64,000 bases of DNA from Asaia bogorensis (lineage in GTDB: Bacteria; Pseudomonadota; Alphaproteobacteria; CACIAM-22H2), in NCBI GenBank assembly GCA_945901855.1, contig CAMDLT010000020.1, forward strand, positions 2,066 through 66,065. The letters run 5' to 3'. The position numbers and the translations under genes are program-made. The notes beneath the pieces were generated by a model. It had not been told where the DNA came from and made no database searches. It saw nothing but the letters and a program-made list of their open reading frames with translations. The first letter of the stretch is position 1. Each line of letters opens with the position of its first letter. This document shows positions 1 through 64,000 of the stretch, in pieces.

Positions 1-2
1 TT

Positions 3-410
3 TCGGGAACCGTTTTCGACGGCGATGGCGTTGCGGTTGGCGACGCGCTGCTCGAATTCTGGCAGGCGGATTCGGCCGGGCGCATGCAGGCGTCGAGCGC
101 GCCGCTCCAGGGATTTGCGCGCGTCGCGACGTCCGCAGATGGTGTGTATAAATTGCGCACAGTGCTGCCCGGCGCGCTCGCAGATCAGGCGCCGCATCTG
201 AGCTTGAGCGTGCTGGGGCGCGGGCTGCTCAATCGGCTCCACACGCGGGTCTATTTCGCGGGACAAGTCGCCAACGAACGGGACGCGGTGCTCGCGTTGG
301 TGCCGGTCGAACGGCGCGGCACGCTGCTCGCCGCACTCGAAGCGCCGGGAAAATATCGCTTCGATATCCGTCTGCAAGGCGCTGCCGAAACCGTGTTCTT
401 CCAAGTCTAG
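3..410 (+). CDS. pcaG: Protocatechuate 3,4-dioxygenase alpha subunit; C-terminal part, 5' end lies outside the window.
   Basis: The frame is open from position 3. The translation ...DALLEFWQADSAGR...GVYKLRTVLPG...HLSLSVLGRGLLNRLHTRVYF...RFDIRLQG matches the PcaG C-terminal pattern. Stop at 408-410. Confidence 0.7.
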   Translation, partial: SGTVFDGDGVAVGDALLEFWQADSAGRMQASSAPLQGFARVATSADGVYKLRTVLPGALADQAPHLSLSVLGRGLLNRLHTRVYFAGQVANERDAVLALVPVERRGTLLAALEAPGKYRFDIRLQGAAETVFFQV

Positions 411-411
411 A

Positions 412-1674
412 CTAGAAGCGCGGCCGTTTGGAGCTCCAGTCGGGTCGGTATTTGCGCATCTCCTTCGCATCGTCCCGGATGCGAATGCCGCAATCCAGAT
501 ATTGCCGGTGCAGCGTTGCCAGCGCCGCGCGGTCGAGCGTGACGCCGAGTCCAGGCCCCGGCGGCGGCGCGAGGCTGCCGCCCTCGAATTCCAGCTTGCC
601 GCCCGCGATCACCTCTTCGACCTGCCAAGGATAGTGCGTATCGCAGGCGTAGGCGAGATTGGGGATCGTCACGCCGACATGCGTCATAGCGGCAAGGCTG
701 ATGCCCATATGCGAATTCGAATGCATCGAAATGCCGAGCCCGAACACGCGCCCGATCTGGGCCAAATGCTGGGTCGCCCGCAACCCGCCCCAATAATGGT
801 GGTCGCTGAGGACAACTTGCACGGCGTCGAGCCGCACCGTCTTGGGGATATGGCCGAACGCGATCGTCACCATGTTGGTGGCCAGCGGCATCGTTGCGAA
901 TTTTGCAACTTCGCCCATCTCGTCGAGGCTGCCGACCGGATCTTCCAGATATTCGAGCAGCCCGTCGAGTGCGGGCATCAATCGACGCGTTGTTTCGACC
1001 GACCAGCCGCCGTTGGGATCGATCCGCAGCGGATGGTCGGGGAACGCGGCGCGCAGATGGCGCAGCGTTTCGATTTCAAAATCGGGCTCGAACACGCCGG
1101 CCTTCAGCTTGATCGATCCGAAGCCGCATTCCCGCACCATGCGCTGGGTCTGCGCGACGATCTGCTTGTGGTCGATTGCCTCGCCCCAATCGTCGGCGGG
1201 ATAGCCGGGATCGTCTTTGTGGCGCTCGAACTTGTAGAACAGATAGGCGCTGTAGGGCACGCGCTCGCGCACTTTGCCGCCCAGGATCTGCCAGAGGGGC
1301 AGGCCCGCGATCTGGCCCTGCAAATCCAAAAACGCGACTTCGAAGGCGCCGACGGCACTCGCCAGCGCCTTGTCTCCCGCAGAAGGGTAAGTCTGGCCTT
1401 CGAAGGAAGCGCCGGTCAGCGCCTCGTAGCCGCGCGCGGCAAGCCCATTCAGATCGAACGGACTGAGCCCGATCAATCGCGGCCCGATCTTGGCGAGATT
1501 CGCCAAAGTTTCGAGATCGCCGTAGCTCTCGCCAAGACCGATACGGCCGTCGTCCGTTTCGATCTCAAGGATGCTGCGCAGCGCCCAAGGCTCGTGCACG
1601 CCGACGACGTTTAAAAGCGGCGGATCGCGGAACGCGATCGGCGTGATGCGGAATGCTGCGATGCGCGGGCTCAT
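412..1674 (-). CDS. gudD: D-glucarate dehydratase, enolase superfamily.
   Basis: 420 aa. The N-terminus MSPRI..ITPIAFRDPPLLN..GVHEP..LEIETDDGRIGLGESYG, YLFYK, and the expected length fit GudD. Its start overlaps the udh stop, implying translational coupling. Confidence 0.85.
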   Translation of the reverse strand: MSPRIAAFRITPIAFRDPPLLNVVGVHEPWALRSILEIETDDGRIGLGESYGDLETLANLAKIGPRLIGLSPFDLNGLAARGYEALTGASFEGQTYPSAGDKALASAVGAFEVAFLDLQGQIAGLPLWQILGGKVRERVPYSAYLFYKFERHKDDPGYPADDWGEAIDHKQIVAQTQRMVRECGFGSIKLKAGVFEPDFEIETLRHLRAAFPDHPLRIDPNGGWSVETTRRLMPALDGLLEYLEDPVGSLDEMGEVAKFATMPLATNMVTIAFGHIPKTVRLDAVQVVLSDHHYWGGLRATQHLAQIGRVFGLGISMHSNSHMGISLAAMTHVGVTIPNLAYACDTHYPWQVEEVIAGGKLEFEGGSLAPPPGPGLGVTLDRAALATLHRQYLDCGIRIRDDAKEMRKYRPDWSSKRPRF

Positions 1675-2483
1675 CGGGCGCGCGCCGGACGCAAGGGGGT
1701 GGCATATTCGGCCGAGCAGAAGGGGCCGCCCTGGTAAAGCAGCGAAACCTCGTCTTGATTCGCCTTCTTCTCGCCTTCTTCGGCGGCTGCGACGTGGTCG
1801 TCAGACGTGTCTTGGGGCTTGTAGCCTAGGCGAAACGCGTTCGAATTGTCGTACCAGGCGCGTGCGTTGTTTGAAATTCCGTAGACGATTTCGCAGCGAA
1901 TCTCGGGATGTTCGAGGCCGATCGCGATCAGCTGGGCCAAATCGCGGCCGCTGATCCACAGCGACAAGGCACGCCTCGTTTCGGGAACAAACGCGGCATT
2001 GCCGATACGGACATTCAGCGTCTCGACGCCGAATTTGTCGGCGTAGAGCGCCGAAAGCGCCTCGCCCCAGCATTTGCTGAGTCCGTAGCGCGAGTCGGGG
2101 CGGATGTCGGCGCGATGGTCGATCTTTTCGCTGCGCGCATGGAACCCGACCGCGTGGTTCGAGCTGCCAAAGACGATCCGCTTGGTGCCCTGGCGACGCG
2201 CGGCTTCGTAAACATTGTAGGTGCCGACGATGTTTGCCTGAAGAATTTTGTCGAAATCGTATTCGACCGACAGCGCGCCCAAGTGGATGACCCTATCCAT
2301 ACCCGTCATCGCTTTTTCGACCGCAGCCATATCGGAAAGATCGCACGGCATGCTCTCTTCGCCGGGCGCAAGATCGCCGATCGGATTGAGGTCGCTCAAG
2401 CGGAGGGTTTCGAACCGTCCTGCAAACTCGCGGCGCAATCGTCCGCCGATATGGCCCGCTGCGCCGGTCATCAATACCTTCAT
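1671..2483 (-). CDS. udh: Uronate dehydrogenase, NAD-dependent; SDR/epimerase fold.
   Basis: 270 aa. MKVLMTGAAGHIGGRLR...DLSD..AV..GMDRVIHLGA.SVE..F..ILQANIVGTYNVYEAARRQG..RIVFGSSNH..G...YG.SKCWGE aligns along its length with Agrobacterium/Pseudomonas Udh. Confidence 0.8.
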   Translation of the reverse strand: MKVLMTGAAGHIGGRLRREFAGRFETLRLSDLNPIGDLAPGEESMPCDLSDMAAVEKAMTGMDRVIHLGALSVEYDFDKILQANIVGTYNVYEAARRQGTKRIVFGSSNHAVGFHARSEKIDHRADIRPDSRYGLSKCWGEALSALYADKFGVETLNVRIGNAAFVPETRRALSLWISGRDLAQLIAIGLEHPEIRCEIVYGISNNARAWYDNSNAFRLGYKPQDTSDDHVAAAEEGEKKANQDEVSLLYQGGPFCSAEYATPLRPARAR

Positions 2484-2582
2484 GCCGTTCCTCCCCGTGT
2501 TTGCGCGAAACTTTAGCCGGGATCCGAGCGGGGCGGAAGCGCTAATATATTAGCGCTCGACGATACGGCCCGATCTGCTAGA

Positions 2583-3305
2583 GTGCGCGTCATGGCCGAA
2601 GCCCTCGTCCGCCCGCGCAGCGCCAGATTGCGTTCGCTCCGAAAAGCCGCAGTACCGCGCGCGTTCGAGCAATTGCGCGAAGCGATCGTATCGCTGACTT
2701 TGGCGCCGGGCACGGTACTGTCGCGGACAAAGCTCGCGCGCCAGCTCGGCGTGAGCCAGACGCCCGTCCGCGACGCGCTGATGCGGCTTGCTGCCGAAGG
2801 GCTTGTGGAGGTGTATCCCCAGCATGCCACGGTCGTCAGTCTCATCGACCTGACGGCGGCGCGTGCGGCCCATTTTCTGCGCCGCGCGATCGAGCTCGAA
2901 ATCGTTCGCGAACTTGCGATGTCGCCCGATTCCAAGGTCGTTGCCGAACTGCGCGCGTCGCTTGATCGCCAGCGGCGCATCGCAAAGGCCGGCGAGCTCG
3001 GCGCTTTCGCGCACGAAGACCAGGCATTCCATCGCCGCATGTACGAAGCGCGCCAAGTTTTAGACTTGTGGCATTTGGCACGCCGCCAAAGCGGCCAGAT
3101 CGACCGACTGCGGCGCTTGCATTTGCCGGCCCTTGGCAAGGTGCAGATCATTCTCGACGACCACCAGGCGATCGTCGACGCGATCGCCGAACGCCAGCCC
3201 GAAGTAGCGCAGGCATTCTTGCGAAAGCATCTTTCGGGCACGCTTGCCAAGATCGAAAGCCTGAGCGCGCGCTTTCCCGAGTACATCCGCAAAACGCCCG
3301 ATTGA
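2583..3305 (+). CDS. GntR-family transcriptional regulator, FCD/FadR subfamily.
   Basis: N-terminal wHTH (LSRTKLARQLGVSQTPVRDALMRLAAEGLV) plus a C-terminal helical FCD-like domain. It is divergent from udh-gudD and sits upstream of the ABC importer. The start could instead be 2592. Confidence 0.8.
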   Translation: MRVMAEALVRPRSARLRSLRKAAVPRAFEQLREAIVSLTLAPGTVLSRTKLARQLGVSQTPVRDALMRLAAEGLVEVYPQHATVVSLIDLTAARAAHFLRRAIELEIVRELAMSPDSKVVAELRASLDRQRRIAKAGELGAFAHEDQAFHRRMYEARQVLDLWHLARRQSGQIDRLRRLHLPALGKVQIILDDHQAIVDAIAERQPEVAQAFLRKHLSGTLAKIESLSARFPEYIRKTPD

Positions 3306-3379
3306 CACACTGATATATTACAGCCTAAATACAGTTCATTCGAAGCGTCGGAAAGGCGCTCGAGCAACGGGAGGAAACC

Positions 3380-5335
3380 ATGGCCGATATCGAAGACACC
3401 TCTTTCGAAAGCGCCGTTTCACGCCGCCATTTGCTGCAAGGTGCGGCAAGCGTCGCGGTACTGGCGGCCGCGCCGACGCTCGTCGCGGCACAGGCTGCGC
3501 CCAAGGAAGCGCCTGAACTCGCGCGCATGGTTGCCGAGGGACGCCTGCCGCCGCTCGCCCAGCGCCTGCCGCAAAGTCCGCTCGTGATCACGCCGCACGA
3601 AACCGTCGGCCGCTACGGCGGCACGCTTCGCCGCGGTCTGCGCGGTTCGGCAGACCATAATGGCATTCTGCGCATGGTCGGCAACCAGGGCCTGGTGCGC
3701 TGGAACTTGGAATTCACGCAAGTGATGCCGAACGTTGCCGAACGCTGGGAAGTCAATGCGGCCGCGACCGAATTCGTCTTCCATCTGCGCGCGGGCATGA
3801 AATGGTCGGACGGCAAGCCTTTCACCGCCGACGACATCGTTTTCGCCATCGAAGACTGCACCAAAAACTCCGAGCTTTATCGCTCGGTGCCCTCGGTGCT
3901 GACGATTGGCGGCAAGCCCGTCGTGGCTTCGAAGGTCAGCGACACGGCCGTCAAATTCACGTTTGAAGCGCCCTATGCGATGTTCCTTGAGAACCTCGCG
4001 ACGCCGCTTGGCCAGCATCCCACGCTGTTCGCTAAGCATTATTGCAGCCAGTTCCATCCTAAGTACAACACCGGGCTCGACGCGCAAGTGCGCGCCGCCA
4101 ACATGTCGGACTGGCCGACGCTGTTCCGCGCGCGCTGCGGGGACATCGAAATTCCTTCGCGCTGGAGCAACGCCGAAAAGCCCACGCTCGACCCGTGGAC
4201 GATCGCAGAGGCCTACACGGGCGGCGCCACCCGCGTGACGATGCGCCGCAATCCTTATTTCTGGCAGGTCGATACTTCGGGCGCGCAGTTGCCCTATGTT
4301 GACCAGCTGACGATGAACATCTCCCAGGACGTCGAGTCGCTGATGCTCGATACGATTTCGGGCCGTATCGACATCCAGGACCGCCACATCGACTCGCTGC
4401 AGAACAAGCCGACGCTGTCGCAGAACATGCAGCGCGGCGCTTACCGGCTCGTCGAACTGGTCGCCTCCGGCGCGCAGCAATGCATGATCTATCTGAACAT
4501 GACGCACAAAGATCCCGCGATGCGCGCCATGTTCGCCAACAAGGAATTCCGGCAGGCGCTGTCGCTCGGCATCGACCGCAAGGAAATCATCGAGCTGGTC
4601 TATCTGGGCCAGTCGGAGCCCTATCAGACTGGGCCGCGTCCGGGCCATCCCTGGTACCATGAAAAGCTCGCGCGCCAGTTCACGGCCCACGATCCGGCCC
4701 AGGCCAACGCAATCCTCGACCGGCTCGGCTATCGGCGCGGACCCGACGGCATGCGCGTGCGTCCCGACGGACAAAAAGTATTTTTCGGCATCGACGTGAT
4801 CCCGACGCTCTATCCCGACGCGGTCGATACGCTCGAACTCGTCAAGCGTCACTGGAACGTTCTTGGCGTCGATATCAAGGTCAACACGATCGAACGGGCG
4901 CTCTACTACACGCGCGGCGACAACAACGACCACGACGCCGCAACGTGGCCCGGTCCGGGCGGTCTCGATCCGATCCTCGACGCGCGCGACTATTTGGCCC
5001 AGCATCCGCAAGGCTCGCGCTACGCCATTCCGTGGACCCAGTGGTACGTTTCGGGCGGCAAAGAGGGCATCGAACCTCCCGAAAGCCAGAAGCGTCGCAT
5101 GAAGCTGTTTGACGATGCGCGCGCAACACCCGACATCGCCAAGCGCGGCGCCGTCGTCAAGGAACTGCTGGACCTTACTGCCGATGCGTTCGAGACGATC
5201 GGCGTGTGCCTGGCTGTGAATTCGTTCGGCATCGCCAAAAACAACTTGCGCAACGTGCCGCTGAAGATGCCGCAATCCTGGAGCTGGCCCAATCCCGGCC
5301 CGGCCTTGCCGCAGCAGTTCTTCTTCTCGAGCTAG
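3380..5335 (+). CDS. ABC transporter substrate-binding protein, SBP family 5 (DppA/OppA-like), with Tat signal.
   Basis: 651 aa. Twin-arginine motif SRRHLLQGAASVAVLAA. Family-5 SBP architecture. First gene of an SBP-permease-permease-ATPase operon. Confidence 0.85.
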   Translation: MADIEDTSFESAVSRRHLLQGAASVAVLAAAPTLVAAQAAPKEAPELARMVAEGRLPPLAQRLPQSPLVITPHETVGRYGGTLRRGLRGSADHNGILRMVGNQGLVRWNLEFTQVMPNVAERWEVNAAATEFVFHLRAGMKWSDGKPFTADDIVFAIEDCTKNSELYRSVPSVLTIGGKPVVASKVSDTAVKFTFEAPYAMFLENLATPLGQHPTLFAKHYCSQFHPKYNTGLDAQVRAANMSDWPTLFRARCGDIEIPSRWSNAEKPTLDPWTIAEAYTGGATRVTMRRNPYFWQVDTSGAQLPYVDQLTMNISQDVESLMLDTISGRIDIQDRHIDSLQNKPTLSQNMQRGAYRLVELVASGAQQCMIYLNMTHKDPAMRAMFANKEFRQALSLGIDRKEIIELVYLGQSEPYQTGPRPGHPWYHEKLARQFTAHDPAQANAILDRLGYRRGPDGMRVRPDGQKVFFGIDVIPTLYPDAVDTLELVKRHWNVLGVDIKVNTIERALYYTRGDNNDHDAATWPGPGGLDPILDARDYLAQHPQGSRYAIPWTQWYVSGGKEGIEPPESQKRRMKLFDDARATPDIAKRGAVVKELLDLTADAFETIGVCLAVNSFGIAKNNLRNVPLKMPQSWSWPNPGPALPQQFFFSS

Positions 5336-5409
5336 CGCCGACGATCGCGGCCGACTCTCGTGTGCGAGGGTCGGCCGCCTTTCCCCAGGAAAAGGAAACA
5401 GACGCGCCC

Positions 5410-6396
5410 ATGCTGCGTTTCATCGTGTCGCGCCTTTTGTGGATGATCCCGTCGCTTGTGGCGTTGAGCTTTCTATCGTTCGTTCTCATCCAACTGCCGC
5501 CGGGCGATTACGTGACGACCTATATCGCCACGCTCGCCGCGTCGAACGAAGTCGTCGACCAGAACACGGCAGCCGATTTGCGCTCGCGCTTCGGGCTCGA
5601 CCAGCCGATCTATGTCCAGTACTGGAAATGGATCTACGGAATTGTCACGGAAGGAAATTTCGGCCTGAGCTTCGAGTGGCAGCAGCCGGTGTCGGAGCTT
5701 ATTTGGGAGCGCATGACGCTCACGCTGTTGCTGACCGTCTCGACGCTGATTTTGACCTGGGGAATTGCACTGCCGATCGGCGTGTTTTCAGCCGTCAAAA
5801 AATATTCGATCGGCGACTACGTCGCCACTTTTTTCAGTTTTCTGGGCCTTGCCGTTCCGAGCTTCCTGCTCGCGCTCGTGCTGATGTACGTAGCGGCCGT
5901 CCAATTCGGCCAGGAAGTCGGCGGGCTGTTCTCGGAGCCGTACAAGACCGCCCCTTGGAGCTTCGGCAAAGTTGTCGATTTGGCGGCGCATTTGTGGGTG
6001 CCGGTCGTGATCCTGGCGGTGTCGGGCACCGCGAGCCTCATCCGCGTGATGCGGGCAAATATGCTCGACGAACTCAACAAGCCCTATGTGACGACCGCGC
6101 GGGCCAAAGGGCTTTCGGAGTTTGCTTTGTTGGTCAAATACCCGCTGCGCGTCGCGCTCAACCCTTTCATCTCGACGATCGCATGGCTACTGCCCAACCT
6201 CGTGTCGGGGTCGATCATCGTGGCGATCGTCCTCAGCCTGCCAACGGCGGGGCCGATGCTGCTGCAATCGCTGATGAGCCAGGACATGTATCTGGCGGGC
6301 GCGTTCGTGCTGCTGATTTGCGCGTTGACGCTGATGGGTTCGCTTGTCAGCGACATTTTGTTGGCCCTCGTCGATCCGCGCATTCGGTTGGAGTAG
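5410..6396 (+). CDS. ABC transporter permease, DppB-like.
   Basis: MLRFIVSRLLWMIPSLVALSFLSFVLIQLPPGDY is the typical DppB/OppB N-terminus. Multi-TM. ATG placed at codon 69 of track ORF 5206..6396. Confidence 0.85.
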   Translation: MLRFIVSRLLWMIPSLVALSFLSFVLIQLPPGDYVTTYIATLAASNEVVDQNTAADLRSRFGLDQPIYVQYWKWIYGIVTEGNFGLSFEWQQPVSELIWERMTLTLLLTVSTLILTWGIALPIGVFSAVKKYSIGDYVATFFSFLGLAVPSFLLALVLMYVAAVQFGQEVGGLFSEPYKTAPWSFGKVVDLAAHLWVPVVILAVSGTASLIRVMRANMLDELNKPYVTTARAKGLSEFALLVKYPLRVALNPFISTIAWLLPNLVSGSIIVAIVLSLPTAGPMLLQSLMSQDMYLAGAFVLLICALTLMGSLVSDILLALVDPRIRLE

Positions 6397-6399
6397 CCA

Positions 6400-7523
6400 A
6401 TGGCAGCGCTTGCAGAAGGTTCGGTCGATACCAAGCAGCTTGCGGTCGCCTCGCAATGGCAGCTTTTGTGGTGGGCGTTCCGTCGTCACCATCTGGCGAT
6501 GATTGGGCTGGTGGTGGTTGCCTTCCTGTATCTGATTGCCGCTATCCCGGGGTTTTTTACGACGAACGATCCGGCGCTCCAAAACGCGCGCGCCGCTTTC
6601 CATCCGCCGCAGTCGATTCACTTCTTCGATACAAGTGCGGACGGCAGTTTCGCGATTCGACCCTATATCCATCCCTACACGCTGCGCCGCGACCCAACGA
6701 CCTTGGCGGCGAACTATATCGAAGACCGCGAACGCAAAATCTATCTGGAGTTTTTCGGCAGAGGCTACGAATACAAATTGTTTGGTCTGTTCACGGCCGA
6801 CCGGCATCTGTTTGCGTCGAGCGATCCTCGCCAGCCTTTGTTTCTGCTCGGCGCAGACCGGCTTGGACGGTGCGTGTTCAGTCGTATCATGCAGGGCGCG
6901 CAGATATCGCTGTCGCTGGGTCTTGTCGGCGTATTTCTGTCGCTCGTGATCGGCGTGGTGCTGGGCGGAATTTCGGGCTATTTCGGCGGCAGATCGGATT
7001 TCGTGATCCAGCGGGTCATCGAATTCATTCTTTCGCTGCCCACGATTCCGATCTGGCTTGCCCTTGCCGCAGCGCTGCCGCAGGACTGGCCCGCGACGAC
7101 GCAGTATTTCATGATCACGCTGATCCTGTCGTTGACGAGCTGGGCGCAACTCGCGCGCGTCGTGCGCGGACGCTTCTTGAGCCTGCGCACCGAAGAGTTC
7201 GTGGTCGCGGCACGCCTGGACGGCGCTTCGGAAGGTCGCGTGATCTTCCGGCACATGCTGCCAAGTTTCATGAGCCACATCATCGCGAGCATTACGCTCG
7301 CGGTTCCTGCCATGATCCTGGCCGAAACTTCGCTCTCGTTTTTGGGTCTGGGGCTGCAGCCGCCGACAATTTCGTGGGGCGTGCTACTGCGCGAGGCGCA
7401 GAATATCCGTTCGATCGCGACGGCGCCGTGGCTGTTTGCGCCGGGCTTTGCCGTCGTCGTCGCGGTAATGGCGCTCAATTTTCTGGGCGACGGCTTGCGC
7501 GATGCGGCGGATCCTTACAACAA

Positions 7524-7527
<4 letters not shown>
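6400..7527 (+). CDS. ABC transporter permease, DppC-like, with a long N-terminal extension.
   Basis: 375 aa. The C-terminal 280 aa are a DppC/OppC-type TMD ending ...ALNFLGDGLRDAADPYNK. Its stop overlaps the ATPase start (ATGA). Confidence 0.85.
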
Positions 7528-9218
<1,691 letters not shown>

Positions 9219-9234
9219 ACCGGGAGAACGAGAC

Positions 9235-10458
9235 GTGCGCATTGTCGATATCGAGACGTTTTTGATGCAAGTCGACGCGCCCAATCTGCGCGGCTGGGCA
9301 TCCGACGGGTCTTTCGGCACGGGCAAAATGAAGGCGGGCCTGGTCGGCACGCGCAATTGGCTGTTCGTCAAAATCCACACCGACGAAGGCATCACGGGCA
9401 TCGGCGAATGCAGCGGCTGGCCGCGCGTAATCCAGACGGCCGTGCAGGACCTGAAATCGATTTTGGTGGGCGAAGACCCGACGCATATCGAACGGCTGTG
9501 GCAGAAGATGATGAGCGCCATCATGGGTCACGGCATGACCGGTACCGTCGGCGCGGGGGCCATGACCGGCATCGACATGGCGCTGTGGGACATCAAGGGC
9601 AAGGCGCTGAACACGCCTGTATGGAATCTTCTTGGCGGAAAAATTCGCGACAAGATCCGCATCTATGCGCACGCCAACGCGCCTGAGGTCGCACTCGATC
9701 TCAAACGGCGCGGCATCAGCGCGATCAAATGCGGCGGCGTATCGGATCCCGTGCGCAAAGTTGCTGCGCTGCGCGAAGCCATCGGGGACGAGATGGATTT
9801 GATGATCGATCTGCATGGGCCGCCGTGGTTGACGCCTGCCGACGCAGCGCAAGTGGCGCGGGCGCTGGAACCCTACCGTCTGATGTTCGTTGAAGATCCG
9901 ATCGCGCCCGAAAATCTCGACGGCTTCCGGCGCATACGCGATGCCGCCAACGTGACTCTGGCAGCGGGAGAGCGTATGGCAACCGTCTACGGGCTGCGCG
10001 ATCTGATCGAAAAAGATCTGGTCGATATCGTGCAGCCCGATACGGGCCGGGCGGGCGGCATCACGCAGATGAAAAAGATCGCCGCAATGGCCGAAGCGCA
10101 TCACATCATGATGGCCCCGCATTCGGGATCGCTCGGGCCCGTCGCGGAATATGCGGCCCTCCATGTGATGGCGGCCATTCCCAACGCGTTGATTTTGGAA
10201 CGTATCGAAGACGATTGGGCGGGGCGTGCGCAAACCGTGGTTCCCCATCCGGTGCAGGAAAACGGCTTCCTCAAAGTGCCGGACGCGCCCGGTCTGGGCG
10301 TGGACATCAACGAGGAATTCGTCAAGCGCTTCCCCAGCGAATGCAACGTGTCGATTCCGGGCGCAATGAAAAGCGGCGCCTATGCCGAGGGCACTTATGA
10401 CGAGAGCGTCTATGTCCAGACGCGTCTCAAACGCGGCGTCTATTTTCCGAAAGGCTAG
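9235..10458 (+). CDS. Enolase-superfamily sugar-acid dehydratase, D-galactonate/D-mannonate dehydratase (DgoD/ManD) family.
   Basis: 407 aa. KIHTDEGITGIGECSGW, LWDIKGKALNTPVWNLLGG and IVQPD...GGIT are DgoD/ManD-family hallmarks. Substrate specificity cannot be assigned. Confidence 0.8.
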   Translation: MRIVDIETFLMQVDAPNLRGWASDGSFGTGKMKAGLVGTRNWLFVKIHTDEGITGIGECSGWPRVIQTAVQDLKSILVGEDPTHIERLWQKMMSAIMGHGMTGTVGAGAMTGIDMALWDIKGKALNTPVWNLLGGKIRDKIRIYAHANAPEVALDLKRRGISAIKCGGVSDPVRKVAALREAIGDEMDLMIDLHGPPWLTPADAAQVARALEPYRLMFVEDPIAPENLDGFRRIRDAANVTLAAGERMATVYGLRDLIEKDLVDIVQPDTGRAGGITQMKKIAAMAEAHHIMMAPHSGSLGPVAEYAALHVMAAIPNALILERIEDDWAGRAQTVVPHPVQENGFLKVPDAPGLGVDINEEFVKRFPSECNVSIPGAMKSGAYAEGTYDESVYVQTRLKRGVYFPKG

Positions 10459-10461
10459 GCC

Positions 10462-11184
10462 ATGGCATCCACATATTCGGACGCGGTGCGCGAACAGCTG
10501 TTGGGCGTAAGCACCGCGACCTTGTGCACGGCCTTGTTCAAGCGCGGTCTGCGCAACCAGTTTGTCCAGGATGTGCGCCCGCTCGCATCCGATTTGCCCA
10601 ATATGGTCGGGCCTGCCTACACGCTGCGCTACATCCCCGCGCGCGAAGACTTGAACACCATCGCCGTGTTCCAGGATCGCGCGCACCCGCAGCGCAAGGC
10701 GGTCGAAGAATGTCCGCCCGGTTCCGTGCTGGTTATCGACAGTCGCAAGGATGCGCGCGCAGCGTCGGCGGGCGGAATTCTGGTCTCGCGCTTGATGAAG
10801 CGCGGCGTTGCCGGCGTCGTGACCGATGGCGGCTTTCGCGATTCGCCCGAGATCGCGGCGCTGCCTTTTCCTGCCTACCACCATCGTCCGTCCGCGCCGA
10901 CGAACCTGACGCTGCACCAGGCCGTCGATATCGGCCTGCCGATCGCCTGCGGCGATGCGGCCGTGTGGCCAGGCGACATAATTGTCGGCGATCGCGAGGG
11001 CGTGATCGTGATCCCCGCGCACCTCGCAGCGGAGATCGCCGCCGAGGCTGTCGAGATGACGGCGTTCGAGGATTTTGTGTTCGAAAAGATTCTCGAAGGC
11101 CGCTCGATTATCGGTCTCTATCCGCCGACCGACGACATTTCGAAAACCGATTTTGCGGCCTGGCGCATCGCCAAGAACCGCTAG
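10462..11184 (+). CDS. RraA-fold protein (RraA / 4-hydroxy-4-methyl-2-oxoglutarate aldolase / oxaloacetate decarboxylase family).
   Basis: 240 aa. The central region GSVLVID...ASAGGILVSRLMKRGVAGVVTDGGFRDSPEIAAL is typical of the RraA/MenG-like swivelling beta/beta/alpha fold. It lies between two enolase-superfamily genes. Confidence 0.7.
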   Translation: MASTYSDAVREQLLGVSTATLCTALFKRGLRNQFVQDVRPLASDLPNMVGPAYTLRYIPAREDLNTIAVFQDRAHPQRKAVEECPPGSVLVIDSRKDARAASAGGILVSRLMKRGVAGVVTDGGFRDSPEIAALPFPAYHHRPSAPTNLTLHQAVDIGLPIACGDAAVWPGDIIVGDREGVIVIPAHLAAEIAAEAVEMTAFEDFVFEKILEGRSIIGLYPPTDDISKTDFAAWRIAKNR

Positions 11185-12356
11185 ACGTAGCCCGTGCTGC
11201 CGTCGGGTTTGGTCGGTACCTTGCGCTCCCAGTGGACATATCCGTCGCTCTTCAGCACATCTTCGTCGATTTCGACGCCCCAGCCCGGCCGCGCGGGCCG
11301 CAATTCCAGGTGACCGTCTTTGGGCAGATACGGATCGCGAACATAGGGCGCGCCCGCGGAAGGATCGGCGACTTTGTCGTAGTTCGAGCCATGCGGCAGG
11401 CGGTATTCCAGAATTTTGAAATTCGGCAAAGCCGCGCAGAAATGCAGGTTGACCGCAGTGGCAAGCGGACCCATCGGATTGTGGGGGGCTACCGTCACGT
11501 AGTGCGCTTCGGCCAGGGCTGCGATCTTGCGCATCTCCGACAAGCCGCCGACCACGCAGATATCGGGCTGCACGATGTCGGCGCCGCGCACCTGCAGCAG
11601 GCGCAGAAACTCGAAGCGATTATAGAGGCATTCGCCCGTGGCAAGCGGGCAATCGAGCCGCGCTTTCAGAGCACCCCATGCGTCGATGTTTTCCGGCCGG
11701 ATCGGTTCCTCGAAAAACAGCGGATCGTAGGGAGCGAGCGCGTTGCCAAGCTGCACGGCCTGGATCGGTTCGAAGATTTTGGCGTGCGCGTCGAACGCTA
11801 TTTCGTAGTCGGCGCGAACGGTCTCGCGCAGTTTCGAGAAATAAGCCGCGCTTTCGCGCACGACATCGCCCCAGCGCTGGCGGTGAATGTCGCCGCGATA
11901 GGGGCTGAGCTTGAATGCGGTGAGCCCCCAATCGCCGGCAAGCTGGTCGAACGTGTCGCGCGCGATCAGCGGGTCCGGGGCGGTATAGACCCCCGCATAG
12001 ACGCGTACGCGGTCGCGGACATGGCCGCCCAGCAGCTGGTAGACGGGCACACCCAGCGCCTTGGCCGAAACATCCCACAAGCAATGATCGATCGCCGAAA
12101 TCGCCGCCAGGCCCAAGGCGCCGGGCGGAAACCGGCTCTGTTGCAACAAATAGAGGTTCAGATACTCGATACGTCGCGGGTCTTGGCCCGCCAAAAAGAG
12201 CGCCAGATACTCAAGCAGCGGGATCAAGGCGCGATCGGGGCCGTGATTGTAGCACTCCCCCCATCCGGTGATGCCCTCGTCGGTGTCGATCGCAACCAGT
12301 ACGCGCGGCCGATCCTTGTCGCGTGTCATGAAGGCCCTGAGGCGTTGAATTTTCAT
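11181..12356 (-). CDS. Enolase-superfamily sugar-acid dehydratase, DgoD/ManD family, second paralog.
   Basis: 391 aa from MKIQRLRAF. AIDTDEGITGWGECYN, CLWDVSAKALGVPVYQLLGG, IVQPDICVVGGLSE. It is convergent with the preceding two genes. It is the 3' part of 821-aa shadow ORF 11181..13646. Confidence 0.8.
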   Translation of the reverse strand: MKIQRLRAFMTRDKDRPRVLVAIDTDEGITGWGECYNHGPDRALIPLLEYLALFLAGQDPRRIEYLNLYLLQQSRFPPGALGLAAISAIDHCLWDVSAKALGVPVYQLLGGHVRDRVRVYAGVYTAPDPLIARDTFDQLAGDWGLTAFKLSPYRGDIHRQRWGDVVRESAAYFSKLRETVRADYEIAFDAHAKIFEPIQAVQLGNALAPYDPLFFEEPIRPENIDAWGALKARLDCPLATGECLYNRFEFLRLLQVRGADIVQPDICVVGGLSEMRKIAALAEAHYVTVAPHNPMGPLATAVNLHFCAALPNFKILEYRLPHGSNYDKVADPSAGAPYVRDPYLPKDGHLELRPARPGWGVEIDEDVLKSDGYVHWERKVPTKPDGSTGYV

Positions 12357-12431
12357 AAATCGATTTTGCACCGCGCGCGGGCGGAAGGCAACTTCCCGCG
12401 CGCACAGGAACGGGATAATCTTTCTGCAGTC

Positions 12432-13796
12432 ATGCCGTTCTCGCCGCTCGATTCCCAGATCTTTGGCCCGCTTTTTGTGCCCGATGCGATGGTTGCCGTT
12501 TTCGGCGACGACGCTTTGCTGGCAGCGATGCTGCGCGCCGAAGCCGCGCTGGCAAAATGCCAGGCGCGTTTGGGACTTGTCCCGCCAAGTTTGGCAACCG
12601 CGATCGAGGCAATCGCGCCCGCCGCCTTTGACAAGGCGGCGCTGGGGGCCGCGACGGCGCTGGCGGGTGTGCCGACAATCCCCTTCGTGAAGGCGCTGCA
12701 AAAACTGCTGCCTGCCGACCTCGAACCCCATCTTCATCTTGGCGCAACTTCGCAGGACATTCTCGATACCGGCCTTGCGCTGCAGATGACGGTTGCGTTC
12801 GATCTGCTGGCGGCCGATCTGGCGGATTTGCTTGCGGCACTCGTGCGCCGCGCGCGCCGCCATGCGGATATGCCGTGCATCGCGCGCACCTACGGCCAAC
12901 ACGCCGCGCCGATCTCGTTCGGCTTCAAGGTTGCCGTGTGGCTCGACGGCATTTGCGATGCAGCCGCCGAGCTTGCGCATCGCCGCGAGATCACGTGCCG
13001 AGCTCAGCTCGGCGGGCCGGTCGGCACGCTTGCGGCTTTTGGCGACAAAGGTCCTGCGCTGTTGGCCGACTTCGCGGCCGAGCTTGGACTTGGCGTGCCG
13101 ACGATCGCGTGGCACGCCAGCCGCGTCAATTTGGTCGGGACCGCCCAGTGGCTTGCAGTTCTCGCGGGCACATGCGCCAAAATGGCGGGCGATGTCGTGG
13201 CGCTCGCCTCGAGCGAGGTCGGCGAGGCAAGTGAACCGCATGTGCCTGGGCGTGGCGGATCGTCGGCGATGCCGCACAAGCGCAACCCGATCGCTGCCGT
13301 TGCTATTTTGGCGAATGCGCAGGCGGCCGCTGGACTGGCTGCGGGATTGAGCGGCAGCTTGGTCGCGGCGCACGAGCGTCCGGCAGGCGCGTGGCATGCT
13401 GAGTGGCATGCGATCGCATCGCTTTTCGGGTGCGCTGCGGGTGCGCTTGCGCATGCGCGCGCGCTGGCCGAAGGGCTTGCCATCGATCCAGCAGCGATGG
13501 CCCGCAATGTGGATCTGACGCGCGGGCTCGTTTATGCCGACGCGGCAGCCGCGGCGCTGGCGCCGACGCTCGGTCGCAGCGCCGCACATGCTTGCGTCGA
13601 AGCAGCGGCAGACAGCGTTCGGCGGACGGGCACGACGCTGCAGCACGCATTGGCAGCCTCCCAGACGGTGCTTTCGTCCGCGGAACTTGCCGCGATTTTC
13701 GATCCGTCGGCAGCGGTAGCTGCTGCTGCCCGTTGGGTCGAGCCAGTCGCACGACGCGCTGATGCGCTTGCAGCCCGGCTGTGCGTGCGGGCATAG
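12432..13796 (+). CDS. pcaB: 3-carboxy-cis,cis-muconate cycloisomerase (fumarate-lyase class I family).
   Basis: 454 aa from MPFSPLDSQIFGPLF. HLGATSQDILDT and the lyase-I signature GSSAMPHKRNP. It is the 3' part of shadow ORF 10524..13796. Confidence 0.8.
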   Translation: MPFSPLDSQIFGPLFVPDAMVAVFGDDALLAAMLRAEAALAKCQARLGLVPPSLATAIEAIAPAAFDKAALGAATALAGVPTIPFVKALQKLLPADLEPHLHLGATSQDILDTGLALQMTVAFDLLAADLADLLAALVRRARRHADMPCIARTYGQHAAPISFGFKVAVWLDGICDAAAELAHRREITCRAQLGGPVGTLAAFGDKGPALLADFAAELGLGVPTIAWHASRVNLVGTAQWLAVLAGTCAKMAGDVVALASSEVGEASEPHVPGRGGSSAMPHKRNPIAAVAILANAQAAAGLAAGLSGSLVAAHERPAGAWHAEWHAIASLFGCAAGALAHARALAEGLAIDPAAMARNVDLTRGLVYADAAAAALAPTLGRSAAHACVEAAADSVRRTGTTLQHALAASQTVLSSAELAAIFDPSAAVAAAARWVEPVARRADALAARLCVRA

Positions 13797-13804
13797 TGCA
13801 AGCC

Positions 13805-14959
13805 ATGCCGATCTTGAAAATCGTCGCGCGTGAAATGTTTTACGACCTGACAGGTCCCGCTCAAGCGCCTGTCATTTTGTTTTCCAACTCTTTGGGCGCT
13901 ACCGTCGAAATGTGGGATGGGGTGGTTCGCCTCCTGGCGCCATTTTATCGCTGCCTGCGTTACGACACGCGCGGTCACGGGCGCTCGCCTGTGCAGCCGG
14001 GGGCTGCGACCATCGCCGATCTTGCCGACGATGTCATAGAACTGCTGGATGCGCTTGGAATCGACCGGGCGCATGTCGTCGGGCTGTCGATGGGCGGCAT
14101 GATCGCGCAATCGCTTGCCGGGCGTTATCCTGCGCGCGTCGATCATGTAGCGTTGCTGGCGACTGCGCCTTCGTTGCCGCCACCGGAGAATTGGTTCGCC
14201 CGCGCGCAGACGGTACGGGCGCAGGGTATTGGCGCCATTGTCGACGCCACGATGCTGCGCTGGTTTTCGCCAGATGCGGACCCGGCACTTGTTGCGATAT
14301 CGGCCGCACAATTCTCAAAAATCGACGGCGAGGGGTACGCGATCGCTTGCGAGGCGATTGCGCGCCTCGATCTGCATGCCAATTTGCCGGCCATCAAGGC
14401 GCCGACGCTTGTTGTGGCAGCGTCGTCCGATCCCGTCACGACCGTCGCGATGGGCCGGGAGATGGCAGCTTCGATTTCCAGTGCACGATTTGCCGAAATC
14501 GACAATGCCGCGCATCTTTTTGCGATCGAGCGGCCAGACGAGACGGCTGCAGTATTGCGCGAATTTCTGCCCGCCGCATCGCGCGCGGAAGATTCCGATT
14601 ACGCCGAAGGCCTTGCCAATCGCAAGGCCGTGCTGGGCGTCGATCACGTGCAACGCTCGCTCCAAAAAGCGGGCGCATTTGGCCAGCCCTGGCAGGAATT
14701 CATCACGCGTCTTGCATGGGGCGAAACTTGGGGCGATGCGACGTTACCGTTCAAAACGCGCTCGCTCGTCACGCTGGCGATGATGATCGCGCTCGGCCGC
14801 GAGGCCGAGTTCAAGCTGCATCTGCGCCCGGCGCTCAAAAATGGCGTAACGCCTGCGGAATTGCGCGCCTTGATGATGCATGCGGCCGTCTATGCGGGCG
14901 TGCCGGCCGTCAACGGTGCGTTTGCGGCCGTGCGCGAAGAATTGGGCGATCTCGTATGA
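13805..14959 (+). CDS. pcaL: Fused 3-oxoadipate enol-lactonase / 4-carboxymuconolactone decarboxylase (PcaL-type PcaD-PcaC fusion).
   Basis: The N-terminal alpha/beta hydrolase domain has GLSMGG. The C-terminal CMD domain (...ANRKAVLGVDHV...TRLAWGETWGD...MMHAAVYAGVPAV) is PcaC-like. The stop overlaps the pobA start. Confidence 0.8.
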   Translation: MPILKIVAREMFYDLTGPAQAPVILFSNSLGATVEMWDGVVRLLAPFYRCLRYDTRGHGRSPVQPGAATIADLADDVIELLDALGIDRAHVVGLSMGGMIAQSLAGRYPARVDHVALLATAPSLPPPENWFARAQTVRAQGIGAIVDATMLRWFSPDADPALVAISAAQFSKIDGEGYAIACEAIARLDLHANLPAIKAPTLVVAASSDPVTTVAMGREMAASISSARFAEIDNAAHLFAIERPDETAAVLREFLPAASRAEDSDYAEGLANRKAVLGVDHVQRSLQKAGAFGQPWQEFITRLAWGETWGDATLPFKTRSLVTLAMMIALGREAEFKLHLRPALKNGVTPAELRALMMHAAVYAGVPAVNGAFAAVREELGDLV

Positions 14960-16143
14960 GCGTCCAACGCACCCAGGTCGGCATTGTCGGTGCCGGGCCT
15001 GCCGGCTTGCTGCTGTCGCATCTGCTGCATTTGAACGGGATCGCTTCGGTCGTGCTCGAAGACCGGTCGCGTAAATATGCCGAAGAACGCATCCGCGCGG
15101 GCGTGATCGAACAGGGTGTTGCCGATCTACTGGTCGATGCGGGCATCGGTGCGCGCCTGCAGCGCGAGGGGCTGCGCCATACTGGCGTCAAACTTCACTT
15201 CAAGGGTGCAAGCCACCGCATCGATCTGGCCGATCTGACGGGCGGCAAGGCGGTTACGGTCTATGGCCAGCACGAAGTCGTCAAAGACCTGATTGCGGCG
15301 CGCCTCGCAGTCGGCGGCGAAATCCGCTTCGAGGCCAAGGTGACGGCCGTGCGGGAATTTAAAACCGACGCGCCGCAGATCGACTATGTCGAAAACGGTA
15401 CCGCCCAAACGCTGCTTTGCGACTATGTCGCGGGCTGCGACGGTTTTCATGGGCTGTGCCGTCCGGCCGTGCCTGCGGGCGAGTTGCAATTCTTCGATCG
15501 GCAATATCCGTTCGGATGGCTGGGGATTCTGGCCAAAGTGCGGCCTGCGTCCGAGGAACTGGTTTATGCCCGCCACGAAGACGGCTTTGCGCTGCTCTCG
15601 ATGCGATCGAGCGAGATCAGTCGGCTCTATCTGCAGTGCGAACCCGACGACGAAATTGCCAACTGGCCCGAAGCGCGTATCTGGAGCGAGTTGCACCGGC
15701 GCTTGGGAAATGCGGGCGAGCACGCATTGGCGGAGGGGCCGACGCTGCAAAAAGGCATTACGGCGATGCGAAGCTTCGTGACCGAACCGATGCAAAGCGG
15801 GCGTCTGTTCCTGGCCGGCGATGCGGCCCATATCGTGCCGCCGACCGGTGCCAAAGGCATGAATCTGGCGATTTCCGACGTGCGCTTGTTGGCACGCGCG
15901 ATCGAAACGCATGCCAAACGGGGCGATGCGCAACGCCTCGAAGCCTATTCGCAGACGGCGTTGCGGCGTATCTGGAAAGCGCAGCGTTTTTCGTGGTGGA
16001 TGACGTCGCTCTTGCACAAATTCGGCGACGAGACCCCGTTCGACGAACGCCGTCAGTTTGCCGATCTCGACTATCTGGTGGCATCGAAAGCAGCTTTGAC
16101 CAGTTTGGCTGAAAATTATGTCGGTTTGCCTTTCGACGATTGA
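14956..16143 (+). CDS. pobA: 4-hydroxybenzoate 3-monooxygenase, FAD-dependent.
   Basis: 395 aa from MSVQRTQVGIVGAGPAGLLL. CDGFHG and the GDAAHIVPPTGAKGMNLA motif. The length is as expected for PobA. It is the 3' part of shadow ORF 13912..16143. Confidence 0.85.
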   Translation: MSVQRTQVGIVGAGPAGLLLSHLLHLNGIASVVLEDRSRKYAEERIRAGVIEQGVADLLVDAGIGARLQREGLRHTGVKLHFKGASHRIDLADLTGGKAVTVYGQHEVVKDLIAARLAVGGEIRFEAKVTAVREFKTDAPQIDYVENGTAQTLLCDYVAGCDGFHGLCRPAVPAGELQFFDRQYPFGWLGILAKVRPASEELVYARHEDGFALLSMRSSEISRLYLQCEPDDEIANWPEARIWSELHRRLGNAGEHALAEGPTLQKGITAMRSFVTEPMQSGRLFLAGDAAHIVPPTGAKGMNLAISDVRLLARAIETHAKRGDAQRLEAYSQTALRRIWKAQRFSWWMTSLLHKFGDETPFDERRQFADLDYLVASKAALTSLAENYVGLPFDD

Positions 16144-16996
16144 GCGTCTGCTAGTAGGGGCGGCCATGTGCATGCTTGCGGCGGGGGCGCACGCAAGCGA
16201 GATCACGGTCGATGTCCAATACGAAAGCGCGGCGCTCAAGCGCACGGCACAGTATTCGGTGGTACGGCCGGACAGCTCGAGCGACCCGCTGCCGGTCGTC
16301 TATCTTCTGCACGGACGCGACAGTTCCGCTGCCGAGTGGCTGCGATTGGGCAATGTTGCCGCCACGTTGGACCGGCTGATTGCCGAGCGCCGCATTCCCC
16401 CGCTGATGGTGGTGCTGCCCGATGCGGGCAATGGTTGGTATGTCGACGGCCCTGCGATGGCGATGGAGACGGCCGTTGTGCGCGATCTGGTCGCCGACGT
16501 CGAGCATCGCTACCGTGTGCGAGCGGACCGCGCTGGACGCGCGATCGCTGGCAATTCGATGGGCGGGTTCGGGGCCGTGCGCATCGCCCTTGGTTATCCC
16601 GAGCGCTATGCGGCTGCCGCATCGATGAGCGGCGCCTTCTGGATCCGAATCACGCGCGAAATGGCGATCGACGAGGCGATGGCGGGGCGCTTGACGCGCG
16701 TGTTTTCGGAATCGTTCGGCCAGCCCTTCGATCCGAACTTCTTCGTGTCGCAGTCGCCCGAAGAAATGGCACGAAAGAAGCCGCCGGACGCGCCGCATCC
16801 CGCGCTTTACCTGACCGCGAGCCGCGGCGACCGATTTCGTCTCAACGAAGAGCAGGATACGATGGCGGCCTTGCTGCGCAACCACGGGATCAAGGTTGCC
16901 ACCGAGACAACCGAAGGCGACCACGACTGGGGCACCTGGGCGGCGGCGCTGCCAGACGTGCTTGCATTTTTGGGGCGCAGCTTGGCGTCCAAATAG
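16118..16996 (+). CDS. Secreted esterase-family alpha/beta hydrolase (putative esterase/esterase-D-like).
   Basis: Signal-peptide-like N-terminus (...LLVGAAMCMLAAGAHA). LHGRDSSAAEW...PDAGNGWYV...GNSMGGFGA is the esterase-family pattern. The true start is possibly 16166. Confidence 0.6.
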   Translation: MSVCLSTIERLLVGAAMCMLAAGAHASEITVDVQYESAALKRTAQYSVVRPDSSSDPLPVVYLLHGRDSSAAEWLRLGNVAATLDRLIAERRIPPLMVVLPDAGNGWYVDGPAMAMETAVVRDLVADVEHRYRVRADRAGRAIAGNSMGGFGAVRIALGYPERYAAAASMSGAFWIRITREMAIDEAMAGRLTRVFSESFGQPFDPNFFVSQSPEEMARKKPPDAPHPALYLTASRGDRFRLNEEQDTMAALLRNHGIKVATETTEGDHDWGTWAAALPDVLAFLGRSLASK

Positions 16997-17006
16997 CCCA
17001 ATCGGC

Positions 17007-17759
17007 TCAGTAAGTGCTGCGTCCGCCGGTGATGTCGAATACGCCCCCGGTCGTGAACGAGCAGTCGGCCGAGGCGAGCCACGCGACGAGGGCCGCGATC
17101 TCGTCGATTTTAACGAAGCGGCCCATCGGTATTTTGCCGAGCATGAAGGCGACGTGGGCCTCGCTCATTTGCTTCAGAATGTCGGTGTCGGCAACGGCAG
17201 GCGTCACGCAATTGACCAGCACGTTCGATTTTGCGAGCTCCTTGCCCAACGACTTGGTCAGCGCAATCAGACCCGCTTTGGCAGCCGAATAGGCGGGCGC
17301 GTTGGGGTTACCCTCTTTGCCAGCCACGGACGCGACATTGACGATGCGCCCGTAGCCGCCTTTGAGCATCGTGGGCACGACGGCGCGGCTGCACAAAAAC
17401 GGTCCGTTGAGATCGACATCGATAACGCGCTTCCAGTCCGCAACCGGGTACTCCCACGTCGTCGCATTGGGCCCGGTGATGCCCGCGTTGTTGACCAAAA
17501 TATCGATGCCGCCCATCGTCCCCAGCGTTGCCGAAACGCCGGTCGCGACATTGTTTTCGTCGGTCACATCGACGGCGACGCCGTGGACGCGCTTGCCCGC
17601 TGCAAGGCGTTTGGTGGCCGCATCGATCGCGCCTGGATCGCGGTCCCAGAGGGAGACTTCGGCGCCCGAGGCCAAAAATCGTTCGGCGACGGCAAGACCG
17701 ATGCCGCGTGCCGCGCCCGTAATGACGGCACGTTTTCCCTCAAGATCGATCTTGTTCAT
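17007..17759 (-). CDS. Short-chain dehydrogenase/reductase (SDR).
   Basis: 250 aa from MNKIDLEGKRAVITGAARGIGLA (the TGxxxGIG NAD(P)-binding motif). NNAG, and the catalytic S...YxxxK (YSAAK). Confidence 0.8.
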   Translation of the reverse strand: MNKIDLEGKRAVITGAARGIGLAVAERFLASGAEVSLWDRDPGAIDAATKRLAAGKRVHGVAVDVTDENNVATGVSATLGTMGGIDILVNNAGITGPNATTWEYPVADWKRVIDVDLNGPFLCSRAVVPTMLKGGYGRIVNVASVAGKEGNPNAPAYSAAKAGLIALTKSLGKELAKSNVLVNCVTPAVADTDILKQMSEAHVAFMLGKIPMGRFVKIDEIAALVAWLASADCSFTTGGVFDITGGRSTY

Positions 17760-18040
17760 GGCCCGCCCCTCCCGCTTGTTATATGTGGTGCCCCACTGAA
17801 GCAGGCGAGGGCATTGGCGCCAAGCGAAAAAGCACAACGATCTGTTTTGGCGGCTTGGATATCGGTTGCTAGGATCCGCGGGCTTGCCCCCGCGAAGGCG
17901 GGTGGTCGACGGTCGAGAAGAGCTTGTAAGGACCCTTGAGGTTCGGCACGTGCAGTTTGAAGCAGGGTTCGTGCGTTGTCGCTAAAGTGCGTTACGGCGC
18001 CGCCCAGCGCGATGGTATGCGGCGATTGAGGTGTGGGGCT

Positions 18041-19030
18041 CTATGTGTCCTTCGCAAAGTCCTTGCAGCCGGGATCAAAGTCATTCGCCTTATGCGGCCA
18101 GATCCGGTCGCTAGGTTTGTGTTTCTGCGGTGGGCGGTCGAGACCGTCGAAAAAAACCAAACCTGTCTGCGCCTCGATCCAGGCAACGCTTTCCAGGAAC
18201 CGCTCGGGGTTCTGCGCGCGTTTGGGATCGAGATAGCTATTGTCTTTTTGCGGAAATACAAAGGCGAGCGCTTGGTGGCTATTGCCGTCGTACCGCACGA
18301 CGACCTTGAACAGATAGTCGGGGATGGCGACAAGTGGCTGGCGCGCGCGTCCTTCGGCGGCGGTGCCGTTGTCCGCCCGATCGATCGGCGCAGCAAGTCG
18401 TTCGCGTGGAGCCCGGTTCGAAAAAATTGGTCCTGCGATCACCCAGAGATCGCCCGACTGGTTGGCCCAAGCTCCCGTCCGGCACTCGAGATCGAGCCAG
18501 CCGATACGATTGAACCGGCGACGTTGCGGAACCGCATTCACCGTATTATGCGTGAATTCGGCCGGTTCGGCGCCGGTCCGTTCGATTAGATTCTTGGCCG
18601 CCAGATGGCCGCGTTCGTACCAATCCGCGCGCGCGTGCGCGGCTTCGTCCTTGTCGGTGCGATAGCTGCCATGCGTCGCTGCCAAGCCCTCGCGGTAGAG
18701 CGTTTCGACGGTGTACCAATTGCGCGGGCGCTGATTGCCCAGGACGTGGTTCTCGTTCGAGGCGACGATACGGTGGGCAACAAAGGTTGGGATACGCCAC
18801 GGCTCTCCCGCAGGCGGCGCGCTTTTGAGGCTGACGACAAACGAGTCAAAACAGATTTGGATGTCGTAGGGCGCCACAAGTTTTGGATTATGGCTTTCGG
18901 GGTCCGCTGTATTGCAGTCACGCACGCCCGCTTTTTGATCGGCTTCGGCTGGTTTGAACACCCGCGTCTGGGCTTGGCCAGCCGACACCGCCCAGAAAAG
19001 AACCAGGGCTAAGCATAATTTCGAAACCAT
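18041..19030 (-). CDS. Secreted DNA/RNA non-specific endonuclease (Serratia NucA/EndoG-like His-Me finger family).
   Basis: Signal peptide MVSKLCLALVLFWAVSAGQA. Catalytic YERGHLAAKNL (a DRGH-like motif) with a downstream N residue. 329 aa. Confidence 0.7.
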   Translation of the reverse strand: MVSKLCLALVLFWAVSAGQAQTRVFKPAEADQKAGVRDCNTADPESHNPKLVAPYDIQICFDSFVVSLKSAPPAGEPWRIPTFVAHRIVASNENHVLGNQRPRNWYTVETLYREGLAATHGSYRTDKDEAAHARADWYERGHLAAKNLIERTGAEPAEFTHNTVNAVPQRRRFNRIGWLDLECRTGAWANQSGDLWVIAGPIFSNRAPRERLAAPIDRADNGTAAEGRARQPLVAIPDYLFKVVVRYDGNSHQALAFVFPQKDNSYLDPKRAQNPERFLESVAWIEAQTGLVFFDGLDRPPQKHKPSDRIWPHKANDFDPGCKDFAKDT

Positions 19031-19093
19031 AAATAAATAAAAACATACTTTTTTTAGATAGTCAAATTACGCGATTTATTATATCATTTTTCA

Positions 19094-19129
19094 ATAAAAA
19101 AGGGCACGACGCTCGCTGCGACCGTGCCC
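19094..19129 (-). terminator. Rho-independent terminator downstream of fccB (minus strand).
   Basis: Plus-strand GGGCACG...CGTGCCC forms a 7-bp GC stem (19102-19108 and 19123-19129). It is preceded on the plus strand by AAAAAA, which is a T-run after the hairpin on the minus strand. It lies about 35 nt beyond the fccB stop. Confidence 0.5.
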
Positions 19130-19163
19130 TTTATCTCGGGATAATCGGGATCTGAGGGTTGGG

Positions 19164-20468
19164 TTAGCTGCCCCAAGTCTCGGCGGTCGTCGAGGCGTAC
19201 CAGCCTTCGGCATAGTGGGCTTCCTGCAAGCGGAACTGTACGGCATTGGCGGGCGCACGCGGGCTCACGCCGCCGGCCCCTTGCACAGCGACGATGCCTT
19301 GGATTGTTGGACGATATACGTCTGCAACCGAAATTCCATAGTCCGGCGCGATCAGCGAGTAGCAGGTATTGGCAAAAACAGCTCCCGGCGTCGGCTGGCC
19401 GTTGAGAGCGGCGGCGATCGCTTTGGCGACGAACTTGCCTTGGCTGGAGGCGGCAAAACCGGATTTGGGCATCGCGCCTGCGATCGCCGCATCGCCGATG
19501 ACGTACACGTCTTTGGCGCGTGTCGATTCGAACGTGAAAGGATCGACCGGGCACCAGCCGGCCATTGCGCCCTCGGTGGCAGCGAGCCCAGCATCGCGCG
19601 CGATGCTGCCCGCATATTGCGGCGGTACGATATTGGCGACCGACGCCTTGTGAACCTCGCCGAACTCGGAGGTTAGCGTGAGTTCGGCGGGATCGACGCG
19701 CACGACCTTGCCGTCTTTGCCAAGCGGAACCCATTCGATCATGGCGCCGTATTGGCTTTGCCAGCCGTCCTGGAACAGGCCCTGTTTGGAGAACGCGTCC
19801 TTGGAGTCGAGCGCCAGGATCTTGGAGCGCGGTTTATTTTGTTTCAGATAGTGCGCCACCATCGCGATGCGCTCGTAAGGGCCGGGCGGGCACCTGAACG
19901 GGTTGTTGGGAATCGACATCACGAATGTGCCGCCGTCGGGCATCGCTTCCAACTGGCGACGCAGCAGCACGGTTTGGGTACCTGCCTGCCAGGCGTGTGG
20001 CATGCGCTCAACTGCGGATTGCGTGTACCCTTCGAGGGCACCGAAGCGGATATCGATGCCCGGCGAAAGTACGAGCCGGTCGTAGCGCACGACATTGCCG
20101 CCGCTGGTACGGACGGTTTTCGCGCTCGTATCGATAGCGACCGCGCTTTCGCGGATATGGCGCACGCCATGTTTGCCCGTCAGGGCCGCATAATTGTGCG
20201 TGATATCGGTCATCTGTTTGAAGCCCGATAGCACATAGTTGGAAAATGGGCAGGTCTGGAACTCTGATTTGGGCTCGATCAAGGTAACGGAGAGGCTTGG
20301 GTCTTCGAGGCGCAAAAATTTAGCGGTCGTGGCTCCGCCAAAGCCGCCGCCGACGACAACAACGCGCGCTTTGCCTGCCGGCTCCGATTGGATGGCGCAG
20401 GCCGACAGAGCCGTCGTGGCGAGTACGGAACCTGCAAAGGCGCGACGCGAGAGCATTAATTTGGCCAT
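19164..20468 (-). CDS. fccB: Flavocytochrome c sulfide dehydrogenase, flavoprotein subunit (FccB/SoxF family), Tat-exported.
   Basis: Tat motif SRRAFAGSVLATTALSA. FAD-binding VVVVGGGFGGATTAKFL. Family pattern throughout. The start is taken at the internal M (MAKLML). Confidence 0.8.
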   Translation of the reverse strand: MAKLMLSRRAFAGSVLATTALSACAIQSEPAGKARVVVVGGGFGGATTAKFLRLEDPSLSVTLIEPKSEFQTCPFSNYVLSGFKQMTDITHNYAALTGKHGVRHIRESAVAIDTSAKTVRTSGGNVVRYDRLVLSPGIDIRFGALEGYTQSAVERMPHAWQAGTQTVLLRRQLEAMPDGGTFVMSIPNNPFRCPPGPYERIAMVAHYLKQNKPRSKILALDSKDAFSKQGLFQDGWQSQYGAMIEWVPLGKDGKVVRVDPAELTLTSEFGEVHKASVANIVPPQYAGSIARDAGLAATEGAMAGWCPVDPFTFESTRAKDVYVIGDAAIAGAMPKSGFAASSQGKFVAKAIAAALNGQPTPGAVFANTCYSLIAPDYGISVADVYRPTIQGIVAVQGAGGVSPRAPANAVQFRLQEAHYAEGWYASTTAETWGS

Positions 20469-20482
20469 TTGATTGTCTCCCC

Positions 20483-20803
20483 TCAGCGCCACTTTGCGGC
20501 GATTTCGCGCGCCATGGCTGCAATTTCGTCGTCGCCAAAACCCTTGGCATGGCGATTCATGATTGTGCCCATGCGCCGGTCATTTTTGAAATCGAGCATC
20601 GCTTGGCGCAACGTCGCTTCGTCCTGACCCGCGAGGGCAGGGATGGCGCCTGTTGACCGGCCATTTTGGCCATGGCAGCCCGAACAAGTGGCAATCAACA
20701 CATCGGGCGCAACGGACGATGCGGTTTGAGCAGCGGCCGGGAGCGCGAGGTTCGAGCCAGTCAAAGCGACAAAAAGCGTTGCAATTTTGAGCGCGTGTTT
20801 CAT
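20483..20803 (-). CDS. fccA: Monoheme cytochrome c; likely the small subunit partner of the sulfide dehydrogenase (FccA/SoxE-like).
   Basis: 106 aa with a signal peptide and a single CSGCH heme-binding motif. It sits immediately upstream of, and co-oriented with, fccB. Confidence 0.7.
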   Translation of the reverse strand: MKHALKIATLFVALTGSNLALPAAAQTASSVAPDVLIATCSGCHGQNGRSTGAIPALAGQDEATLRQAMLDFKNDRRMGTIMNRHAKGFGDDEIAAMAREIAAKWR

Positions 20804-20878
20804 GGGGGGACCCTATCGCATTGGTTTTGTTATTGGGTAAAAGGGTACACTATGCCGACATTGCAGGGCAAGTACGCC

Positions 20879-21385
20879 TTAACTGAACCATTCGACCAGC
20901 CAAAAACCCAAACCTGCATAGCTTCCGTTTGCCACGAGCGCGCCTGCGATCAAAAGCAAAATTCCATCGACAGGGTGTTTAGAAAAACTTAACCGGACGA
21001 AATACACGACCAGGGCAAGCGCCAAGGCTGCCGGCGTCGCAAGCGCCATCGCAACGCCGTTTGGAATTGGCGCTGCGCCGAATGCAGCGCAAAATCCGAG
21101 GACCAGGGCAACCCATAGCGGCCGCAGGCGCCGTGGCCCGAATGCGCCAGTTGCGAGCAGCCCTGCACCGGCCAAGCACATTCCCGCTGCCAGCGTGATC
21201 CAGCCGGACGCTCGCGGCCAGTGCGCGCCGACAGTATCGAGAACGACAAAGGCTGCGCCGAAGCCAAAGGCAAGTGTCCCTGCAGTAACGGCCAATCGTC
21301 GGCTGCCTTGCGGATCAAGCGCCTGCAAGATCAAAAAAAAGAGCGGAACAAGTGGCAACGAGATTATGCCGAAATGCATCGACAA
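20879..21385 (-). CDS. Hypothetical integral membrane protein.
   Basis: 168 aa, about 5 predicted TM helices, no recognisable motif. Upstream of and co-oriented with fccAB. Confidence 0.45.
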   Translation of the reverse strand: MSMHFGIISLPLVPLFFLILQALDPQGSRRLAVTAGTLAFGFGAAFVVLDTVGAHWPRASGWITLAAGMCLAGAGLLATGAFGPRRLRPLWVALVLGFCAAFGAAPIPNGVAMALATPAALALALVVYFVRLSFSKHPVDGILLLIAGALVANGSYAGLGFWLVEWFS

Positions 21386-21496
21386 GCACTAGCCGGTGCC
21401 AGCGCAGGGCGCAAGACCGGTTCCGCGCGTTGACGGGTTGCCTGCGCAATGCCAGTGTCGCAACGTCAGTTTTTTGCTCACGAAGGGAGTCTTGAA

Positions 21497-22519
21497 ATGA
21501 TTAGAGTTGCACATTTGGCCGTGGCCGCGGCTTCGTTTGCGATGTTCGCGTCGAGTGCGGTTGCACAAGCGCCGACACCCGTCAAATTTGCGCTCGATTG
21601 GGCTCTTCAGGGCAACCATGCGGTTTTCACGATGGCGCTCGACAAAGGCCACTATAGCCGCGAAGGGCTCGCCGTTACGATGGATCGCGGCTTCGGTTCG
21701 GGCGATACGGTTACCAAGGTCGCGTCCGGGGCCTACGATATCGGTTATGCCGACCTCAACACCGTCATTCCGTTCAATGCCAATCCCGCCAATACGAACA
21801 AGATTACAGGCGTGCTGTTGGTGATGGACCAGTCGCTGGCCGCCGTCATTCTGCGCAAAGGCACGGTTGCCAATCCCAAAGGGCTCGAGGGGCTGAAGCT
21901 TGCGGCACCCGAAGCCGATGCCGGGCGCATGCTGTTTCCGGCATTTGCGCGCGCGCAGGGCATCGATCCCGCGCGCATCAATTGGCAGACCGTTACGCCG
22001 CAATTGCGCGAAACGCTGCTCGTCCAGCGCCAGGTCGATGGCGTGACCGGGTTCATCTCCACCAGCGTGTTCAACATCAAGATGGCGGGCGTGCAGCCGT
22101 CGGATCTGATGGTCTATCGCTACAACGATTTTGGCGTCGATCTGCTGGGCTCGGCGCTGATCGTCAGCCAATCCTTCGCCGAGCGCAATCCCGAGACGGT
22201 TCGCCGTTTTGTGCGCGCGTCGCTTGCGGGTGTCCGCGACGCGTTGGCCGACCCAAAAGGCGGCATGGCGCAGTTGAAGCAGCGCGACCCGCTGTTCAAT
22301 GAAGCCATTGAACTCGAGCGCTTCGAAATGGTGCGCGATCTGACGATGCTGACCGACAACGTGAAGCGCAATGGTCTGTCGGCCGTGCCGGCCGCGCGCT
22401 TGGCGGCGTCGGTGGCCACGGTCGCGGAAGCCTACAACGTCGCGGGCCGCGTCAAGCCGGAAGAGGTCTATACCGAGCGTTTCTTGCCGTCGGCGCCCGA
22501 ACGTCGCATCTCACCCTGA
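21497..22519 (+). CDS. NMT1/THI5-like (nitrate/sulfonate/bicarbonate-type) periplasmic substrate-binding protein; orphan.
   Basis: Signal peptide MIRVAHLAVAAASFAMFASSAVAQA. An SsuA/TauA-like fold pattern. No permease or ATPase genes adjacent. Confidence 0.65.
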   Translation: MIRVAHLAVAAASFAMFASSAVAQAPTPVKFALDWALQGNHAVFTMALDKGHYSREGLAVTMDRGFGSGDTVTKVASGAYDIGYADLNTVIPFNANPANTNKITGVLLVMDQSLAAVILRKGTVANPKGLEGLKLAAPEADAGRMLFPAFARAQGIDPARINWQTVTPQLRETLLVQRQVDGVTGFISTSVFNIKMAGVQPSDLMVYRYNDFGVDLLGSALIVSQSFAERNPETVRRFVRASLAGVRDALADPKGGMAQLKQRDPLFNEAIELERFEMVRDLTMLTDNVKRNGLSAVPAARLAASVATVAEAYNVAGRVKPEEVYTERFLPSAPERRISP

Positions 22520-22645
22520 TCGGTTGGGCGGTTCCCCAAGATACTGCCGGATCGAACTGTTGTAACCCTGCGGCGTCGCAAGTGCGGCGATGTCGCAGGG
22601 TTCGAGCGGACCAGTCGCCGCCGCCGTAGATAGCTGCCGCATATT

Positions 22646-23749
22646 TCACGTGCGTGCGGCAAGTGCCTTGAAGGCGGGAACGAATGCGCCGTGTTCGAGA
22701 TACTTCATCCCGAACAAGCCGCCGCAGACGATCGATCCAAACGCCAGCAGCGAGCCCAGCGCCAGCGTGGAGAGGCCGGTGACGCCTTGGCCAATCGTGC
22801 AGCCAAGGGCCAGTACGCCGCCCGTTCCCATCAAGGCTGCACCCGCCAGATGGCGCAGCATATCGTCGGTACCGGCAAAACTCTCGATCCGAAATTCGCG
22901 TGCCGTCTTGGCGGCGACAAATGCGCCGAACACGACACCAAATACGCTAGCCACGCCAAACCCGATTTTGGCCCCGGTCCAGGTCATCAGATAGATTAGC
23001 GTATCGCCGATCGGCGCGACAAAGGTGAACGAGGCAAGGGGTGACGGTTCGAAATCGTCGTTGCCCGCAATGCCGGTCGCGTACCAGCCCGCGACAGTCA
23101 GCAGACCGATGCCGATTCCGGCCGCAATGTTGCGCGGGCTCTTGCAAAAACTTGAATCCTTGAAGCAAACCCAAGCGAGGAAGGCGATGACAAGAACGCT
23201 TGCCGTGCGTTGTGCAAATTGAGTTTCCAGGCCGGTCGCGGTTACGATCAGCGCGGGCAAGAGTTGGGTCTGGGCACCCAGCGTTCGGAGATCGAGATTG
23301 GTCGGCTCGATCGTCGCAATTCGGCCCGCCGCGATCAAACCGCGTAAGGTCATGTAGGCGAAGAGCCCGAGCACGATCATCACCAGCAGACTTTTGAGAT
23401 TCCCCGCCCCCAATCGGACGAGCGTCTTGCTGCCGCAACCGCCTGCCAGCGTCATGCCGAAGCCGAACATGAGGCCGCCGACAATGGCGCCAAGCCAGCC
23501 GAAATTCGGCGTGGCATAGATCGTCTTGCCAAGATCGACAAGGCCAAGGGCGCCGAACGTTTGCGTGCCTGCGACGGCGACGGCGATCGCCAGCAGCCAG
23601 GCACGAAAGCGCCTGAAATCTCCCAAGAGGGCGATGTCGGAAATTGCGCCCATGGTGCAGAAGTTTGTCCGATGGGCAAGAACGCCAAACCCGATCCCGA
23701 GCCCGAAGCCCCACATCGCAACAATTTGGTGGACAGGAAGGTCGGACAT
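22646..23749 (-). CDS. yeeE: YeeE/YedE-family inner-membrane transporter (TsuA-like thiosulfate/sulfur-compound transporter); two-repeat form.
   Basis: 367 aa. Two repeats each carry the conserved Cys motif (TLAGGCGSK and ALGCTIGQG). Polytopic. Confidence 0.8.
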   Translation of the reverse strand: MSDLPVHQIVAMWGFGLGIGFGVLAHRTNFCTMGAISDIALLGDFRRFRAWLLAIAVAVAGTQTFGALGLVDLGKTIYATPNFGWLGAIVGGLMFGFGMTLAGGCGSKTLVRLGAGNLKSLLVMIVLGLFAYMTLRGLIAAGRIATIEPTNLDLRTLGAQTQLLPALIVTATGLETQFAQRTASVLVIAFLAWVCFKDSSFCKSPRNIAAGIGIGLLTVAGWYATGIAGNDDFEPSPLASFTFVAPIGDTLIYLMTWTGAKIGFGVASVFGVVFGAFVAAKTAREFRIESFAGTDDMLRHLAGAALMGTGGVLALGCTIGQGVTGLSTLALGSLLAFGSIVCGGLFGMKYLEHGAFVPAFKALAART

Positions 23750-23875
23750 TTGGGGTTTTCCAGCTTGGGTTCGACGGGTCTTTAGAAAAGCTCAGGGGTA
23801 TCCTGAAAATGTAGCGCTTGCTTGGTCGAGGGCTCAACTCGTAGGGTCTGCTCCTTCAACAAGGATGCATCACAT

Positions 23876-24103
23876 ATGTCGGTTACCGTTCTCGATCTCA
23901 AGGGTCTCAATTGTCCGCTGCCGGTTTTGCGGACGAAAAAAGCGATGGCGAGCCTGCCTGCGGGCGCGGCGCTGCAAGTGCTGGCAACAGACCCTGGCGC
24001 CGTCAAGGATTTTGAAGCCCTGTGCCTGACGATCGGTGCTAAACTTTCGAATGTCGCTGAACAGGACGGCGTCTACGTGTTCGATATTCAAAAGAGCGCC
24101 TGA
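23876..24103 (+). CDS. tusA: TusA-like sulfur-carrier protein.
   Basis: 75 aa. LDLKGLNCPLPVLRTKKAM is the canonical CPxP TusA motif. Divergent from yeeE. Confidence 0.75.
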   Translation: MSVTVLDLKGLNCPLPVLRTKKAMASLPAGAALQVLATDPGAVKDFEALCLTIGAKLSNVAEQDGVYVFDIQKSA

Positions 24104-24117
24104 AACCGGTTCGTGGA

Positions 24118-25020
24118 TTGATCGACAGGAAATCGCACAACGAAGGCATCTGGTTGCTCGCTGCGTTGGCGCTCCTTTGGGGCGCCAATTGGCCTGCGAT
24201 GAAACTTGCCGTTGGCGAGATCGGCCCGTGGACCTTTCGTACAATTTGTCTTTATGTCGGCGCTGGCGGCCTATTTGCCGTGGCGCTTGTCCGACGCATT
24301 CCCATGGGATTGCCGCGGGGGCGTATCGCGGTTTTTGCCGCGACGTCGTTTTTGAACGTGACGGTGTGGCATGTGACATCGGCTTATGGCCTTACGTTGC
24401 TCGCGGCAGGGCGCGCTGTTTTGGTGGCATTCACAATGCCGCTTTGGGCCGCCTTGTTCGGCGCGTTGTTCTTCGGCGACAAGTTTACACAGCGCAAGGT
24501 CGTGGCCTTGAGCTTGGGGCTCGTGGGGTTAGGTTTTTTGGCGCTGCCCGCAAGCGATACGCTGGGCAGTTCGCCTGCCGGACTGGGGCTGATGCTGGCG
24601 GCTGCGGTCGGCTGGGGCGCGGGAACCGTGTGGCTCAAGGCCTCGCGCTTTGAAATGTCGGCCGTGACGCTGACTGCCTGGCAACTGGCCCTCGGCGGCG
24701 TACCGGTCATCGTTGGCATGCTGGCGCTCGAGGTTGCGGGTATCGGCGGCGGAACCGTGCTTAAAAACGACTCTCCGTCGCTGGCGGGCTTGGTTGGTTT
24801 GATCTATGCCGCGACTGTGCCCATGGTTTTCTGCAATTGGGCATGGTTCCGGGCACTGGAGATTTTGCCGGCGTCTCTGGCCTCGATCGGCACGCTGGCG
24901 GTCCCGGTCGTCGGCGTTCTGGCGTCGGCGCTGTTGCTGGGGGAGACGGTCGGCTGGTCGGAAATGATGGCGCTTGTGTGCGTCGTTGCAGCCCTTGCTT
25001 TGGCGTTGCTGCAGTTCTGA
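24118..25020 (+). CDS. DMT-superfamily (EamA-type) transporter.
   Basis: 300 aa, 10 TM helices, two EamA repeats. Confidence 0.7.
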   Translation: MIDRKSHNEGIWLLAALALLWGANWPAMKLAVGEIGPWTFRTICLYVGAGGLFAVALVRRIPMGLPRGRIAVFAATSFLNVTVWHVTSAYGLTLLAAGRAVLVAFTMPLWAALFGALFFGDKFTQRKVVALSLGLVGLGFLALPASDTLGSSPAGLGLMLAAAVGWGAGTVWLKASRFEMSAVTLTAWQLALGGVPVIVGMLALEVAGIGGGTVLKNDSPSLAGLVGLIYAATVPMVFCNWAWFRALEILPASLASIGTLAVPVVGVLASALLLGETVGWSEMMALVCVVAALALALLQF

Positions 25021-25022
25021 CC

Positions 25023-25631
25023 TTAGTCGGCGACCACGGCAGCTTTGCGGGCGGCTTTCCGGGTTTGGTGCCGATGCACGAGGAAAACCAAGCCCGTTGA
25101 AACCACGAAGACGCCCAACATGACATAGAGGAAGGAATGGACGATATCGCCGATCATGGCGTCGAGCGCGCGTCCAAACAGATAACCGAAACCCGCAAAC
25201 GTGGATGCCCAGACGAATGCCGCGACGAAATTGAGGGCGGCAAATCGCAGCGGGTTGATGCGCGCGACGCCCATCGCAAATGACGCAAGGTTCCGTACGC
25301 CATAAATGAACCGGAACGACAGGATGAACCACGTATCGTAGCGCTTGAGCAGGTCGAGTGCGCCGTCAACGCCCGCGCGCCATTTGGGACGCTTTTCGAG
25401 CAGAGCGCTGCCGTATCGCCGACCGATCCAGAACCACATTTGGTCGCCGGAGAAACTTCCGAACCAAGCCGTGAGCAGCAAAACCCAAATATTCAGCGTA
25501 TCTTGGGCGGCAGCCGCACCGGCAAAAATGACGAAGGTTTCGCCTTCCAAAAACGTCCAAACAAAAATTACCGCGTAAATCAGGACGCCGTATTGTGCAA
25601 CGAGGCTTTGAACATCGGTCGAGGGTTCCAA
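25023..25631 (-). CDS. DedA/SNARE-associated family membrane protein.
   Basis: 202 aa with the DedA-like pattern (...FLEGETFVIFAG...GSALLEKRPKW...). Confidence 0.65.
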   Translation of the reverse strand: MEPSTDVQSLVAQYGVLIYAVIFVWTFLEGETFVIFAGAAAAQDTLNIWVLLLTAWFGSFSGDQMWFWIGRRYGSALLEKRPKWRAGVDGALDLLKRYDTWFILSFRFIYGVRNLASFAMGVARINPLRFAALNFVAAFVWASTFAGFGYLFGRALDAMIGDIVHSFLYVMLGVFVVSTGLVFLVHRHQTRKAARKAAVVAD

Positions 25632-25745
25632 GCGACTGTCCTTACATCGAGATTGTCGGTCGTTTTTATGCTACAAATGGGCTATGACGCTATCATGTTC
25701 CGGTCTCGAAAAAAGATGCACGAACGCGATTTTCGGAGATTTGCG

Positions 25746-25994
25746 ATGAACGGTTATTCGGTTTTTGTTGCAATAGTGGCGCTTGGCTTGGGTATCGGAA
25801 TAGGTGCGCCGCCCGCACTGGCGGCCGACGATCCGCGCTCCAACAATGCGCCGCCAAAGGTCAATAAAGAGGCCGAAGAGCTCAATACCCGCAATCCGCG
25901 CGTGTTTCATGCGGGTCCCGGAAAGCCAATGGCAGGTGGAGTATGGGTTGCGCCGTCAAGCATACCCAAGAAACCCGCGGCTGACGCCAAATAA
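25746..25994 (+). CDS. Small secreted hypothetical protein.
   Basis: 82 aa. Signal peptide MNGYSVFVAIVALGLGIGIGAPPALAADD. Start chosen downstream of the dedA overlap. Low confidence. Confidence 0.35.
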   Translation: MNGYSVFVAIVALGLGIGIGAPPALAADDPRSNNAPPKVNKEAEELNTRNPRVFHAGPGKPMAGGVWVAPSSIPKKPAADAK

Positions 25995-25999
25995 TAGGC

Positions 26000-26413
26000 T
26001 TACGGCGAAGATTTAACCGGTACGGCGCTGAATGCAGGCGCCTCGGAGCACTCGGTCACGCCGCCCAGCGTGCGGATGCATCGATAGCGCGCATTGGGAT
26101 CGATTTTGGCGACCGGAAACTCGGGTTCGTTGAAGCGCGCCATTTGTTCGCAGATCAGACGTCGGTCGCCGGTTAAGAACATACCGTCGCAGCGTCCCGG
26201 CAAAAAATTCGGTCCGACTAAAATCGCGGCGCCAACCACGCCCGGCGTCACGATGCTTTGCACGTAAGGGGCAGCAAACGTGCTGACTTTGTCAGGTACC
26301 TTCGATAGCGGAGGGCTGCCGTGAACCGAAGGCAGTTTGGTGCAAGCCGCCGCGAATAGGGCAGCGCCAGCGACTAAACAAACGATCCGAATGGAGCGAT
26401 TTATCTTCAACAT
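26000..26413 (-). CDS. Secreted protein / possible lipoprotein, unknown function.
   Basis: 137 aa. N-terminus MLKINRSIRIVCLVAGAALFAAAC with a Cys after the hydrophobic stretch (weak lipobox). Preceded by a very AT-rich upstream region (26414-26466). Confidence 0.5.
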   Translation of the reverse strand: MLKINRSIRIVCLVAGAALFAAACTKLPSVHGSPPLSKVPDKVSTFAAPYVQSIVTPGVVGAAILVGPNFLPGRCDGMFLTGDRRLICEQMARFNEPEFPVAKIDPNARYRCIRTLGGVTECSEAPAFSAVPVKSSP

Positions 26414-26466
26414 TTCTAAAATTTATCCCAAATATATTAATGAATGATGAACATACGCTTGAGATT

Positions 26467-27246
26467 TCAAGATTCCCGTCGATAATCATCCAAATCTCTG
26501 AAGAATCTGGAAAAAGCCGATGCCGGTGTCACACCGGTAGCAGCCTCGAAGCGCACAACTTCTTGGAGCGTAAGCCGCTTCACGGGGGCAAAAAGCGTAT
26601 CGAAGATCGCCAAGAAATCGCTTTTGGCGAACTGAGCAACATCGAGACCATCGCCGATTTGGACATATTTGTTGGGGGCAAGGCCGATCGATGTCTGCTT
26701 GTGCTGCATGATGCGAAAGAACCATTCGCGGCGCGTGTCGAAGCGCTGGAACGATTGCGCAATCCGCACGAGCGTCAACCAGAAAATCGTCTGGGCGCGC
26801 GGATCCGAATAAAACGCGTCCCAACCAAAATCGTCGCCGCCTTTGTCGCGCGTTTCCTCCAGCACTTGCGCACAGGCGGCGTTCCATTCGCCTTCTCTCT
26901 CGCCGACCAATGCCTGGACGAAGAAAAAGAAATTGTGGAGCAGACTGCGGTCGAGCTGCGCGGACGCAAAAAAATCGTCAAGCGGATGCACGATCAAACG
27001 GCCGAACGCATTGACGCGACGATGCTGGTTCTGCGACTGGGCAATTGCCGCAACGATTTGGACGAAGACGGCGCGGTAGAAATTTTCGACTTCGCCGGCG
27101 TTTTTCATCGCATCGCCGATACGCGCGAGCTCGTCGTGGCCGACAGTACCGCCGTTTTTTGCGGCGGTTTCCTGGGCGGTCTTCACGAATGCGTCGAGCA
27201 TCGTGGTTGCCGCATGTCGGATCAGTTGGGGGCCTTTTGAAAACAT
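26467..27246 (-). CDS. Hypothetical protein, 259 aa, Trp/Phe-rich, no recognisable domain.
   Basis: I chose the minus strand over the codon-aligned plus-strand ORF 26440..27240 because the plus-strand translation is Arg/Glu-skewed in the way antisense shadows typically are. The strand call is uncertain. Confidence 0.45.
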   Translation of the reverse strand: MFSKGPQLIRHAATTMLDAFVKTAQETAAKNGGTVGHDELARIGDAMKNAGEVENFYRAVFVQIVAAIAQSQNQHRRVNAFGRLIVHPLDDFFASAQLDRSLLHNFFFFVQALVGEREGEWNAACAQVLEETRDKGGDDFGWDAFYSDPRAQTIFWLTLVRIAQSFQRFDTRREWFFRIMQHKQTSIGLAPNKYVQIGDGLDVAQFAKSDFLAIFDTLFAPVKRLTLQEVVRFEAATGVTPASAFSRFFRDLDDYRRES

Positions 27247-27351
27247 TCGGACAAGTCTAGACCACTTGGCGCCTCGGGGGGAAATGCTGCGAGGCTTCTA
27301 TCGGACGGATTTCTTGGCTAACATAAGGTTATCTCGGACGAGGATCAAAAA

Positions 27352-28026
27352 ATGTTGGAAATCAAACCAGTCGAAACGTCGGGTGGAATCGCTGTTCTGG
27401 ATGTCGGCGGCGACAAAGCGGGCCAAGCGACTCTTATTTGGGCCGACGACAATTTCTGCGAGGCGTTCGAAGGCGCGACCGTCGGCGCCGCCCCGTTCGG
27501 TGCGGACGCTGACCCGCAAGTGACGGCGGCCTTGGAGGGGTTGAAGCAGGGGGCTGTGGCACGTTTCGATGCGCCGACGGGCACGCTGTTTGGGCATCGT
27601 CTGGAAAGCGCCATCGGCATTGTCGGGCTGGGCGGCAAGCGTGTGCTGCTGGCGCTGGCAACCGCCCCGCAGATGCTGGGCCACACGGCCGATGCGCGTC
27701 TGGCCGAAACGCTCGACGCCGTGCCGGTCGCCGCGAGCATGATCAAAACGAGCGACGGGACGATTTTGTGGCTCAACGAAAATTTTCGGGAGTTGCTGGA
27801 CGGCAGCGAGTTCGATCTTCTGGGAACGTCGTTGGCCGACCATTTTGTGCTGCCCGGCGTATTTGCAACGCTGATGTCGGCAACAGACGCGATTGCGCCC
27901 TCCACGCCTGTCCCAACGCCCCTAAAGACGCTGTCCGGCATCATGACGCCGGTCGTTGCGACTGCAAAACGTATACGGTTTCGCGGTCACGACGCGGCGC
28001 TGGTGTGCCTGGCCAGCGGGTTTTAG
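27352..28026 (+). CDS. Stand-alone PAS-domain protein (two PAS-like halves, no output domain).
   Basis: 224 aa. The second half (ASMIKTSDGTILWLNENFRELLDGSEFDLLGTSLADHF) has the PAS-core pattern. The first half is more weakly PAS-like. No TM segment and no kinase, GGDEF or HTH domain. Confidence 0.5.
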   Translation: MLEIKPVETSGGIAVLDVGGDKAGQATLIWADDNFCEAFEGATVGAAPFGADADPQVTAALEGLKQGAVARFDAPTGTLFGHRLESAIGIVGLGGKRVLLALATAPQMLGHTADARLAETLDAVPVAASMIKTSDGTILWLNENFRELLDGSEFDLLGTSLADHFVLPGVFATLMSATDAIAPSTPVPTPLKTLSGIMTPVVATAKRIRFRGHDAALVCLASGF

Positions 28027-28034
28027 CGCGGGTT

Positions 28035-29105
28035 CTAGATCCCGGATTTGCGCGCGGCTTCTTCGAGTTCGTCGATCATCTGCATGCCCGGGACGACCTC
28101 CGAGCGCACGAACTCGAGGCGCTTGTTGGGGCCGCCGCTGGCGGTTGGAAACCGGTCGCGCCATAGCTGCATTTTGACCGACAGCCCGCAGAGCACGCCG
28201 CCGATCGAGCGGTGGTTCGAGAACACCATATCCTTCATGCGGCTGAAGCTGTCGGCGTTGATATCTTTCCAGAAATCGGCGCTCTTGCGGTTAAAAGCTT
28301 CGAACCGGCCCGTCAACGAGATGATCACGCCCGACATCGAATCTCGGGTCTTGTCCAGCATCTGCTTGGACATGCGATCGCCCTTGATCATCTGGTTGTC
28401 GTCGAGCGGCTTGACCCAGTCGAGAAAACTTTGGACCTGGGGCACGACCTTGTCGAGGCACGAGCGGAAATAGGCCAGCGACAAAAACGTATCGCCGTAA
28501 TCTTCGAGGAAGCGCGGAATTTCGGTCAGCGGCACGTTCAGCTTTTGGGACATCATGCGCAGATTCTTGAGCGCATCGTCGCGATTGGGCGCGGTGAGCA
28601 GCTTCATGATGTCCGAAACGTCGTTCACCTCGAAATCCGCCGTGCCGTAGATCTGCTGTATCAACGGATGGGTAAACACCTTCATGTGTTGCGTAAGTTC
28701 TTGGCGTTTGCCTTCCGAAAGCTGCAATTCCTTGTTGACGTCGATATTGAGAGAGAGCGAACGCAGCGCAACGCGCAGCGTGTAGACGTCGAAAGACGGA
28801 ATGGCGCTCAGATTTTGCAGCAGCGGCATGTCCTTGCGCAGTTCGGTCGCACAGCTTTGGAAAACGCTGTGCAATGCGTCGAGGGGAACTTGCGCCGATT
28901 TGTGGCCTTGGTATTTGTAGAGTTCGACAACCGAATCGAGCCGCACGTTCTTTATGAGACGCAGCCTGCGCAACCCCGGCGTTTCGAGCGGGATAATGCT
29001 GAGGGGCAAGATATGAAGCGCATCTTGACCCTCCGCATCGTATTCGGCATTGGCAGCTTCGCCTGAAGCAGGCGTCGGACCATCGATCTTGGTGCTTTGT
29101 TCCAT
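28035..29105 (-). CDS. Hypothetical cytoplasmic protein, 356 aa; no recognisable domain; co-oriented directly downstream of the cheZ-like gene.
   Basis: Long ORF with protein-like composition. GC is lower here (about 57%) than in the flanks. 78-nt spacer to the cheZ-like gene on the same strand. Confidence 0.6.
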   Translation of the reverse strand: MEQSTKIDGPTPASGEAANAEYDAEGQDALHILPLSIIPLETPGLRRLRLIKNVRLDSVVELYKYQGHKSAQVPLDALHSVFQSCATELRKDMPLLQNLSAIPSFDVYTLRVALRSLSLNIDVNKELQLSEGKRQELTQHMKVFTHPLIQQIYGTADFEVNDVSDIMKLLTAPNRDDALKNLRMMSQKLNVPLTEIPRFLEDYGDTFLSLAYFRSCLDKVVPQVQSFLDWVKPLDDNQMIKGDRMSKQMLDKTRDSMSGVIISLTGRFEAFNRKSADFWKDINADSFSRMKDMVFSNHRSIGGVLCGLSVKMQLWRDRFPTASGGPNKRLEFVRSEVVPGMQMIDELEEAARKSGI

Positions 29106-29182
29106 GTTGAGCGCTTTTTACGCCGTAAGAGCCGTCAATACCAGCCCCGATCTTGGTCTGCGGTTGTTGGCGCGTCCGCGCA

Positions 29183-30076
29183 TCAGTCGAAAAGCTTGTC
29201 AATATCCGCCTGCGACGCCGTCGCGCCAGCAGTGGCGGGCGCGGGAGAGGGCGGCGCTGGCGGCGGCGTAGCTTGTTTGGCAGCTGCCGGGGGCGGGGCG
29301 GGCGCTGGGGCGGGTGTCGGCGGTGCTATGGGTGCGGGTGCGTCAAACCCTGCACCGGCCAACAGCGCGTCGATCTCATCTTGCGTGCGGCCTTGGCCGG
29401 GCATAGCCGGTCCATTCAACAGATGCGCATCGCCGCGGGTGTCGGCATTTGCATCGCGTTTTGCAACGCCGCCCGGCAGATTCTCGGCGCCCCAAATTTC
29501 GACCATCGCGTTGACGCGCTGGTCGATATAGCGAAGCGTGCTGACGACTTTGGAGATGCGCTGGCCGGTAATATCTTGGAACGAGCAGGCCGTAAAAATC
29601 TCGGTTGCTTGGTCGCTCAGCACCTGGCCTGCTTCGGCGCATTCGGTCGGAAGATTTCCGGCAACTTCCATAATGCGCTCGGCTGCATTGAGAATATCCG
29701 AGGTCGCGCGCTCGGTCGAAGCCACGATCATGTCGAGCTCGCTGGTCGCGCTGTTGATGCGGTTGTCGGTAACGGCGAGTTTCGGGTCCTTGTTGTAGAT
29801 CGAAGCGATTTCGGATTTTGCGGCCTGGATATGGGCGGCCATGCTTTGCAATTCGGCACGCAGCACATCGATGCTCTGGGTTTCCTTGGCACTCGACATT
29901 TGCTTGATCGTCCACTCGCGGAACGAGGCGGCGATGCGCCGCGCTTCGTCGAGCGCCACTACGCGCGAGCGCACGTCGCGGGCGCGCAAGAAGGCGCGGC
30001 CGCGCGTGCTGTTCAACAGCGCGTCCTCGATGGCGAAATATTCTTCGTCCGAAAGTTCGATCTTCGTCATTGGCAA
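29183..30076 (-). CDS. cheZ: CheZ-family CheY-P phosphatase homolog; orphan.
   Basis: The C-terminal half carries CheZ hallmarks: FTACSFQDITGQRISKV (the catalytic-Q FQDLTGQ motif), LLNGPAMPGQ (compare LLNGPQ) and a terminal DEIDALLAGAGFD (compare E. coli DDLLDSLGF). A Pro/Ala-rich linker lies near the C-terminus. Confidence 0.75.
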   Translation of the reverse strand: MPMTKIELSDEEYFAIEDALLNSTRGRAFLRARDVRSRVVALDEARRIAASFREWTIKQMSSAKETQSIDVLRAELQSMAAHIQAAKSEIASIYNKDPKLAVTDNRINSATSELDMIVASTERATSDILNAAERIMEVAGNLPTECAEAGQVLSDQATEIFTACSFQDITGQRISKVVSTLRYIDQRVNAMVEIWGAENLPGGVAKRDANADTRGDAHLLNGPAMPGQGRTQDEIDALLAGAGFDAPAPIAPPTPAPAPAPPPAAAKQATPPPAPPSPAPATAGATASQADIDKLFD

Positions 30077-30134
30077 CCTGCAGATAAAAGATGTGGCGTG
30101 ACGCGCAAGCTAGTCGGAATTGGCTAAGAACGGG

Positions 30135-31277
30135 TTAAAGTTTGCCCTCGATGGCGGCTCTGAAAATTCGCTCAAGGTCGCCATGCTCGACTTTGCAGGG
30201 ATTGCCGCCTGCCGACGGATCGGCCGCCGCCATCGCCCCGATTTCGGCCGCCCGCGACGTATCGATCCCCAGCATGGCGAGCGTGGGGGGAATTTTCAAC
30301 AGGTCGCGAAACTGCAAGACCCAAGCAAAGACCGTATCGAAATCGGCGCGCGGCAAATCGAGGGAACGCGACAAGTTCGGCATACGCGCGGCGATCGCAG
30401 CGCGATTGTGGCGCATGACATAAGGCAGCAAAATAGCGTTGGTCAGACCGTGATGCGTGTCGTAGACGGCACCGATCGGATGGGCAAGCGCGTGGACGGC
30501 GCCAAGCCCCTTTTGGAAGGCGACGGCACCCATGCTGGCGGCGGCCAGCATCTGCGCGCGCGCTTCGATGTCGGCGCCGTTGGCGACAGCGCGTGGCAGA
30601 AACTCTTTCACCAGGCGCATGCCTTCGAGCGCGATGCCATCGGCCATGGGATGGAATCCGGGCGCGCAATAGGCCTCGAAGCAATGCACGAACGCGTCGA
30701 CGCCCGTCGCGGCCGTCATATGCGCAGGCAGGCCAATGCTCAGTTCCGGATCGGCGATCACGATGCCGGGCATCATTTGTGGGTGAAAAATGATTTTTTT
30801 GACGTGCGCCGCCTCGTCGGTAATGACCGAAGCACGTCCGACTTCGGAGCCCGTGCCGGCGGTTGTCGGCACCGCGACGACCGGCACCATCGCGGCCGGA
30901 TCGACGCGCTTGAAATTATCGCCGACATCCTCGAAGTCCCAGAGCGGCCGCGTCTGGCGGGCCATCAGCGCGATGGCCTTCGCCGCATCGAGGCCCGATC
31001 CGCCGCCAAACGCGATAACGCCGTCATGCGCGCCCGCGCGCAAGGCCGCGACGCCGTCGGCAACGTTGGTACCCGTCGGGTTGCCGCGGACTTTGGCAAA
31101 AAGCGTCGCGCCCGAGAGGGCCAGCGCTTTTGCTACCATCGGCGTCGATGCAAGTCCTGCATCCGTGACCAGCAGCGCATTGGCAATGTGCAGGCGCTTG
31201 AGCGCTGCGGGCAATTCGTCCAACCGACCTGGCCCCGACCAGATTGTCGTGGGGTAGTTCCAATTGCCCTTTACCAT
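30135..31277 (-). CDS. Iron-containing (group III) alcohol dehydrogenase.
   Basis: 380 aa with the Fe-ADH family pattern (GGGSGLDAAKAIA, ...VAVPTTAGTGSE..., metal-binding His residues). Confidence 0.85.
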   Translation of the reverse strand: MVKGNWNYPTTIWSGPGRLDELPAALKRLHIANALLVTDAGLASTPMVAKALALSGATLFAKVRGNPTGTNVADGVAALRAGAHDGVIAFGGGSGLDAAKAIALMARQTRPLWDFEDVGDNFKRVDPAAMVPVVAVPTTAGTGSEVGRASVITDEAAHVKKIIFHPQMMPGIVIADPELSIGLPAHMTAATGVDAFVHCFEAYCAPGFHPMADGIALEGMRLVKEFLPRAVANGADIEARAQMLAAASMGAVAFQKGLGAVHALAHPIGAVYDTHHGLTNAILLPYVMRHNRAAIAARMPNLSRSLDLPRADFDTVFAWVLQFRDLLKIPPTLAMLGIDTSRAAEIGAMAAADPSAGGNPCKVEHGDLERIFRAAIEGKL

Positions 31278-31291
31278 CGCAGCCGCCCGCC

Positions 31292-32740
31292 TCAGATGAT
31301 TTCGAAATAGCGCTGCAGCTGCCAGTCGCTGATCGCTTTATTCGCCTCACGCTGTTCCCAGTCGCGGCTGGCGGCATAATGCGCGACGAATGGTTCGCCG
31401 AACAGGTCTTTGGCGACCGACGAGGCGGCCAATCGCGTCGCAGCTTCGCCCAACGTGCGCGGCAACTGCAATTCGGGCGGCGGAACCAGATCGTAGGCGT
31501 TGCCGACGACCGGGGCCGTCGGTTCGATCTTGTGCTCGATACCCCACAGTCCGGACCCAAGGGCCGCAGCAAGTGCGATGTAGGGATTGATATCGGCCGC
31601 GGCGACCCGGTATTCGACGCGCTGCGACTTCGGCGCGCCGGGGATTGCGCGTAGCGCCGTGGTGCGATTGTCGATGCCCCACAGCGCCGCTGTCGGGGCC
31701 CAGAAACCGGGGACAAGTCGCGTGTAGGAATTTACCGTGCAGGCCACCATGGCGAGCAACTCGGGCATCAGCTTTTGCTGGCCGCCGATGAAGTGGCGCA
31801 TCGTATCTGAAATGCCATGCGGCTTGGTTTCGTCGTGAAAGACGGGCCCACCGGCCGCGTTCTGCAGCGACAAATGCAGATGGCCCGACTGGCCCGGCCA
31901 GTCGTGCGACCATTTCGCCATGAATGTTGCCATACGATTTTGGCGTTGGGCGAAAACCTTGGCGAAGGTTTTGAACAAAGCGGCTTTGTCTGCGGCGGCG
32001 ACGATATCGTCGTAGAGCAGCGCCGCCTCGAGCACGCCCGCGCCCGTCTCGGTGTGCAGGCCTTCGATCGGCACGTCCATCGCGCGCATCGTGTCGAGCA
32101 GCGCGTGATAGAATTCCGCATGCACGGAACTGCGCAGCATCGAATAGCCAAAAGACCCGGGCGTAAGAGTCTTCAGGCCGCGATAGTTTTTCTCGCGCAC
32201 CGATACGGGCGTTTCCTCGAACACAAAGAATTCGAATTCCGCGGCTGCTTTGGCAGCAAGCCCCATGTCGGCCGCGCGCTGGACGACGCGCCGCAACGTG
32301 CCGCGCGGACAAACGGTTTCAGCCCGACCCGCAAATTCGGCCAGAAAAAGCAAGGTTGACGGCTCGAACGGGACCGCGCGGCAAGTCTCGGGCAGCACGC
32401 GAACCGGCGCGTCGGGATAGGCGGTGTGCCAGCCCGTGTATGTCGCGCAATCGTAAAGCTGGTCGTTCGAATCCCAGCCAAGCACAACGTCGCAAAATCC
32501 GAATCCGGTCTGCAGCACGGAGCGGAATTTCTCGCGCGACAGATATTTGCCGCGCATGACTCCGTCGATATCGAACAGACCGACTTTCACATTGTCGATT
32601 TTGCGCGCGTCCAGCAGGGCGGCGGCTTGTTCGGCAGTTTTGACGTCGCGGGGTCCGGTTGCGGGCTCCCGGTCGCCGGCCAGATCAGGCGGCACGGCGC
32701 AGATCCAGTCGGCTCCAGACATCAACCAGCGCCTCGACAA
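31292..32740 (-). CDS. Glutamine synthetase-family ligase (GlnA-like type; gamma-glutamyl-amine synthetase PuuA/GlnT-like).
   Basis: About 470 aa with GS catalytic-domain motifs. The annotated 5' end overlaps the hemA 3' end by 56 nt. The true start may be an internal GTG/ATG. Confidence 0.75.
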
Positions 32741-33902
32741 GCTGATCCATCAGCCCATCGTCGTGGAAGGGGGTGGCGGTCAAACGCAGCCGTTGCGTGC
32801 CGCGCGGCACGGTCGGGAAATTGATCGGCTGGACATAGATCGATTTTCGCATCAGCAGTTCGTCGCTCGCCTGTTTGGCGAGGCGCGCGTCGCCGACGAG
32901 CAACGGCACGATGTGCGTGGCCGACGGCATCACCGGCAGTCCTGCTTGGACCAGCAACCGCTTGAGGCGTTCGGCGCGTTCGGCCAGTTTGGCGCGCGCG
33001 GCTTGGTCGCTTTTGAGATGGCGGATGGCGGCACGCGCACCGGCTGCCACGACCGGCGGCATCGAGCTCGAGAAAATGAAGCCGGGGGCCGTGCTGCGGA
33101 CAGCATCGCACAAAGCCGTCGAAGCCGCGATATAGCCGCCGACCACGCCAAAGCCCTTGGCGAGCGTGCCTTGCACAATGTCGAGGCGCGCTTGCGCGCC
33201 ATCGCGTTCGGCAATGCCGGCGCCGCGCGCGCCGTAAAGACCGACCGCATGCACTTCGTCGAGATACGTCATCGCATCGTATTTTTCGGCGAGGTCGCAA
33301 AACGCGTGGATCGGCGAAACGTCGCCGTCCATCGAATAGACGCTCTCGAACGCGATCAGCTTTGGGCGCGACGGTTCGATCGATTGGAGCTGGGCTTCGA
33401 GATCGGCCGCATCGTTGTGGCGAAAGACGAGTTTGTCCGCGCCCGAATGGCGAATGCCTTCGATCATCGAGGCGTGGTTGAGCGCATCGGACAAGATCAC
33501 GACGCCTGGCAGCAGCCGCCCGATCGCCGACAAAGCCGCCTCGTTGGCGTTGTAGCCGGAACTGAACACCAAGGCCGCCGGCTTGGCATGCAGATCGGCC
33601 AGTTCGCGCTCGAGCAAAACATGCTGGTGGTTGGTACCGGAGATGTTGCGCGTTCCGCCCGCACCGGCCCCGTTCGCGACGAGCGCCGCCTGCATGGCGG
33701 CAAGCGTGTCGGGATGCTGGCCCATGCCCAGATAGTCGTTCGAGCACCATACGACGATGTCGCGCGGTCCCTCCGGCGAATGCCAAGTCGCATGCGGAAA
33801 GGCGCCGCATTTGCGCTCGAGATCCGCAAACACGCGGTAGCGGCCTTCGGCCTTCAAAGCGCCGATGGTGTCGGAAAAATAGCGTTCATAGTCGCGTCGC
33901 AT
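32685..33902 (-). CDS. hemA: 5-aminolevulinate synthase (alpha-oxoamine synthase family, C4 haem pathway).
   Basis: 405 aa. Near-colinear similarity to Rhodobacter HemA: ...[17 protein letters not shown].....[16 protein letters not shown].....[13 protein letters not shown]...ELADLH...[10 protein letters not shown]...[17 protein letters not shown]. Confidence 0.85.
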
Positions 33903-33922
33903 CGCCCCAGTCCCCCGAAATG

Positions 33923-35320
33923 TCAGTCAAAAAAACCTTTGGCGCGCGCAACTTCTGCACCCTCGGCAAGGCCCTTGGCAAAGCGCGCGAACAATTCATC
34001 TATCCCCGCCTCGTCGATAATCAATGGCGGGCACACCGCCACGCGATTGTCGAAGAGGCCGCGCACCATCAGCCCGTTGGCTTCGCAGGCTTTGGCGATC
34101 AAGGGGGCGACGGCTTGGCTTGGCTCGAACATCGTCTTGGTCGTTTTGTCTTTGGCAAGCTGCAGGCTGCCAATCAGCCCCACACCCGTGGCATGACCGA
34201 CGATCGGATGGTCGGCGAGTTTTTGGAGCGCGGCTTGGAAGCGCGGCGCTACGCGCCGGACATGGCCGACGATGTCGCGCTCTTCGTAGATGGCCAGCGT
34301 TTCGAGCGCGACAGCGGCAGGCACAGGGTGAGCCGTATAGGTGTAACCGTGCCCGAAAGTACCGATCTTCGCGCTGTTGGCCTGCATGGCCGCATAGATC
34401 GGCTCTGAAATCAGCACGGCCGAGATCGGCAAGTACGCCGACGACAGCGCTTTGGCGCAGGTCAAAATATCGGGCACGATGCCGTAAGTCTGGCTGCCCC
34501 ACATGTTGCCAGTGCGCCCGAAGCCGCAAATGACCTCGTCGGCGACCAGCAAGATGCCGTATTTTTTGAGTACGGCTTGGATCTTCGGGAAATAGCCCGC
34601 GGGCGGCACGATGACGCCGCCGGCCCCCATGACGGGCTCGGCAAACATCGCAATGATGGTTTCGGGATCTTCGGCCAAAATCAGTTTTTCGAGATTTTCG
34701 GCGAGCCGCGTCGAATACTGTTCCTCGGTTTCGCCCGGCAATCCGCCGCGATAGAAATCCGGCGTTTCCGCGTAAGCGACCGGGAAGATTGGTAGGTCAA
34801 AGTCTTTTTGATTTGCCGGAAGTTTGGTGAGCGATGCGGCCGCGATCGTCACGCCGTGATATGCCTTCTCTCGGCTCAAGATTTTTTTGCGCCTGGGCGT
34901 GCCCGCCGCGTTCGCGATGTACCAAAGAATCTTGATTGCCGTGTCGTTGGCTTCCGATCCCGAGTTGGCGAAGAAGACCTTCGACATGGGCACGGGCGCA
35001 AGTTCTTTGAGCTTTTCGGCAAGTGCGATGCCCGGCTCGTGCGACTTGCCGGCGAAGATATGGTAAAACGGCAATTGCCGCATTTGCTTGTGCGCAGCAT
35101 CCGCCAGGCGCGCCTCGTCGAAGCCAAGAGAAGCGCACCACAGGCCCGCCAAGCCCTCGATATAGGTCTTGCCATTGTCGTCGACGACATAGATGCCATG
35201 GCCCTTCGCCATGATGACTGGCCCATCGCTCTCGTGGGCGCGGAGATTCGTGTAGGGATGCACGAGCGCTGCAATGTCGCGCGCTGCCAGCGAGTTGCCG
35301 CGTGGGCGTAAGTCGTTCAT
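33923..35320 (-). CDS. Class-III (omega) aminotransferase, PLP-dependent (SpuC / beta-alanine-pyruvate transaminase-like).
   Basis: 465 aa. [19 protein letters not shown] and the Lys-containing TCAKALSS pattern. First gene of a minus-strand string that also contains hemA, the GS-like ligase and the Fe-ADH. Confidence 0.85.
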
Positions 35321-35418
35321 CGGTTTGATCCCCCTTGGATACCAACTCTAGCGCAGCGAATACGAAGCTGTCGCGCGTAACAATGTTCTGATATTGTTCT
35401 ATCTATTGCCTATTTGAT

Positions 35419-35442
35419 CGGCAAATATCGTTTGATTTGCCG
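35419..35442. promoter_or_regulatory. Candidate operator: perfect 8-bp inverted repeat CGGCAAAT-N8-ATTTGCCG in the divergent promoter region between the aminotransferase and the second Dpp-type SBP gene.
   Basis: Read directly from the sequence. It is flanked by a TTTGAT direct repeat. Upstream lies a TGTTCT-N5-TGTTCT direct repeat (35384-35400). No cognate regulator gene was identified adjacent. Confidence 0.3.
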
Positions 35443-35586
35443 GCCGAACACGCTACGTAGGACGTAATCCGGCGCTCCGACTTGGCACGAAAGGTGCGTG
35501 GTCAAAGACCGGTGTTCTCCGGTTTTCGGCCGGAGAGCCTTTGGACAGACCCCCTCCCGCATTCGCGGGTGTTCACTGGAGGAAAA

Positions 35587-37194
35587 ATGAAAACCAAATC
35601 TCGTCTCGCGCAGGTAGCGTTCGCTGCCGCTGCGACCGGCGCCGTCGCCTTGGGCCTGCTGCCCGCTGCGGCCGACGCAAAAACCTTCCGCATGTCGGTT
35701 TCGGGCGACGCCAACACGATGGACCCGCATTCGCAGAATGCCGGCAACGTCACGCTGGTGCTGCGCCAAATCTACGAACCGCTCGTGCAGCGCGGCAAGA
35801 CGATGGAACTCCAGCCATCCTTGGCCGTGCGCTGGACCTTGATGGAGCCCACGCGCTGGCGCTTCAATTTGCGCCCGGACGTCAAATTCTCGAACGGCAA
35901 CGCCTTCGATGCGGACGACGTCGTCTTCTCGATCCAGCGGTCGCTGCACGAATTCTCGAACTACGGCATCTTCACCGACACGATCGCCGAGGCGCGCAAG
36001 ATCGATGCGCTGACGGTCGACATCATCACGAAGGTTCCCGATCCGGTGCTGATCGACAAGCTCACCCAAGTCTACATGATGGACAAGGAGTGGAGCGAAG
36101 CCAACAACGCCACGCGACCGCAGAACGTGCGCGGACGCGAAGACAGCTTCACCGGCCGCAACACGATGGGCACGGGTCCGTTCGTGCAGCGCAGCCGCGA
36201 GCCCGACGTTCGCACGGTGATGGTGCAGAACCCGACCTGGTGGAACAACGCAGCGCGCGAAGGCAACGTGACCGAACTCGTGTTCCAGCCGATCGCGTCG
36301 GCTGCGACGCGCACGGCCGCACTGCGTTCGGGCGAGATCGACTTCGTGCTCGACCCGCCGGTGCAGGACATCGCCCAGCTTGGCGCCGCGCCCGGCCTCA
36401 AGATCGTCTCGGGGCCCGAAGTGCGCACCATCTTCATCGCGTTCGACACCAGCCGCGACGAGCTGCTCTATTCGTCGGTCAAGGGCCGCAATCCGTTCAA
36501 GGACGTGCGCGTGCGCCTGGCCATGTACCACGCGATGAACATCGACGCGATCCACACGCGCGTGATGCGCGGCCAGTCGGTCAATACGGGTGCCCTCTAT
36601 CCCGATACGGTCACCGGCTACACCAAGACTTGGGACAAGCGCTATCCGTTCAACGTCGCCGAAGCGCGCAATCTGATGCGCCAGGCGGGATATCCGGACG
36701 GTTTCGAAATCACCTTCGACTGCCCGAACAACCGCTACATCAACGACGAGGCGATCTGCCAAGCGCTCGTCGCGATGTGGGTGCAGATCGGCGTCAAGGC
36801 GAACCTGAACGCGATGCCGCTTGCCACCTACTTCCCCAAGGTCCAGCGCGACGACACGTCGCTCTATCTGCTGGGCTGGGGCGTGCCCACGCTCGATGCG
36901 CTCTATTCGCTGCAGTCGCTGATCCGCACGCGCGACGGCCAGCCGGGCAACGGCATCTGGAACCATGGCCGCTTCTCGGATCCGGATTTCGACCGCGTCA
37001 TCGACGCGGTGAAGCTCGAAACGAACGTCGCCGCGCGCAACAAGCTTATCGACGAGTTCAACAAACTCTACCACGAGCGCGTGCCGCATCTGCCGCTGCA
37101 TCACCAGGTGATTCCGTGGGCGATGCGCTCGAACGTCGATCTCGTGCACAGCCCGCTCAACCAGCTCGAAGTCAAGTGGGTCAAGGTCAACTAG
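35587..37194 (+). CDS. ABC transporter substrate-binding protein, SBP family 5 (DppA/OppA/NikA-like).
   Basis: 535 aa from MKTKSRLAQVAFAAAATGAVALGLLPAAADA (Sec signal). GGAGGA RBS 6 nt upstream. Family-5 SBP pattern. It is the 3' part of track ORF 35482..37194 (TTG start). Confidence 0.85.
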   Translation: MKTKSRLAQVAFAAAATGAVALGLLPAAADAKTFRMSVSGDANTMDPHSQNAGNVTLVLRQIYEPLVQRGKTMELQPSLAVRWTLMEPTRWRFNLRPDVKFSNGNAFDADDVVFSIQRSLHEFSNYGIFTDTIAEARKIDALTVDIITKVPDPVLIDKLTQVYMMDKEWSEANNATRPQNVRGREDSFTGRNTMGTGPFVQRSREPDVRTVMVQNPTWWNNAAREGNVTELVFQPIASAATRTAALRSGEIDFVLDPPVQDIAQLGAAPGLKIVSGPEVRTIFIAFDTSRDELLYSSVKGRNPFKDVRVRLAMYHAMNIDAIHTRVMRGQSVNTGALYPDTVTGYTKTWDKRYPFNVAEARNLMRQAGYPDGFEITFDCPNNRYINDEAICQALVAMWVQIGVKANLNAMPLATYFPKVQRDDTSLYLLGWGVPTLDALYSLQSLIRTRDGQPGNGIWNHGRFSDPDFDRVIDAVKLETNVAARNKLIDEFNKLYHERVPHLPLHHQVIPWAMRSNVDLVHSPLNQLEVKWVKVN

Positions 37195-37272
37195 GATGAT
37201 CCGACCCGCCTCGGGCGCCAAGCGCGGCGCTCGAGGCGTCGTCGCCCTCGAACGCAAAACGGCATCTTCGAC

Positions 37273-38259
37273 ATGATCGCATTCATCATCCAACGTTTGC
37301 TGCAGGCCGTACTGGTCATGATGGCGGTCGGCTTCGTAGCTTTTTCGTTGTTCGCCTATGTCGGCGATCCCGTGTCAATCATGTTGGGCCAGGATTTCAC
37401 CGAAGAGGCGCGCATCCGCCTCGTGCGCGATCTTGGCCTCGATCAGCCGTTTTTCGTCCAGTATTTCAATTTTCTCGGCAAGGCGGTGCAGGGCGAATTC
37501 GGCATTTCGTACCGCTTGGCGCGCCCGGTCTCGGATTTGCTGATGGAACGCCTGCCGGCCACGCTCGAACTGTCGCTTTGCGCTGCGGTTCTGGCCTTGG
37601 CGGTCGGCGTGCCGATGGGCGTCTATACCGGCCTCAACCGCGACACTTGGTTGTCGCGGCTGATGCTGACGGTGAGCCTGGTGGGCGTGTCGTTGCCCAC
37701 CTTTCTGATCGGTATTTTGCTGATTCTGGTCTTCTCGGTGCTGCTCGGGTGGCTGCCGTCGTTCGGGCGCGGGACGACCGTGGCACTCGGCTGGTGGACA
37801 ACGGGCTTCCTGACGCCCACCGGGATCCGCGCCCTGATCCTGCCGTCGATTACGCTCGCCTTGTTCCAGATGACGCTGATCATGCGGCTGGTGCGCTCGG
37901 AGATGCTCGAGGTGCTGCGAACGGATTACATCAAATTCGCGCGGGCGCGCGGGCTATCGAACCGCGCCATCAATTTCGGCCACGCGCTCAAGAACACGCT
38001 GGTGCCTGTCATCACGATCACGGGCTTGCAGCTCGGCGGCATCATCGCCTTCGCGATCGTGACCGAAACCGTGTTCCAGTGGCCCGGCATGGGCTTCTTG
38101 TTCATCCAGTCGGTGTCGGCCGCCGACGTGCCTGTGATGGCTGCCTATCTGATTCTGATCGCGTTCTTCTTCGTTCTTATCAACCTGATTGTCGATCTGC
38201 TGTACTACGCCGTCGATCCGCGCTTGCGCATCGATCGCGGAACGGCGGGCGGCCATTGA
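37273..38259 (+). CDS. ABC transporter permease, DppB-like.
   Basis: 328 aa from MIAFIIQRLLQAVLVMMAVGFVAFSLFAYVGDP, multi-TM. Confidence 0.85.
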   Translation: MIAFIIQRLLQAVLVMMAVGFVAFSLFAYVGDPVSIMLGQDFTEEARIRLVRDLGLDQPFFVQYFNFLGKAVQGEFGISYRLARPVSDLLMERLPATLELSLCAAVLALAVGVPMGVYTGLNRDTWLSRLMLTVSLVGVSLPTFLIGILLILVFSVLLGWLPSFGRGTTVALGWWTTGFLTPTGIRALILPSITLALFQMTLIMRLVRSEMLEVLRTDYIKFARARGLSNRAINFGHALKNTLVPVITITGLQLGGIIAFAIVTETVFQWPGMGFLFIQSVSAADVPVMAAYLILIAFFFVLINLIVDLLYYAVDPRLRIDRGTAGGH

Positions 38260-38276
38260 TCGGGAAGGAACCTGCA

Positions 38277-39188
38277 ATGGACGCCATTCGCCGCTTGGTC
38301 GACAGCGACATCTTCTACAGCTTCAGCAAATCGCCTGTCATCATCGTGGCGGCGATCGTGACGGTCGTCTTTTTTGCAGGCGCCGTGTTTGCGCCCTTTT
38401 TGGCGCCTCAAAACCCTTTCGATCTGCGTCAGCTCAATTTGATGGACTCCTCGCTGCCGCCCGCGTGGACCGCCGAGGGTGTCGCCAAATATCCGCTCGG
38501 CACCGACACCCAAGGGCGCGATGTTTTCTCCACCATCCTGTTCGGCAGCCGCATATCTTTGCTGGTTGGCATTCTGTCGGTCGTATTTGCGATGGTGCTT
38601 GGCATCGCGCTTGGACTGCTCGCGGGCTACATGGGCGGCACGGTTGATGCCCTGATCATGCGGGTGGCCGACGTGCAACTCTCGTTTCCCGCCATTCTGA
38701 TCGCGTTGTTGATCGACGGCGTGGCGCGCGTGGTTATCCCGCGCGAGATGCACCACGAGATAGCAATCTACGTGCTGATTTTGGCGATCGGATTTTCGGG
38801 CTGGGTTCAGTACGCGCGCACGGTGCGCGGTTCCTGCATGGTCGAGAAAAGCAAGGAATACGTGCAAGCCGCGCGCGTGATCGGCCGCCATCCGGTGGCG
38901 ATCATGCTCAAACACGTGCTGCCCAACGTGCTGGGGCCCGTGCTGGTCATTGCCACGATCCATCTGGCGCTTGCGATCATCACGGAAGCAACGCTCTCGT
39001 TCCTGGGCGTGGGCGTGCCGCCGACGGAGCCGTCGCTCGGAACGCTGATCCGCATCGGTAACAACTATCTGTTTTCGGGCGAATGGTGGATCACCGTTTT
39101 TCCGGGTCTTGCCCTCGTGATTATGGTTCTTGCGGTGAATCTGCTGGGCGACTGGCTGCGCGACGCTCTCAACCCGAAACTGCGCTAG
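38277..39188 (+). CDS. ABC transporter permease, DppC-like.
   Basis: 303 aa from MDAIRRLVDSDIF, ending ...VNLLGDWLRDALNPKLR. Start placed by codon arithmetic. Confidence 0.85.
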   Translation: MDAIRRLVDSDIFYSFSKSPVIIVAAIVTVVFFAGAVFAPFLAPQNPFDLRQLNLMDSSLPPAWTAEGVAKYPLGTDTQGRDVFSTILFGSRISLLVGILSVVFAMVLGIALGLLAGYMGGTVDALIMRVADVQLSFPAILIALLIDGVARVVIPREMHHEIAIYVLILAIGFSGWVQYARTVRGSCMVEKSKEYVQAARVIGRHPVAIMLKHVLPNVLGPVLVIATIHLALAIITEATLSFLGVGVPPTEPSLGTLIRIGNNYLFSGEWWITVFPGLALVIMVLAVNLLGDWLRDALNPKLR

Positions 39189-39196
39189 AGGTGGGC

Positions 39197-40195
39197 ATGC
39201 AAACGCGTTCCGATAGGCCGCTGCTGGAAGTCAAAAATCTGCGCGTCGAGTTCCCGACGCGCCGCGGCACGCTCGTGGCAGTCGACGATATCTCGTTTTC
39301 GATCGCGCCCGGCGAAGTGCTCGGCGTTGTCGGCGAATCGGGTGCCGGCAAGTCGCTGACCGGTGCCGCAATCATCGGCTTGCTCGAGCCGCCGGGCCGG
39401 ATTGCGGGCGGAGAAATTCTGCTCGACGGCCAGCGTATCGACAATCTGCCGTACGAGAAGATGCGCCGCATTCGCGGAAAAGAGATCGGTGCGGTGTTCC
39501 AGGACCCGCTGACATCGCTCAATCCGCTTTACACGGTCGGCCGCCAGATCGTCGAAACGATCATGACGCATCTCGATATGTCGGAATCTCAGGCGCGCGA
39601 TCGCGCGATCGGCCTGTTGCAAGACGTCGGCATTCCGGCCCCCGATCGCCGCATCGACCACTATCCGCATCAGTTTTCGGGCGGCATGCGCCAGCGCGTG
39701 GTGATTGCGCTGGCGTTGTGCGCCAATCCGCGCTTGATCGTCGCCGACGAGCCCACCACGGCGCTCGACGTGTCCATCCAGGCGCAGATCATCACGCTGA
39801 TCAAGCGGCTGTGCCGCGAAAACGGCACGGCGGTGATGCTGGTCACGCACGACATGGGTGTAATTGCCGAAACGGCGGACCGCGTGGCAGTCATGTATGC
39901 GGGCCGTATCGCCGAAATTGGCCCGGTGCGCGACGTGATCCAGCGCGCCAAGCATCCCTATACCGACGGGCTTATGGGCTCCATCCCGAAGCTTGGCAAT
40001 GCGCCTGCGCGCCTCGCGCAGATTGACGGCGCCATGCCGCGTTTGACGGCGATCCCCAAAGGCTGCGCGTTCAATCCGCGCTGCGCGAAAAAATTCGAAC
40101 CCTGCACGCAACTGCGCCCTGATCCGATCTCGGTCGAGGGCACCGATGTTGCGTGCTGGCTTTACGACCGGACCAAAAAGGCGGCTGCCGAATGA
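39197..40195 (+). CDS. ABC transporter ATPase, DppD-like.
   Basis: 332 aa from [36 protein letters not shown], and the C-terminal oligopeptide-transporter extension. Confidence 0.85.
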   Translation: MQTRSDRPLLEVKNLRVEFPTRRGTLVAVDDISFSIAPGEVLGVVGESGAGKSLTGAAIIGLLEPPGRIAGGEILLDGQRIDNLPYEKMRRIRGKEIGAVFQDPLTSLNPLYTVGRQIVETIMTHLDMSESQARDRAIGLLQDVGIPAPDRRIDHYPHQFSGGMRQRVVIALALCANPRLIVADEPTTALDVSIQAQIITLIKRLCRENGTAVMLVTHDMGVIAETADRVAVMYAGRIAEIGPVRDVIQRAKHPYTDGLMGSIPKLGNAPARLAQIDGAMPRLTAIPKGCAFNPRCAKKFEPCTQLRPDPISVEGTDVACWLYDRTKKAAAE

Positions 40196-41256
40196 ACGAC
40201 CAATCCGCAAAGTCGTCGCAGACGTTGGTCGTCGCCAAGGGGCTGGCGCGCTATTTCGACGTCTCGAAGCCGTTATTGAATCGCCTGCTTGAAAAATTGC
40301 CGCGCCAGACGCTGCGCGCGGTCGACGGTGTGGATTTCACGATCGACAAAGGCGAAACGCTGTCTTTCGTGGGCGAGTCTGGCTGCGGGAAATCCACGCT
40401 GGCGCGCCTTGTCGTCGGGCTTTATCCGCCGTCGCGCGGCACGATGGAGTTCGACGGCACGGACATGGCGAAGCTCGGTTCGGCGGCGGATGCTGGCCTC
40501 ATCCGCAAGCGCTTCCAGATGATCTTTCAGGACCCCTATGCCAGCCTCAATCCGCGCTGGCGCGTCGGAAAAATTATCGCCGAACCCATCGTCGTGCACG
40601 GGCTGATGCGCGATCGGACGGAGATCCGCAAGCGTGTGGACGAGCTGTTGCGTCAGGTCGGTCTGGCGCCGGCCGACCAGGAGAAATTTCCGCACGAATT
40701 TTCCGGCGGCCAGCGCCAACGCATTTCCATCGCGCGCGCTTTGTCGTCGAACCCCGAATTCTTGGTCTGCGATGAGCCGACCTCGGCGCTCGACGTGTCG
40801 GTACAGGCGCAGATTCTGAATTTGATGAAGGATCTGCAGCGCGAGTTGGGCCTGACCTACTTGTTCATCAGCCACAATCTGGCGGTCGTCTATTACATCT
40901 CCGACCGCGTGGGCGTCATGTATCTTGGCAAGCTTGTCGAGATCGCAGACGTCAAGACGCTGTTCTCGCGCCCGGTACATCCCTACACGCGCATGCTGCT
41001 GGACGCGATTCCCGATCTCGACATGTCGGGGCGGCCGCGCACGCCGGTGGCAGGCGAAGTGCCCAACCCGATCAATCCGCCATCGGGTTGCACGTTCCAT
41101 CCGCGCTGTCCGCACGCAAACGACCGTTGCCGCGCGGAAGCGCCGGTTGCCAAACGCGTCATGACCGGTGCGGTTGTGGCGTGCCACGCGGCCGAAGAAG
41201 GGCGTTTGCCGGACGTCGTGCGCAGCGCCGCAGCGCCGCCAAACCCGCTGCAATAA
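40192..41256 (+). CDS. ABC transporter ATPase, DppF-like.
   Basis: 354 aa from MNDQSAKSSQTLVV. GESGCGKST, FSGGQRQRI. Its start overlaps the DppD stop (ATGA). Confidence 0.85.
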   Translation: MNDQSAKSSQTLVVAKGLARYFDVSKPLLNRLLEKLPRQTLRAVDGVDFTIDKGETLSFVGESGCGKSTLARLVVGLYPPSRGTMEFDGTDMAKLGSAADAGLIRKRFQMIFQDPYASLNPRWRVGKIIAEPIVVHGLMRDRTEIRKRVDELLRQVGLAPADQEKFPHEFSGGQRQRISIARALSSNPEFLVCDEPTSALDVSVQAQILNLMKDLQRELGLTYLFISHNLAVVYYISDRVGVMYLGKLVEIADVKTLFSRPVHPYTRMLLDAIPDLDMSGRPRTPVAGEVPNPINPPSGCTFHPRCPHANDRCRAEAPVAKRVMTGAVVACHAAEEGRLPDVVRSAAAPPNPLQ

Positions 41257-41294
41257 AGCTGTCGCGTTTTGCAGTTGCTGCGCAGCGGCGACGC

Positions 41295-42497
41295 TCAGAC
41301 GGGGCGGGTCGGAAAGCCTGCTCCGTTGAGCGCTTCGATCAGCCGCGTGCCGTGCGTGCGCTCGATGACTTCGACCGTCGTTTCGATCACGACGCTTTTG
41401 GCGGATTTTTCGTTGAAGATCCGCTGATGCTCGATTTCGATGATGTTGCCCCCGCCGTCGCCGATCCGGCGTGCCACTTCCGCCAAAGCGCCAGGACGGT
41501 CGGCAATGTCGACTTCCAGGCGCAGCAAACGCCCGTCGCGCGCAAGGCCGCGCAGCAGTACGCTTGAGAGCACGCGCGTGTCGATATTGCCGCCGCAGAG
41601 CACCATGCCGATGCGTCGGCCCTTGAAGCGGTCGCGATGCGCCAAAATTGCCGCCAAGCCGGCGGCGCCCGCCCCTTCGGCAACGGTTTTTTCGATTTCA
41701 ATCAGCAGCACGATCGCGCGCTCGACCTCAAGTTCGTCGACGACGAGCACTTCGCGAACGTCGCGTTCGATCGTGGGCCAGCATTCGGCGCCGATTTCGG
41801 CAACCGCAATCCCTTCGGCAATGGTTGTCCCGCCGGTGCGCGCGGGTTGGCCCGCTTTGCGCTGGGCCGCCGCCGCAAATGACGCGACCTCGACGCCGTA
41901 GATATCGATGCTCGGCTTGATCGACTTGGCGGCAATGGTACAGCCCGCGATCATGCCGCCGCCGCCGACCGGGATCACCAAAGCGTCGAGATCGGGCCAG
42001 TCGGCGAGCATTTCCAAAGCGAGCGTTCCTTGGCCCGCGATGATGGCTGCATCGTCGTACGGATGGACAAAGACGAGCCCTTCGCGTTTGGCGAGGTCGC
42101 GGGCAAAGGCGGCGGCTTCGGCTAATGTCTCGCCCTCGAGCACGACTTTGGCGCCGTGATGGCGCGTTGCGGCGATCTTCGCGTTGGGCGTTATCTTGGG
42201 CATCACGATCGTGGCCGCAATGCCGAGACGCTTGGCATGGTACGCGACCGCTTGCGCGTGGTTTCCTGCCGACATGGCGATAACGCCGCGCTCGCGTTCG
42301 CCCGCATCGAGCTGCAGCAGTTTGTTGAGCGCACCCCGTTCTTTGAAGGACGAAATGAACTGCAGATTTTCGAATTTGATCCAGAGCTCGCAACCCGCGA
42401 TCTTCGACAGCGTGCCGCTATAGATCGTGGGCGTGCGCAGCACTTGGCCTTCGATGCGGGCCGCAGCTGTACGAATGTCGGCAGCGCTCACGGACAT
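41295..42497 (-). CDS. Threonine ammonia-lyase (PLP fold-type II; IlvA/TdcB family, single-ACT short form).
   Basis: 400 aa. PLP-lysine region ENLQFISSFKERGALNKL. Glycine-rich loop VIPVGGGGMIAG. C-terminal regulatory-like domain. Confidence 0.75.
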   Translation of the reverse strand: MSVSAADIRTAAARIEGQVLRTPTIYSGTLSKIAGCELWIKFENLQFISSFKERGALNKLLQLDAGERERGVIAMSAGNHAQAVAYHAKRLGIAATIVMPKITPNAKIAATRHHGAKVVLEGETLAEAAAFARDLAKREGLVFVHPYDDAAIIAGQGTLALEMLADWPDLDALVIPVGGGGMIAGCTIAAKSIKPSIDIYGVEVASFAAAAQRKAGQPARTGGTTIAEGIAVAEIGAECWPTIERDVREVLVVDELEVERAIVLLIEIEKTVAEGAGAAGLAAILAHRDRFKGRRIGMVLCGGNIDTRVLSSVLLRGLARDGRLLRLEVDIADRPGALAEVARRIGDGGGNIIEIEHQRIFNEKSAKSVVIETTVEVIERTHGTRLIEALNGAGFPTRPV

Positions 42498-42499
42498 GG

Positions 42500-43933
42500 C
42501 TATTTGCGCCCGTAGCTGTCTTCAAGGCGCACGATATCGTCCTCGCCCAAATAGCCGCCCGACTGCACTTCGATGATATGCAGTATTTCGGTACCCGGGT
42601 TCTCCAGCCGGTGCACGCAGCCGACCGGAATGTAGGTGGACATGTTCTCGCGCAGGACAAGCGTATCGTCGTCGCGCGTGACGCGCGCAACGCCGCTTAC
42701 CACCACCCAGTGTTCCGCGCGCTGGGCATGCTTCTGCAGCGAAATTTTGGCGCCCGGTTTTACGGTCAGGCGCTTGACCTGGAAGCGCGGTCCCATGTCG
42801 ATGCTTTGGTAGCTGCCCCAGGGGCGGTGGACCACGACATGCGATGTCGCTTCGCTGCGCTGGTCGGCCTTCAGCCGATCGACGATCTTTTTGACGTCTT
42901 GGGCGCGGTCGCGGTTGGCGACCATGACGACGTCGCGCGTCGCGATCACGACCAGATCCTCGACCCCGACGGCCGTCAGCAGTTTGTATTCGCTGCGCAG
43001 ATAGGAATTGCGCGTGTCGTTGGCAACGACGTCGCCGACCAGCACGTTGCCGTCGGAATCGCGCGGGCCCAAATCCCACAGCGCATTCCAAGCGCCCACG
43101 TCCGACCAGCCCAGCGCTGCCGGAACGACCGCCGACAGGCGCGTGCGTTCCATGACGGCATAGTCGATCGACTTGGACGGAGCGGCCGCAAAAATCTCCT
43201 TGTCCAGCCGCACGAAATCCAAATCGCGCGCGGCTTGTTCCACCGACTTTGCGGCGGCGGCGGCGATGGCGGGTTCGAACTGGGCAAGTTCGGTAAGGAA
43301 CGTGCGCGCCGAAAACAGAAACATGCCCGAATTCCAGCTCCATCCGCCTTCCGCGAGATAGGCTTTGGCCGTTGCCAGGTCGGGCTTTTCAACGAAGCGC
43401 GCGACGGCGTATGCGCCGACCGGTGCGGCCATTGCAGCGCCCCGTTTGATGTAGCCATACCCTGTTTCGGGAGCGGACGGATCGATCCCGAAGGTCACCA
43501 AGCGGCCCGCAGCGACAGCCTGCTGCGCGGTCGCTACGGCCGCCGCGAACGCCGCGACATCGCCGACAACGTGGTCCGAGGGCAGCAGCATCATCGTCTC
43601 GTCCGGCTGCAGCAAGGCGGCCGCCGCGGCTGCCGCCGGTGCCGTGTTGCGGCCGACAGGTTCGAGGACGATCGCGCGCGGCACGATGCCAATCTCGCGC
43701 AGCTGTTCGGCGATGATAAATCGATGCTCTTCGTTGCACACCACGATGGGCGCGCCGAATGGACCCCCGCTGGCGCGCAGGGCCGTTTCCTGGATCATCG
43801 TCTTGGTGCCAGTCAGCGGCAGTAGCTGCTTGGGGTAAAGTTCGCGCGACAAAGGCCACAGGCGCGTTCCGGCACCGCCCGAAAGGATAATGGGAACGAT
43901 CGGTTGGAACATCGATAAAACCTCTTGCTGCAA
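42500..43933 (-). CDS. manC: Mannose-1-phosphate guanylyltransferase / mannose-6-phosphate isomerase (bifunctional type-II PMI-GMP).
   Basis: The N-terminal nucleotidyltransferase motif IILSGGAGTRLWPLSR plus a C-terminal cupin domain (IPVGCVHRLENPG). The start may instead be the internal M at 43912. Confidence 0.8.
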   Translation of the reverse strand: MQQEVLSMFQPIVPIILSGGAGTRLWPLSRELYPKQLLPLTGTKTMIQETALRASGGPFGAPIVVCNEEHRFIIAEQLREIGIVPRAIVLEPVGRNTAPAAAAAAALLQPDETMMLLPSDHVVGDVAAFAAAVATAQQAVAAGRLVTFGIDPSAPETGYGYIKRGAAMAAPVGAYAVARFVEKPDLATAKAYLAEGGWSWNSGMFLFSARTFLTELAQFEPAIAAAAAKSVEQAARDLDFVRLDKEIFAAAPSKSIDYAVMERTRLSAVVPAALGWSDVGAWNALWDLGPRDSDGNVLVGDVVANDTRNSYLRSEYKLLTAVGVEDLVVIATRDVVMVANRDRAQDVKKIVDRLKADQRSEATSHVVVHRPWGSYQSIDMGPRFQVKRLTVKPGAKISLQKHAQRAEHWVVVSGVARVTRDDDTLVLRENMSTYIPVGCVHRLENPGTEILHIIEVQSGGYLGEDDIVRLEDSYGRK

Positions 43934-43966
43934 GATTGCCTAGCTAGCGCATTTGGGCGGCGCGGG

Positions 43967-44791
43967 CTAGGGGCGCCGTGCCAACCGTGTCTGCAAGGCG
44001 TCGGCGAGCAAGTTTATTGCCGAAACCGTAATCAAGATGGCCAAGCCCGGCCATAGCGCCAGCCAAGGCGCCTGCCAGATCGTCTCCTGGGCATTGGTCA
44101 GCATATTGCCCCAACTGGCCGCGGGCGGCTGAGTTCCGAGTCCGAGGAACGATAGCACGCTCTCGTACAGGATGGTGCCGCCTGCCGACAGGGCCGTTGC
44201 AACCAGCAGCGGCCCGGCACAACTGGGCAAAATATGAAGCACCATGATACGCGTAGGCCGTGCGCCAAGTGCCGTGGCGGCGCGCACAAAATCGCGATTG
44301 ACGAGTGCCAGCGCCGTTGCGCGCACAAGGCGCGCGACCTTTGGCCAGCCAAATAGGGCCACGATCGCGACAATTCGCCATATACCGCCTTCGCCCGCCG
44401 ATACGATGCCGAGTTTGCCAAGATCGATGGCCGCGAGCACAATCAGCACCGGCAAAACAGGCAACGACAGTACCGCGTCGGTTGCGCGCATCAAGACGTC
44501 GTCGACCGCGCCGCCCAACGTGCCTGCGACCAGCCCGACCAGCGTGCCAACGGCCGCCGCCGCGAGGGCTGCCGCAATGCCGACCAGCAGCGAGACCCGC
44601 GCGCCATAGACCAGCCGCAGCGCCACGTCGCGGCCAAGCTCGTCGGTGCCAAGCGGATGCAGGAGGCTCGGTGCCGCATAGCGTTTGGCAAGATCGATCG
44701 CATCCGGGTCGGCATCGGCGAGCGGCACCAAGGCGGCTGCGGCGACCAGCATCGCCAGCAGGATTGCAGCGACGGCCGTTTGGACCTTCAT
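43967..44791 (-). CDS. ABC transporter permease, DppC-like.
   Basis: 274 aa from MKVQTAVAAILLAMLVAAA, ending ...INLLADALQTRLARRP. It is the 3' part of shadow ORF 43967..45808. Confidence 0.8.
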   Translation of the reverse strand: MKVQTAVAAILLAMLVAAAALVPLADADPDAIDLAKRYAAPSLLHPLGTDELGRDVALRLVYGARVSLLVGIAAALAAAAVGTLVGLVAGTLGGAVDDVLMRATDAVLSLPVLPVLIVLAAIDLGKLGIVSAGEGGIWRIVAIVALFGWPKVARLVRATALALVNRDFVRAATALGARPTRIMVLHILPSCAGPLLVATALSAGGTILYESVLSFLGLGTQPPAASWGNMLTNAQETIWQAPWLALWPGLAILITVSAINLLADALQTRLARRP

Positions 44792-45741
44792 CGCAGACTG
44801 ACGCGCGGATCGAGGAGCGCACAGACAAGATCGGCCGCAAAATTCGCGACCACGACAAGGGCGGCGGCCATCAACAAGCAGACGAGCGCGAGGTTGAAAT
44901 CGCTGCCTAGAATGGCGTCGTAGATCAGCTTGCCCATGCCGGGATACGCAAAGATCGTCTCCGTCACCAGAGCGCCCGAAAACAGCCCGCCAAAGCCGAG
45001 GGCCGCAACGGTTGCGACTGGAATCGTGGCGTTGCGAAACACATGCCCCCACAGCACGCGGGCGGGCGAAGCGCCTTTTGCCCGTGCGGTGCGCACCCAA
45101 TCCTGGGCAAGCGCCTCGCTGGCCGCTGCGCGCATATGGCGCGCATATTCGCCGACTTCCACCAGGGCCAAGGTCGCGACCGGCAAAATCAGTCCGAGCG
45201 CGCGTGCCGCAAACCCGGATTCGCCGGGCGGCGGAAGCGCGCTCGCCGGCAGCCAGCCAAGCACTACGGCAAACACGATAATCAGCATCAGTCCGAGCCA
45301 AAAAGACGGGGTTGCAGCCGATACGAACGCAAAGCTGTTGATGGCGCTGTCGATTGCGGTGCCGCGGCGGGCCGCCGCCGCGAGACCCAATGGAATGCCG
45401 AGCAGCAAGGCGAATGCGAATGCGACGAGCATCAGCAAGGCCGTGTTTGCAAATGCCGACGCAAGTGCCGCCAAAACGGGCTTCGAGTAAAGGCGGCTGT
45501 AGCCAAAATCGCCCTGCATTGCCGCCAGCGCCCAATCGGCATAGCGCGACAGGATCGGCCGGTCGATGCCGTAGAGTTCGCGCAGGCGCTTGATGTCGTC
45601 CGGCGTGATCTGCGGATTGCCGGACGCCATCAGATCGATCGGATCGCCCGGCATCAGACCCAACAAAACATAGATTGCAAAACTCGCGGCAACCAGCACG
45701 AGCAGTCCTTGCAGTGCGCGCGCGAGCGCAAAACGCATCAT
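44788..45741 (-). CDS. ABC transporter permease, DppB-like.
   Basis: 317 aa from MMRFALARALQGLLVLVAASFAIYVLLGLMPGDP. Its stop overlaps the start of the downstream permease. Confidence 0.8.
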   Translation of the reverse strand: MMRFALARALQGLLVLVAASFAIYVLLGLMPGDPIDLMASGNPQITPDDIKRLRELYGIDRPILSRYADWALAAMQGDFGYSRLYSKPVLAALASAFANTALLMLVAFAFALLLGIPLGLAAAARRGTAIDSAINSFAFVSAATPSFWLGLMLIIVFAVVLGWLPASALPPPGESGFAARALGLILPVATLALVEVGEYARHMRAAASEALAQDWVRTARAKGASPARVLWGHVFRNATIPVATVAALGFGGLFSGALVTETIFAYPGMGKLIYDAILGSDFNLALVCLLMAAALVVVANFAADLVCALLDPRVSLR

Positions 45742-47390
45742 TTCGAATGCCAGTGCTCGACGCGCATGCTGGACTGGTACTGGTGCCCGGTCGGCTCGAT
45801 ACCGCCAAGCCATTTGGGAATCACGAACGCGTCGGCGCGGAAGAACAGCGGCATGACCCAGGCTTCGGCCGCATAAATCTCTTGCATGCGCGCCCACATG
45901 CCGACGCGTTTTGCCGGATCGAGCTCGCGCTCGATCGCGTCGATCAGCCGGTCCATCTCGTCGCTGCGAATGCCGGGCTGATTCTGCCCGGCCCAATTGT
46001 TTGCGGCTGTCGGAATGCTTTCCGAGTGCAGTGTGGTGCGCGGCACCGATTGGGGGGCGGATATCCAAGCATACATCGCCAGCTGGAACTTCCGCTGGCG
46101 AATCGTTTCGCCGAAGAATACGCGCGCCGGCTCGTTTTTGATGCGCACTTCGATGCCCGCGCGACGCCATTGCGCCTGCAGCACTTGCTGGACGGTCTCG
46201 CGGATTCGGTTGCCCGAAGTCGTGCCGAATTCGAACGACAGGCGCTCGCCCGCCGCATTTTGGCGCACGCCGTTGACGATGCGGTCGTAGCCTGCCGCCG
46301 CCAGCAGCGCTTGCGCTTGGGCAAGATCGAACGGGTAGGCGGCGATGCTTGCGGCATAGCCCGCGTCTTTGGGGTTGAGGAAGGAGGCGGCAACCGGCTG
46401 CTTCCCCTCGAAAAGCTGGCGCACCAGCGTTTCGCGGTCGCTTGCAAGAATGAGGGCGCGACGGACGCGCCGGTCTTTGAAGGGCGGCAGATCGAGATTG
46501 AGATCGATATGCTCGTAGATCAGGCTCGGCAGATACTGAAAATCGTAGCGCGCCGCATGGCGTTTTTCGAGCGCTAGCGCCTGGTCGAGCGTGAAGCCGA
46601 GTTCGCCAGCGACATAGTCGACGCTGCCCGACAGGAGATTCGCTTCGAGAGCGGCCGTATTTTCGATCGTGCGGACGACGATACGTTTGAAGTGCGGCGC
46701 CTTGCCATGCCACTGCCCGTTGGGCACCAGCATGACCGCAGCCCCTTGCTGCACCTCGGCAATGCGGTAGGGGCCATTGAACAAGGCGGGGTTGGTCGGC
46801 TCCGTATCGAACAGCGTGCGGCGCCGGTAGGTTTCGGGATCGCTGTCGAAGAGCGCGCGTTCGAGATGGTCGGGCAGGAATTCGAACTGGTTGAATTCGT
46901 TGTAGTTGAAGGCGACGCGGTCCTGGGTAAACACGGCCGTGCGTTCGTCGCGCGCTTCGACCTTCAAGATGCGCCGATAGGCTTCACCCGACGCGGCACC
47001 CGAGCGCGGATGTTTGCCCACATCCCACGCCAGGATCGCGTCGCGCGGCGTGACGGGCATGCCGTCGCCCCATTTGACGCCTTCGACAAGCCGAAACGCG
47101 ATCTCGACGCCTTCTTTGCCGTCGGGCAGCGGCACGCGTTTGGCTCCGCCATTTTCGAATGTCGGCAGCGTCTCGCACAAAACGCAGACGAGCCGCCAAT
47201 CCTTGTCGTAGGTCGTCAAGGGCCGCCTCGCCATGTTCAGCACATAGGATTTGGCGGCCATCGAATCGAACATCGGATGCAGCGTGGAGGGGAACTGCGT
47301 GATGCCAATATTGAGCGTGTCGCGCGGCTGGGCGCCAACTTGGCCCATCGCCGCCAGCGCCAAAACGGCTCCCAGCAGGAGTCCCCGCAT
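45738..47390 (-). CDS. ABC transporter substrate-binding protein, SBP family 5.
   Basis: 550 aa from MRGLLLGAVLALAAMGQVGAQP (signal). Family-5 SBP pattern. Its stop overlaps the permease start. It is the 3' part of track ORF 45738..47699. Confidence 0.8.
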   Translation of the reverse strand: MRGLLLGAVLALAAMGQVGAQPRDTLNIGITQFPSTLHPMFDSMAAKSYVLNMARRPLTTYDKDWRLVCVLCETLPTFENGGAKRVPLPDGKEGVEIAFRLVEGVKWGDGMPVTPRDAILAWDVGKHPRSGAASGEAYRRILKVEARDERTAVFTQDRVAFNYNEFNQFEFLPDHLERALFDSDPETYRRRTLFDTEPTNPALFNGPYRIAEVQQGAAVMLVPNGQWHGKAPHFKRIVVRTIENTAALEANLLSGSVDYVAGELGFTLDQALALEKRHAARYDFQYLPSLIYEHIDLNLDLPPFKDRRVRRALILASDRETLVRQLFEGKQPVAASFLNPKDAGYAASIAAYPFDLAQAQALLAAAGYDRIVNGVRQNAAGERLSFEFGTTSGNRIRETVQQVLQAQWRRAGIEVRIKNEPARVFFGETIRQRKFQLAMYAWISAPQSVPRTTLHSESIPTAANNWAGQNQPGIRSDEMDRLIDAIERELDPAKRVGMWARMQEIYAAEAWVMPLFFRADAFVIPKWLGGIEPTGHQYQSSMRVEHWHSK

Positions 47391-47394
47391 GGCG

Positions 47395-48084
47395 TTAACT
47401 GTCTTTCTTGGTGCCGTCGGGACCGATGCCGCCATGGGCATAGGACCACACGGCAGGCGCTTCGAGGAACTTGCGGACCTCGGCCAAGTCGGCATCGCTG
47501 TAGGCCTGTTGGGCTTGGGCTTCTTTGAGAACGTCCCACCACGTGGCGAGCGCGTGCAGATCGACGCCCTCGGCTTTGAGCGTTGCGACGCTTTCGGGAA
47601 AAATGCCGTAGTGGAAGACGACGAAGCTGTGCGCGACTTTGGCGCCCGCTTCGCGCAGGCCGTTGACGAAATGCATTTTGGATTTGCCGTCGGTCGCAAG
47701 ATCCTCGACCAGCAGCACGCGCTGGCCTTCGCGCAAATCGCCTTCGATCAGGGCGTTTCGCCCGAACCCTTTGGGCTTTTTGCGCACGTACAGCATGGGC
47801 AGTTCCAGTCGCTCGGCAATCCATGCGGCATAGGGAATGCCGGCCGTCTCGCCGCCCGCGACCGCATCGATTCCCGCAAACCCGATTTTGTTTTCGATGA
47901 CCGTTACGGCCATGTCCATCAGCTTGTTGCGCGCGCGCGGAAAGCCGATCAGCTTGCGGCAATCGCAATAGGTCGGGCTCGCCCAGCCCGACGTGAAGAT
48001 GTAGGGCGTTGCCGGGTTGAAGTGGATCGCCTTGGTCTCGATCAGAATGCGGGCGGTCGTCTGGGCGATCTCGTCTGGCGTCAT
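47395..48084 (-). CDS. pyrE: Orotate phosphoribosyltransferase.
   Basis: 229 aa from MTPDEIAQTTARILIETKAIHF. PRPP-binding motif VLLVEDLATDGKS. Confidence 0.8.
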   Translation of the reverse strand: MTPDEIAQTTARILIETKAIHFNPATPYIFTSGWASPTYCDCRKLIGFPRARNKLMDMAVTVIENKIGFAGIDAVAGGETAGIPYAAWIAERLELPMLYVRKKPKGFGRNALIEGDLREGQRVLLVEDLATDGKSKMHFVNGLREAGAKVAHSFVVFHYGIFPESVATLKAEGVDLHALATWWDVLKEAQAQQAYSDADLAEVRKFLEAPAVWSYAHGGIGPDGTKKDS

Positions 48085-48235
48085 GTCGGGTCCTTTGCCG
48101 ATGCGGGAGAGCGTCTTTTTTAGGCCTGCCTGCGCACTGCCCGCAAGGGGAACGCCGCGAAAACGGTCCATTTTGGGGCTTTGCAAGACTTGGCCCGCAT
48201 CGCCTAAGCTCCTGATCCCACGAGGAGGGAACGCG

Positions 48236-49063
48236 ATGGCTGCCAAACGCTCGAAACTTTACCAATCCGCCGCGAACGATCCAGTTTTGGTCGACCGGGC
48301 GGTCGCTGGGGATCCGCGCATTGTGACCGTAATTTTGAATCGCCCGGAAAAGCTCAACGCGATTTCCTCGGCGATGTGGGCGAAGTTGGGCGAAACGATG
48401 CGGGCCCTGAATGCCGAGCCGGACATCGGCTGCATCGTGCTGCGCGGTGCGGGCGACAAGGCTTTCGGCCCCGGAGCGGACATCTCCGAATTCGAGAAGA
48501 CGCGCAAAACGACCAAGCTTGCGATCGCGTACGGACGCACGATGCACGCGACGCTCGCGGCGGTCGGCGAATGCCGTCACCCTGTCGTGGCGCTGATCAA
48601 GGGGCTTTGCGTCGGCGGGTCGCTCGAAATTGCGAGCATGTGCGATCTGCGCATTGCGGGCGAAAGCGCGCGCTTCGGCGTGCCGATCAACCGCATCGGC
48701 GTGATCATGGCCTATCCCGAACTTTCCGCCCTGGTCGGTTTGGTGGGCGAGGCGGTCGCCAAAGAAATCCTGCTCGAGGCGCGCGTATTCGGCGCTGCGG
48801 AAGCCAAAGACAAGGGCCTGGTCACGCGCGTGGTCGCGGATGCGAATGTCGAGGAAGAAGCGTATCTGGCGGCCGGGCGGATCGCTGCGGGCGCGCCGCT
48901 GTCGAACCGCTGGCACAAAAAATTTGCGCGTCGGCTGCGCTCGCCCAAACCCCTGACGCGCGCCGAGTATCTCGAAGGATTCGCGAACTGCGATACCAAG
49001 GACTATCTCGAAGGCTACCGCGCGTTCCTTGAGAAGCGGCGCCCGAAGTTCGAGGGCCGCTAG
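48236..49063 (+). CDS. Enoyl-CoA hydratase/isomerase (crotonase) family protein.
   Basis: 275 aa from MAAKRSKLYQ. The oxyanion-hole region is LRGAGDKAFGPGADISEF. The crotonase fold pattern continues to the C-terminus. Confidence 0.8.
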   Translation: MAAKRSKLYQSAANDPVLVDRAVAGDPRIVTVILNRPEKLNAISSAMWAKLGETMRALNAEPDIGCIVLRGAGDKAFGPGADISEFEKTRKTTKLAIAYGRTMHATLAAVGECRHPVVALIKGLCVGGSLEIASMCDLRIAGESARFGVPINRIGVIMAYPELSALVGLVGEAVAKEILLEARVFGAAEAKDKGLVTRVVADANVEEEAYLAAGRIAAGAPLSNRWHKKFARRLRSPKPLTRAEYLEGFANCDTKDYLEGYRAFLEKRRPKFEGR

Positions 49064-49064
49064 G

Positions 49065-50258
49065 GTGCCGGGCGCGCTTGCAGGTCTGCGCATCGTCGAG
49101 CTTGCGCATATCATGGCCGGACCCGTCGCAGGCTTGATGCTGGCCGACATGGGGGCCGAAATCGTCAAGGTTGAAAAGCTGCCGGGCGGCGACGACACGC
49201 GCCGCATGGTGCCGCCGCGCGTCGGCGCGGAAAGCGCCGCCTATCTGATGATGAATCGCAACAAGCGCGGTATTGCTCTCGATCTCAAAACGCCGGGCGG
49301 CAAAGCGGCGTTGCGCCGTCTGATCGAGCGCGCCGACGTGCTGATCGAAAACTACCGTGCGGGCACGCTCGAAAAACTCGGGTTCGGCTATGCGCAGGTG
49401 CGCGCATGGGCTCCGCGGCTTGTTTATTGTTCGCTGTCCGGCTTCGGGCGCACGGGACCGTACGCTGGACGCGGCGGGTTCGATTTGGTCGCGCAGGGAA
49501 TGTCGGGCTTGATGAGCGTTACCGGCGAGGGGCCGGGACGCGCGCCCGTTAAAGTTGGCGCGCCGGTCACCGACATCACATCCGGGATTCTCGCCGCGAT
49601 GGGAATCCTTGGGGCCCTGCAGGCGCGCGCGCGGACGGGGCAGGGGCAGCTTGTCGAAACCTCGCTGTTTGAAGCGGGGATCGTGCAGACATATTGGCAG
49701 TCGGCTATCGCCCTTGCGACGGGCACGTCGCCCGGACCCCTTGGTTCCGCGCATCCGTTGAACGCGCCCTACCAAGCCTTCGAAACGGCCGACGGGTGGA
49801 TCAATGTGGGCGCCTCGAACCAAGCGACGTGGTTGAAATTGGTCGCAGCGCTCGAGGCTCCCGCGTTGGACGACGATCCGCGCTTTGCGAGCAATGCCGC
49901 GCGCATGGCCAATCTGCCGGCCCTTGTCGAAATTCTAGCGCCGCTATTCAAAGGGCGGACGACATCCGCGTGGCTGGATATCTTCGACGCCGTCAACATG
50001 CCGGCCGGTCCGGTGCTGTCGATCGGCGAGATGCTGGCCGATCCGCAGACCCTCGCGCGTGCGATGGTCGTGGAAACCGACCATGCAACGCTCGGCCCTG
50101 TCAAAACGCTGGGCGCACCCGTCAAGTTTTCGGATACGCCCAGTGCGATAACGCGCGCCGCCCCCGTGCTGGGCCAGCATACAAACGACGTGCTGGTGGA
50201 GCTTGGCTATTCCAACGCGGAAATCGAGGACTTGCGCGCGAGCGGTGCGGTGGGTTAG
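49065..50258 (+). CDS. Family-III CoA-transferase (CaiB/BaiF/Frc family).
   Basis: About 397 aa with a probable GTG start 1 nt after the hydratase stop. LRIVELAHIMAGPVAGLMLADMGAEIVKVE is the family N-terminal signature. An upstream overlapping ATG at 49029 is also possible. Confidence 0.8.
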   Translation: MPGALAGLRIVELAHIMAGPVAGLMLADMGAEIVKVEKLPGGDDTRRMVPPRVGAESAAYLMMNRNKRGIALDLKTPGGKAALRRLIERADVLIENYRAGTLEKLGFGYAQVRAWAPRLVYCSLSGFGRTGPYAGRGGFDLVAQGMSGLMSVTGEGPGRAPVKVGAPVTDITSGILAAMGILGALQARARTGQGQLVETSLFEAGIVQTYWQSAIALATGTSPGPLGSAHPLNAPYQAFETADGWINVGASNQATWLKLVAALEAPALDDDPRFASNAARMANLPALVEILAPLFKGRTTSAWLDIFDAVNMPAGPVLSIGEMLADPQTLARAMVVETDHATLGPVKTLGAPVKFSDTPSAITRAAPVLGQHTNDVLVELGYSNAEIEDLRASGAVG

Positions 50259-51406
50259 CGCACGACCAGATCGATCGGGCGCGACGAAATCCGCTCGTTT
50301 CCGGTTTGCGTGACAATCACCGACTCGCCGGGGCACATCGCCGTGCCGGTCTCGCTGTCCATCAAGATCATGTGCAGGAAAAACACCATGTTCGGAGCCA
50401 CGATCGCCGGATTGCCCGCATAGAACATCGGCCAGTCCATCCAGTTTGGCGCGAATGTGGTGCCGAGCGAATATCCGCACGCATTCAAACGATGGGCCGA
50501 CATGCCCGCTTTGTCGCACACGCGCGCATACGCGTCGAACACCGCACCGACGGGCTCGCCTGGCCGCAGCGCTTCCCGGCAGGCCGCAAGGGCGTCCACG
50601 CATATCGCGTGCATGCGTCGATGGAGATCGCTGGCCTTCCCGACCGGGATCGTGCGCATCAAGCACGCATGGTAGTGCCGATACGCGCCTGCAAATTCCA
50701 GCGTGATCTGGTCCTGCGGTCCCAGGCTTTTGCGGCCGCTGAAATAGCGGCAGAGCAGCGCGTCTTTTCCCGATCCGATGATGAATTCGTTGGCCGGATC
50801 GTCGCCGCCGCCGCGATAGATGGCGCTGTGCATCGCTGCCAGAACGTCGCCTTCGAACGCGCCGGGGGCTATTGTCGCATGCGCCGCGTCGAGTGCGGCA
50901 TCGGCCAGTTCGCCAGCCTTGCGAACGTAAACAAGCTCGGCCGGGCTTTTGACGACGCGCAAGCGCGTGACCAAATCCGAGGCCTCAACGAGCGTAGCAA
51001 AGCCGTCCAGCGCAGCCTCAAGCTTGCGCCCGTTGGCGTGGGTCAGGCCGTAGGCATCAAACTCCGCCCCGAAGGTTTTTCCTGCAAGACCGAACTCGGC
51101 CAGGATTTGGCGCAGTTCCAAGGCCGGGTCGGCGCCGTCGCGATCGGTCCAAACGCGGATATCGTCGAGAATCGATGTATGCCGCGCTTGGCGCAAATCG
51201 GGCGCGCGCGTGAGCAGCATCGTGCGCCCGTCCGCGCCCAGATACAGGCATTGGAAGAACACGTACCCGAACGTGTCGTAGCCGGTCAGGTAGTACATGC
51301 TTTCTTGACGGAAAATCAGAATCCCGTCGAGGCCGCGCGACGCCATTGCGGCGACCGCAGCGCTGCGACGGGCTTCAAACTCGCTTCGTTCGAAATGCAG
51401 CGCCAT
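50255..51406 (-). CDS. M24-family metallopeptidase-fold hydrolase (Xaa-Pro aminopeptidase / creatinase / ectoine hydrolase-like).
   Basis: 383 aa from MALHFERSEFEARR. N-terminal creatinase-type domain and C-terminal pita-bread domain. Start taken at codon 47 of track ORF 50255..51544. Confidence 0.7.
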   Translation of the reverse strand: MALHFERSEFEARRSAAVAAMASRGLDGILIFRQESMYYLTGYDTFGYVFFQCLYLGADGRTMLLTRAPDLRQARHTSILDDIRVWTDRDGADPALELRQILAEFGLAGKTFGAEFDAYGLTHANGRKLEAALDGFATLVEASDLVTRLRVVKSPAELVYVRKAGELADAALDAAHATIAPGAFEGDVLAAMHSAIYRGGGDDPANEFIIGSGKDALLCRYFSGRKSLGPQDQITLEFAGAYRHYHACLMRTIPVGKASDLHRRMHAICVDALAACREALRPGEPVGAVFDAYARVCDKAGMSAHRLNACGYSLGTTFAPNWMDWPMFYAGNPAIVAPNMVFFLHMILMDSETGTAMCPGESVIVTQTGNERISSRPIDLVVR

Positions 51407-53148
51407 CAGTGGCTTTCGCGGCCCACGGGCGCGCCCGAATTGCCGACCAAGAAGTCCAGATCCACGCCCTTGTCGGCTTGGTTGACCGTTTCGACATAGA
51501 GTTTGGCATAGCCGCGCGTTTCGTGCTGCGGCGGGCCTTTCCACTTCTTGCGGCGCTCGGCTAACACGGCATCGCTGACATCGAGGTGCAGCTTGCGCTT
51601 GGATACATCGAGTTCGATCACGTCGCCGGTTTGCACGAGCGCCAAAGGCCCGCCGGCCGCAGCTTCAGGCGCTGTGTGCAGCACGACTGTGCCATAGGCG
51701 GTACCGGACATGCGTGCGTCGGAAATGCGCACCATGTCCTTGATGCCTTTTTTCAGCAGCTTGGCGGGCAGCGCGAAATTGCCGACCTCGGGGAATCCCG
51801 GATAGCCTTTGGGCCCGCAATTCTTGAGTACCAAGATGCAGTTCGCGTCGACATCGAGCTTTGGATCGTCGACGCGTTTGTTGTAGTCGTCGATATCCTC
51901 GAATGCGACCGCGCGTCCTTTGTGTTTCATCAAGGACGGCGTTGCGGCCGAAGGCTTCAGCACGGCGCCGTCGGGCGCCAGATTGCCGCGCAAGACAGCG
52001 ATGCCGCCTTGTTTCTTGAACGGTTTGGCGAGCGGCGTGATGACCGCCTGGTTCCAGTTTTTGGCGTCCTTGACGTTGTCCCAGATCGTCCGGCCGTTCA
52101 CGGTCAACGCATTCTTGTGCAGCATGCTGCCGACTTCCTTCAGCACCGTCGGCAACCCGCCCGCGTAGTAGAAATCTTCCATCAGATACTTGCCCGACGG
52201 CATCAGATTGACGAGGCAAGGGACCTTGCGTCCCAAGCGGTCCCAGTCGTCGAGCGTGAGTTCCACGCCCATGCGCCCGGCGATCGCGAGCAGATGCACG
52301 ACCGCATTGGTCGAGCCGCCGATGGCGCCGTTGGCGACGATCGCGTTCTTGAAAGCCTGCTTTGTGAGGATCTTCGACATTTTAAGATTTTCGCGCACCA
52401 TCTCGACCGCGCGCTTGCCGGCCATGTAGGCGAGGGTCTTGCGGCGGCTGTCGGCGGCGGGGATGGCAGCGTTGGTCGGCAGCCCCATGCCAAGCGCTTC
52501 CACCATCGATGCCATCGTGGAGGCAGTACCCATGGTCATGCAATGGCCGATCGAGCGCGACATGCAAGCTTCGGCCTCGTTGACGTCGGCTTGCGTAAGC
52601 TCGCCGGTCTTGAGCATTTCCGTGAATTTCCACACATGCGTGCCCGAGCCGATTTCCTGATCGCGCCAGCGTCCGTTGAGCATCGGGCCGCCCGACACGG
52701 CGATGGTCGGCAAGTCGCAGCTGGCAGCGCCCATCAGCAAGGCGGGCGTGGTCTTGTCGCAGCCCACCAGCAGGACGACGCCGTCCATCGGATTGGCGCG
52801 GATCGATTCTTCGACATCCATGCTGGCCAAATTGCGGAAAAGCATGGTGGTCGGCCGCATCAAGGATTCGCCAAGGCTCATGACCGGAAATTCGAGCGGG
52901 AATCCGCCCATTTCGATCACGCCTTTTTTGACCATCTCGGCCAACTCGCGAAAATGGCCGTTGCAGGGGGTCAGTTCCGACCAAGTATTGCAAATGCCGA
53001 CGACGGGGCGGCCGTCGAACATATGGGCGGGCGTGCCTTGATTTTTCATCCACGAGCGGTGCACCAGACCGTCGCGGTCCTGGCGTCCGAACCACTGCTT
53101 GGAACGCAGTTCGCCCTTTTTGAAATGGCGCTTCTTTTTGTTGGCCAT
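51406..53148 (-). CDS. IlvD/EDD-family dehydratase, sugar-acid dehydratase type (xylonate/arabonate/galactonate dehydratase-like).
   Basis: 580 aa. Lys-rich N-terminus MANKKKRHFKKGELRSKQWF. PVVGICNTWSELTPCNGHF (the Fe-S Cys). CDKTTPA. SGGPM. The stop overlaps the start of the downstream M24 gene by 1 nt. Confidence 0.8.
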   Translation of the reverse strand: MANKKKRHFKKGELRSKQWFGRQDRDGLVHRSWMKNQGTPAHMFDGRPVVGICNTWSELTPCNGHFRELAEMVKKGVIEMGGFPLEFPVMSLGESLMRPTTMLFRNLASMDVEESIRANPMDGVVLLVGCDKTTPALLMGAASCDLPTIAVSGGPMLNGRWRDQEIGSGTHVWKFTEMLKTGELTQADVNEAEACMSRSIGHCMTMGTASTMASMVEALGMGLPTNAAIPAADSRRKTLAYMAGKRAVEMVRENLKMSKILTKQAFKNAIVANGAIGGSTNAVVHLLAIAGRMGVELTLDDWDRLGRKVPCLVNLMPSGKYLMEDFYYAGGLPTVLKEVGSMLHKNALTVNGRTIWDNVKDAKNWNQAVITPLAKPFKKQGGIAVLRGNLAPDGAVLKPSAATPSLMKHKGRAVAFEDIDDYNKRVDDPKLDVDANCILVLKNCGPKGYPGFPEVGNFALPAKLLKKGIKDMVRISDARMSGTAYGTVVLHTAPEAAAGGPLALVQTGDVIELDVSKRKLHLDVSDAVLAERRKKWKGPPQHETRGYAKLYVETVNQADKGVDLDFLVGNSGAPVGRESH

Positions 53149-53226
53149 CGCTTCTTTTTCCTCGATTTGGACAAAACCTTACAATCGAGCTATTTCAATT
53201 GCCATGGCCATTTTGTGCAACATCCC

Positions 53227-54360
53227 ATGAAGCTCGCCTTCGTCAATCCGAACTTGGCGCACGACTACAACGTCGAGACGCCGTTTGCCGCCCCTTTGCC
53301 GGGATCGGAATCCGCGCAAGTTTATCTGGCGCTGGCAATGGCGCGGCGCGGGCACGAAGTTGGGCTCTTCACGGGCACGACGCGCACGGCAGGCCGCCTG
53401 CGCGGCGTGGCCCAAGCGCGCTGGTCCGGCGCGCTCGAGGGCGAGTTCGACGCGGTATTCGTAACCTCGGCCGTCGATCTTTTGGCGCCGCTGCGCGCGC
53501 AAGGTTTTGCGGGACCGATCTATGCCTGGCAGCACAATGTCATCGTCCCGGGCACCGAAGAAGCCGCATTGCTGGCAGAACTTACGCACCCGCGCGACCG
53601 CATCTTGTGCGTGAGCGACTGGCACAAGGCGAACTACGCCGCCAACGGCGTTGCTGCGGCGCGCATCGATGTTTTGCGCAACGCGATCGGCCCGCGTTTC
53701 GAAACGTTGTTCGCAGCCGGCGAATCCATCCTTGCCGCCAAAGCGCCGCGTGCGGCATTCACGTCCGTGCCGTACAAGGGCCTCAAACAGGCGCTGGCCT
53801 TTTTCAAGGATCTGCATGCGTTGCGGCCCGAACTGACGCTCGACGTGTTCTCCAGTTTCGATTTTTATCCGGCCAACAATCTCTTTCGCCGCCAGCCGAG
53901 TTGGCTGTTGCTGGCGGCGGAGGCCAAGTCAGCGGCCGGAGTCGCCTATCACGGCAACGTGGCGCAACCGGCGTTGGCCGAGGCCCTCAAGCGGGCCGTG
54001 CTGCTGTTCTATCCGAACGTCGCGGCGGAAACCTCGTCGATCGCGGTCATGGAGGCGATGGCGGCGGGGTGCGTCGTGGTGACGACGGCACTGGGAGCGT
54101 TGCCCGAAACAGTCGGCGATTTTGGTATTCTTGCCCCGGTTGTTGGGGGCAATATCGATCCGCAAGCCTATGTTTCGTCCGCCGCCGCCATAGCGGAGGC
54201 CTTTGCCGCAGGCAATTCGGCGCTGGAAGCGCGGTTGCAGATGCAGGTCGCGCACGTTACCGCAACGTGCCGCTGGGACATCCGCGCTGTGGAAGCCGAG
54301 CGGCTGCTGGCGGGACAGTTCGGTACGGACCGAAGTATCGGCACGTCTTCTCGGCTATAA
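53227..54360 (+). CDS. Glycosyltransferase family 4 (GT-B fold).
   Basis: 377 aa from MKLAFVNPNLAHDYNVETPF. The C-terminal GT4 nucleotide-sugar-binding pattern is ...YPNVAAETSSIAVMEAMAAGCVVV. It is the 3' part of shadow ORF 51586..54360. Confidence 0.7.
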   Translation: MKLAFVNPNLAHDYNVETPFAAPLPGSESAQVYLALAMARRGHEVGLFTGTTRTAGRLRGVAQARWSGALEGEFDAVFVTSAVDLLAPLRAQGFAGPIYAWQHNVIVPGTEEAALLAELTHPRDRILCVSDWHKANYAANGVAAARIDVLRNAIGPRFETLFAAGESILAAKAPRAAFTSVPYKGLKQALAFFKDLHALRPELTLDVFSSFDFYPANNLFRRQPSWLLLAAEAKSAAGVAYHGNVAQPALAEALKRAVLLFYPNVAAETSSIAVMEAMAAGCVVVTTALGALPETVGDFGILAPVVGGNIDPQAYVSSAAAIAEAFAAGNSALEARLQMQVAHVTATCRWDIRAVEAERLLAGQFGTDRSIGTSSRL

Positions 54361-54368
54361 TCTCGGAC

Positions 54369-55100
54369 ATGAAAAACGGTCCGACGATCGCGGGCGTGGC
54401 GTCGTTGCTGGGCGATCCTGCGCGCGCCAACATGATGGCGGCGCTGATGGCAGGCAAAGCGCTTACGGCAGGCGAACTGGCGCAGGAAGCCCGCGTGACG
54501 CCGCAGACCGCAAGCGGCCATCTGGCCCGGCTGGTCGATGCAGGGCTGCTTTTGGTCGAGGTGCAGGGGCGCCATCGCTATTTTCGTATCGCCGGGGCGG
54601 AGGTTGCCGAAGCGATCGAGACGCTGGAGGTATTGGCTGCGCGCACCGGCCATCTGCGCACGCGGCCGGGGCCGCGCGATCCGTCGCTGCGTGCCGCCCG
54701 ACGCTGCTACGACCATCTTGCCGGGGCGGCGGGCGTCGAACTCTTCGACGCGCTGCTCGAACAAGCGGTGCTGACGGTCGGCCCCGATGGGCTTGCCCTC
54801 AGCGTTGCGGGCCGCGCGCGTTTTTGCGTCGCAGGCATCGACCTTGCCGCGATGGACAAGCGCAGCCGTCCGCTTTGTCGGGCCTGCCTCGATTGGTCGG
54901 AGCGGCGCCCGCATCTTGCCGGATCGCTCGGCGCGGCGTTGCTTTCAATGTTTTTGGCGCGCAAATGGCTGCGCCGCGATCCGGGCAGCCGCGCGCTTTT
55001 GTTTTCGCCGGACGGACGCAAAGCGTTCGAGGCATTTTTGGGCCGGACGCCGGTTCATGCCGCGTTGTCTGGCCAGCTTTCGGCCGTCAACGAAACATAG
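54369..55100 (+). CDS. ArsR/SmtB-family transcriptional regulator with a C-terminal extension.
   Basis: 243 aa from MKNGPTIAGVASLLGDPARANMMAALMAGKALTAGELA. N-terminal ArsR wHTH. It is the 3' part of shadow ORF 53199..55100. Confidence 0.7.
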   Translation: MKNGPTIAGVASLLGDPARANMMAALMAGKALTAGELAQEARVTPQTASGHLARLVDAGLLLVEVQGRHRYFRIAGAEVAEAIETLEVLAARTGHLRTRPGPRDPSLRAARRCYDHLAGAAGVELFDALLEQAVLTVGPDGLALSVAGRARFCVAGIDLAAMDKRSRPLCRACLDWSERRPHLAGSLGAALLSMFLARKWLRRDPGSRALLFSPDGRKAFEAFLGRTPVHAALSGQLSAVNET

Positions 55101-55153
55101 CGCACCTTCGCAGAGCTACCGTCTTGCCTTTCCCGGTTCGGAGGATTGGCGCG

Positions 55154-55318
55154 ATGAAAGCGGTTTTGCGAGGTTTGATGCAGTTGCTGTATGTTTGGCA
55201 CGCGCGCGTGCGTTCGCGTGCGCACCTGGCCGAACTCGACGCATATCTGCTTGCCGACATGGGGCTTTCGCAAGCCGATATTCGCTGCGAATGCGCCAAA
55301 CCCTTCTGGAGACCGTGA
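55154..55318 (+). CDS. DUF1127-family small protein.
   Basis: 54 aa. ...YVWHARVRSRAHLAELDAYLLADMGLSQADI matches the DUF1127 pattern (W..R.R.R..L..L.D..L.DIGLSR.D). The stop abuts the ATG of the ABM gene. Confidence 0.55.
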   Translation: MKAVLRGLMQLLYVWHARVRSRAHLAELDAYLLADMGLSQADIRCECAKPFWRP

Positions 55319-55678
55319 ATGATCGCCGTGATTTTCGAGGTTCGCCCGGCCGAGGGCCGCAAATCGGCCTATCTCGAACATGCGGCGGCCTTGCGCGCCG
55401 AATTGGAGACCGTCGACGGGTTCGTGTCGGTCGAACGGTTCCAGAGCCTTTCCGACGACGGCAAAATGCTGTCGCTGTCGTTTTGGCGCGACGAGGCGTC
55501 GATCTTCAATTGGCGCAACCGTCCCTGCCATCGCGACGCGCAAAGCGCCGGACGGGGCGGTGTTTTTGCCGATTACCGGCTGCGCGTGGTTGGCGTGATC
55601 CGCGATTACGGCATGTTCGAGCGCACGCAAGCGCCAGCCGACAGTCGCGTGCAGCACGATCCGGGTTTTACGATCTAG
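55319..55678 (+). CDS. Antibiotic-biosynthesis-monooxygenase (ABM) domain protein.
   Basis: 119 aa. MIAVIFEVRP...FVSVERFQSL.....LSLSFWRDE.S matches the ABM ferredoxin-like fold pattern. Confidence 0.65.
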   Translation: MIAVIFEVRPAEGRKSAYLEHAAALRAELETVDGFVSVERFQSLSDDGKMLSLSFWRDEASIFNWRNRPCHRDAQSAGRGGVFADYRLRVVGVIRDYGMFERTQAPADSRVQHDPGFTI

Positions 55679-56519
55679 CGGCCCGACGCATCGAAACGAT
55701 GCCGCACGCCACCACCACGGCGGCCCCCAGCCACGTCCATAGACCGGGGACATCGCCGAAGAAAATCATGCCGAACAAGGTCGCAAACAGCAGCAGCGTA
55801 TAATTGTAAGGCTGTAGCGCGCTGGCAGGGGCGAGCGCGATGGCGCGGACGATCAAAATATGCGCGCCCGCCCCGCTAATGCCGCCGACAATCAGCCAGA
55901 ACCAGCCCGATGGATCCGGCGGATGCCAGTCGAACGAAGCGATCGTCCCGAGCACGATCAGGCCGACCAGCGGCGTGTGCAGCGTCGTGATGTCGGTGCT
56001 GTCTTTGGCCGACACGATGCGCGTGACCACTTGGTAGAGCGCCCAAAGCAGGGTGGCCGCGACCGCAATCCACATGGCGGCGCCAAGTTGCTCGAAGGAC
56101 GGGCCAACGATCATCGTCGCGCCGGCCATTCCGGCGGCGACGAGCATCCAGCCGAGCGCATCGACCTTTTCGCGCAAAAAGAAAAACGATAGGGCCGTCA
56201 CCAGCAACGGCGCGGCCGCCGCGACGGCATGCACGTCGGCCAACGGCAATGTGCGGAACGCCGTGACAAAGCACAGCATTTCGAGCAGCAAGATCGCCGT
56301 CCGCGCGGCTTGCCACCACGGCGCCTTTGTCTTGAGCACGATCCAGGGACCGGCACCCGCAAGCCAGCAGCCGATCGCGACGAACAGCGCGAAGCGGATC
56401 GCCATGATTTGCGGGATCGGATAAATCTGCGTGAGCGACTTGTTGATCGCGTCCATCGATGCGAACAGCGCCATGGACGCGACGGCCATCAAAATGGGCT
56501 TGAGCCCGATTTTCTCCAC
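55668..56519 (-). CDS. DMT-superfamily (EamA-type) transporter.
   Basis: 283 aa, 10 TM helices, two EamA repeats. Confidence 0.7.
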   Translation of the reverse strand: MEKIGLKPILMAVASMALFASMDAINKSLTQIYPIPQIMAIRFALFVAIGCWLAGAGPWIVLKTKAPWWQAARTAILLLEMLCFVTAFRTLPLADVHAVAAAAPLLVTALSFFFLREKVDALGWMLVAAGMAGATMIVGPSFEQLGAAMWIAVAATLLWALYQVVTRIVSAKDSTDITTLHTPLVGLIVLGTIASFDWHPPDPSGWFWLIVGGISGAGAHILIVRAIALAPASALQPYNYTLLLFATLFGMIFFGDVPGLWTWLGAAVVVACGIVSMRRAARS

Positions 56520-56520
56520 G

Positions 56521-58179
56521 TCAAAAAATTCCGTCGATTTCGCCCGCTGGCGTCAGGCCGATGGCTTCGGCGGCGGGGATGCGCGGCAGGCCCGGCATGG
56601 TCATCACATCGCCTGCAAGCGCCACGATGAATCCCGCACCGGCCGATAGACGGATTTCGCGTACCGGCAAATCGTGGCCGGTGGGAGCGCCCTTCAACTC
56701 GGGATCGGCGGCAAACGAGTACTGGGTCTTGGCCATGCAGATAGGCAGATGCCCGAAACCCGCTTTTTCGAGCGCGGCCAGACGCTTTGCCGCAGCACCC
56801 GAAAAACTGACGGTGCCGGCACGATAGATCTCGCGTGCGATCGTCTCGATTTTTGCCTTCAGCGGCATCGCATCGGGATAGAGCGGCGCGTATTTTCCTG
56901 CACCTGCGTCGATCGCGGCGACGGCTGCGCGCGCGAGATCTTCCGCACCCGCGCCGCCCTTCGCCCAATGCTGCGCGCGAATGGCTTTTGTGCCGACTGT
57001 TGCGCACGCGGCTTCGATGGCGCGCCATTCGGCATCGGTATCGCTTGTGAAGGCGTTGATCGCGACCAAAACCGGCAAGCCGAATTTCTTCAAGTTTTCG
57101 ACGTGGCGCAAAAGATTGCCGAGGCCCCGTTCGACGGCCGCGACATCTTCGACGCCGAGCGCTTTTGAATCCGCGCCGCCCTGGAGCTTGAGCGCGCGCA
57201 CGGTCGCCACGACGACGGCCAGATCCGGCGACAGCCCGGCCTGACGGCATTTGATGTCGAGGAACTTCTCGGCGCCCAAATCGGCGCCGAAGCCCGCCTC
57301 GGTGACCGTGTAATCGGCGAGCCCGAGCGCCATTGTCGTTGCAATGGCGGAGTTGCAGCCGTGCGCGATGTTCGCAAACGGCCCGCCATGCACGAACACG
57401 GGATTGTTTTCGAGCGTTTGGACGAGATTGGGTTTGATCGCGTCTTTCAGCAACGCAGCCATTGCGCCCGCAGCTTTGAGGTCTGCGACCGTCACGAAGC
57501 TGCCGTCTTTGTTGTCGGCCACGACGATCCTGGCGAGACGCGCTTCAAGGTCCGCGGCGTCTTTGGCCAAGCACAAGATCGCCATCACTTCGGAGGCCGT
57601 CGTGATGTCGAAGCGCGTTTGGCGCGCGGCCCCGTTGCCGGTCCCGAGCCCTGCGACGATATCGCGCAAGGCGCGGTCGTTCATGTCCAGCACGCGCGGC
57701 CACGTCACGCGCTTGGGATCGATAGCTGGCGCCTTCGCCCAGTAGACATGGTTGTCGATCAACGCCGCGAGCAGATTGTGCGCCGAGCCGATTGCGTGGA
57801 TGTCGCCGGTGAAATGCAAGTTGATGTCGGCCATCGGCACGATCTGCGCGTAGCCGCCGCCGGTGGCTCCGCCTTTTTGGCCAAAGCAAGGGCCCAGCGA
57901 CGGTTCGCGCAGACAGATCGCGGTGCGCTTGCCGAGCCGGTTGAGCGCGTCGCCAAGCCCGATGGTCGTCGTCGTTTTGCCTTCCCCGGCTTTGGTGGGG
58001 TTGATCGCGGTGACGAGGATCAGCTTGCCGCGTTTTTTGGCGGCGGGAAGCGCCGCCAAATCGATTTTGGCTTTTGTCTTGCCGTAAAATTCGAGCGCCG
58101 CCTCGGGGATATCGAGTTTGGCGGCGACTGTTGCGAGCGGTGCGAGGGCGGCTTTGCGGGCAATCTCGATATCCGACAT
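56521..58179 (-). CDS. fhs: Formate--tetrahydrofolate ligase.
   Basis: 552 aa. [10 protein letters not shown]...[19 protein letters not shown] and the rest are colinear with Fhs. Confidence 0.85.
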
Positions 58180-58180
58180 G

Positions 58181-59869
58181 TCAGCTTCCTTTGGCGGCCT
58201 GCCGCTTCAATGCGGCTTCGCGAATGGCGGTGATGGTCGTACGCGTCGTGATCATTTCGGGGTCGGTCTTGAGCTCGATGACGGCGGGAAGGTTGGACGC
58301 GAGCGCGCGCCGAAAGGCGGGCAAAAACGCTTCGCTCGTCTCGACCGTTTCGCCGTGGCATCCAAGCGCGCGTGCGAACGCGGCAAAGTCCGGGTTGACG
58401 AGGTCGGTGCCCACCACGCGGCCCGGATGTTCGCGTTCCTGGTGCATGCGGATGGTGCCGTAGGTGCGGTTGTTGAACACCAGCACGATGGGCGTTCCGC
58501 CGTGCTGACGCGCGGTCGCGATTTCCTGGCCCGCCATCATGAAGCCGCCGTCGCCCACGCATGCGACGACGATACGCCCCGGATGCACAAGCGAGGCTGC
58601 AACGGCGGCAGGCACCGAATAGCCCATCGCCCCCGAGGTGGGGCCGACGAGCCGCGCAGGGCGTTTGAACGTCAAATAGCGCTGCGGCCAGCCCGTGTGG
58701 TTGCCGGCATCGACAGTCACCGTGAAAGCCTCGGGCAATTCGCCCGCCAGGGCGCGCATGGCACGCCCCATATCGAGTGCGCCGTTATAGGGCGTGGGCT
58801 CGAGCGTGGCGACATAGTCGGCACGCGCCTGCGCGGTCCATGCGCTCCAAACCGGATTGGCGATCGGCTTGGCTGCGGCAGCGGCAAGCGCAAACGCCGA
58901 GCCGCTGGCCTGGATCGCCATGTCGGCATTGTAGACGCGACCGGTTTCTTCAGCCGATGGGTGGATATGGATCAGCTTCTGGCGCGTGCGGGGCGCATCG
59001 ACGATCGAATAGCCTTGCGTCGTCATTTCGCCGAGCCTCGCGCCGATGACAAGCAGCAGATCGGCATCCTTCGCGCGTTTGGCAAGCGCAGGCGAGGTGA
59101 CGGTGCCGTATTCGCCGACATAGGAGGCGCTGTCGTTGGCGCACGCATCCATGCGCCGGAAGCTGACGGCAACGGGCAGGGCGTTGGCCTCGGCGAATTT
59201 CTGCAAGGCAAGGCACCCTTCGTCGCTCCAGCACGAGCCGCCCGCGATAATCATCGGCCGCTCGGCGGTTGCCAGCAGCTTGAGCGCGTCTTGCACGGCC
59301 AATGTCGTCGGCGCGGCTTGCAGCGGGCGGTAGCGTGCGGCATCGGGCACGCTCGCGATTTCCGTCAGCATGTCTTCGGGCAAGGCCAGCACGACGGGGC
59401 CCGGCCTGCCCGAGGTCGCGACATGGAAGGCGCGCGCCATGTATTCGGGGATGCGGTCGGTGCGGTCGATCTGGGCCGCCCATTTTGCGACGGGGCCGAA
59501 CATCTGGCGGTAGTCGATTTCCTGGAAGGCCTCGCGGTCGGTTGCATCGCGCCCAACTTGGCCGACCAGCAAGATCATCGGCGTCGAATCTTGGAAGGCC
59601 GTGTGGACGCCAACGGCGGCGTGGCAGGCACCGGGACCGCGCGTCACCATCGCGATGCCGGGGCGGCCCGTAAGCTTGCCGTAGGCGTCGGCCATGTTGG
59701 CCGCGCCTGCCTCGTGGCGCGCATTGACGAGTTTGACTTGGCGGCTGTCGTGCAGCGCGTCGAGAACATCGAGGTAGCTTTCGCCGGGCACGCAAAACGC
59801 CATGTCTGTGCCGTGCAAAAGCAGTTGGTCGACCAAAATCCGGCCGCCGGAGCGCGCAACCAATTTCAT
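58181..59869 (-). CDS. Thiamine-diphosphate-dependent enzyme, acetolactate-synthase-like family (specific reaction unknown).
   Basis: 562 aa. N-terminal Pyr domain. Central domain. C-terminal PP domain with a TPP-binding GDGGF...NN motif ([10 protein letters not shown]...VFNNRTYG). Confidence 0.8.
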
Positions 59870-59935
59870 TTTTGTATCCCTACCGCCTTGGACGTTTCCT
59901 CGTGCGCAGTTAACGGCGGTACGGCGTTTGCGTCA

Positions 59936-60424
59936 ATGGACGAAGCCCGCGCCAAGGGCTATTCTTCGGGCATGAGCGATGTCCCGGACTGGATGTGGAA
60001 CGACGATCACAGCGCCTTTCGCGATTTGGTCGGTTACGGACCCATCGCATGGCGCGAGTTTTACGTCGAATTGGCGCTGACATTGGACGAGCGGCATCGC
60101 AATCGCTCGGGCGTGGCGCATGGGGGCGTCATCGCGACCTTGGCCGATGCGGCGGGCGGGTTTGCAGGCTGTTGGTGCCCGCATCCCGGGCGCATCCGGC
60201 GCGCGTCGACTTTGTCGCTGACCACGCATTTCGTGTCGGTTGCGCGCATGGGTCGGCGCTTGATCGCCAAGGGCTCGGCCAACCGCGGCGGCAAATCGAT
60301 TTTCTTCGCGACGATCGAGATGATCGACGATACGGGGCAACTTATCGCGACAGGCACGGGCGTCTACAAATACCGGCCCGGCAGCGAGTCCGCCGAAGGC
60401 GTGCCGCGCGATACGCCGGTCTAG
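59936..60424 (+). CDS. PaaI/4HBT-type hotdog-fold thioesterase.
   Basis: 162 aa. ...GVAHGGVIATLADAAGG... is the hotdog thioesterase core. Divergent from the TPP-enzyme gene. It is the 3' part of shadow ORF 58118..60424. Confidence 0.65.
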   Translation: MDEARAKGYSSGMSDVPDWMWNDDHSAFRDLVGYGPIAWREFYVELALTLDERHRNRSGVAHGGVIATLADAAGGFAGCWCPHPGRIRRASTLSLTTHFVSVARMGRRLIAKGSANRGGKSIFFATIEMIDDTGQLIATGTGVYKYRPGSESAEGVPRDTPV

Positions 60425-60472
60425 CTGGCGTCTGGCGGGCGGGCGTATTTGCCCCTATAACGGTGTCGAATT

Positions 60473-61648
60473 TTGCCTCTTGGAGTGACCATGGCCTTGC
60501 CGCTTGCGTTGCGCGAAAACTCGAAAAATCTGCTGGGTTCTTTGATCCGCGAAGTCTCCAAAGACGCGATGGAAAAACCGGGGCTGATCCCGCTATGGTT
60601 CGGCGAAGGCATCCGCACGGCTCCTGCGGCCGTCGTGGCGGCGGCCCACCAGGCGATCGACGCGGGCTACCAGCATTACGCCTCCAGCCTGGGCCGCCAG
60701 GAACTGCGCGTGGCGATCGCAAAATACGTCTCGCGCTTGCGTGGGGTTGCCGTCGATGCCGATCGCATCTGCGTGACCGCATCGGGCAATTCGGCGATCC
60801 AAATGGCGATGCAGCTGATCGTCGATCCGGGCGACAACGTCGTGTTTGCCGTGCCGCTGTGGCCCAATGCTGCCGACATGGTCCAGCATTTGAACGGCGA
60901 GGTTCGGCGCGTGGCGTTGGCGCACGACGATCGCGGATGGTCGCTCGATCTTGACCGACTGTTTGCCGCTTGCGACGCGCGCACGAAAGCTATCTTCCTC
61001 AACTCGCCCGGCAACCCGACCGGTTGGCTCGCGACGGCAGACGAACTCAAGGCCGTGGTCGAATTCTGCCGCAAGCGCGGCATTTGGGCGATCGGCGACG
61101 ACGTTTACGAGCGCATCGTTTATGATGGCGAAAAATCGCCCTCGTTGCTCGATTTTGCCGGCCCCGAAGACCCGGTGATGATCGTCAATTCGTTTTCGAA
61201 GGGCTGGTGCATGACCGGCTGGCGTTTGGGCTGGCTCGTCGCGCCGGCATCGGTCGTCGATACGCTCGGCAAGATCGTCGAATTCAATACGTCGGGTGCG
61301 ACGACCTTCGTGCAGCGCGCAGGGCTCGTCGCGCTCGAACAAGAAGACTTCGTGAAGACCATCAGAGCCGAATATGCGCAAGCCCGCGATATCGCGTTCC
61401 AGCGTTTGTCGGCGATGGGCCGCGTGCGGTTGACGCGCCCGAAGGCCGCATTCTATGCGTTCTTCTCGGTCGACGGCATGACCGACTCGGTCGCGATGTG
61501 CAAACGCTTCGTGCATGAAGCAAATGTTGGCTTGGCGCCCGGCCGTGCCTTTGGTGCCGAGGGCGAGGGCTATATCCGTCTGTGTTTTGCAACCGATCCG
61601 GGCAAGCTCAGCGAAGCCCTCGATCGAATCGAACCGATGCTGCGTTGA
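60473..61648 (+). CDS. Class I/II PLP-dependent aminotransferase (aspartate/aromatic aminotransferase-like).
   Basis: 391 aa. ...NSPGNPTGW... and the PLP-Lys region IVNSFSKGWCMTGWRLGW. Confidence 0.8.
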   Translation: MPLGVTMALPLALRENSKNLLGSLIREVSKDAMEKPGLIPLWFGEGIRTAPAAVVAAAHQAIDAGYQHYASSLGRQELRVAIAKYVSRLRGVAVDADRICVTASGNSAIQMAMQLIVDPGDNVVFAVPLWPNAADMVQHLNGEVRRVALAHDDRGWSLDLDRLFAACDARTKAIFLNSPGNPTGWLATADELKAVVEFCRKRGIWAIGDDVYERIVYDGEKSPSLLDFAGPEDPVMIVNSFSKGWCMTGWRLGWLVAPASVVDTLGKIVEFNTSGATTFVQRAGLVALEQEDFVKTIRAEYAQARDIAFQRLSAMGRVRLTRPKAAFYAFFSVDGMTDSVAMCKRFVHEANVGLAPGRAFGAEGEGYIRLCFATDPGKLSEALDRIEPMLR

Positions 61649-61652
61649 GGGA

Positions 61653-62558
61653 ATGGCCATGACGGCGTTTGTCGGAATCGATTGGGGCACGACCAACTGC
61701 CGTGCCTACCGGTTGGACCAGGCCGGCTTCGTGCTGGAGCGGCGCACCGACGGCGCCGGCATCCTGACCGTGCGGAACAGCGATTTTTCGGCCGCCCTCA
61801 CGCGCATTGCGGGCGACTGGATCGAGGCAGCCGGCGATGCTGCCATTCTGATGTGCGGCATGATCGGGTCCGCGCAAGGCTGGGTCGAGGCGCCGTATTT
61901 GCCGGTGCCGACGACCGCTAAAGACATCGCGTCAAAACTTGCGGCAGTTGCCGACCCGCGGCGCCGCATCCTAATCGTGCCGGGTTTGCACGGGCGCGGC
62001 CCGGCCGGGCCGGATGTGATGCGGGGCGAGGAAACCCAGATCCTGGGCAGCGGCATTGCGGACGGCATCGTGTGTCTGCCCGGCACCCATTCGAAATGGG
62101 CCGTGATCGAGGGGGGGCGCATCGTGCGCTTCGCCACGTTCATGACCGGCGAAGTGTTCGGCGTCATGCGCCGCAATTCGATTTTGGGCCGTTTGATGAA
62201 CGACGCGCCGCACGATGCGGCAGCCTTTGCGGGCGGACTTGTGCGCGCGCAGACACCCGGCGGGCTGCTGCACCAGCTTTTTACGGTGCGCACGGCCGGG
62301 CTGTTGGAAGGTCTTGATCGCGATGCGGGCGCCAGTTTTCTGTCGGGCGTGCTCGTGGGCCAGGAAATCGAGGCTGCCAAGGCGCAGTTTGCTCCGGCCA
62401 GCGTGACGGTTGTCGGCAGCCACCCGCTGGCGCAGCATTACACGATCGCTCTCAATATCGCGGGCATTGCGGCGCATGCGGTGTCGGGCGACGACGCCGC
62501 CGCGCGCGGCCTCTACATTATTGCGCGCGAAGCCGGACTGGTGTCGTGCGGGTCCTGA
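61653..62558 (+). CDS. dgoK: 2-dehydro-3-deoxygalactonokinase family protein.
   Basis: 301 aa from MAMTAFVGIDWGTTNCRAY (DgoK N-terminal signature). ...LPGTHSKW.... Confidence 0.75.
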   Translation: MAMTAFVGIDWGTTNCRAYRLDQAGFVLERRTDGAGILTVRNSDFSAALTRIAGDWIEAAGDAAILMCGMIGSAQGWVEAPYLPVPTTAKDIASKLAAVADPRRRILIVPGLHGRGPAGPDVMRGEETQILGSGIADGIVCLPGTHSKWAVIEGGRIVRFATFMTGEVFGVMRRNSILGRLMNDAPHDAAAFAGGLVRAQTPGGLLHQLFTVRTAGLLEGLDRDAGASFLSGVLVGQEIEAAKAQFAPASVTVVGSHPLAQHYTIALNIAGIAAHAVSGDDAAARGLYIIAREAGLVSCGS

Positions 62559-63586
62559 TCCCCGACGCGCAGTATCCGGGCTTGCCGGATATCGAAGCCG
62601 AAGCGCTGCCGGATGCGGAGTTCGTCGTGCATCGCGCGCGCGATCCCTTGCAGATACCCGACAGCGTTTGGTCGCGCGCCGACGGCGTGCTGCTGTGGCA
62701 GGACATGCCGATCGACCGCGCGGTCGTGGAGAAGCTCGCGCGCGCGCGCATCGTCGTGCGCCACGGCGTGGGTTTCGATCGCGTCGATCTGGCCGCGTGC
62801 GCGGATCGCGGCATTGTCGTGTGCAACACGCCCGACTACGGGACCGAAGAAGTGGCCAACCACGCAATGGCATTCGCGCTTGCGCTGCGCCGTGGCCTTG
62901 CAACGTATGGCGAGATGCTCGGCCTCGATCCGCAAGCGGGCTGGCGGTGGGACGCGCCGCCTTTGATGCGTCGGCTGTCGGGGCAAACCTTCGGCATCGT
63001 CGGCATGGGGCGCATCGGACGGGCCTGTGCCGCGCGGGCCGCCGCATTCGGCTTCAAGGTCGTCTATGTCGATCCGCTGCTGCGCGCGGACGCAGCCGCC
63101 AAGATTCCCTATCGCCGGGTCGAGGCGCTGTTCGACATGCTGGGCGAGGCCGACATCGTATCGATCCACTGCCCGCTGACCGCCGACACGCACGGTCTAT
63201 TCGGGCAGGGCGCTTTCGCGCGCATCAAAAAAGGTGCGATCCTGATCAACACGGCGCGCGGACCCATTGTCGATACGTCCGCGTTGCTTGCGGCCATCGA
63301 AGCGGGCCAGGTCGGCGGGGCGGGGCTCGATGTGCTGCCGCAAGAGCCGCCCGACCCCGACGATCCCTTGATCGCCGCCTATCGGTTGGCGCCGTCGTGG
63401 CTTGCGGGGCGGCTGCTGCTGAGCCCGCATGCGGCGTTCTACAGTCCCGAAAGCTGGCGCGATCTGCGTTTCAAGGCGGCGAGGACATTGGGCGAATATC
63501 TCAAGGAAAACCGGCTGCGAAATTGCGTGAACCGCCATTTTTTCGCGCAAGGCGCGTTGCCGGACGAAGCAGAAACCGAGATCTGA
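62546..63586 (+). CDS. D-isomer-specific 2-hydroxyacid dehydrogenase, NAD-binding.
   Basis: 346 aa. GIVGMGRIGRACAARAAAFGFKV Rossmann motif. Catalytic ...INTARGPIVD... and ...SPHAAFYS.... It overlaps the dgoK 3' end by 13 nt. Confidence 0.8.
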   Translation: MRVLIPDAQYPGLPDIEAEALPDAEFVVHRARDPLQIPDSVWSRADGVLLWQDMPIDRAVVEKLARARIVVRHGVGFDRVDLAACADRGIVVCNTPDYGTEEVANHAMAFALALRRGLATYGEMLGLDPQAGWRWDAPPLMRRLSGQTFGIVGMGRIGRACAARAAAFGFKVVYVDPLLRADAAAKIPYRRVEALFDMLGEADIVSIHCPLTADTHGLFGQGAFARIKKGAILINTARGPIVDTSALLAAIEAGQVGGAGLDVLPQEPPDPDDPLIAAYRLAPSWLAGRLLLSPHAAFYSPESWRDLRFKAARTLGEYLKENRLRNCVNRHFFAQGALPDEAETEI

Positions 63587-63599
63587 GGGAGAAGTCTTC

Positions 63600-64000
63600 A
63601 TGCGAGTCGTGATTACGGGCGGAACAGGAATGCTCGGCAAAAAGCTTGCGGCGGCGCTTTTGAAGCGCGGCACGCTGATCGATCGCGCCGGGCAACCGCG
63701 CGACATTTCGAAGATCGTCTTGTTCGACGTGGCCGAGGCGCCGGGCATTCCGGTCGACAAGCGTATCGAGGTCGTCCTCGGCGCGGTGGACGACCGCAAA
63801 CAGATCGACGCGCTGATTGCGCCCGACACGGGCGCCGTCTTCCATCTGGCCGGCGTGGTGAGTTCGGGCGCCGAACGCGATTTCGATTTGGGCTACCGCG
63901 TCAATCTCGACGGCACGCGCGAAGTGCTCGAAGCCGCGCGGCGACTGCCGCAACCGATCAAACTTGTGTTCGCATCGTCGCTCGCATGCTACGGCGGCGA
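63600..64000 (+). CDS. NAD-dependent epimerase/dehydratase-family protein; 5' part only, runs off the window end.
   Basis: The frame is open from ATG 63600 to the end of the window. MRVVITGGTGMLGKKLAAALLKRG (GxxGxxG). It is not in the ORF track because no stop lies in-window. Confidence 0.6.
   Translation, partial: MRVVITGGTGMLGKKLAAALLKRGTLIDRAGQPRDISKIVLFDVAEAPGIPVDKRIEVVLGAVDDRKQIDALIAPDTGAVFHLAGVVSSGAERDFDLGYRVNLDGTREVLEAARRLPQPIKLVFASSLACYGG

Follow-up and report, generated by a model that had tools for sequence, protein, structure and literature searches.

A minus-strand gene with an antisense shadow frame and its rearranged double-PAS neighbour in Asaia bogorensis

In a 64,000-nucleotide stretch of Asaia bogorensis DNA, hereafter the window, only the minus strand codes between 26.44 and 27.25 kb, and the long open reading frame that faces it on the plus strand is a passive shadow. 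The minus-strand gene, U259, stands in a divergent pair with the gene of an output-less double-PAS protein, PAS224, and this pair arose through a rearrangement in a single lineage. The probability of this reading as a whole, including the roles proposed below for the two proteins, is roughly 0.8. The apparent two-strand ambiguity is the ordinary shadow-frame effect seen in GC-rich genomes, for which no special biology has to be invoked; recognizing it removes a false lead. The overall finding is ordinary and would not surprise a specialist. The features are as follows.

26000..26413, minus strand: predicted lipoprotein gene (137 aa), co-directional with U259 and 53 bp downstream
26440..27240, plus strand: ORF of 266 codons with an ATG start, antisense to U259; a shadow ORF, not a gene
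26467..27246, minus strand: U259, a real gene; 259 aa, mostly helical, Phe-rich (10%), cytoplasmic, uncharacterised family
27255..27286, minus strand: promoter-like pair for U259; -35-like CATTTCCCC at 27278-27286 and -10-like GGTCTAGAC at 27255-27263
27311..27344, plus strand: PAS224 upstream elements; conserved TTCTTGGCT at 27311-27319 and Shine-Dalgarno GAGGA at 27340-27344
27352..28026, plus strand: PAS224, a stand-alone 224-aa protein with two PAS-like domains and no output domain
27388..27657, plus strand: N-terminal degenerate PAS-like domain of PAS224 (residues ~13-102)
27697..28017, plus strand: C-terminal PAS domain of PAS224, conserved core (residues ~116-222)
28035..29105, minus strand: U356, 356 aa, very conserved, no assigned function; convergent neighbour, given as context only
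29183..30076, minus strand: CheZ-like phosphatase gene, upstream of U356 (Pfam CheZ, E 8e-16, 59 bits, cutoff 30.7)

Coding strand of the overlapping frames

The initial annotation had described two codon-aligned antisense ORFs in this interval, and both are present. Their triplet boundaries fall at coordinates equal to 1 modulo 3, and position 1 of one frame coincides with position 3 of the other. GC content by codon position is 0.652/0.401/0.607 in the plus ORF and 0.612/0.408/0.654 in the minus ORF. The earlier estimate of about 60% third-position GC for both ORFs was thus roughly right (0.607 plus, 0.654 minus); the real genes of the window have GC3 values of 0.70-0.85. Composition, which had been judged non-discriminating, does lean to the minus strand, but weakly, and comparative tests were therefore used for the strand call. 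The minus strand had been favoured on account of an Arg/Glu skew in the plus-strand translation. This skew is real (R 10.2%, E 9.8%), and homologues, per-frame dN/dS and antisense stops in orthologues all concur with the choice.

The per-frame dN/dS comparison, which had been proposed along with that choice, clearly separates the two frames. The U259 sense frame has dN/dS values of 0.13-0.27, with 56% of the differences at its codon position 3, and the antisense frame has values of 0.82-1.24 (∼1) across orthologues. Amino-acid identity to the orthologous frames is 62-74% in the sense frame versus 41-49% in the antisense frame, at a nucleotide identity of 67-75%, and neither purifying selection on the antisense reading frame nor its conservation was detected. 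The sense frame is open in all orthologues but one (locus L003, with a single in-frame TAG); the antisense frame carries one to three stops in about 20 of the 43 orthologues and is fully open in about half. GC3 in the orthologues is 0.82 in the U259 frame versus 0.64 in the antisense frame. In loci L052 and L053, the 259-aa gene predicted by public gene callers lies on the U259 strand.

A codon-aligned antisense frame is open whenever the sense gene contains no TTA, CTA or TCA codons. These codons occur at 0.49 per 100 codons in the gene-like frames of the window, and the Poisson probability of finding one or none in 259 codons is 0.64. The plus ORF is open because the U259 gene is nearly free of them, as is usual at 62% GC. 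The window contains 44 gene-like frames with 200 codons or more, and in 36% of them a shadow is open over at least 90% of the length of the gene-like frame; the overlap is no greater a coincidence than chance gives. The plus ORF shares with GC-rich bacterial shadow ORFs a full-length open codon-aligned antisense frame, rare TTA/CTA/TCA codons, Arg/Glu richness and a lack of selection of its own; it shows no difference from them and is a textbook case.

That the plus ORF is a true overlapping gene in antisense, whether instead of U259 or in addition to it, is exceedingly improbable. The length of its open frame (266 codons from an ATG) and its full openness in about half of the orthologues speak for such a gene, but codon usage alone explains the openness (P = 0.64), and the frame is broken in the other orthologues mentioned above. 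The plus strand does contain a sigma-70-like hexamer pair, beginning at 26459. This pair lies 19 nt downstream of the ATG at 26440 and so could not drive the full-length ORF, and the number of promoter-like matches (1 found) equals the chance expectation (1.1). A genuine gene is further contradicted by an antisense dN/dS of ∼1, by an amino-acid identity well under the nucleotide identity and by the lack of a family match; the sole Pfam match of the plus ORF is spurious (15.7 bits). Reports from other bacteria describe antisense overlapping genes that are translated, and such genes show purifying selection or ribosome footprints (bioRxiv 10.1101/2021.02.09.430400; PMC9927249). The plus ORF differs from those genes in showing no purifying selection.

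U259, its family and its upstream region

U259 is a soluble, mainly helical member of an uncharacterised alphaproteobacterial family that is under purifying selection. Its homologues comprise 23 protein clusters, all of 257-259 aa and at 33-98% identity. In genomes, 44 Rhodospirillales loci encode a full-length homologue (255-259 aa), and the family amounts to 353 clusters at 50% identity. No match to U259 was found in Pfam, NCBIfam, PADLOC or PHROGs. The AF2 model (pLDDT 74) is helical with one β-hairpin and contains three segments below 50. A search among solved structures returned no fold match, and PDB sequence-profile searches with narrow (A1) and broad (A4) alignments of U259 returned only noise. 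Since the model is of only moderate confidence, the failed fold search is weak evidence for a new fold.

Conservation across the whole family is limited to Arg77, Arg83, Arg100, Arg172, Gly115, Trp142, Phe166 and Trp175, with no catalytic His/Asp set conserved across the family. U259 may be a non-enzymatic binding or effector module. A Pfam domain was found in one of the 89 family members scanned, drawn from the 150 representatives listed. This member, P0176, carries a receiver domain (Response_reg, 2e-17) fused ahead of the U259-like domain, and the fusion thus represents a single 50%-identity cluster among the 89. P0343, a 403-aa relative of P0176, is found on eight contigs of up to 305 kb. 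The receiver fusion in one branch suggests that the U259-like domain acts as a signalling output. The P0176/P0343 branch, with a receiver followed by a U259-like domain, resembles orphan response regulators with uncharacterised helical outputs. In contrast to these regulators, the U259 of the window has no receiver domain in Pfam, and its output-like domain matches neither a Pfam family, HDOD and HD-GYP included, nor a solved fold.

U259 occurs in four or more distinct neighbourhoods and moves between them as a lone gene. Its neighbours vary by clade and are of housekeeping types (PurU-like, EAL, MobA/XdhC, glutamate-synthase-like, PrmA, epimerase, DEAD helicase and DctM). Guilt by association was tried for U259 and discarded, as no partner is conserved and the neighbours differ between clades.

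The -10-like element upstream of U259, GGTCTAGAC, contains the palindrome GTCTAGAC, ends 8 nt before the ATG and matches the alphaproteobacterial -10 consensus GCTANAWC. No Shine-Dalgarno sequence was found upstream of the ATG. Together with the 8-nt distance, this suggests that the U259 mRNA is probably leaderless or nearly so. The pair follows the pattern ATTTCCCAA, ∼17 nt and then GCTAAAGTC, GTCTAGACT, GCTAGTCTC or GTTAGACTC, and this pattern recurs in unrelated genomic contexts. The pair is clear in the window, L001-L003 and L010-L018, and its blocks are invariant across the aligned intergenic regions in which U259 and PAS224 are divergent. The -35-like element has diverged to CATTTTAACCAA in L004, L006 and L009, and neither element is present in L005. 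In a scan for promoter and terminator consensus sequences, matches were no more frequent than in shuffled sequence, and an Rfam scan of 25.9-29.3 kb gave no match. Sigma-54 and EcfG promoters were considered by eye for the conserved intergenic blocks and dropped, as key positions vary between loci.

The PAS224 protein and its upstream region

PAS224 is a real output-less protein consisting of a fast-evolving PAS-like N-terminal domain and a conserved canonical PAS C-terminal domain. The PAS-core pattern recognized in the initial annotation lies at residues 135-151 (DGTILWLNENFRELLDG), and the description of the protein as output-less holds: only PAS families match in Pfam, with no kinase, GGDEF or HTH domain. 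Profile searches back the PAS assignment through family members and the family profile, but the window copy itself is below the Pfam cutoff, with a PAS_4 score of 20.3 bits against a gathering threshold of 23.1 (E 6.8e-4) and weaker PAS_9, PAS and PAS_8 matches. PAS_4 matches with E ≤ 1e-3 in 18 of 32 family members (best 3.9e-6), PAS_8 in 13 of 32 (2.2e-7) and PAS in 12 of 32 (7.8e-6), and the family profile matches the PpsR PAS domain in the PDB (2.6e-5). Because the window copy falls under the threshold, the assignment rests on family members, the family profile and the predicted fold. The five-stranded antiparallel β-sheet flanked by helices that defines the PAS fold is present in the AF2 model of PAS224, which has a pLDDT of 80.5 and a pTM of only 0.51.

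The protein has 31 homologues (219-225 aa, 47-99% identity), and its family forms 31 clusters at 90% identity. For its sense frame, pN/pS amounts to 0.48-0.55, compared with 1.1-1.2 for the antisense frame. The N-terminal half evolves at 2.3 times the rate of the C-terminal half (pN 0.41 versus 0.17), and no Pfam match was found in residues 1-110. In the model, the N-terminal domain has a predicted PAS-like β-β-α-α-β-β-β topology. The two halves show a weak in-register likeness, LVWADxxF versus ILWLNxxF (hhalign E 0.083, 19 columns), which is only a weak signal of internal duplication. In the C-terminal domain, His164 is nearly invariant and was aligned by eye with the common PAS 'hP' position; a LOV-type Cys motif (NCRFL-like) was not apparent on inspection of the PAS224 sequence.

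Unlike PpsR (PDB 4hh2, 4l9f) and the single-PAS modules 3mfx, 3olo and FixL (1d06), PAS224 has no HTH, kinase, GGDEF or MCP domain, and in comparison with PpsR- and FixL-type PAS domains its N-terminal domain has diverged beyond the reach of sequence profiles.

Upstream of PAS224, a CTTGGCT core is present as TTCTTGGCT in the window, L052, L053 and L045, as TTCCTTGGCT in L047 and as CGCTTGGCT in L054. In the window, the Shine-Dalgarno sequence of PAS224 is overlapped by a weak hairpin of 4 bp (-7.5 kcal/mol, z -2.0). Homologues whose gene follows cheW have hairpins of 10-13 bp (z -2.6 to -3.0) in which this sequence is sequestered.

Gene arrangement and candidate partners

Two arrangements were distinguished among the loci compared, nearly all of which come from metagenome assemblies. 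In type A, U259 and PAS224 are divergent (the window, L001-L003, L052 and L053); in type B, the PAS gene follows cheA-cheW (L045-L048, L054 and a JGI contig). Type B has the order cheA(hybrid)-cheW-PAS224 on one strand, with the PAS gene 65-70 bp after cheW in three or four species. This co-directional linkage to core che genes is absent from the window and the other type A genomes, and neither cheA nor cheW was found within the 64-kb window. On its other flank, the PAS gene is followed in both lineages by U356 and cheZ, with cheZ two genes away in all loci; the cheZ gene is kept beside U356 and PAS224 in both arrangements. The evolutionary neighbours of the PAS gene are chemotaxis genes (cheA-cheW and cheZ) and not the 259-aa unknown, which corrects the context given to it at first.

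The initial annotation had suggested that the PAS protein might act through a partner, possibly the neighbouring unknowns. For U259, the comparison does not support this proposal. Adjacency of the two genes is limited to the lineage of the window, and they lie ∼60 kb apart in sister genomes, as on contig WGNX01000003.1 (U259 in L010, contig range 304074-316841; PAS gene in L045, contig range 370489-383148), with the PAS gene placed behind cheA-cheW. The two families also differ greatly in breadth, the one of U259 with 353 clusters at 50% identity being much the wider and the one of PAS224 having 31 clusters at 90% identity, and no PAS224 homologue lies within 6 kb of U259 in L004-L009, L010-L018, Ferrovibrio or Magnetospirillum. 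Each gene also retains its own upstream elements. The conserved intergenic blocks split into U259-specific and PAS-specific sets, each of which moves with its own gene, and the CTTGGCT core is kept whether the region before the PAS gene adjoins U259 (type A) or begins right at the stop codon of cheW (type B). These observations make it unlikely that PAS224 and U259 form a split sensor-effector pair, with regulation in trans and co-regulation from the shared divergent intergenic region, even though adjacency is kept in six loci (PAS identity 56-100%) with strongly conserved intergenic blocks. Such a pair would also agree with the lack of a recognisable partner domain in either protein and with the receiver fusion, which shows that a U259-like domain can be placed behind a module with a sensory or regulatory role. 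A more elaborate version, in which the U259 family is an undescribed signalling output or adaptor domain (four conserved Arg, two Trp and one receiver-fused branch) that in the lineage of the window came under in-trans control of the double-PAS protein as a split sensor-effector pair made by the rearrangement, is less likely still.

Any function beyond coding and the PAS fold is one that we infer. PAS224 may sense a small ligand or redox signal in the conserved C-terminal PAS pocket and would then act purely by protein-protein contact. Its targets would most likely be the surrounding chemotaxis components (CheA/CheW and CheZ) rather than U259. Aer2 (PDB 4hi4) and AerC of Azospirillum are soluble PAS-containing chemotaxis sensors. 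PAS224 shares with them a PAS module encoded with che genes, given the position of the sister-lineage PAS gene after cheA-cheW, and its family profile gives a very weak match to the Aer2 PAS domain (E 0.54). In contrast to Aer2 and AerC, whose MCP signalling domain docks to CheA/CheW, PAS224 has no MCP domain. It is thus no usual chemoreceptor, and any connection with the chemotaxis array would have to run through some other contact. Literature searches turned up no publication on the PAS224 family or on CheA as a target of stand-alone PAS proteins.

A role outside chemotaxis is a serious contender, at somewhat less than even odds. PAS224 would then be a generic small PAS protein, such as a ligand buffer or the partner of an unlinked kinase, and its proximity to che genes would be inherited synteny. 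The linkage to cheA-cheW and cheZ is confined to a narrow clade with general synteny and may therefore be historical; the unrelated Fe-ADH and glutamine-synthetase-like genes are equally syntenic across the loci. Furthermore, even where it follows cheW, PAS224 seems to retain a promoter-like element of its own, which weakens the operon argument, and in the lineage of the window the gene was detached from cheA-cheW and not lost. The constant neighbour U356 is likewise found in unrelated contexts in other genera. Against a role outside chemotaxis stand the short same-strand distance from cheW in the type B species and the presence of che genes on both sides of the PAS gene there (cheA-cheW; cheZ). 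A chemotaxis target remains the preferred reading for PAS224.

U356 adjoins the PAS gene in every locus seen and is 86-88% identical where neighbouring proteins are 48-79% identical. No Pfam domain was found in its homologues, which number at least 980, and it lies in unrelated contexts in Azospirillum, Aerophototrophica and Nitrospirillum. U356 was considered as a conserved functional partner of PAS224 and rejected, as its surroundings in these three genera include neither PAS224 nor CheZ. U259 and U356 represent two well-conserved families without a match in Pfam, NCBIfam or solved structures, and both are reasonable structural and genetic targets in Rhodospirillales.

On the other side of U259, the N-terminus of the predicted 137-aa lipoprotein ends in ...LFAAAC, a lipobox-like motif. 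The lipoprotein gene comes after U259 in L002, L003, L008 and L010-L018, and in L001 an inserted sensor kinase separates the two. L004-L007, L009 and the Ferrovibrio group lack it.

Coding strand at 26.44–27.25 kb

The two ORFs described in the initial annotation, a plus-strand frame and the minus-strand frame of the 259-aa protein U259, are both present over the same DNA.

Features of the region (window coordinates, strand, description)
25440–25994, plus, 184-aa ORF
26000–26413, minus, predicted lipoprotein gene
26440–27240, plus, 266-aa ORF, codon-aligned antisense to U259
26467–27246, minus, U259, 259 aa
27255–27263, minus, −10-like element upstream of U259
27278–27286, minus, −35-like element upstream of U259
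27352–28026, plus, PAS224, 224-aa PAS-type protein; GAGGA 7 nt upstream of the ATG
28035–29105, minus, U356, 356-aa protein; converges on PAS224
29183–30076, minus, CheZ-like protein, 297 aa; Pfam CheZ match at residues 146–244 only

The triplet boundaries of the two ORFs coincide, and codon position 1 of one is position 3 of the other. The GC content by codon position is 0.652/0.401/0.607 in the plus frame and 0.612/0.408/0.654 in the minus frame. Composition taken alone is only weakly informative, in agreement with the initial annotation, because the third-position GC content (GC3) of confident window genes is 0.70–0.85. The GC content of the 24001–30000 segment (0.576–0.596) is below that of most of the window (0.61–0.66), and U259 has a GC3 of 0.65 in the window, much lower than the 0.82 of its orthologues.

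A codon-aligned antisense frame remains open if the sense gene is devoid of TTA, CTA and TCA codons. The gene-like frames of the window average 0.49 such codons per 100, and U259 contains only one (TCA at codon 3; Poisson probability of at most one in 259 codons, 0.64). Among the gene-like frames of the window (n=44), 36% have a shadow of their own that is open over at least 90% of the frame length. The coincidence of two aligned ORFs is not remarkable, and the strand ambiguity is that of a textbook shadow ORF.

Searching the protein collection with the minus-strand product gives 23 homologous clusters, 21 of which are exactly 259 aa long (63–98% identity) and two 257 aa (33–36% identity). A genome scan located 44 U259 loci in Tagaea, Telmatospirillum, Azospirillum-labelled MAGs, Ferrovibrio, Phaeospirillum and Magnetospirillum. 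Across the 43 orthologues examined, the sense frame stays open over 255–259 codons, with the sole exception of a Tagaea MAG (locus L003), in which an in-frame TAG (6454–6456) replaces codon 152, a Gln codon in relatives, and the remaining frame is intact; this TAG may reflect either an error in sequencing or a recent nonsense mutation. The antisense frame contains one to three stops in approximately 20 of the 43. Per-frame conservation across orthologues, the check proposed in the initial annotation, reveals constraint on the minus frame, with dN/dS values of 0.13–0.27 for the sense and 0.82–1.24 for the antisense frame (window versus orthologues). In the same comparison, amino-acid identity is 62–74% (sense) and 41–49% (antisense) at a nucleotide identity of 67–75%. 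Sense codon position 3 takes 56% of the nucleotide differences in 17 ungapped orthologues, orthologue GC3 is 0.82 (sense) and 0.64 (antisense), and in L052 and L053 the public gene calls include a 259-aa gene on the U259 strand. The homologues, per-frame dN/dS, antisense stops, orthologue GC3 and gene calls identify the plus ORF, on comparative sequence grounds, as a shadow and the minus strand, favoured from the outset, as coding. The analysis mainly closes this strand question and corrects a presumed partnership between U259 and PAS224.

U259 family and upstream elements

A promoter-like pair, consisting of ATTTCCCAA, a spacer of ∼17 nt and then GCTAAAGTC, GTCTAGACT or GTTAGACTC, recurs upstream of U259 in several unrelated contexts. 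The pair is clear in the window, L001–L003 and L010–L018; the −35-like element is diverged in L004, L006 and L009, and neither element is recognizable in L005. In the window, the −10-like element, which fits the alphaproteobacterial consensus GCTANAWC, contains the perfect palindrome GTCTAGAC (27255–27262). Because the pair ends only about 8–10 nt before the ATG and no Shine-Dalgarno sequence is found upstream of U259, this geometry suggests a leaderless or near-leaderless mRNA. Among the closest relatives (P0001 cluster), several database entries are 244 aa long, implying a Met16 start. The promoter-like geometry supports the 259-aa start instead, and the family-wide conservation of residues 1–15 (M1, G5, P6 and R10 are invariant among close relatives) indicates that this longer start is correct.

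U259 has no match in Pfam, NCBIfam, PADLOC or PHROGs. An exhaustive profile search collected 353 cluster representatives at E≤1e-3 (204 at E≤1e-10), and in those clusters that were looked up, all names are 'hypothetical protein'. Most members are 250–290 aa long, and some reach 350–485 aa through Pro/Ala-rich or repeat-bearing N-terminal extensions. Among the long distant members P0131, P0169 and P0110, which have no Pfam match, some extensions are ∼30-aa tandem repeats with (L/M)PL(D/E)HDG and others are Pro/Ala-rich low-complexity tracts. Only Arg83 and Arg172 are invariant in an 89-member alignment; conservation is 90% or more at Arg77, Arg100, Gly115, Trp142, Phe166 and Trp175. Such a pattern would suit a binding surface better than a catalytic centre.

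A single family member, P0176 (395 aa), carries an N-terminal receiver domain (Pfam Response_reg, 2e-17) followed by a U259-like domain. Its relative P0343 (403 aa; L055 6001–7212) was encountered on eight metagenome contigs, the longest of 305 kb, where its surroundings are stable and of housekeeping type (ABM, amidohydrolase and purine biosynthesis genes). The receiver fusion in P0176/P0343 suggests that the U259-like domain can serve as a signalling output in this one branch. U259 lies in at least four unrelated contexts (PurU-like, EAL, MobA/XdhC, glutamate-synthase-like, PrmA, epimerase, DEAD-helicase and DctM genes), and these neighbourhoods are uninformative on its role. In a Telmatospirillum MAG (L001 6944–8644), the U259 and lipoprotein genes are separated by an inserted dCache-HisKA-HATPase sensor kinase gene, in contrast to their adjacency in the window. 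Like many conserved hypothetical families, those of U259 and U356 lack a description, which is not surprising in itself.

Two arrangements of U259 and PAS224

In type A (window, L001–L003, L052 and L053; PAS identity to the window 56–100%), the order is EamA, DedA-like, small ORF, lipoprotein and U259, divergent from PAS224, and then U356, CheZ and Fe-ADH on the opposite strand. In type B (L045/L046, L047/L048, L054 and one JGI contig; 47–52%), NMT1-like, cheA and cheW genes precede PAS224, which lies 65–70 bp after cheW on the same strand and is followed by the same U356–CheZ–Fe-ADH block. The type-B cheA encodes an Hpt-kinase-CheW-REC hybrid of about 900 aa; cheA and cheW are absent from the 64-kb window. 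Type-B genomes keep the U259–lipoprotein–DedA–EamA block intact elsewhere, ∼60 kb from the PAS gene on contig WGNX01000003.1. The adjacency therefore arose by one rearrangement with its breakpoint between the two upstream regions. Of the small ORF at 25440–25994, only the C-terminal ∼55 residues are conserved in relatives, and the gene that gene callers predict between the DedA-like and lipoprotein genes in L052 and L053 (5365–5622) is 85 aa long; the real window gene is probably much shorter than the ORF.

The conserved blocks of the type-A intergenic region separate cleanly into a U259 set and a PAS224 set. The U259 promoter-like pair recurs in other contexts, while a TTCTTGGCT element moves with PAS224, preceding it in both arrangements and directly following the cheW stop in type B. 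That each gene keeps its own upstream elements favours two separate transcription units and counts against the use of shared-region co-regulation as evidence of partnership. The proposal that the PAS protein might act through neighbouring unknowns is not supported, given this lineage-bound adjacency and separation of elements; U356 is no dedicated partner either. It is very unlikely that U259 represents a new output domain for signalling that PAS224 controls in trans.

In type B, the PAS224 5′ UTR contains a 10–13-bp hairpin, CCTCTTCGC-N4-GCGRAGRGG (L045 5965–5995, L047 5968–6000 and L054 5570–5600; z −2.6 to −3.0), which sequesters the Shine-Dalgarno sequence and in which base changes between species keep the pairing. 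The window counterpart is weak (4 bp, 27333–27344, z −2.0). The hairpin may be a translational control element.

PAS224 and its chemotaxis neighbourhood

PAS224 has 31 homologous clusters (219–225 aa, 47–99% identity) and pN/pS values of 0.48–0.55 (sense) and 1.1–1.2 (antisense). Its PAS assignment is supported at the family level, with matches at E≤1e-3 to PAS_4 (18/32), PAS_8 (13/32) and PAS (12/32) and family-profile matches to the PAS domains of PpsR (2.6e-5) and FixL (3.5e-3) among PDB sequences, although the best Pfam match of the window copy (PAS_4, residues 121–177; 20.3 bits, E 6.8e-4) is below the gathering threshold of 23.1. The AlphaFold model (pLDDT 80.5, pTM 0.51) comprises two α/β modules (residues 13–102 and 127–222) joined by a linking helix (106–123). 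The N-terminal module has a predicted PAS-like topology, no profile match and a weak, in-register-only likeness to the C-terminal module (E 0.083), and evolves 2.3 times faster (pN 0.41 versus 0.17). Since the two modules fill all 224 residues, an output domain is absent, in agreement with the initial annotation. The protein adds a new member to the very large PAS superfamily and falls into a known category, that of output-less PAS-only proteins. Unlike soluble PAS chemoreceptors such as Aer2, it lacks an MCP signalling domain.

What the evidence supports best is a location of PAS224 within a chemotaxis neighbourhood, flanked by cheA-cheW in the sister lineage and, on the other side, by cheZ at all loci. 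A chemotaxis-related role is possible (probability roughly 0.3–0.4). The argument from a cheA-cheW-PAS224 operon is tempered by the TTCTTGGCT element right after the cheW stop, and it is about equally likely that PAS224 is a small PAS protein of generic type, placed here through inherited synteny only.

PAS224 and U356 are convergent, with stop codons 8 nt apart (28024–28037). No terminator-like structure is found in this gap; the transcripts must overlap or end inside the opposite gene. U356 is strikingly better conserved than its neighbours, being 86–88% identical to its orthologues (L045 6669–7730 and L049–L051), where PAS224, CheZ and Fe-ADH reach 48–58, 77–86 and 75–79%, respectively. Its homologues number at least 980 across Azospirillaceae and Rhodospirillales; it has no Pfam domain and an unusually low GC content at codon position 2 (0.36). 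U356 was rejected as a dedicated PAS224 partner on account of its unrelated contexts in Azospirillum largimobile, Aerophototrophica crusticola and Nitrospirillum viridazoti, where its neighbours include an MCP with a PilZ domain and GAF histidine kinases. The CheZ-like protein ends in a long Pro/Ala-rich tail (…APAPIAPPTPAPAPAPPPAAAKQATPPPAPPSPAPATAG…).

What the first reader, a model, noticed from the sequence alone, without database searches (positions are those of the whole stretch)
28035..30076. CheZ homolog co-oriented with a 356-aa protein of no recognisable family
The CheZ-family assignment rests on the FQD(I/L)TGQ catalytic motif, the LLNGP motif and a C-terminal helix that would bind CheY. 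The gene lies 78 nt upstream of, and on the same strand as, a 356-aa ORF. That ORF has clean protein-like composition but no motif I can place. In the well-studied enteric systems CheZ sits inside the che operon and is often absent from alphaproteobacteria. An isolated CheZ with a conserved unknown partner could represent a different phosphatase/targeting pair.
Basis: partly seen in the sequence, partly recalled or inferred. Interest (0 to 1): 0.6.

Follow-up and report, generated by a model that had tools for sequence, protein, structure and literature searches.

The report
CheZ phosphatase with recurrent unknown neighbour
A genuine chemotaxis phosphatase gene (cheZ) is followed by a gene from a large, unnamed alphaproteobacterial protein family that sits directly after cheZ in many distantly related bacteria, which makes it a testable candidate for the still-unknown CheZ partner in this group.

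Summary
Window 29183-30070 (-) encodes a real CheZ-family protein, and 28035-29105 (-), 77 nt downstream, encodes a 356-aa soluble protein ("X"). X has no Pfam, NCBIfam, PHROGs, PADLOC or PDB match and no fold relative.

Close relatives first suggested the pairing was only local synteny. It was present in all 19 Tagaea-like loci and absent in about 60 Azospirillaceae loci. Wider sampling reversed that view:
- The family is very diverse (528 clusters at 50% identity).
- In a metagenome sample seeded on a che-linked member, 39 of 67 informative loci have X immediately after cheZ, usually with overlapping or 0-6 nt stop/start. This occurs at the end of full che operons or in an orphan cheY-cheZ-X trio.
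- Six more loci have cheZ convergent, and 22 have none.
- Azospirillum carries a second paralogue at the end of a flagellin-flaF-flbT-DUF1217 run inside a flagellar cluster.
- Other deep lineages have X alone among housekeeping genes.

X is therefore a motility/chemotaxis-linked family that follows cheZ, though not always. The window pair looks like a remnant of an old arrangement. A direct CheZ-X partnership is inferred, not shown. Published work says the CheZ localisation partner in Alphaproteobacteria is unknown. Verdict: interpretation partly supported; interest about 0.6.

The parts
29183..30070 (-). cheZ: 295-aa CheZ-family CheY-P phosphatase. The start is taken as ATG 30070; the mechanical ORF begins at TTG 30076.
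   Evidence: Pfam PF04344 59 bits against cut-off 30.7. Alignment to E. coli CheZ 1KMI chain Z. More than 1,200 homologues, many named CheZ. Start chosen from sequence and homologue N-termini.
29561..29590 (-). Active-site stretch ACSFQDITGQ. It holds the AxxFQ motif and the catalytic DxxxQ (D166, Q170).
   Evidence: Invariant in 40 homologues. Aligned to FQDLTGQ of E. coli CheZ. Coordinates. Motif roles from PMC7750401 and PMC8563088.
29360..29386 (-). First CheY-binding-like peptide, TQDEIDALL (residues 229-237), predicted to be a short helix.
   Evidence: Aligns with the C-terminal peptide of E. coli CheZ. AF2 helix 230-238. Coordinates.
29189..29215 (-). Second CheY-binding-like peptide, SQADIDKLF (residues 286-294), at the C-terminus after a Pro/Ala-rich linker.
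   Evidence: two copies in 92 of 120 homologues. AF2 helix 287-294.
30124..30138 (-). TTAACCCGTTCTTAG: a conserved TTAA-N7-TTAG box 54-68 nt upstream of the cheZ ATG. It is a candidate promoter or regulator site of CtrA-box type; that assignment is inferred.
   Evidence: Present at -57 to -74 (one at -104) in 15 of 19 related loci, in an otherwise diverged spacer. Background rate is 0.012 per kb in these loci.
29106..29182 (-). 77-nt cheZ-X spacer with no terminator-like site on this strand.
28035..29105 (-). X: a 356-aa soluble protein (40 kDa, pI 6.3). It belongs to an unannotated alphaproteobacterial family that is recurrently encoded directly after cheZ.
   Evidence: 980 and 1,226 homologues in two searches and 528 clusters at 50% identity. 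No family or PDB match. AF2 pLDDT 78.8. Neighbourhood census.
28467..28517 (-). Family hallmark motif PRFLEDYGDTFLSLAYF (residues 197-213).
   Evidence: Conserved across 68 diverse members. Used as the search pattern.
28161..28202 (-). Second hallmark motif GGVLCGLSVKMQLW (residues 302-315). Cys, Lys and Trp are nearly invariant across the family.
27352..28026 (+). 224-aa PAS-like protein, convergent to X and conserved at this position in all Tagaea-type loci. In most of them it is the last gene of a cheA(hybrid)-cheW-PAS operon, which is missing from this window.
   Evidence: Weak PAS hits. Synteny. No cheA or cheW in the window.

Best explanation
The upstream gene encodes a functional-type CheZ. 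This dimeric helical-hairpin phosphatase removes the phosphoryl group from CheY-P using D166 and Q170, and it captures CheY-P with C-terminal peptides, of which there are two here.

The downstream gene X belongs to a large, unnamed family found so far only in Alphaproteobacteria. X is cytoplasmic, with a short disordered N-terminus, a small beta unit, and then an all-helical bundle.

X is a chemotaxis/motility accessory gene. In many deep branches of the family it is the gene immediately after cheZ, often with overlapping stop and start codons. The cheZ-X pair in this window, with its own conserved upstream box, is most simply read as a retained piece of that old arrangement after the rest of the che genes left the locus.

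The most likely mechanism is inferred, not shown. X would act together with CheZ in ending the CheY-P signal, as a binding partner that positions or tunes CheZ. CheA-short plays that role in enteric bacteria and ChePep does in Epsilonproteobacteria.

Shown here: CheZ family membership, X family breadth, and the gene-neighbourhood pattern. Inferred: co-transcription, physical contact, and the effect on CheZ.
For: CheZ identity:
- Pfam hit above its cut-off.
- Catalytic and CheY-binding motifs aligned to 1KMI and invariant among 40 homologues.
- AF2 secondary structure fits the layout of an N-terminal helix, a long hairpin, a linker and C-terminal helices.

X-cheZ linkage:
- All 19 Tagaea-type loci have cheZ directly upstream of X.
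- The distant member P0262 lies 1 nt after cheZ inside a full che operon.
- In 80 metagenome loci (35-43% identity to P0262), 39 of 67 informative loci have cheZ directly upstream on the same strand, with gaps of -4 to +34 nt. Six have cheZ convergent within about 130 nt in five of them.
- The linked loci span at least 8 clusters at 70% identity and several deep branches of the NJ tree.

X follows cheZ rather than other che genes:
- An orphan cheY-cheZ-X trio with an ATGA overlap (L158).
- cheZ-X without cheY in the Tagaea type.
- Convergent cheZ-cheY next to X (L112 group).
- cheZ 1.3 kb from X in Aerophototrophica.

Independent motility link: the Azospirillum paralogue is the last gene of a flagellin-flaF-flbT-hyp-DUF1217-X run inside a flagellar cluster in three species.

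Homology is clear: window X against a che-operon X gives 37% identity over 343 aa with one gap, E 6e-89.

No terminator-like site lies between cheZ and X.

[quoted passage not shown] The authors suspect other partner proteins (PMC7750401).
Against: - X is often not next to cheZ. This covers about 60 Azospirillaceae genomes (HSP20-DUF1150 upstream, or GAF-kinase/ExoD, or UPF0093/PBP1A neighbours), 22 of 67 metagenome loci (many between truA and fmt), and the deep clades of P0145, P0131, P0249 and P0196.
- In Azospirillum sp. B2RO_4, cheY-cheZ-cheZ lies 350 kb from X.
- Other relatives of this CheZ form cheY-cheZ pairs without X.
- The metagenome sample was seeded on a che-linked member, so 39 of 67 is not an unbiased frequency.
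- Mirror-tree analysis shows X co-diverging equally with CheZ, CheY, CheR and CheB (r 0.91-0.95). The partial correlation with CheZ is only 0.12.
- In the window the gap is 77 nt rather than an overlap.
- No interaction, localisation or phenotype data exist.
- Foldseek did not retrieve the solved CheZ with the AF2 CheZ model.
Confidence: 0.55

Rival explanations
1. X is a general flagellar, motor or cell-pole factor rather than a CheZ-specific partner. Its gene sits in whichever motility operon is convenient: the che operon tail in some lineages, a flagellin/flaF/flbT operon in Azospirillum, or alone elsewhere. It could act on the switch complex, on flagellar assembly control or on polar organisation.
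For: The Azospirillum paralogue lies inside a flagellar cluster, co-oriented 38-40 nt after a DUF1217 gene. X is standalone in many lineages. There is no CheZ-specific co-evolution signal. One locus has cheB-cheR-X with no cheZ (L142).
Against: When X is che-linked it is almost always next to cheZ specifically. This includes loci with no other che gene nearby (window, L158) and loci where only the cheZ-cheY unit faces X (L112 group). No flagellar gene was found near X in any of the 80 metagenome loci.
Confidence: 0.2
2. The adjacency is inherited gene order without a functional tie. X has an unrelated cellular role, and it lies beside cheZ only because an ancestral arrangement has not yet been broken in some lineages.
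For: Most sampled deep clades and nearly all Azospirillaceae have X in unrelated contexts. X's distances track the whole operon, as expected from plain vertical co-inheritance.
Against: The pairing persists between members only 31-37% identical, in different operon architectures and orientations, and often with stop/start overlap. A second, independent motility context exists in Azospirillum. The chance of a random gene sitting next to one of one or two cheZ genes among several thousand genes is of the order of 0.1% per lineage (my estimate).
Confidence: 0.15
3. X belongs functionally to the two-component genes that follow it in Rhizomicrobium-type operons, not to cheZ. Those genes are a REC protein, a GAF-HisKA-HATPase-REC hybrid kinase, a REC-LuxR regulator and a minimal HisKA-HATPase kinase.
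For: That module follows X in many che-linked loci, and a minimal kinase follows X directly in L091. A GAF kinase is divergent from X in Nitrospirillum, and a GAF-PAS cyclase precedes X in L146.
Against: The module is absent in L158, L174, the Tagaea type and the L112 group, all of which keep the cheZ-X link.
Confidence: 0.05

Closest known systems
CheZ of Escherichia coli (PDB 1KMI) and CheZ of Azorhizobium caulinodans
   Same: The window cheZ product shares the Pfam CheZ domain, the AxxFQ and DxxxQ active-site motifs, LLNGP and the C-terminal CheY-binding peptide. The catalytic residue positions (D166/Q170) are almost those of the Azorhizobium protein (D165/Q169, PMC8563088).
   Different: It scores far below NCBI's enteric equivalog cut-offs (42 against 257 bits). 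It has a conserved N-terminal region (RGRAFLR) found only in its own subfamily. It has a duplicated CheY-binding peptide separated by a Pro/Ala linker. Per PMC7750401, alphaproteobacterial CheZ lacks the CheA-short-binding sites.
ChePep-CheZ(HP) pair of Helicobacter and other Epsilonproteobacteria
   Same: It is a lineage-restricted, otherwise unrecognisable protein that works with a remote CheZ and controls where it sits (PMC3143842; summarised in PMC7750401). This is the role proposed here for X.
   Different: No sequence relation was found. X is a compact 350-aa helical protein with no Pfam domain hit. The ChePep-CheZ link rests on experiments, whereas the X-CheZ link rests only on gene order.
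CheA-short binding of CheZ in enteric bacteria
   Same: It is a partner that brings CheZ to the signalling cluster and enhances its action, which is an analogy of function.
   Different: The partner there is a product of cheA itself. Alphaproteobacterial CheZ lacks those binding sites (PMC7750401), and the window has no cheA at all.
PlzC control of the CheY-P phosphatase CheX in Vibrio cholerae (PMC12799141)
   Same: It is a precedent for a separate small protein that tunes a CheY-P phosphatase and thereby the turning frequency.
   Different: PlzC is a PilZ-domain c-di-GMP receptor acting on CheX, not on CheZ. X shows no PilZ or other Pfam match, even at E<=10 across 45 members.

Membership tests
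CheZ (Pfam PF04344) | Profile match above the curated gathering score | tested here: met
   59 bits against 30.7, E 8e-16, covering residues 146-244.
CheZ (Pfam PF04344) | Catalytic DxxxQ with the adjacent AxxFQ motif | tested here: met
   ACSFQDITGQ at 161-170. It aligns with FQDLTGQ of 1KMI and is invariant in 40 homologues.
CheZ (Pfam PF04344) | C-terminal CheY-binding peptide | tested here: met
   TQDEIDALL aligns with the E. coli C-terminal peptide. A second copy, SQADIDKLF, lies at the end. Both are predicted as short helices.
CheZ (Pfam PF04344) | Long helical hairpin that forms a four-helix bundle in the dimer | tested here: inconclusive
   The AF2 monomer shows helices 99-138 and 142-193 carrying the active site (pLDDT up to 94). 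Overall pLDDT is 69 and pTM 0.31. Foldseek against PDB did not retrieve 1KMI. The dimer was not modelled.
CheZ (Pfam PF04344) | CheY-P phosphatase activity | not testable with these tools
   This needs a biochemical assay.
Enteric-type CheZ equivalog (NCBIfam NF008368 / NF041271) | Score above the equivalog cut-off | tested here: not met
   42.1 bits against 257, and 17.7 against 350. It is a CheZ-family member but not the enteric equivalog.
X family (unnamed; defined here) | Full-length homology (about 330-370 aa) with the motifs P-x-F-L-E-x-Y-G-D-x-F-L-S-L-A-Y-[YF] and L-C-G-L-x-V-K-M-x-x-W-x-x-x-F-P | tested here: met
   Both motifs are present at 197-213 and 302-319. E 6e-89 to a che-operon member. 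The profile search finds 528 clusters.
X family (unnamed; defined here) | Gene directly downstream of cheZ | tested here: met
   Met in the window (77-nt gap). Across the family it is frequent but not universal.
Any described protein family or solved fold, for X | Significant sequence or structure match | tested here: not met
PilZ-domain regulators (PlzC/YcgR type), for X | PilZ domain | tested here: not met
   No PilZ hit in any of 45 members at E<=10.

The most novel reading that the evidence does not exclude
X is the missing partner of alphaproteobacterial CheZ. It would be a new-fold chemotaxis component, made in step with CheZ, that binds it and sets where and how strongly CheY-P is dephosphorylated. 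A duplicated copy would have been recruited to the second (plasmid-borne) flagellar system in Azospirillum.
Probability: 0.3. Interest if true: 0.8.

Novelty: new variant of a known kind. Interest (0 to 1): 0.62.

Why it matters
Chemotaxis is among the best-mapped bacterial signalling pathways, yet the components that place and control CheZ outside enteric bacteria are largely unknown. Work on Azorhizobium states that alphaproteobacterial CheZ lacks CheA-binding sites, reaches the pole independently of CheA and other che and flagellar proteins, and probably uses unidentified partners (PMC7750401).

A large protein family with no name, no domain and no fold relative now gives a concrete candidate. 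It is encoded directly after cheZ in many lineages and inside a flagellar cluster in Azospirillum.

It can be tested in genetically tractable, agriculturally relevant bacteria such as Azospirillum. If the link is real, it adds a component to che operon annotation in hundreds of genomes where the gene is now called a hypothetical protein.

Tried and rejected
1. Interim conclusion that the pairing is only Tagaea-level synteny. This came from the 80 closest genome loci and was rejected after distant members were sampled.
2. Assigning X to a known family. Pfam (single protein, then 45 members at E<=10), NCBIfam, PHROGs, PADLOC, and PDB by sequence and by profile all returned nothing. The 'DUF3150' label on one NCBI homologue is not reproduced by Pfam.
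4. Remote homology between X and CheZ. hhalign gave probability 0.3%.
5. Domain fusions as functional hints. Longer family members carry no extra Pfam domain. Two long ORFs in metagenome loci are a frameshift artefact and an over-extended start.
6. Mirror-tree co-evolution of X with CheZ. There was no signal beyond that of the whole operon.
7. A shared CtrA-like box upstream of standalone X genes. None was found within 400 nt in 154 loci.
8. Terminator or sigma-70 promoter between cheZ and X. None was found.
9. Structural confirmation of CheZ by Foldseek. 1KMI was not retrieved.
10. Literature on X, searched by accession, by 'downstream of cheZ' and by DUF1217. Nothing was found.
11. The first diverse alignment (A3) was too divergent for the metagenome scan. 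A narrower one (A4) worked.
Full report
**Observation.** The two minus-strand ORFs are real. The upstream one is listed from TTG 30076. The sequence (...ttgccaATGacgaag...) and homologue N-termini indicate ATG 30070, which gives 295 aa; the 98%-identical database protein P0271 is also 295 aa. The downstream ORF is 28035-29105 (356 aa). The spacer is 77 nt and has no terminator-like site on that strand. The 64-kb window has 58-66% G+C. It is closest (about 80% nucleotide identity over 11-12 kb) to metagenome-assembled genomes labelled Tagaea or Telmatospirillum, in the Rhodospirillales.

**The cheZ gene.**
- Pfam CheZ scores 59 bits against a cut-off of 30.7.
- The NCBIfam enteric equivalogs are far below their cut-offs.
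- phmmer finds E. coli CheZ (1KMI) and aligns FQDITGQ to FQDLTGQ, LLNGP to LLNGP, and TQDEIDALLAGAGF to the E. coli C-terminal CheY-binding peptide.
- In 295-aa numbering the catalytic residues are D166 and Q170, preceded by the AxxFQ motif. The Azorhizobium CheZ uses D165 and Q169 (PMC8563088, PMC7750401).
- After the first CheY-binding-like peptide comes a Pro/Ala linker and a second copy, SQADIDKLF, at the C-terminus.
- AF2 (pLDDT 69) predicts helices 22-93, 99-138 and 142-193, plus two short helices exactly at the two peptides.
- Foldseek did not retrieve 1KMI, so the fold test is inconclusive.
- The protein has more than 1,200 homologues, many named CheZ.

I conclude that it is a CheZ-family member of a Rhodospirillales subtype. 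Enzymatic activity was not tested.

**The 356-aa protein X.**
- It has no hit in Pfam, NCBIfam, PHROGs, PADLOC or PDB, whether searched as a single sequence, as 45 members at E<=10, or as a profile.
- It is soluble (maximum 19-residue hydropathy 0.84), with pI 6.3.
- AF2 with 45 homologues gives pLDDT 78.8 and pTM 0.75. Residues 1-22 are disordered, four short strands lie between 32 and 74, and the rest is a helical bundle.
- The family is large: 980 hits with the window protein, 1,226 with a distant member, and 528 clusters at 50% identity. About 70 sub-clusters appear at roughly 42% identity among 236 full-length representatives.
- Named members are Rhodospirillales (Azospirillum, Niveispirillum, Nitrospirillum, Aerophototrophica, Indioceanicola, Tagaea) and Rhizomicrobium.
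- Two motifs mark the whole family: PxFLExYGDxFLSLAY[YF] and LCGLxVKMxxWxxxFP.

**First census and the interim, wrong conclusion.** The genome scan found 530 species genomes with a relative and returned the 80 closest.
- All Tagaea-type loci (17 plus L001 and L002) have cheZ directly upstream and the PAS gene convergent downstream.
- Most of them also have cheW and a cheA-cheW-REC hybrid next to the PAS gene. The window and its three nearest relatives have two unknown genes there instead.
- Of 63 other loci, only Aerophototrophica has cheZ within 10 kb. It is convergent, with a pentapeptide-repeat gene in between.
- Azospirillum has HSP20-DUF1150 upstream of X and, in one group, an MCP-PilZ gene downstream. 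Nitrospirillum has a GAF kinase and ExoD. Niveispirillum has UPF0093 and PBP1A.
- In Azospirillum sp. B2RO_4, cheY-cheZ-cheZ lies 350 kb from X. Another relative of this CheZ forms a cheY-cheZ pair without X.

**Reversal.**
- A look-up of a distant member (P0262, about 32% identical to window X) placed it 1 nt after cheZ, at the end of cheA-REC-cheB-cheR-cheY-cheZ.
- A metagenome scan seeded on P0262 gave 487 relatives, of which 80 loci were kept.
- Searching their ORFs with che and flagellar proteins and scoring with regard to available flank gave 67 informative loci. cheZ was directly upstream on the same strand in 39, convergent downstream in 6, and absent in 22.
- The upstream gaps run from -4 to +34 nt and are mostly an ATGA overlap or 2-6 nt.
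- The typical operon is MCP-cheW-cheA-REC-cheB-cheR-cheY-cheZ-X.
- The linked loci fall into at least 8 clusters at 70% identity.
- In a neighbour-joining tree the cheZ-X state appears on the window branch, the P0262 branch, the Rhizomicrobium-like clade, and the L114, L174 and L158 branches, with the convergent state in the L112 group. This is most simply read as an old linkage lost repeatedly.
- Window X and a che-operon X are 37% identical over 343 aa with one gap (E 6e-89).

**Second motility context.** A tblastn search of plasmids found a second Azospirillum paralogue on 11 large replicons. In A. brasilense Sp7, A. lipoferum 4B and Azospirillum sp. B510 it is the last gene of flagellin-flaF-flbT-hypothetical-DUF1217-X, inside a flagellar gene cluster.

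**What X follows.**
- X stays with cheZ where other che genes are absent (window; L158, an orphan cheY-cheZ-X with an ATGA overlap).
- It also stays with cheZ where only the cheZ-cheY unit faces it (L112 group).
- The two-component genes that follow X in Rhizomicrobium-type operons are absent in L158, L174 and the Tagaea type.
- One locus has cheB-cheR-X without cheZ (L142).

**Limits.**
- The metagenome sample is biased, because its seed was che-linked.
- Among look-ups of other deep clusters, P0249, P0196, P0145 and P0131 show no che context, and P0265 and P0171 lie on contigs too short to judge.
- Many unlinked loci place X between truA and fmt.
- The linkage therefore holds for a sizeable minority of deep lineages, not for all.
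- A mirror-tree test on 27 loci shows X co-diverging with CheZ, CheY, CheR and CheB alike (r 0.91-0.95; partial r with CheZ 0.12). This confirms co-inheritance with the operon but gives no CheZ-specific signal.
- X is not a remote CheZ homologue, and no natural fusions were found.

**Regulation.** A TTAA-N7-TTAG box lies 54-68 nt upstream of the cheZ ATG (30124-30138). It recurs at -57 to -74 in 14 of the 19 related loci and at -104 in a fifteenth, within a spacer that has otherwise diverged. The background rate of the pattern is 0.012 per kb. It resembles the CtrA box of Alphaproteobacteria; that comparison is from my own knowledge and was not tested. It suggests that cheZ-X has its own control region. 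The box is not found upstream of X genes elsewhere.

**Mechanism.** The supported statement is that X is a chemotaxis/motility-associated protein whose gene is tied to cheZ. The specific model is inferred from tight, often overlapping gene coupling and from the literature gap. In that model X binds CheZ and positions or tunes it. Published work reports that alphaproteobacterial CheZ lacks CheA-binding sites, is polar independently of CheA and of other che and flagellar proteins, and is suspected to use other partners (PMC7750401). Precedents for phosphatase partners are ChePep with CheZ in Helicobacter (PMC3143842) and PlzC with CheX in Vibrio (PMC12799141). Three rivals remain open:
- X is a general flagellar or polar factor.
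- The gene order is inherited without a functional tie.
- X belongs with the downstream two-component genes.

**Novelty and score.** cheZ itself is a new member of a known family. The recurrent cheZ-X unit, with X lacking any known family or fold, is a new variant of a known kind of system. I found no paper on X. Interest is 0.62. The finding offers a concrete, testable candidate for an acknowledged open question, but it rests on neighbourhood evidence only.

Noticed in passing
window 29189-29215 and 29360-29386 (-); alignment A2; L086 8001-9104: This CheZ subtype carries repeated CheY-binding-like peptides ([ST]Q-x-[DE]-[IV]-D-x-[LM]-[FL]) separated by Pro/Ala linkers. There are 2 copies in 92 of 120 homologues and 4-5 copies in Azospirillum proteins. 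The short che-operon CheZs have 1 copy (39 of 41). This may be a multivalent CheY-P capture device. I found no mention of it in the papers read.
   Followed up: partly
window 30124-30138 (-); same position in L001, L006-L017, L022: A conserved TTAA-N7-TTAG box lies about 55-75 nt upstream of cheZ in an otherwise diverged spacer. It resembles a CtrA-type site. In the window its first half overlaps the stop codon of the upstream Fe-alcohol-dehydrogenase gene. It is absent in L019-L021, which instead show a GCTATAAT element.
   Followed up: partly
window 26000-27246 (-) versus L001 11882-15096: Most Tagaea-type relatives have cheA(Hpt-kinase-CheW-REC hybrid)-cheW-PAS convergent to X. The window and its three closest relatives (L006, L007, L012) lack cheA and cheW. 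They carry two unknown genes there instead. One is 259 aa (26467-27246). The other is 137 aa (26000-26413), with an N-terminus that looks like a lipoprotein signal (...LFAAAC). Neither has any family hit.
   Followed up: partly
L095 7687-9993; L096 7699-10017; L177 3144-5505: In Azospirillum plasmids the X paralogue follows a 130-aa hypothetical gene and a DUF1217 gene, after flagellin-flaF-flbT. This could be a conserved three-gene tail of unknown function in that flagellar operon.
   Followed up: no
L056 15343-18003 (Azospirillum sp. B4): A PAS-PAS-HisKA-HATPase-REC-Hpt hybrid kinase has a weak CheZ-like segment at its C-terminus (Pfam CheZ E 1.4e-4; clade HMM E 8e-35). It lies 4.3 kb from the X gene. 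This may be a kinase-CheZ fusion.
   Followed up: no
L086 7521-10040 (Azospirillum sp. B2RO_4 chromosome 1): The locus has cheY followed by two cheZ genes in tandem. One is a long form (367 aa, 5 peptide repeats). The other is a short form (241 aa) that ends right after its first peptide.
   Followed up: no
L100 8887-13567; L091 7049-7756: In Rhizomicrobium-type che operons X is followed by four genes: a REC protein, a GAF-HisKA-HATPase-REC hybrid kinase, a REC-LuxR regulator and a minimal HisKA-HATPase kinase (235-258 aa). The minimal kinase also follows X directly in the distant L091 lineage.
   Followed up: partly
window 30135-35320 (-): Directly upstream of cheZ on the same strand lies a metabolic block that is syntenic in relatives. 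It comprises Fe-alcohol dehydrogenase, a glutamine-synthetase-like protein, a class I/II aminotransferase and a class III aminotransferase. It looks like an amine or polyamine utilisation cluster unrelated to chemotaxis. L001 has an aldehyde dehydrogenase gene between the glutamine-synthetase-like gene and the Fe-alcohol dehydrogenase gene; the window has no room for one at that position.
   Followed up: no
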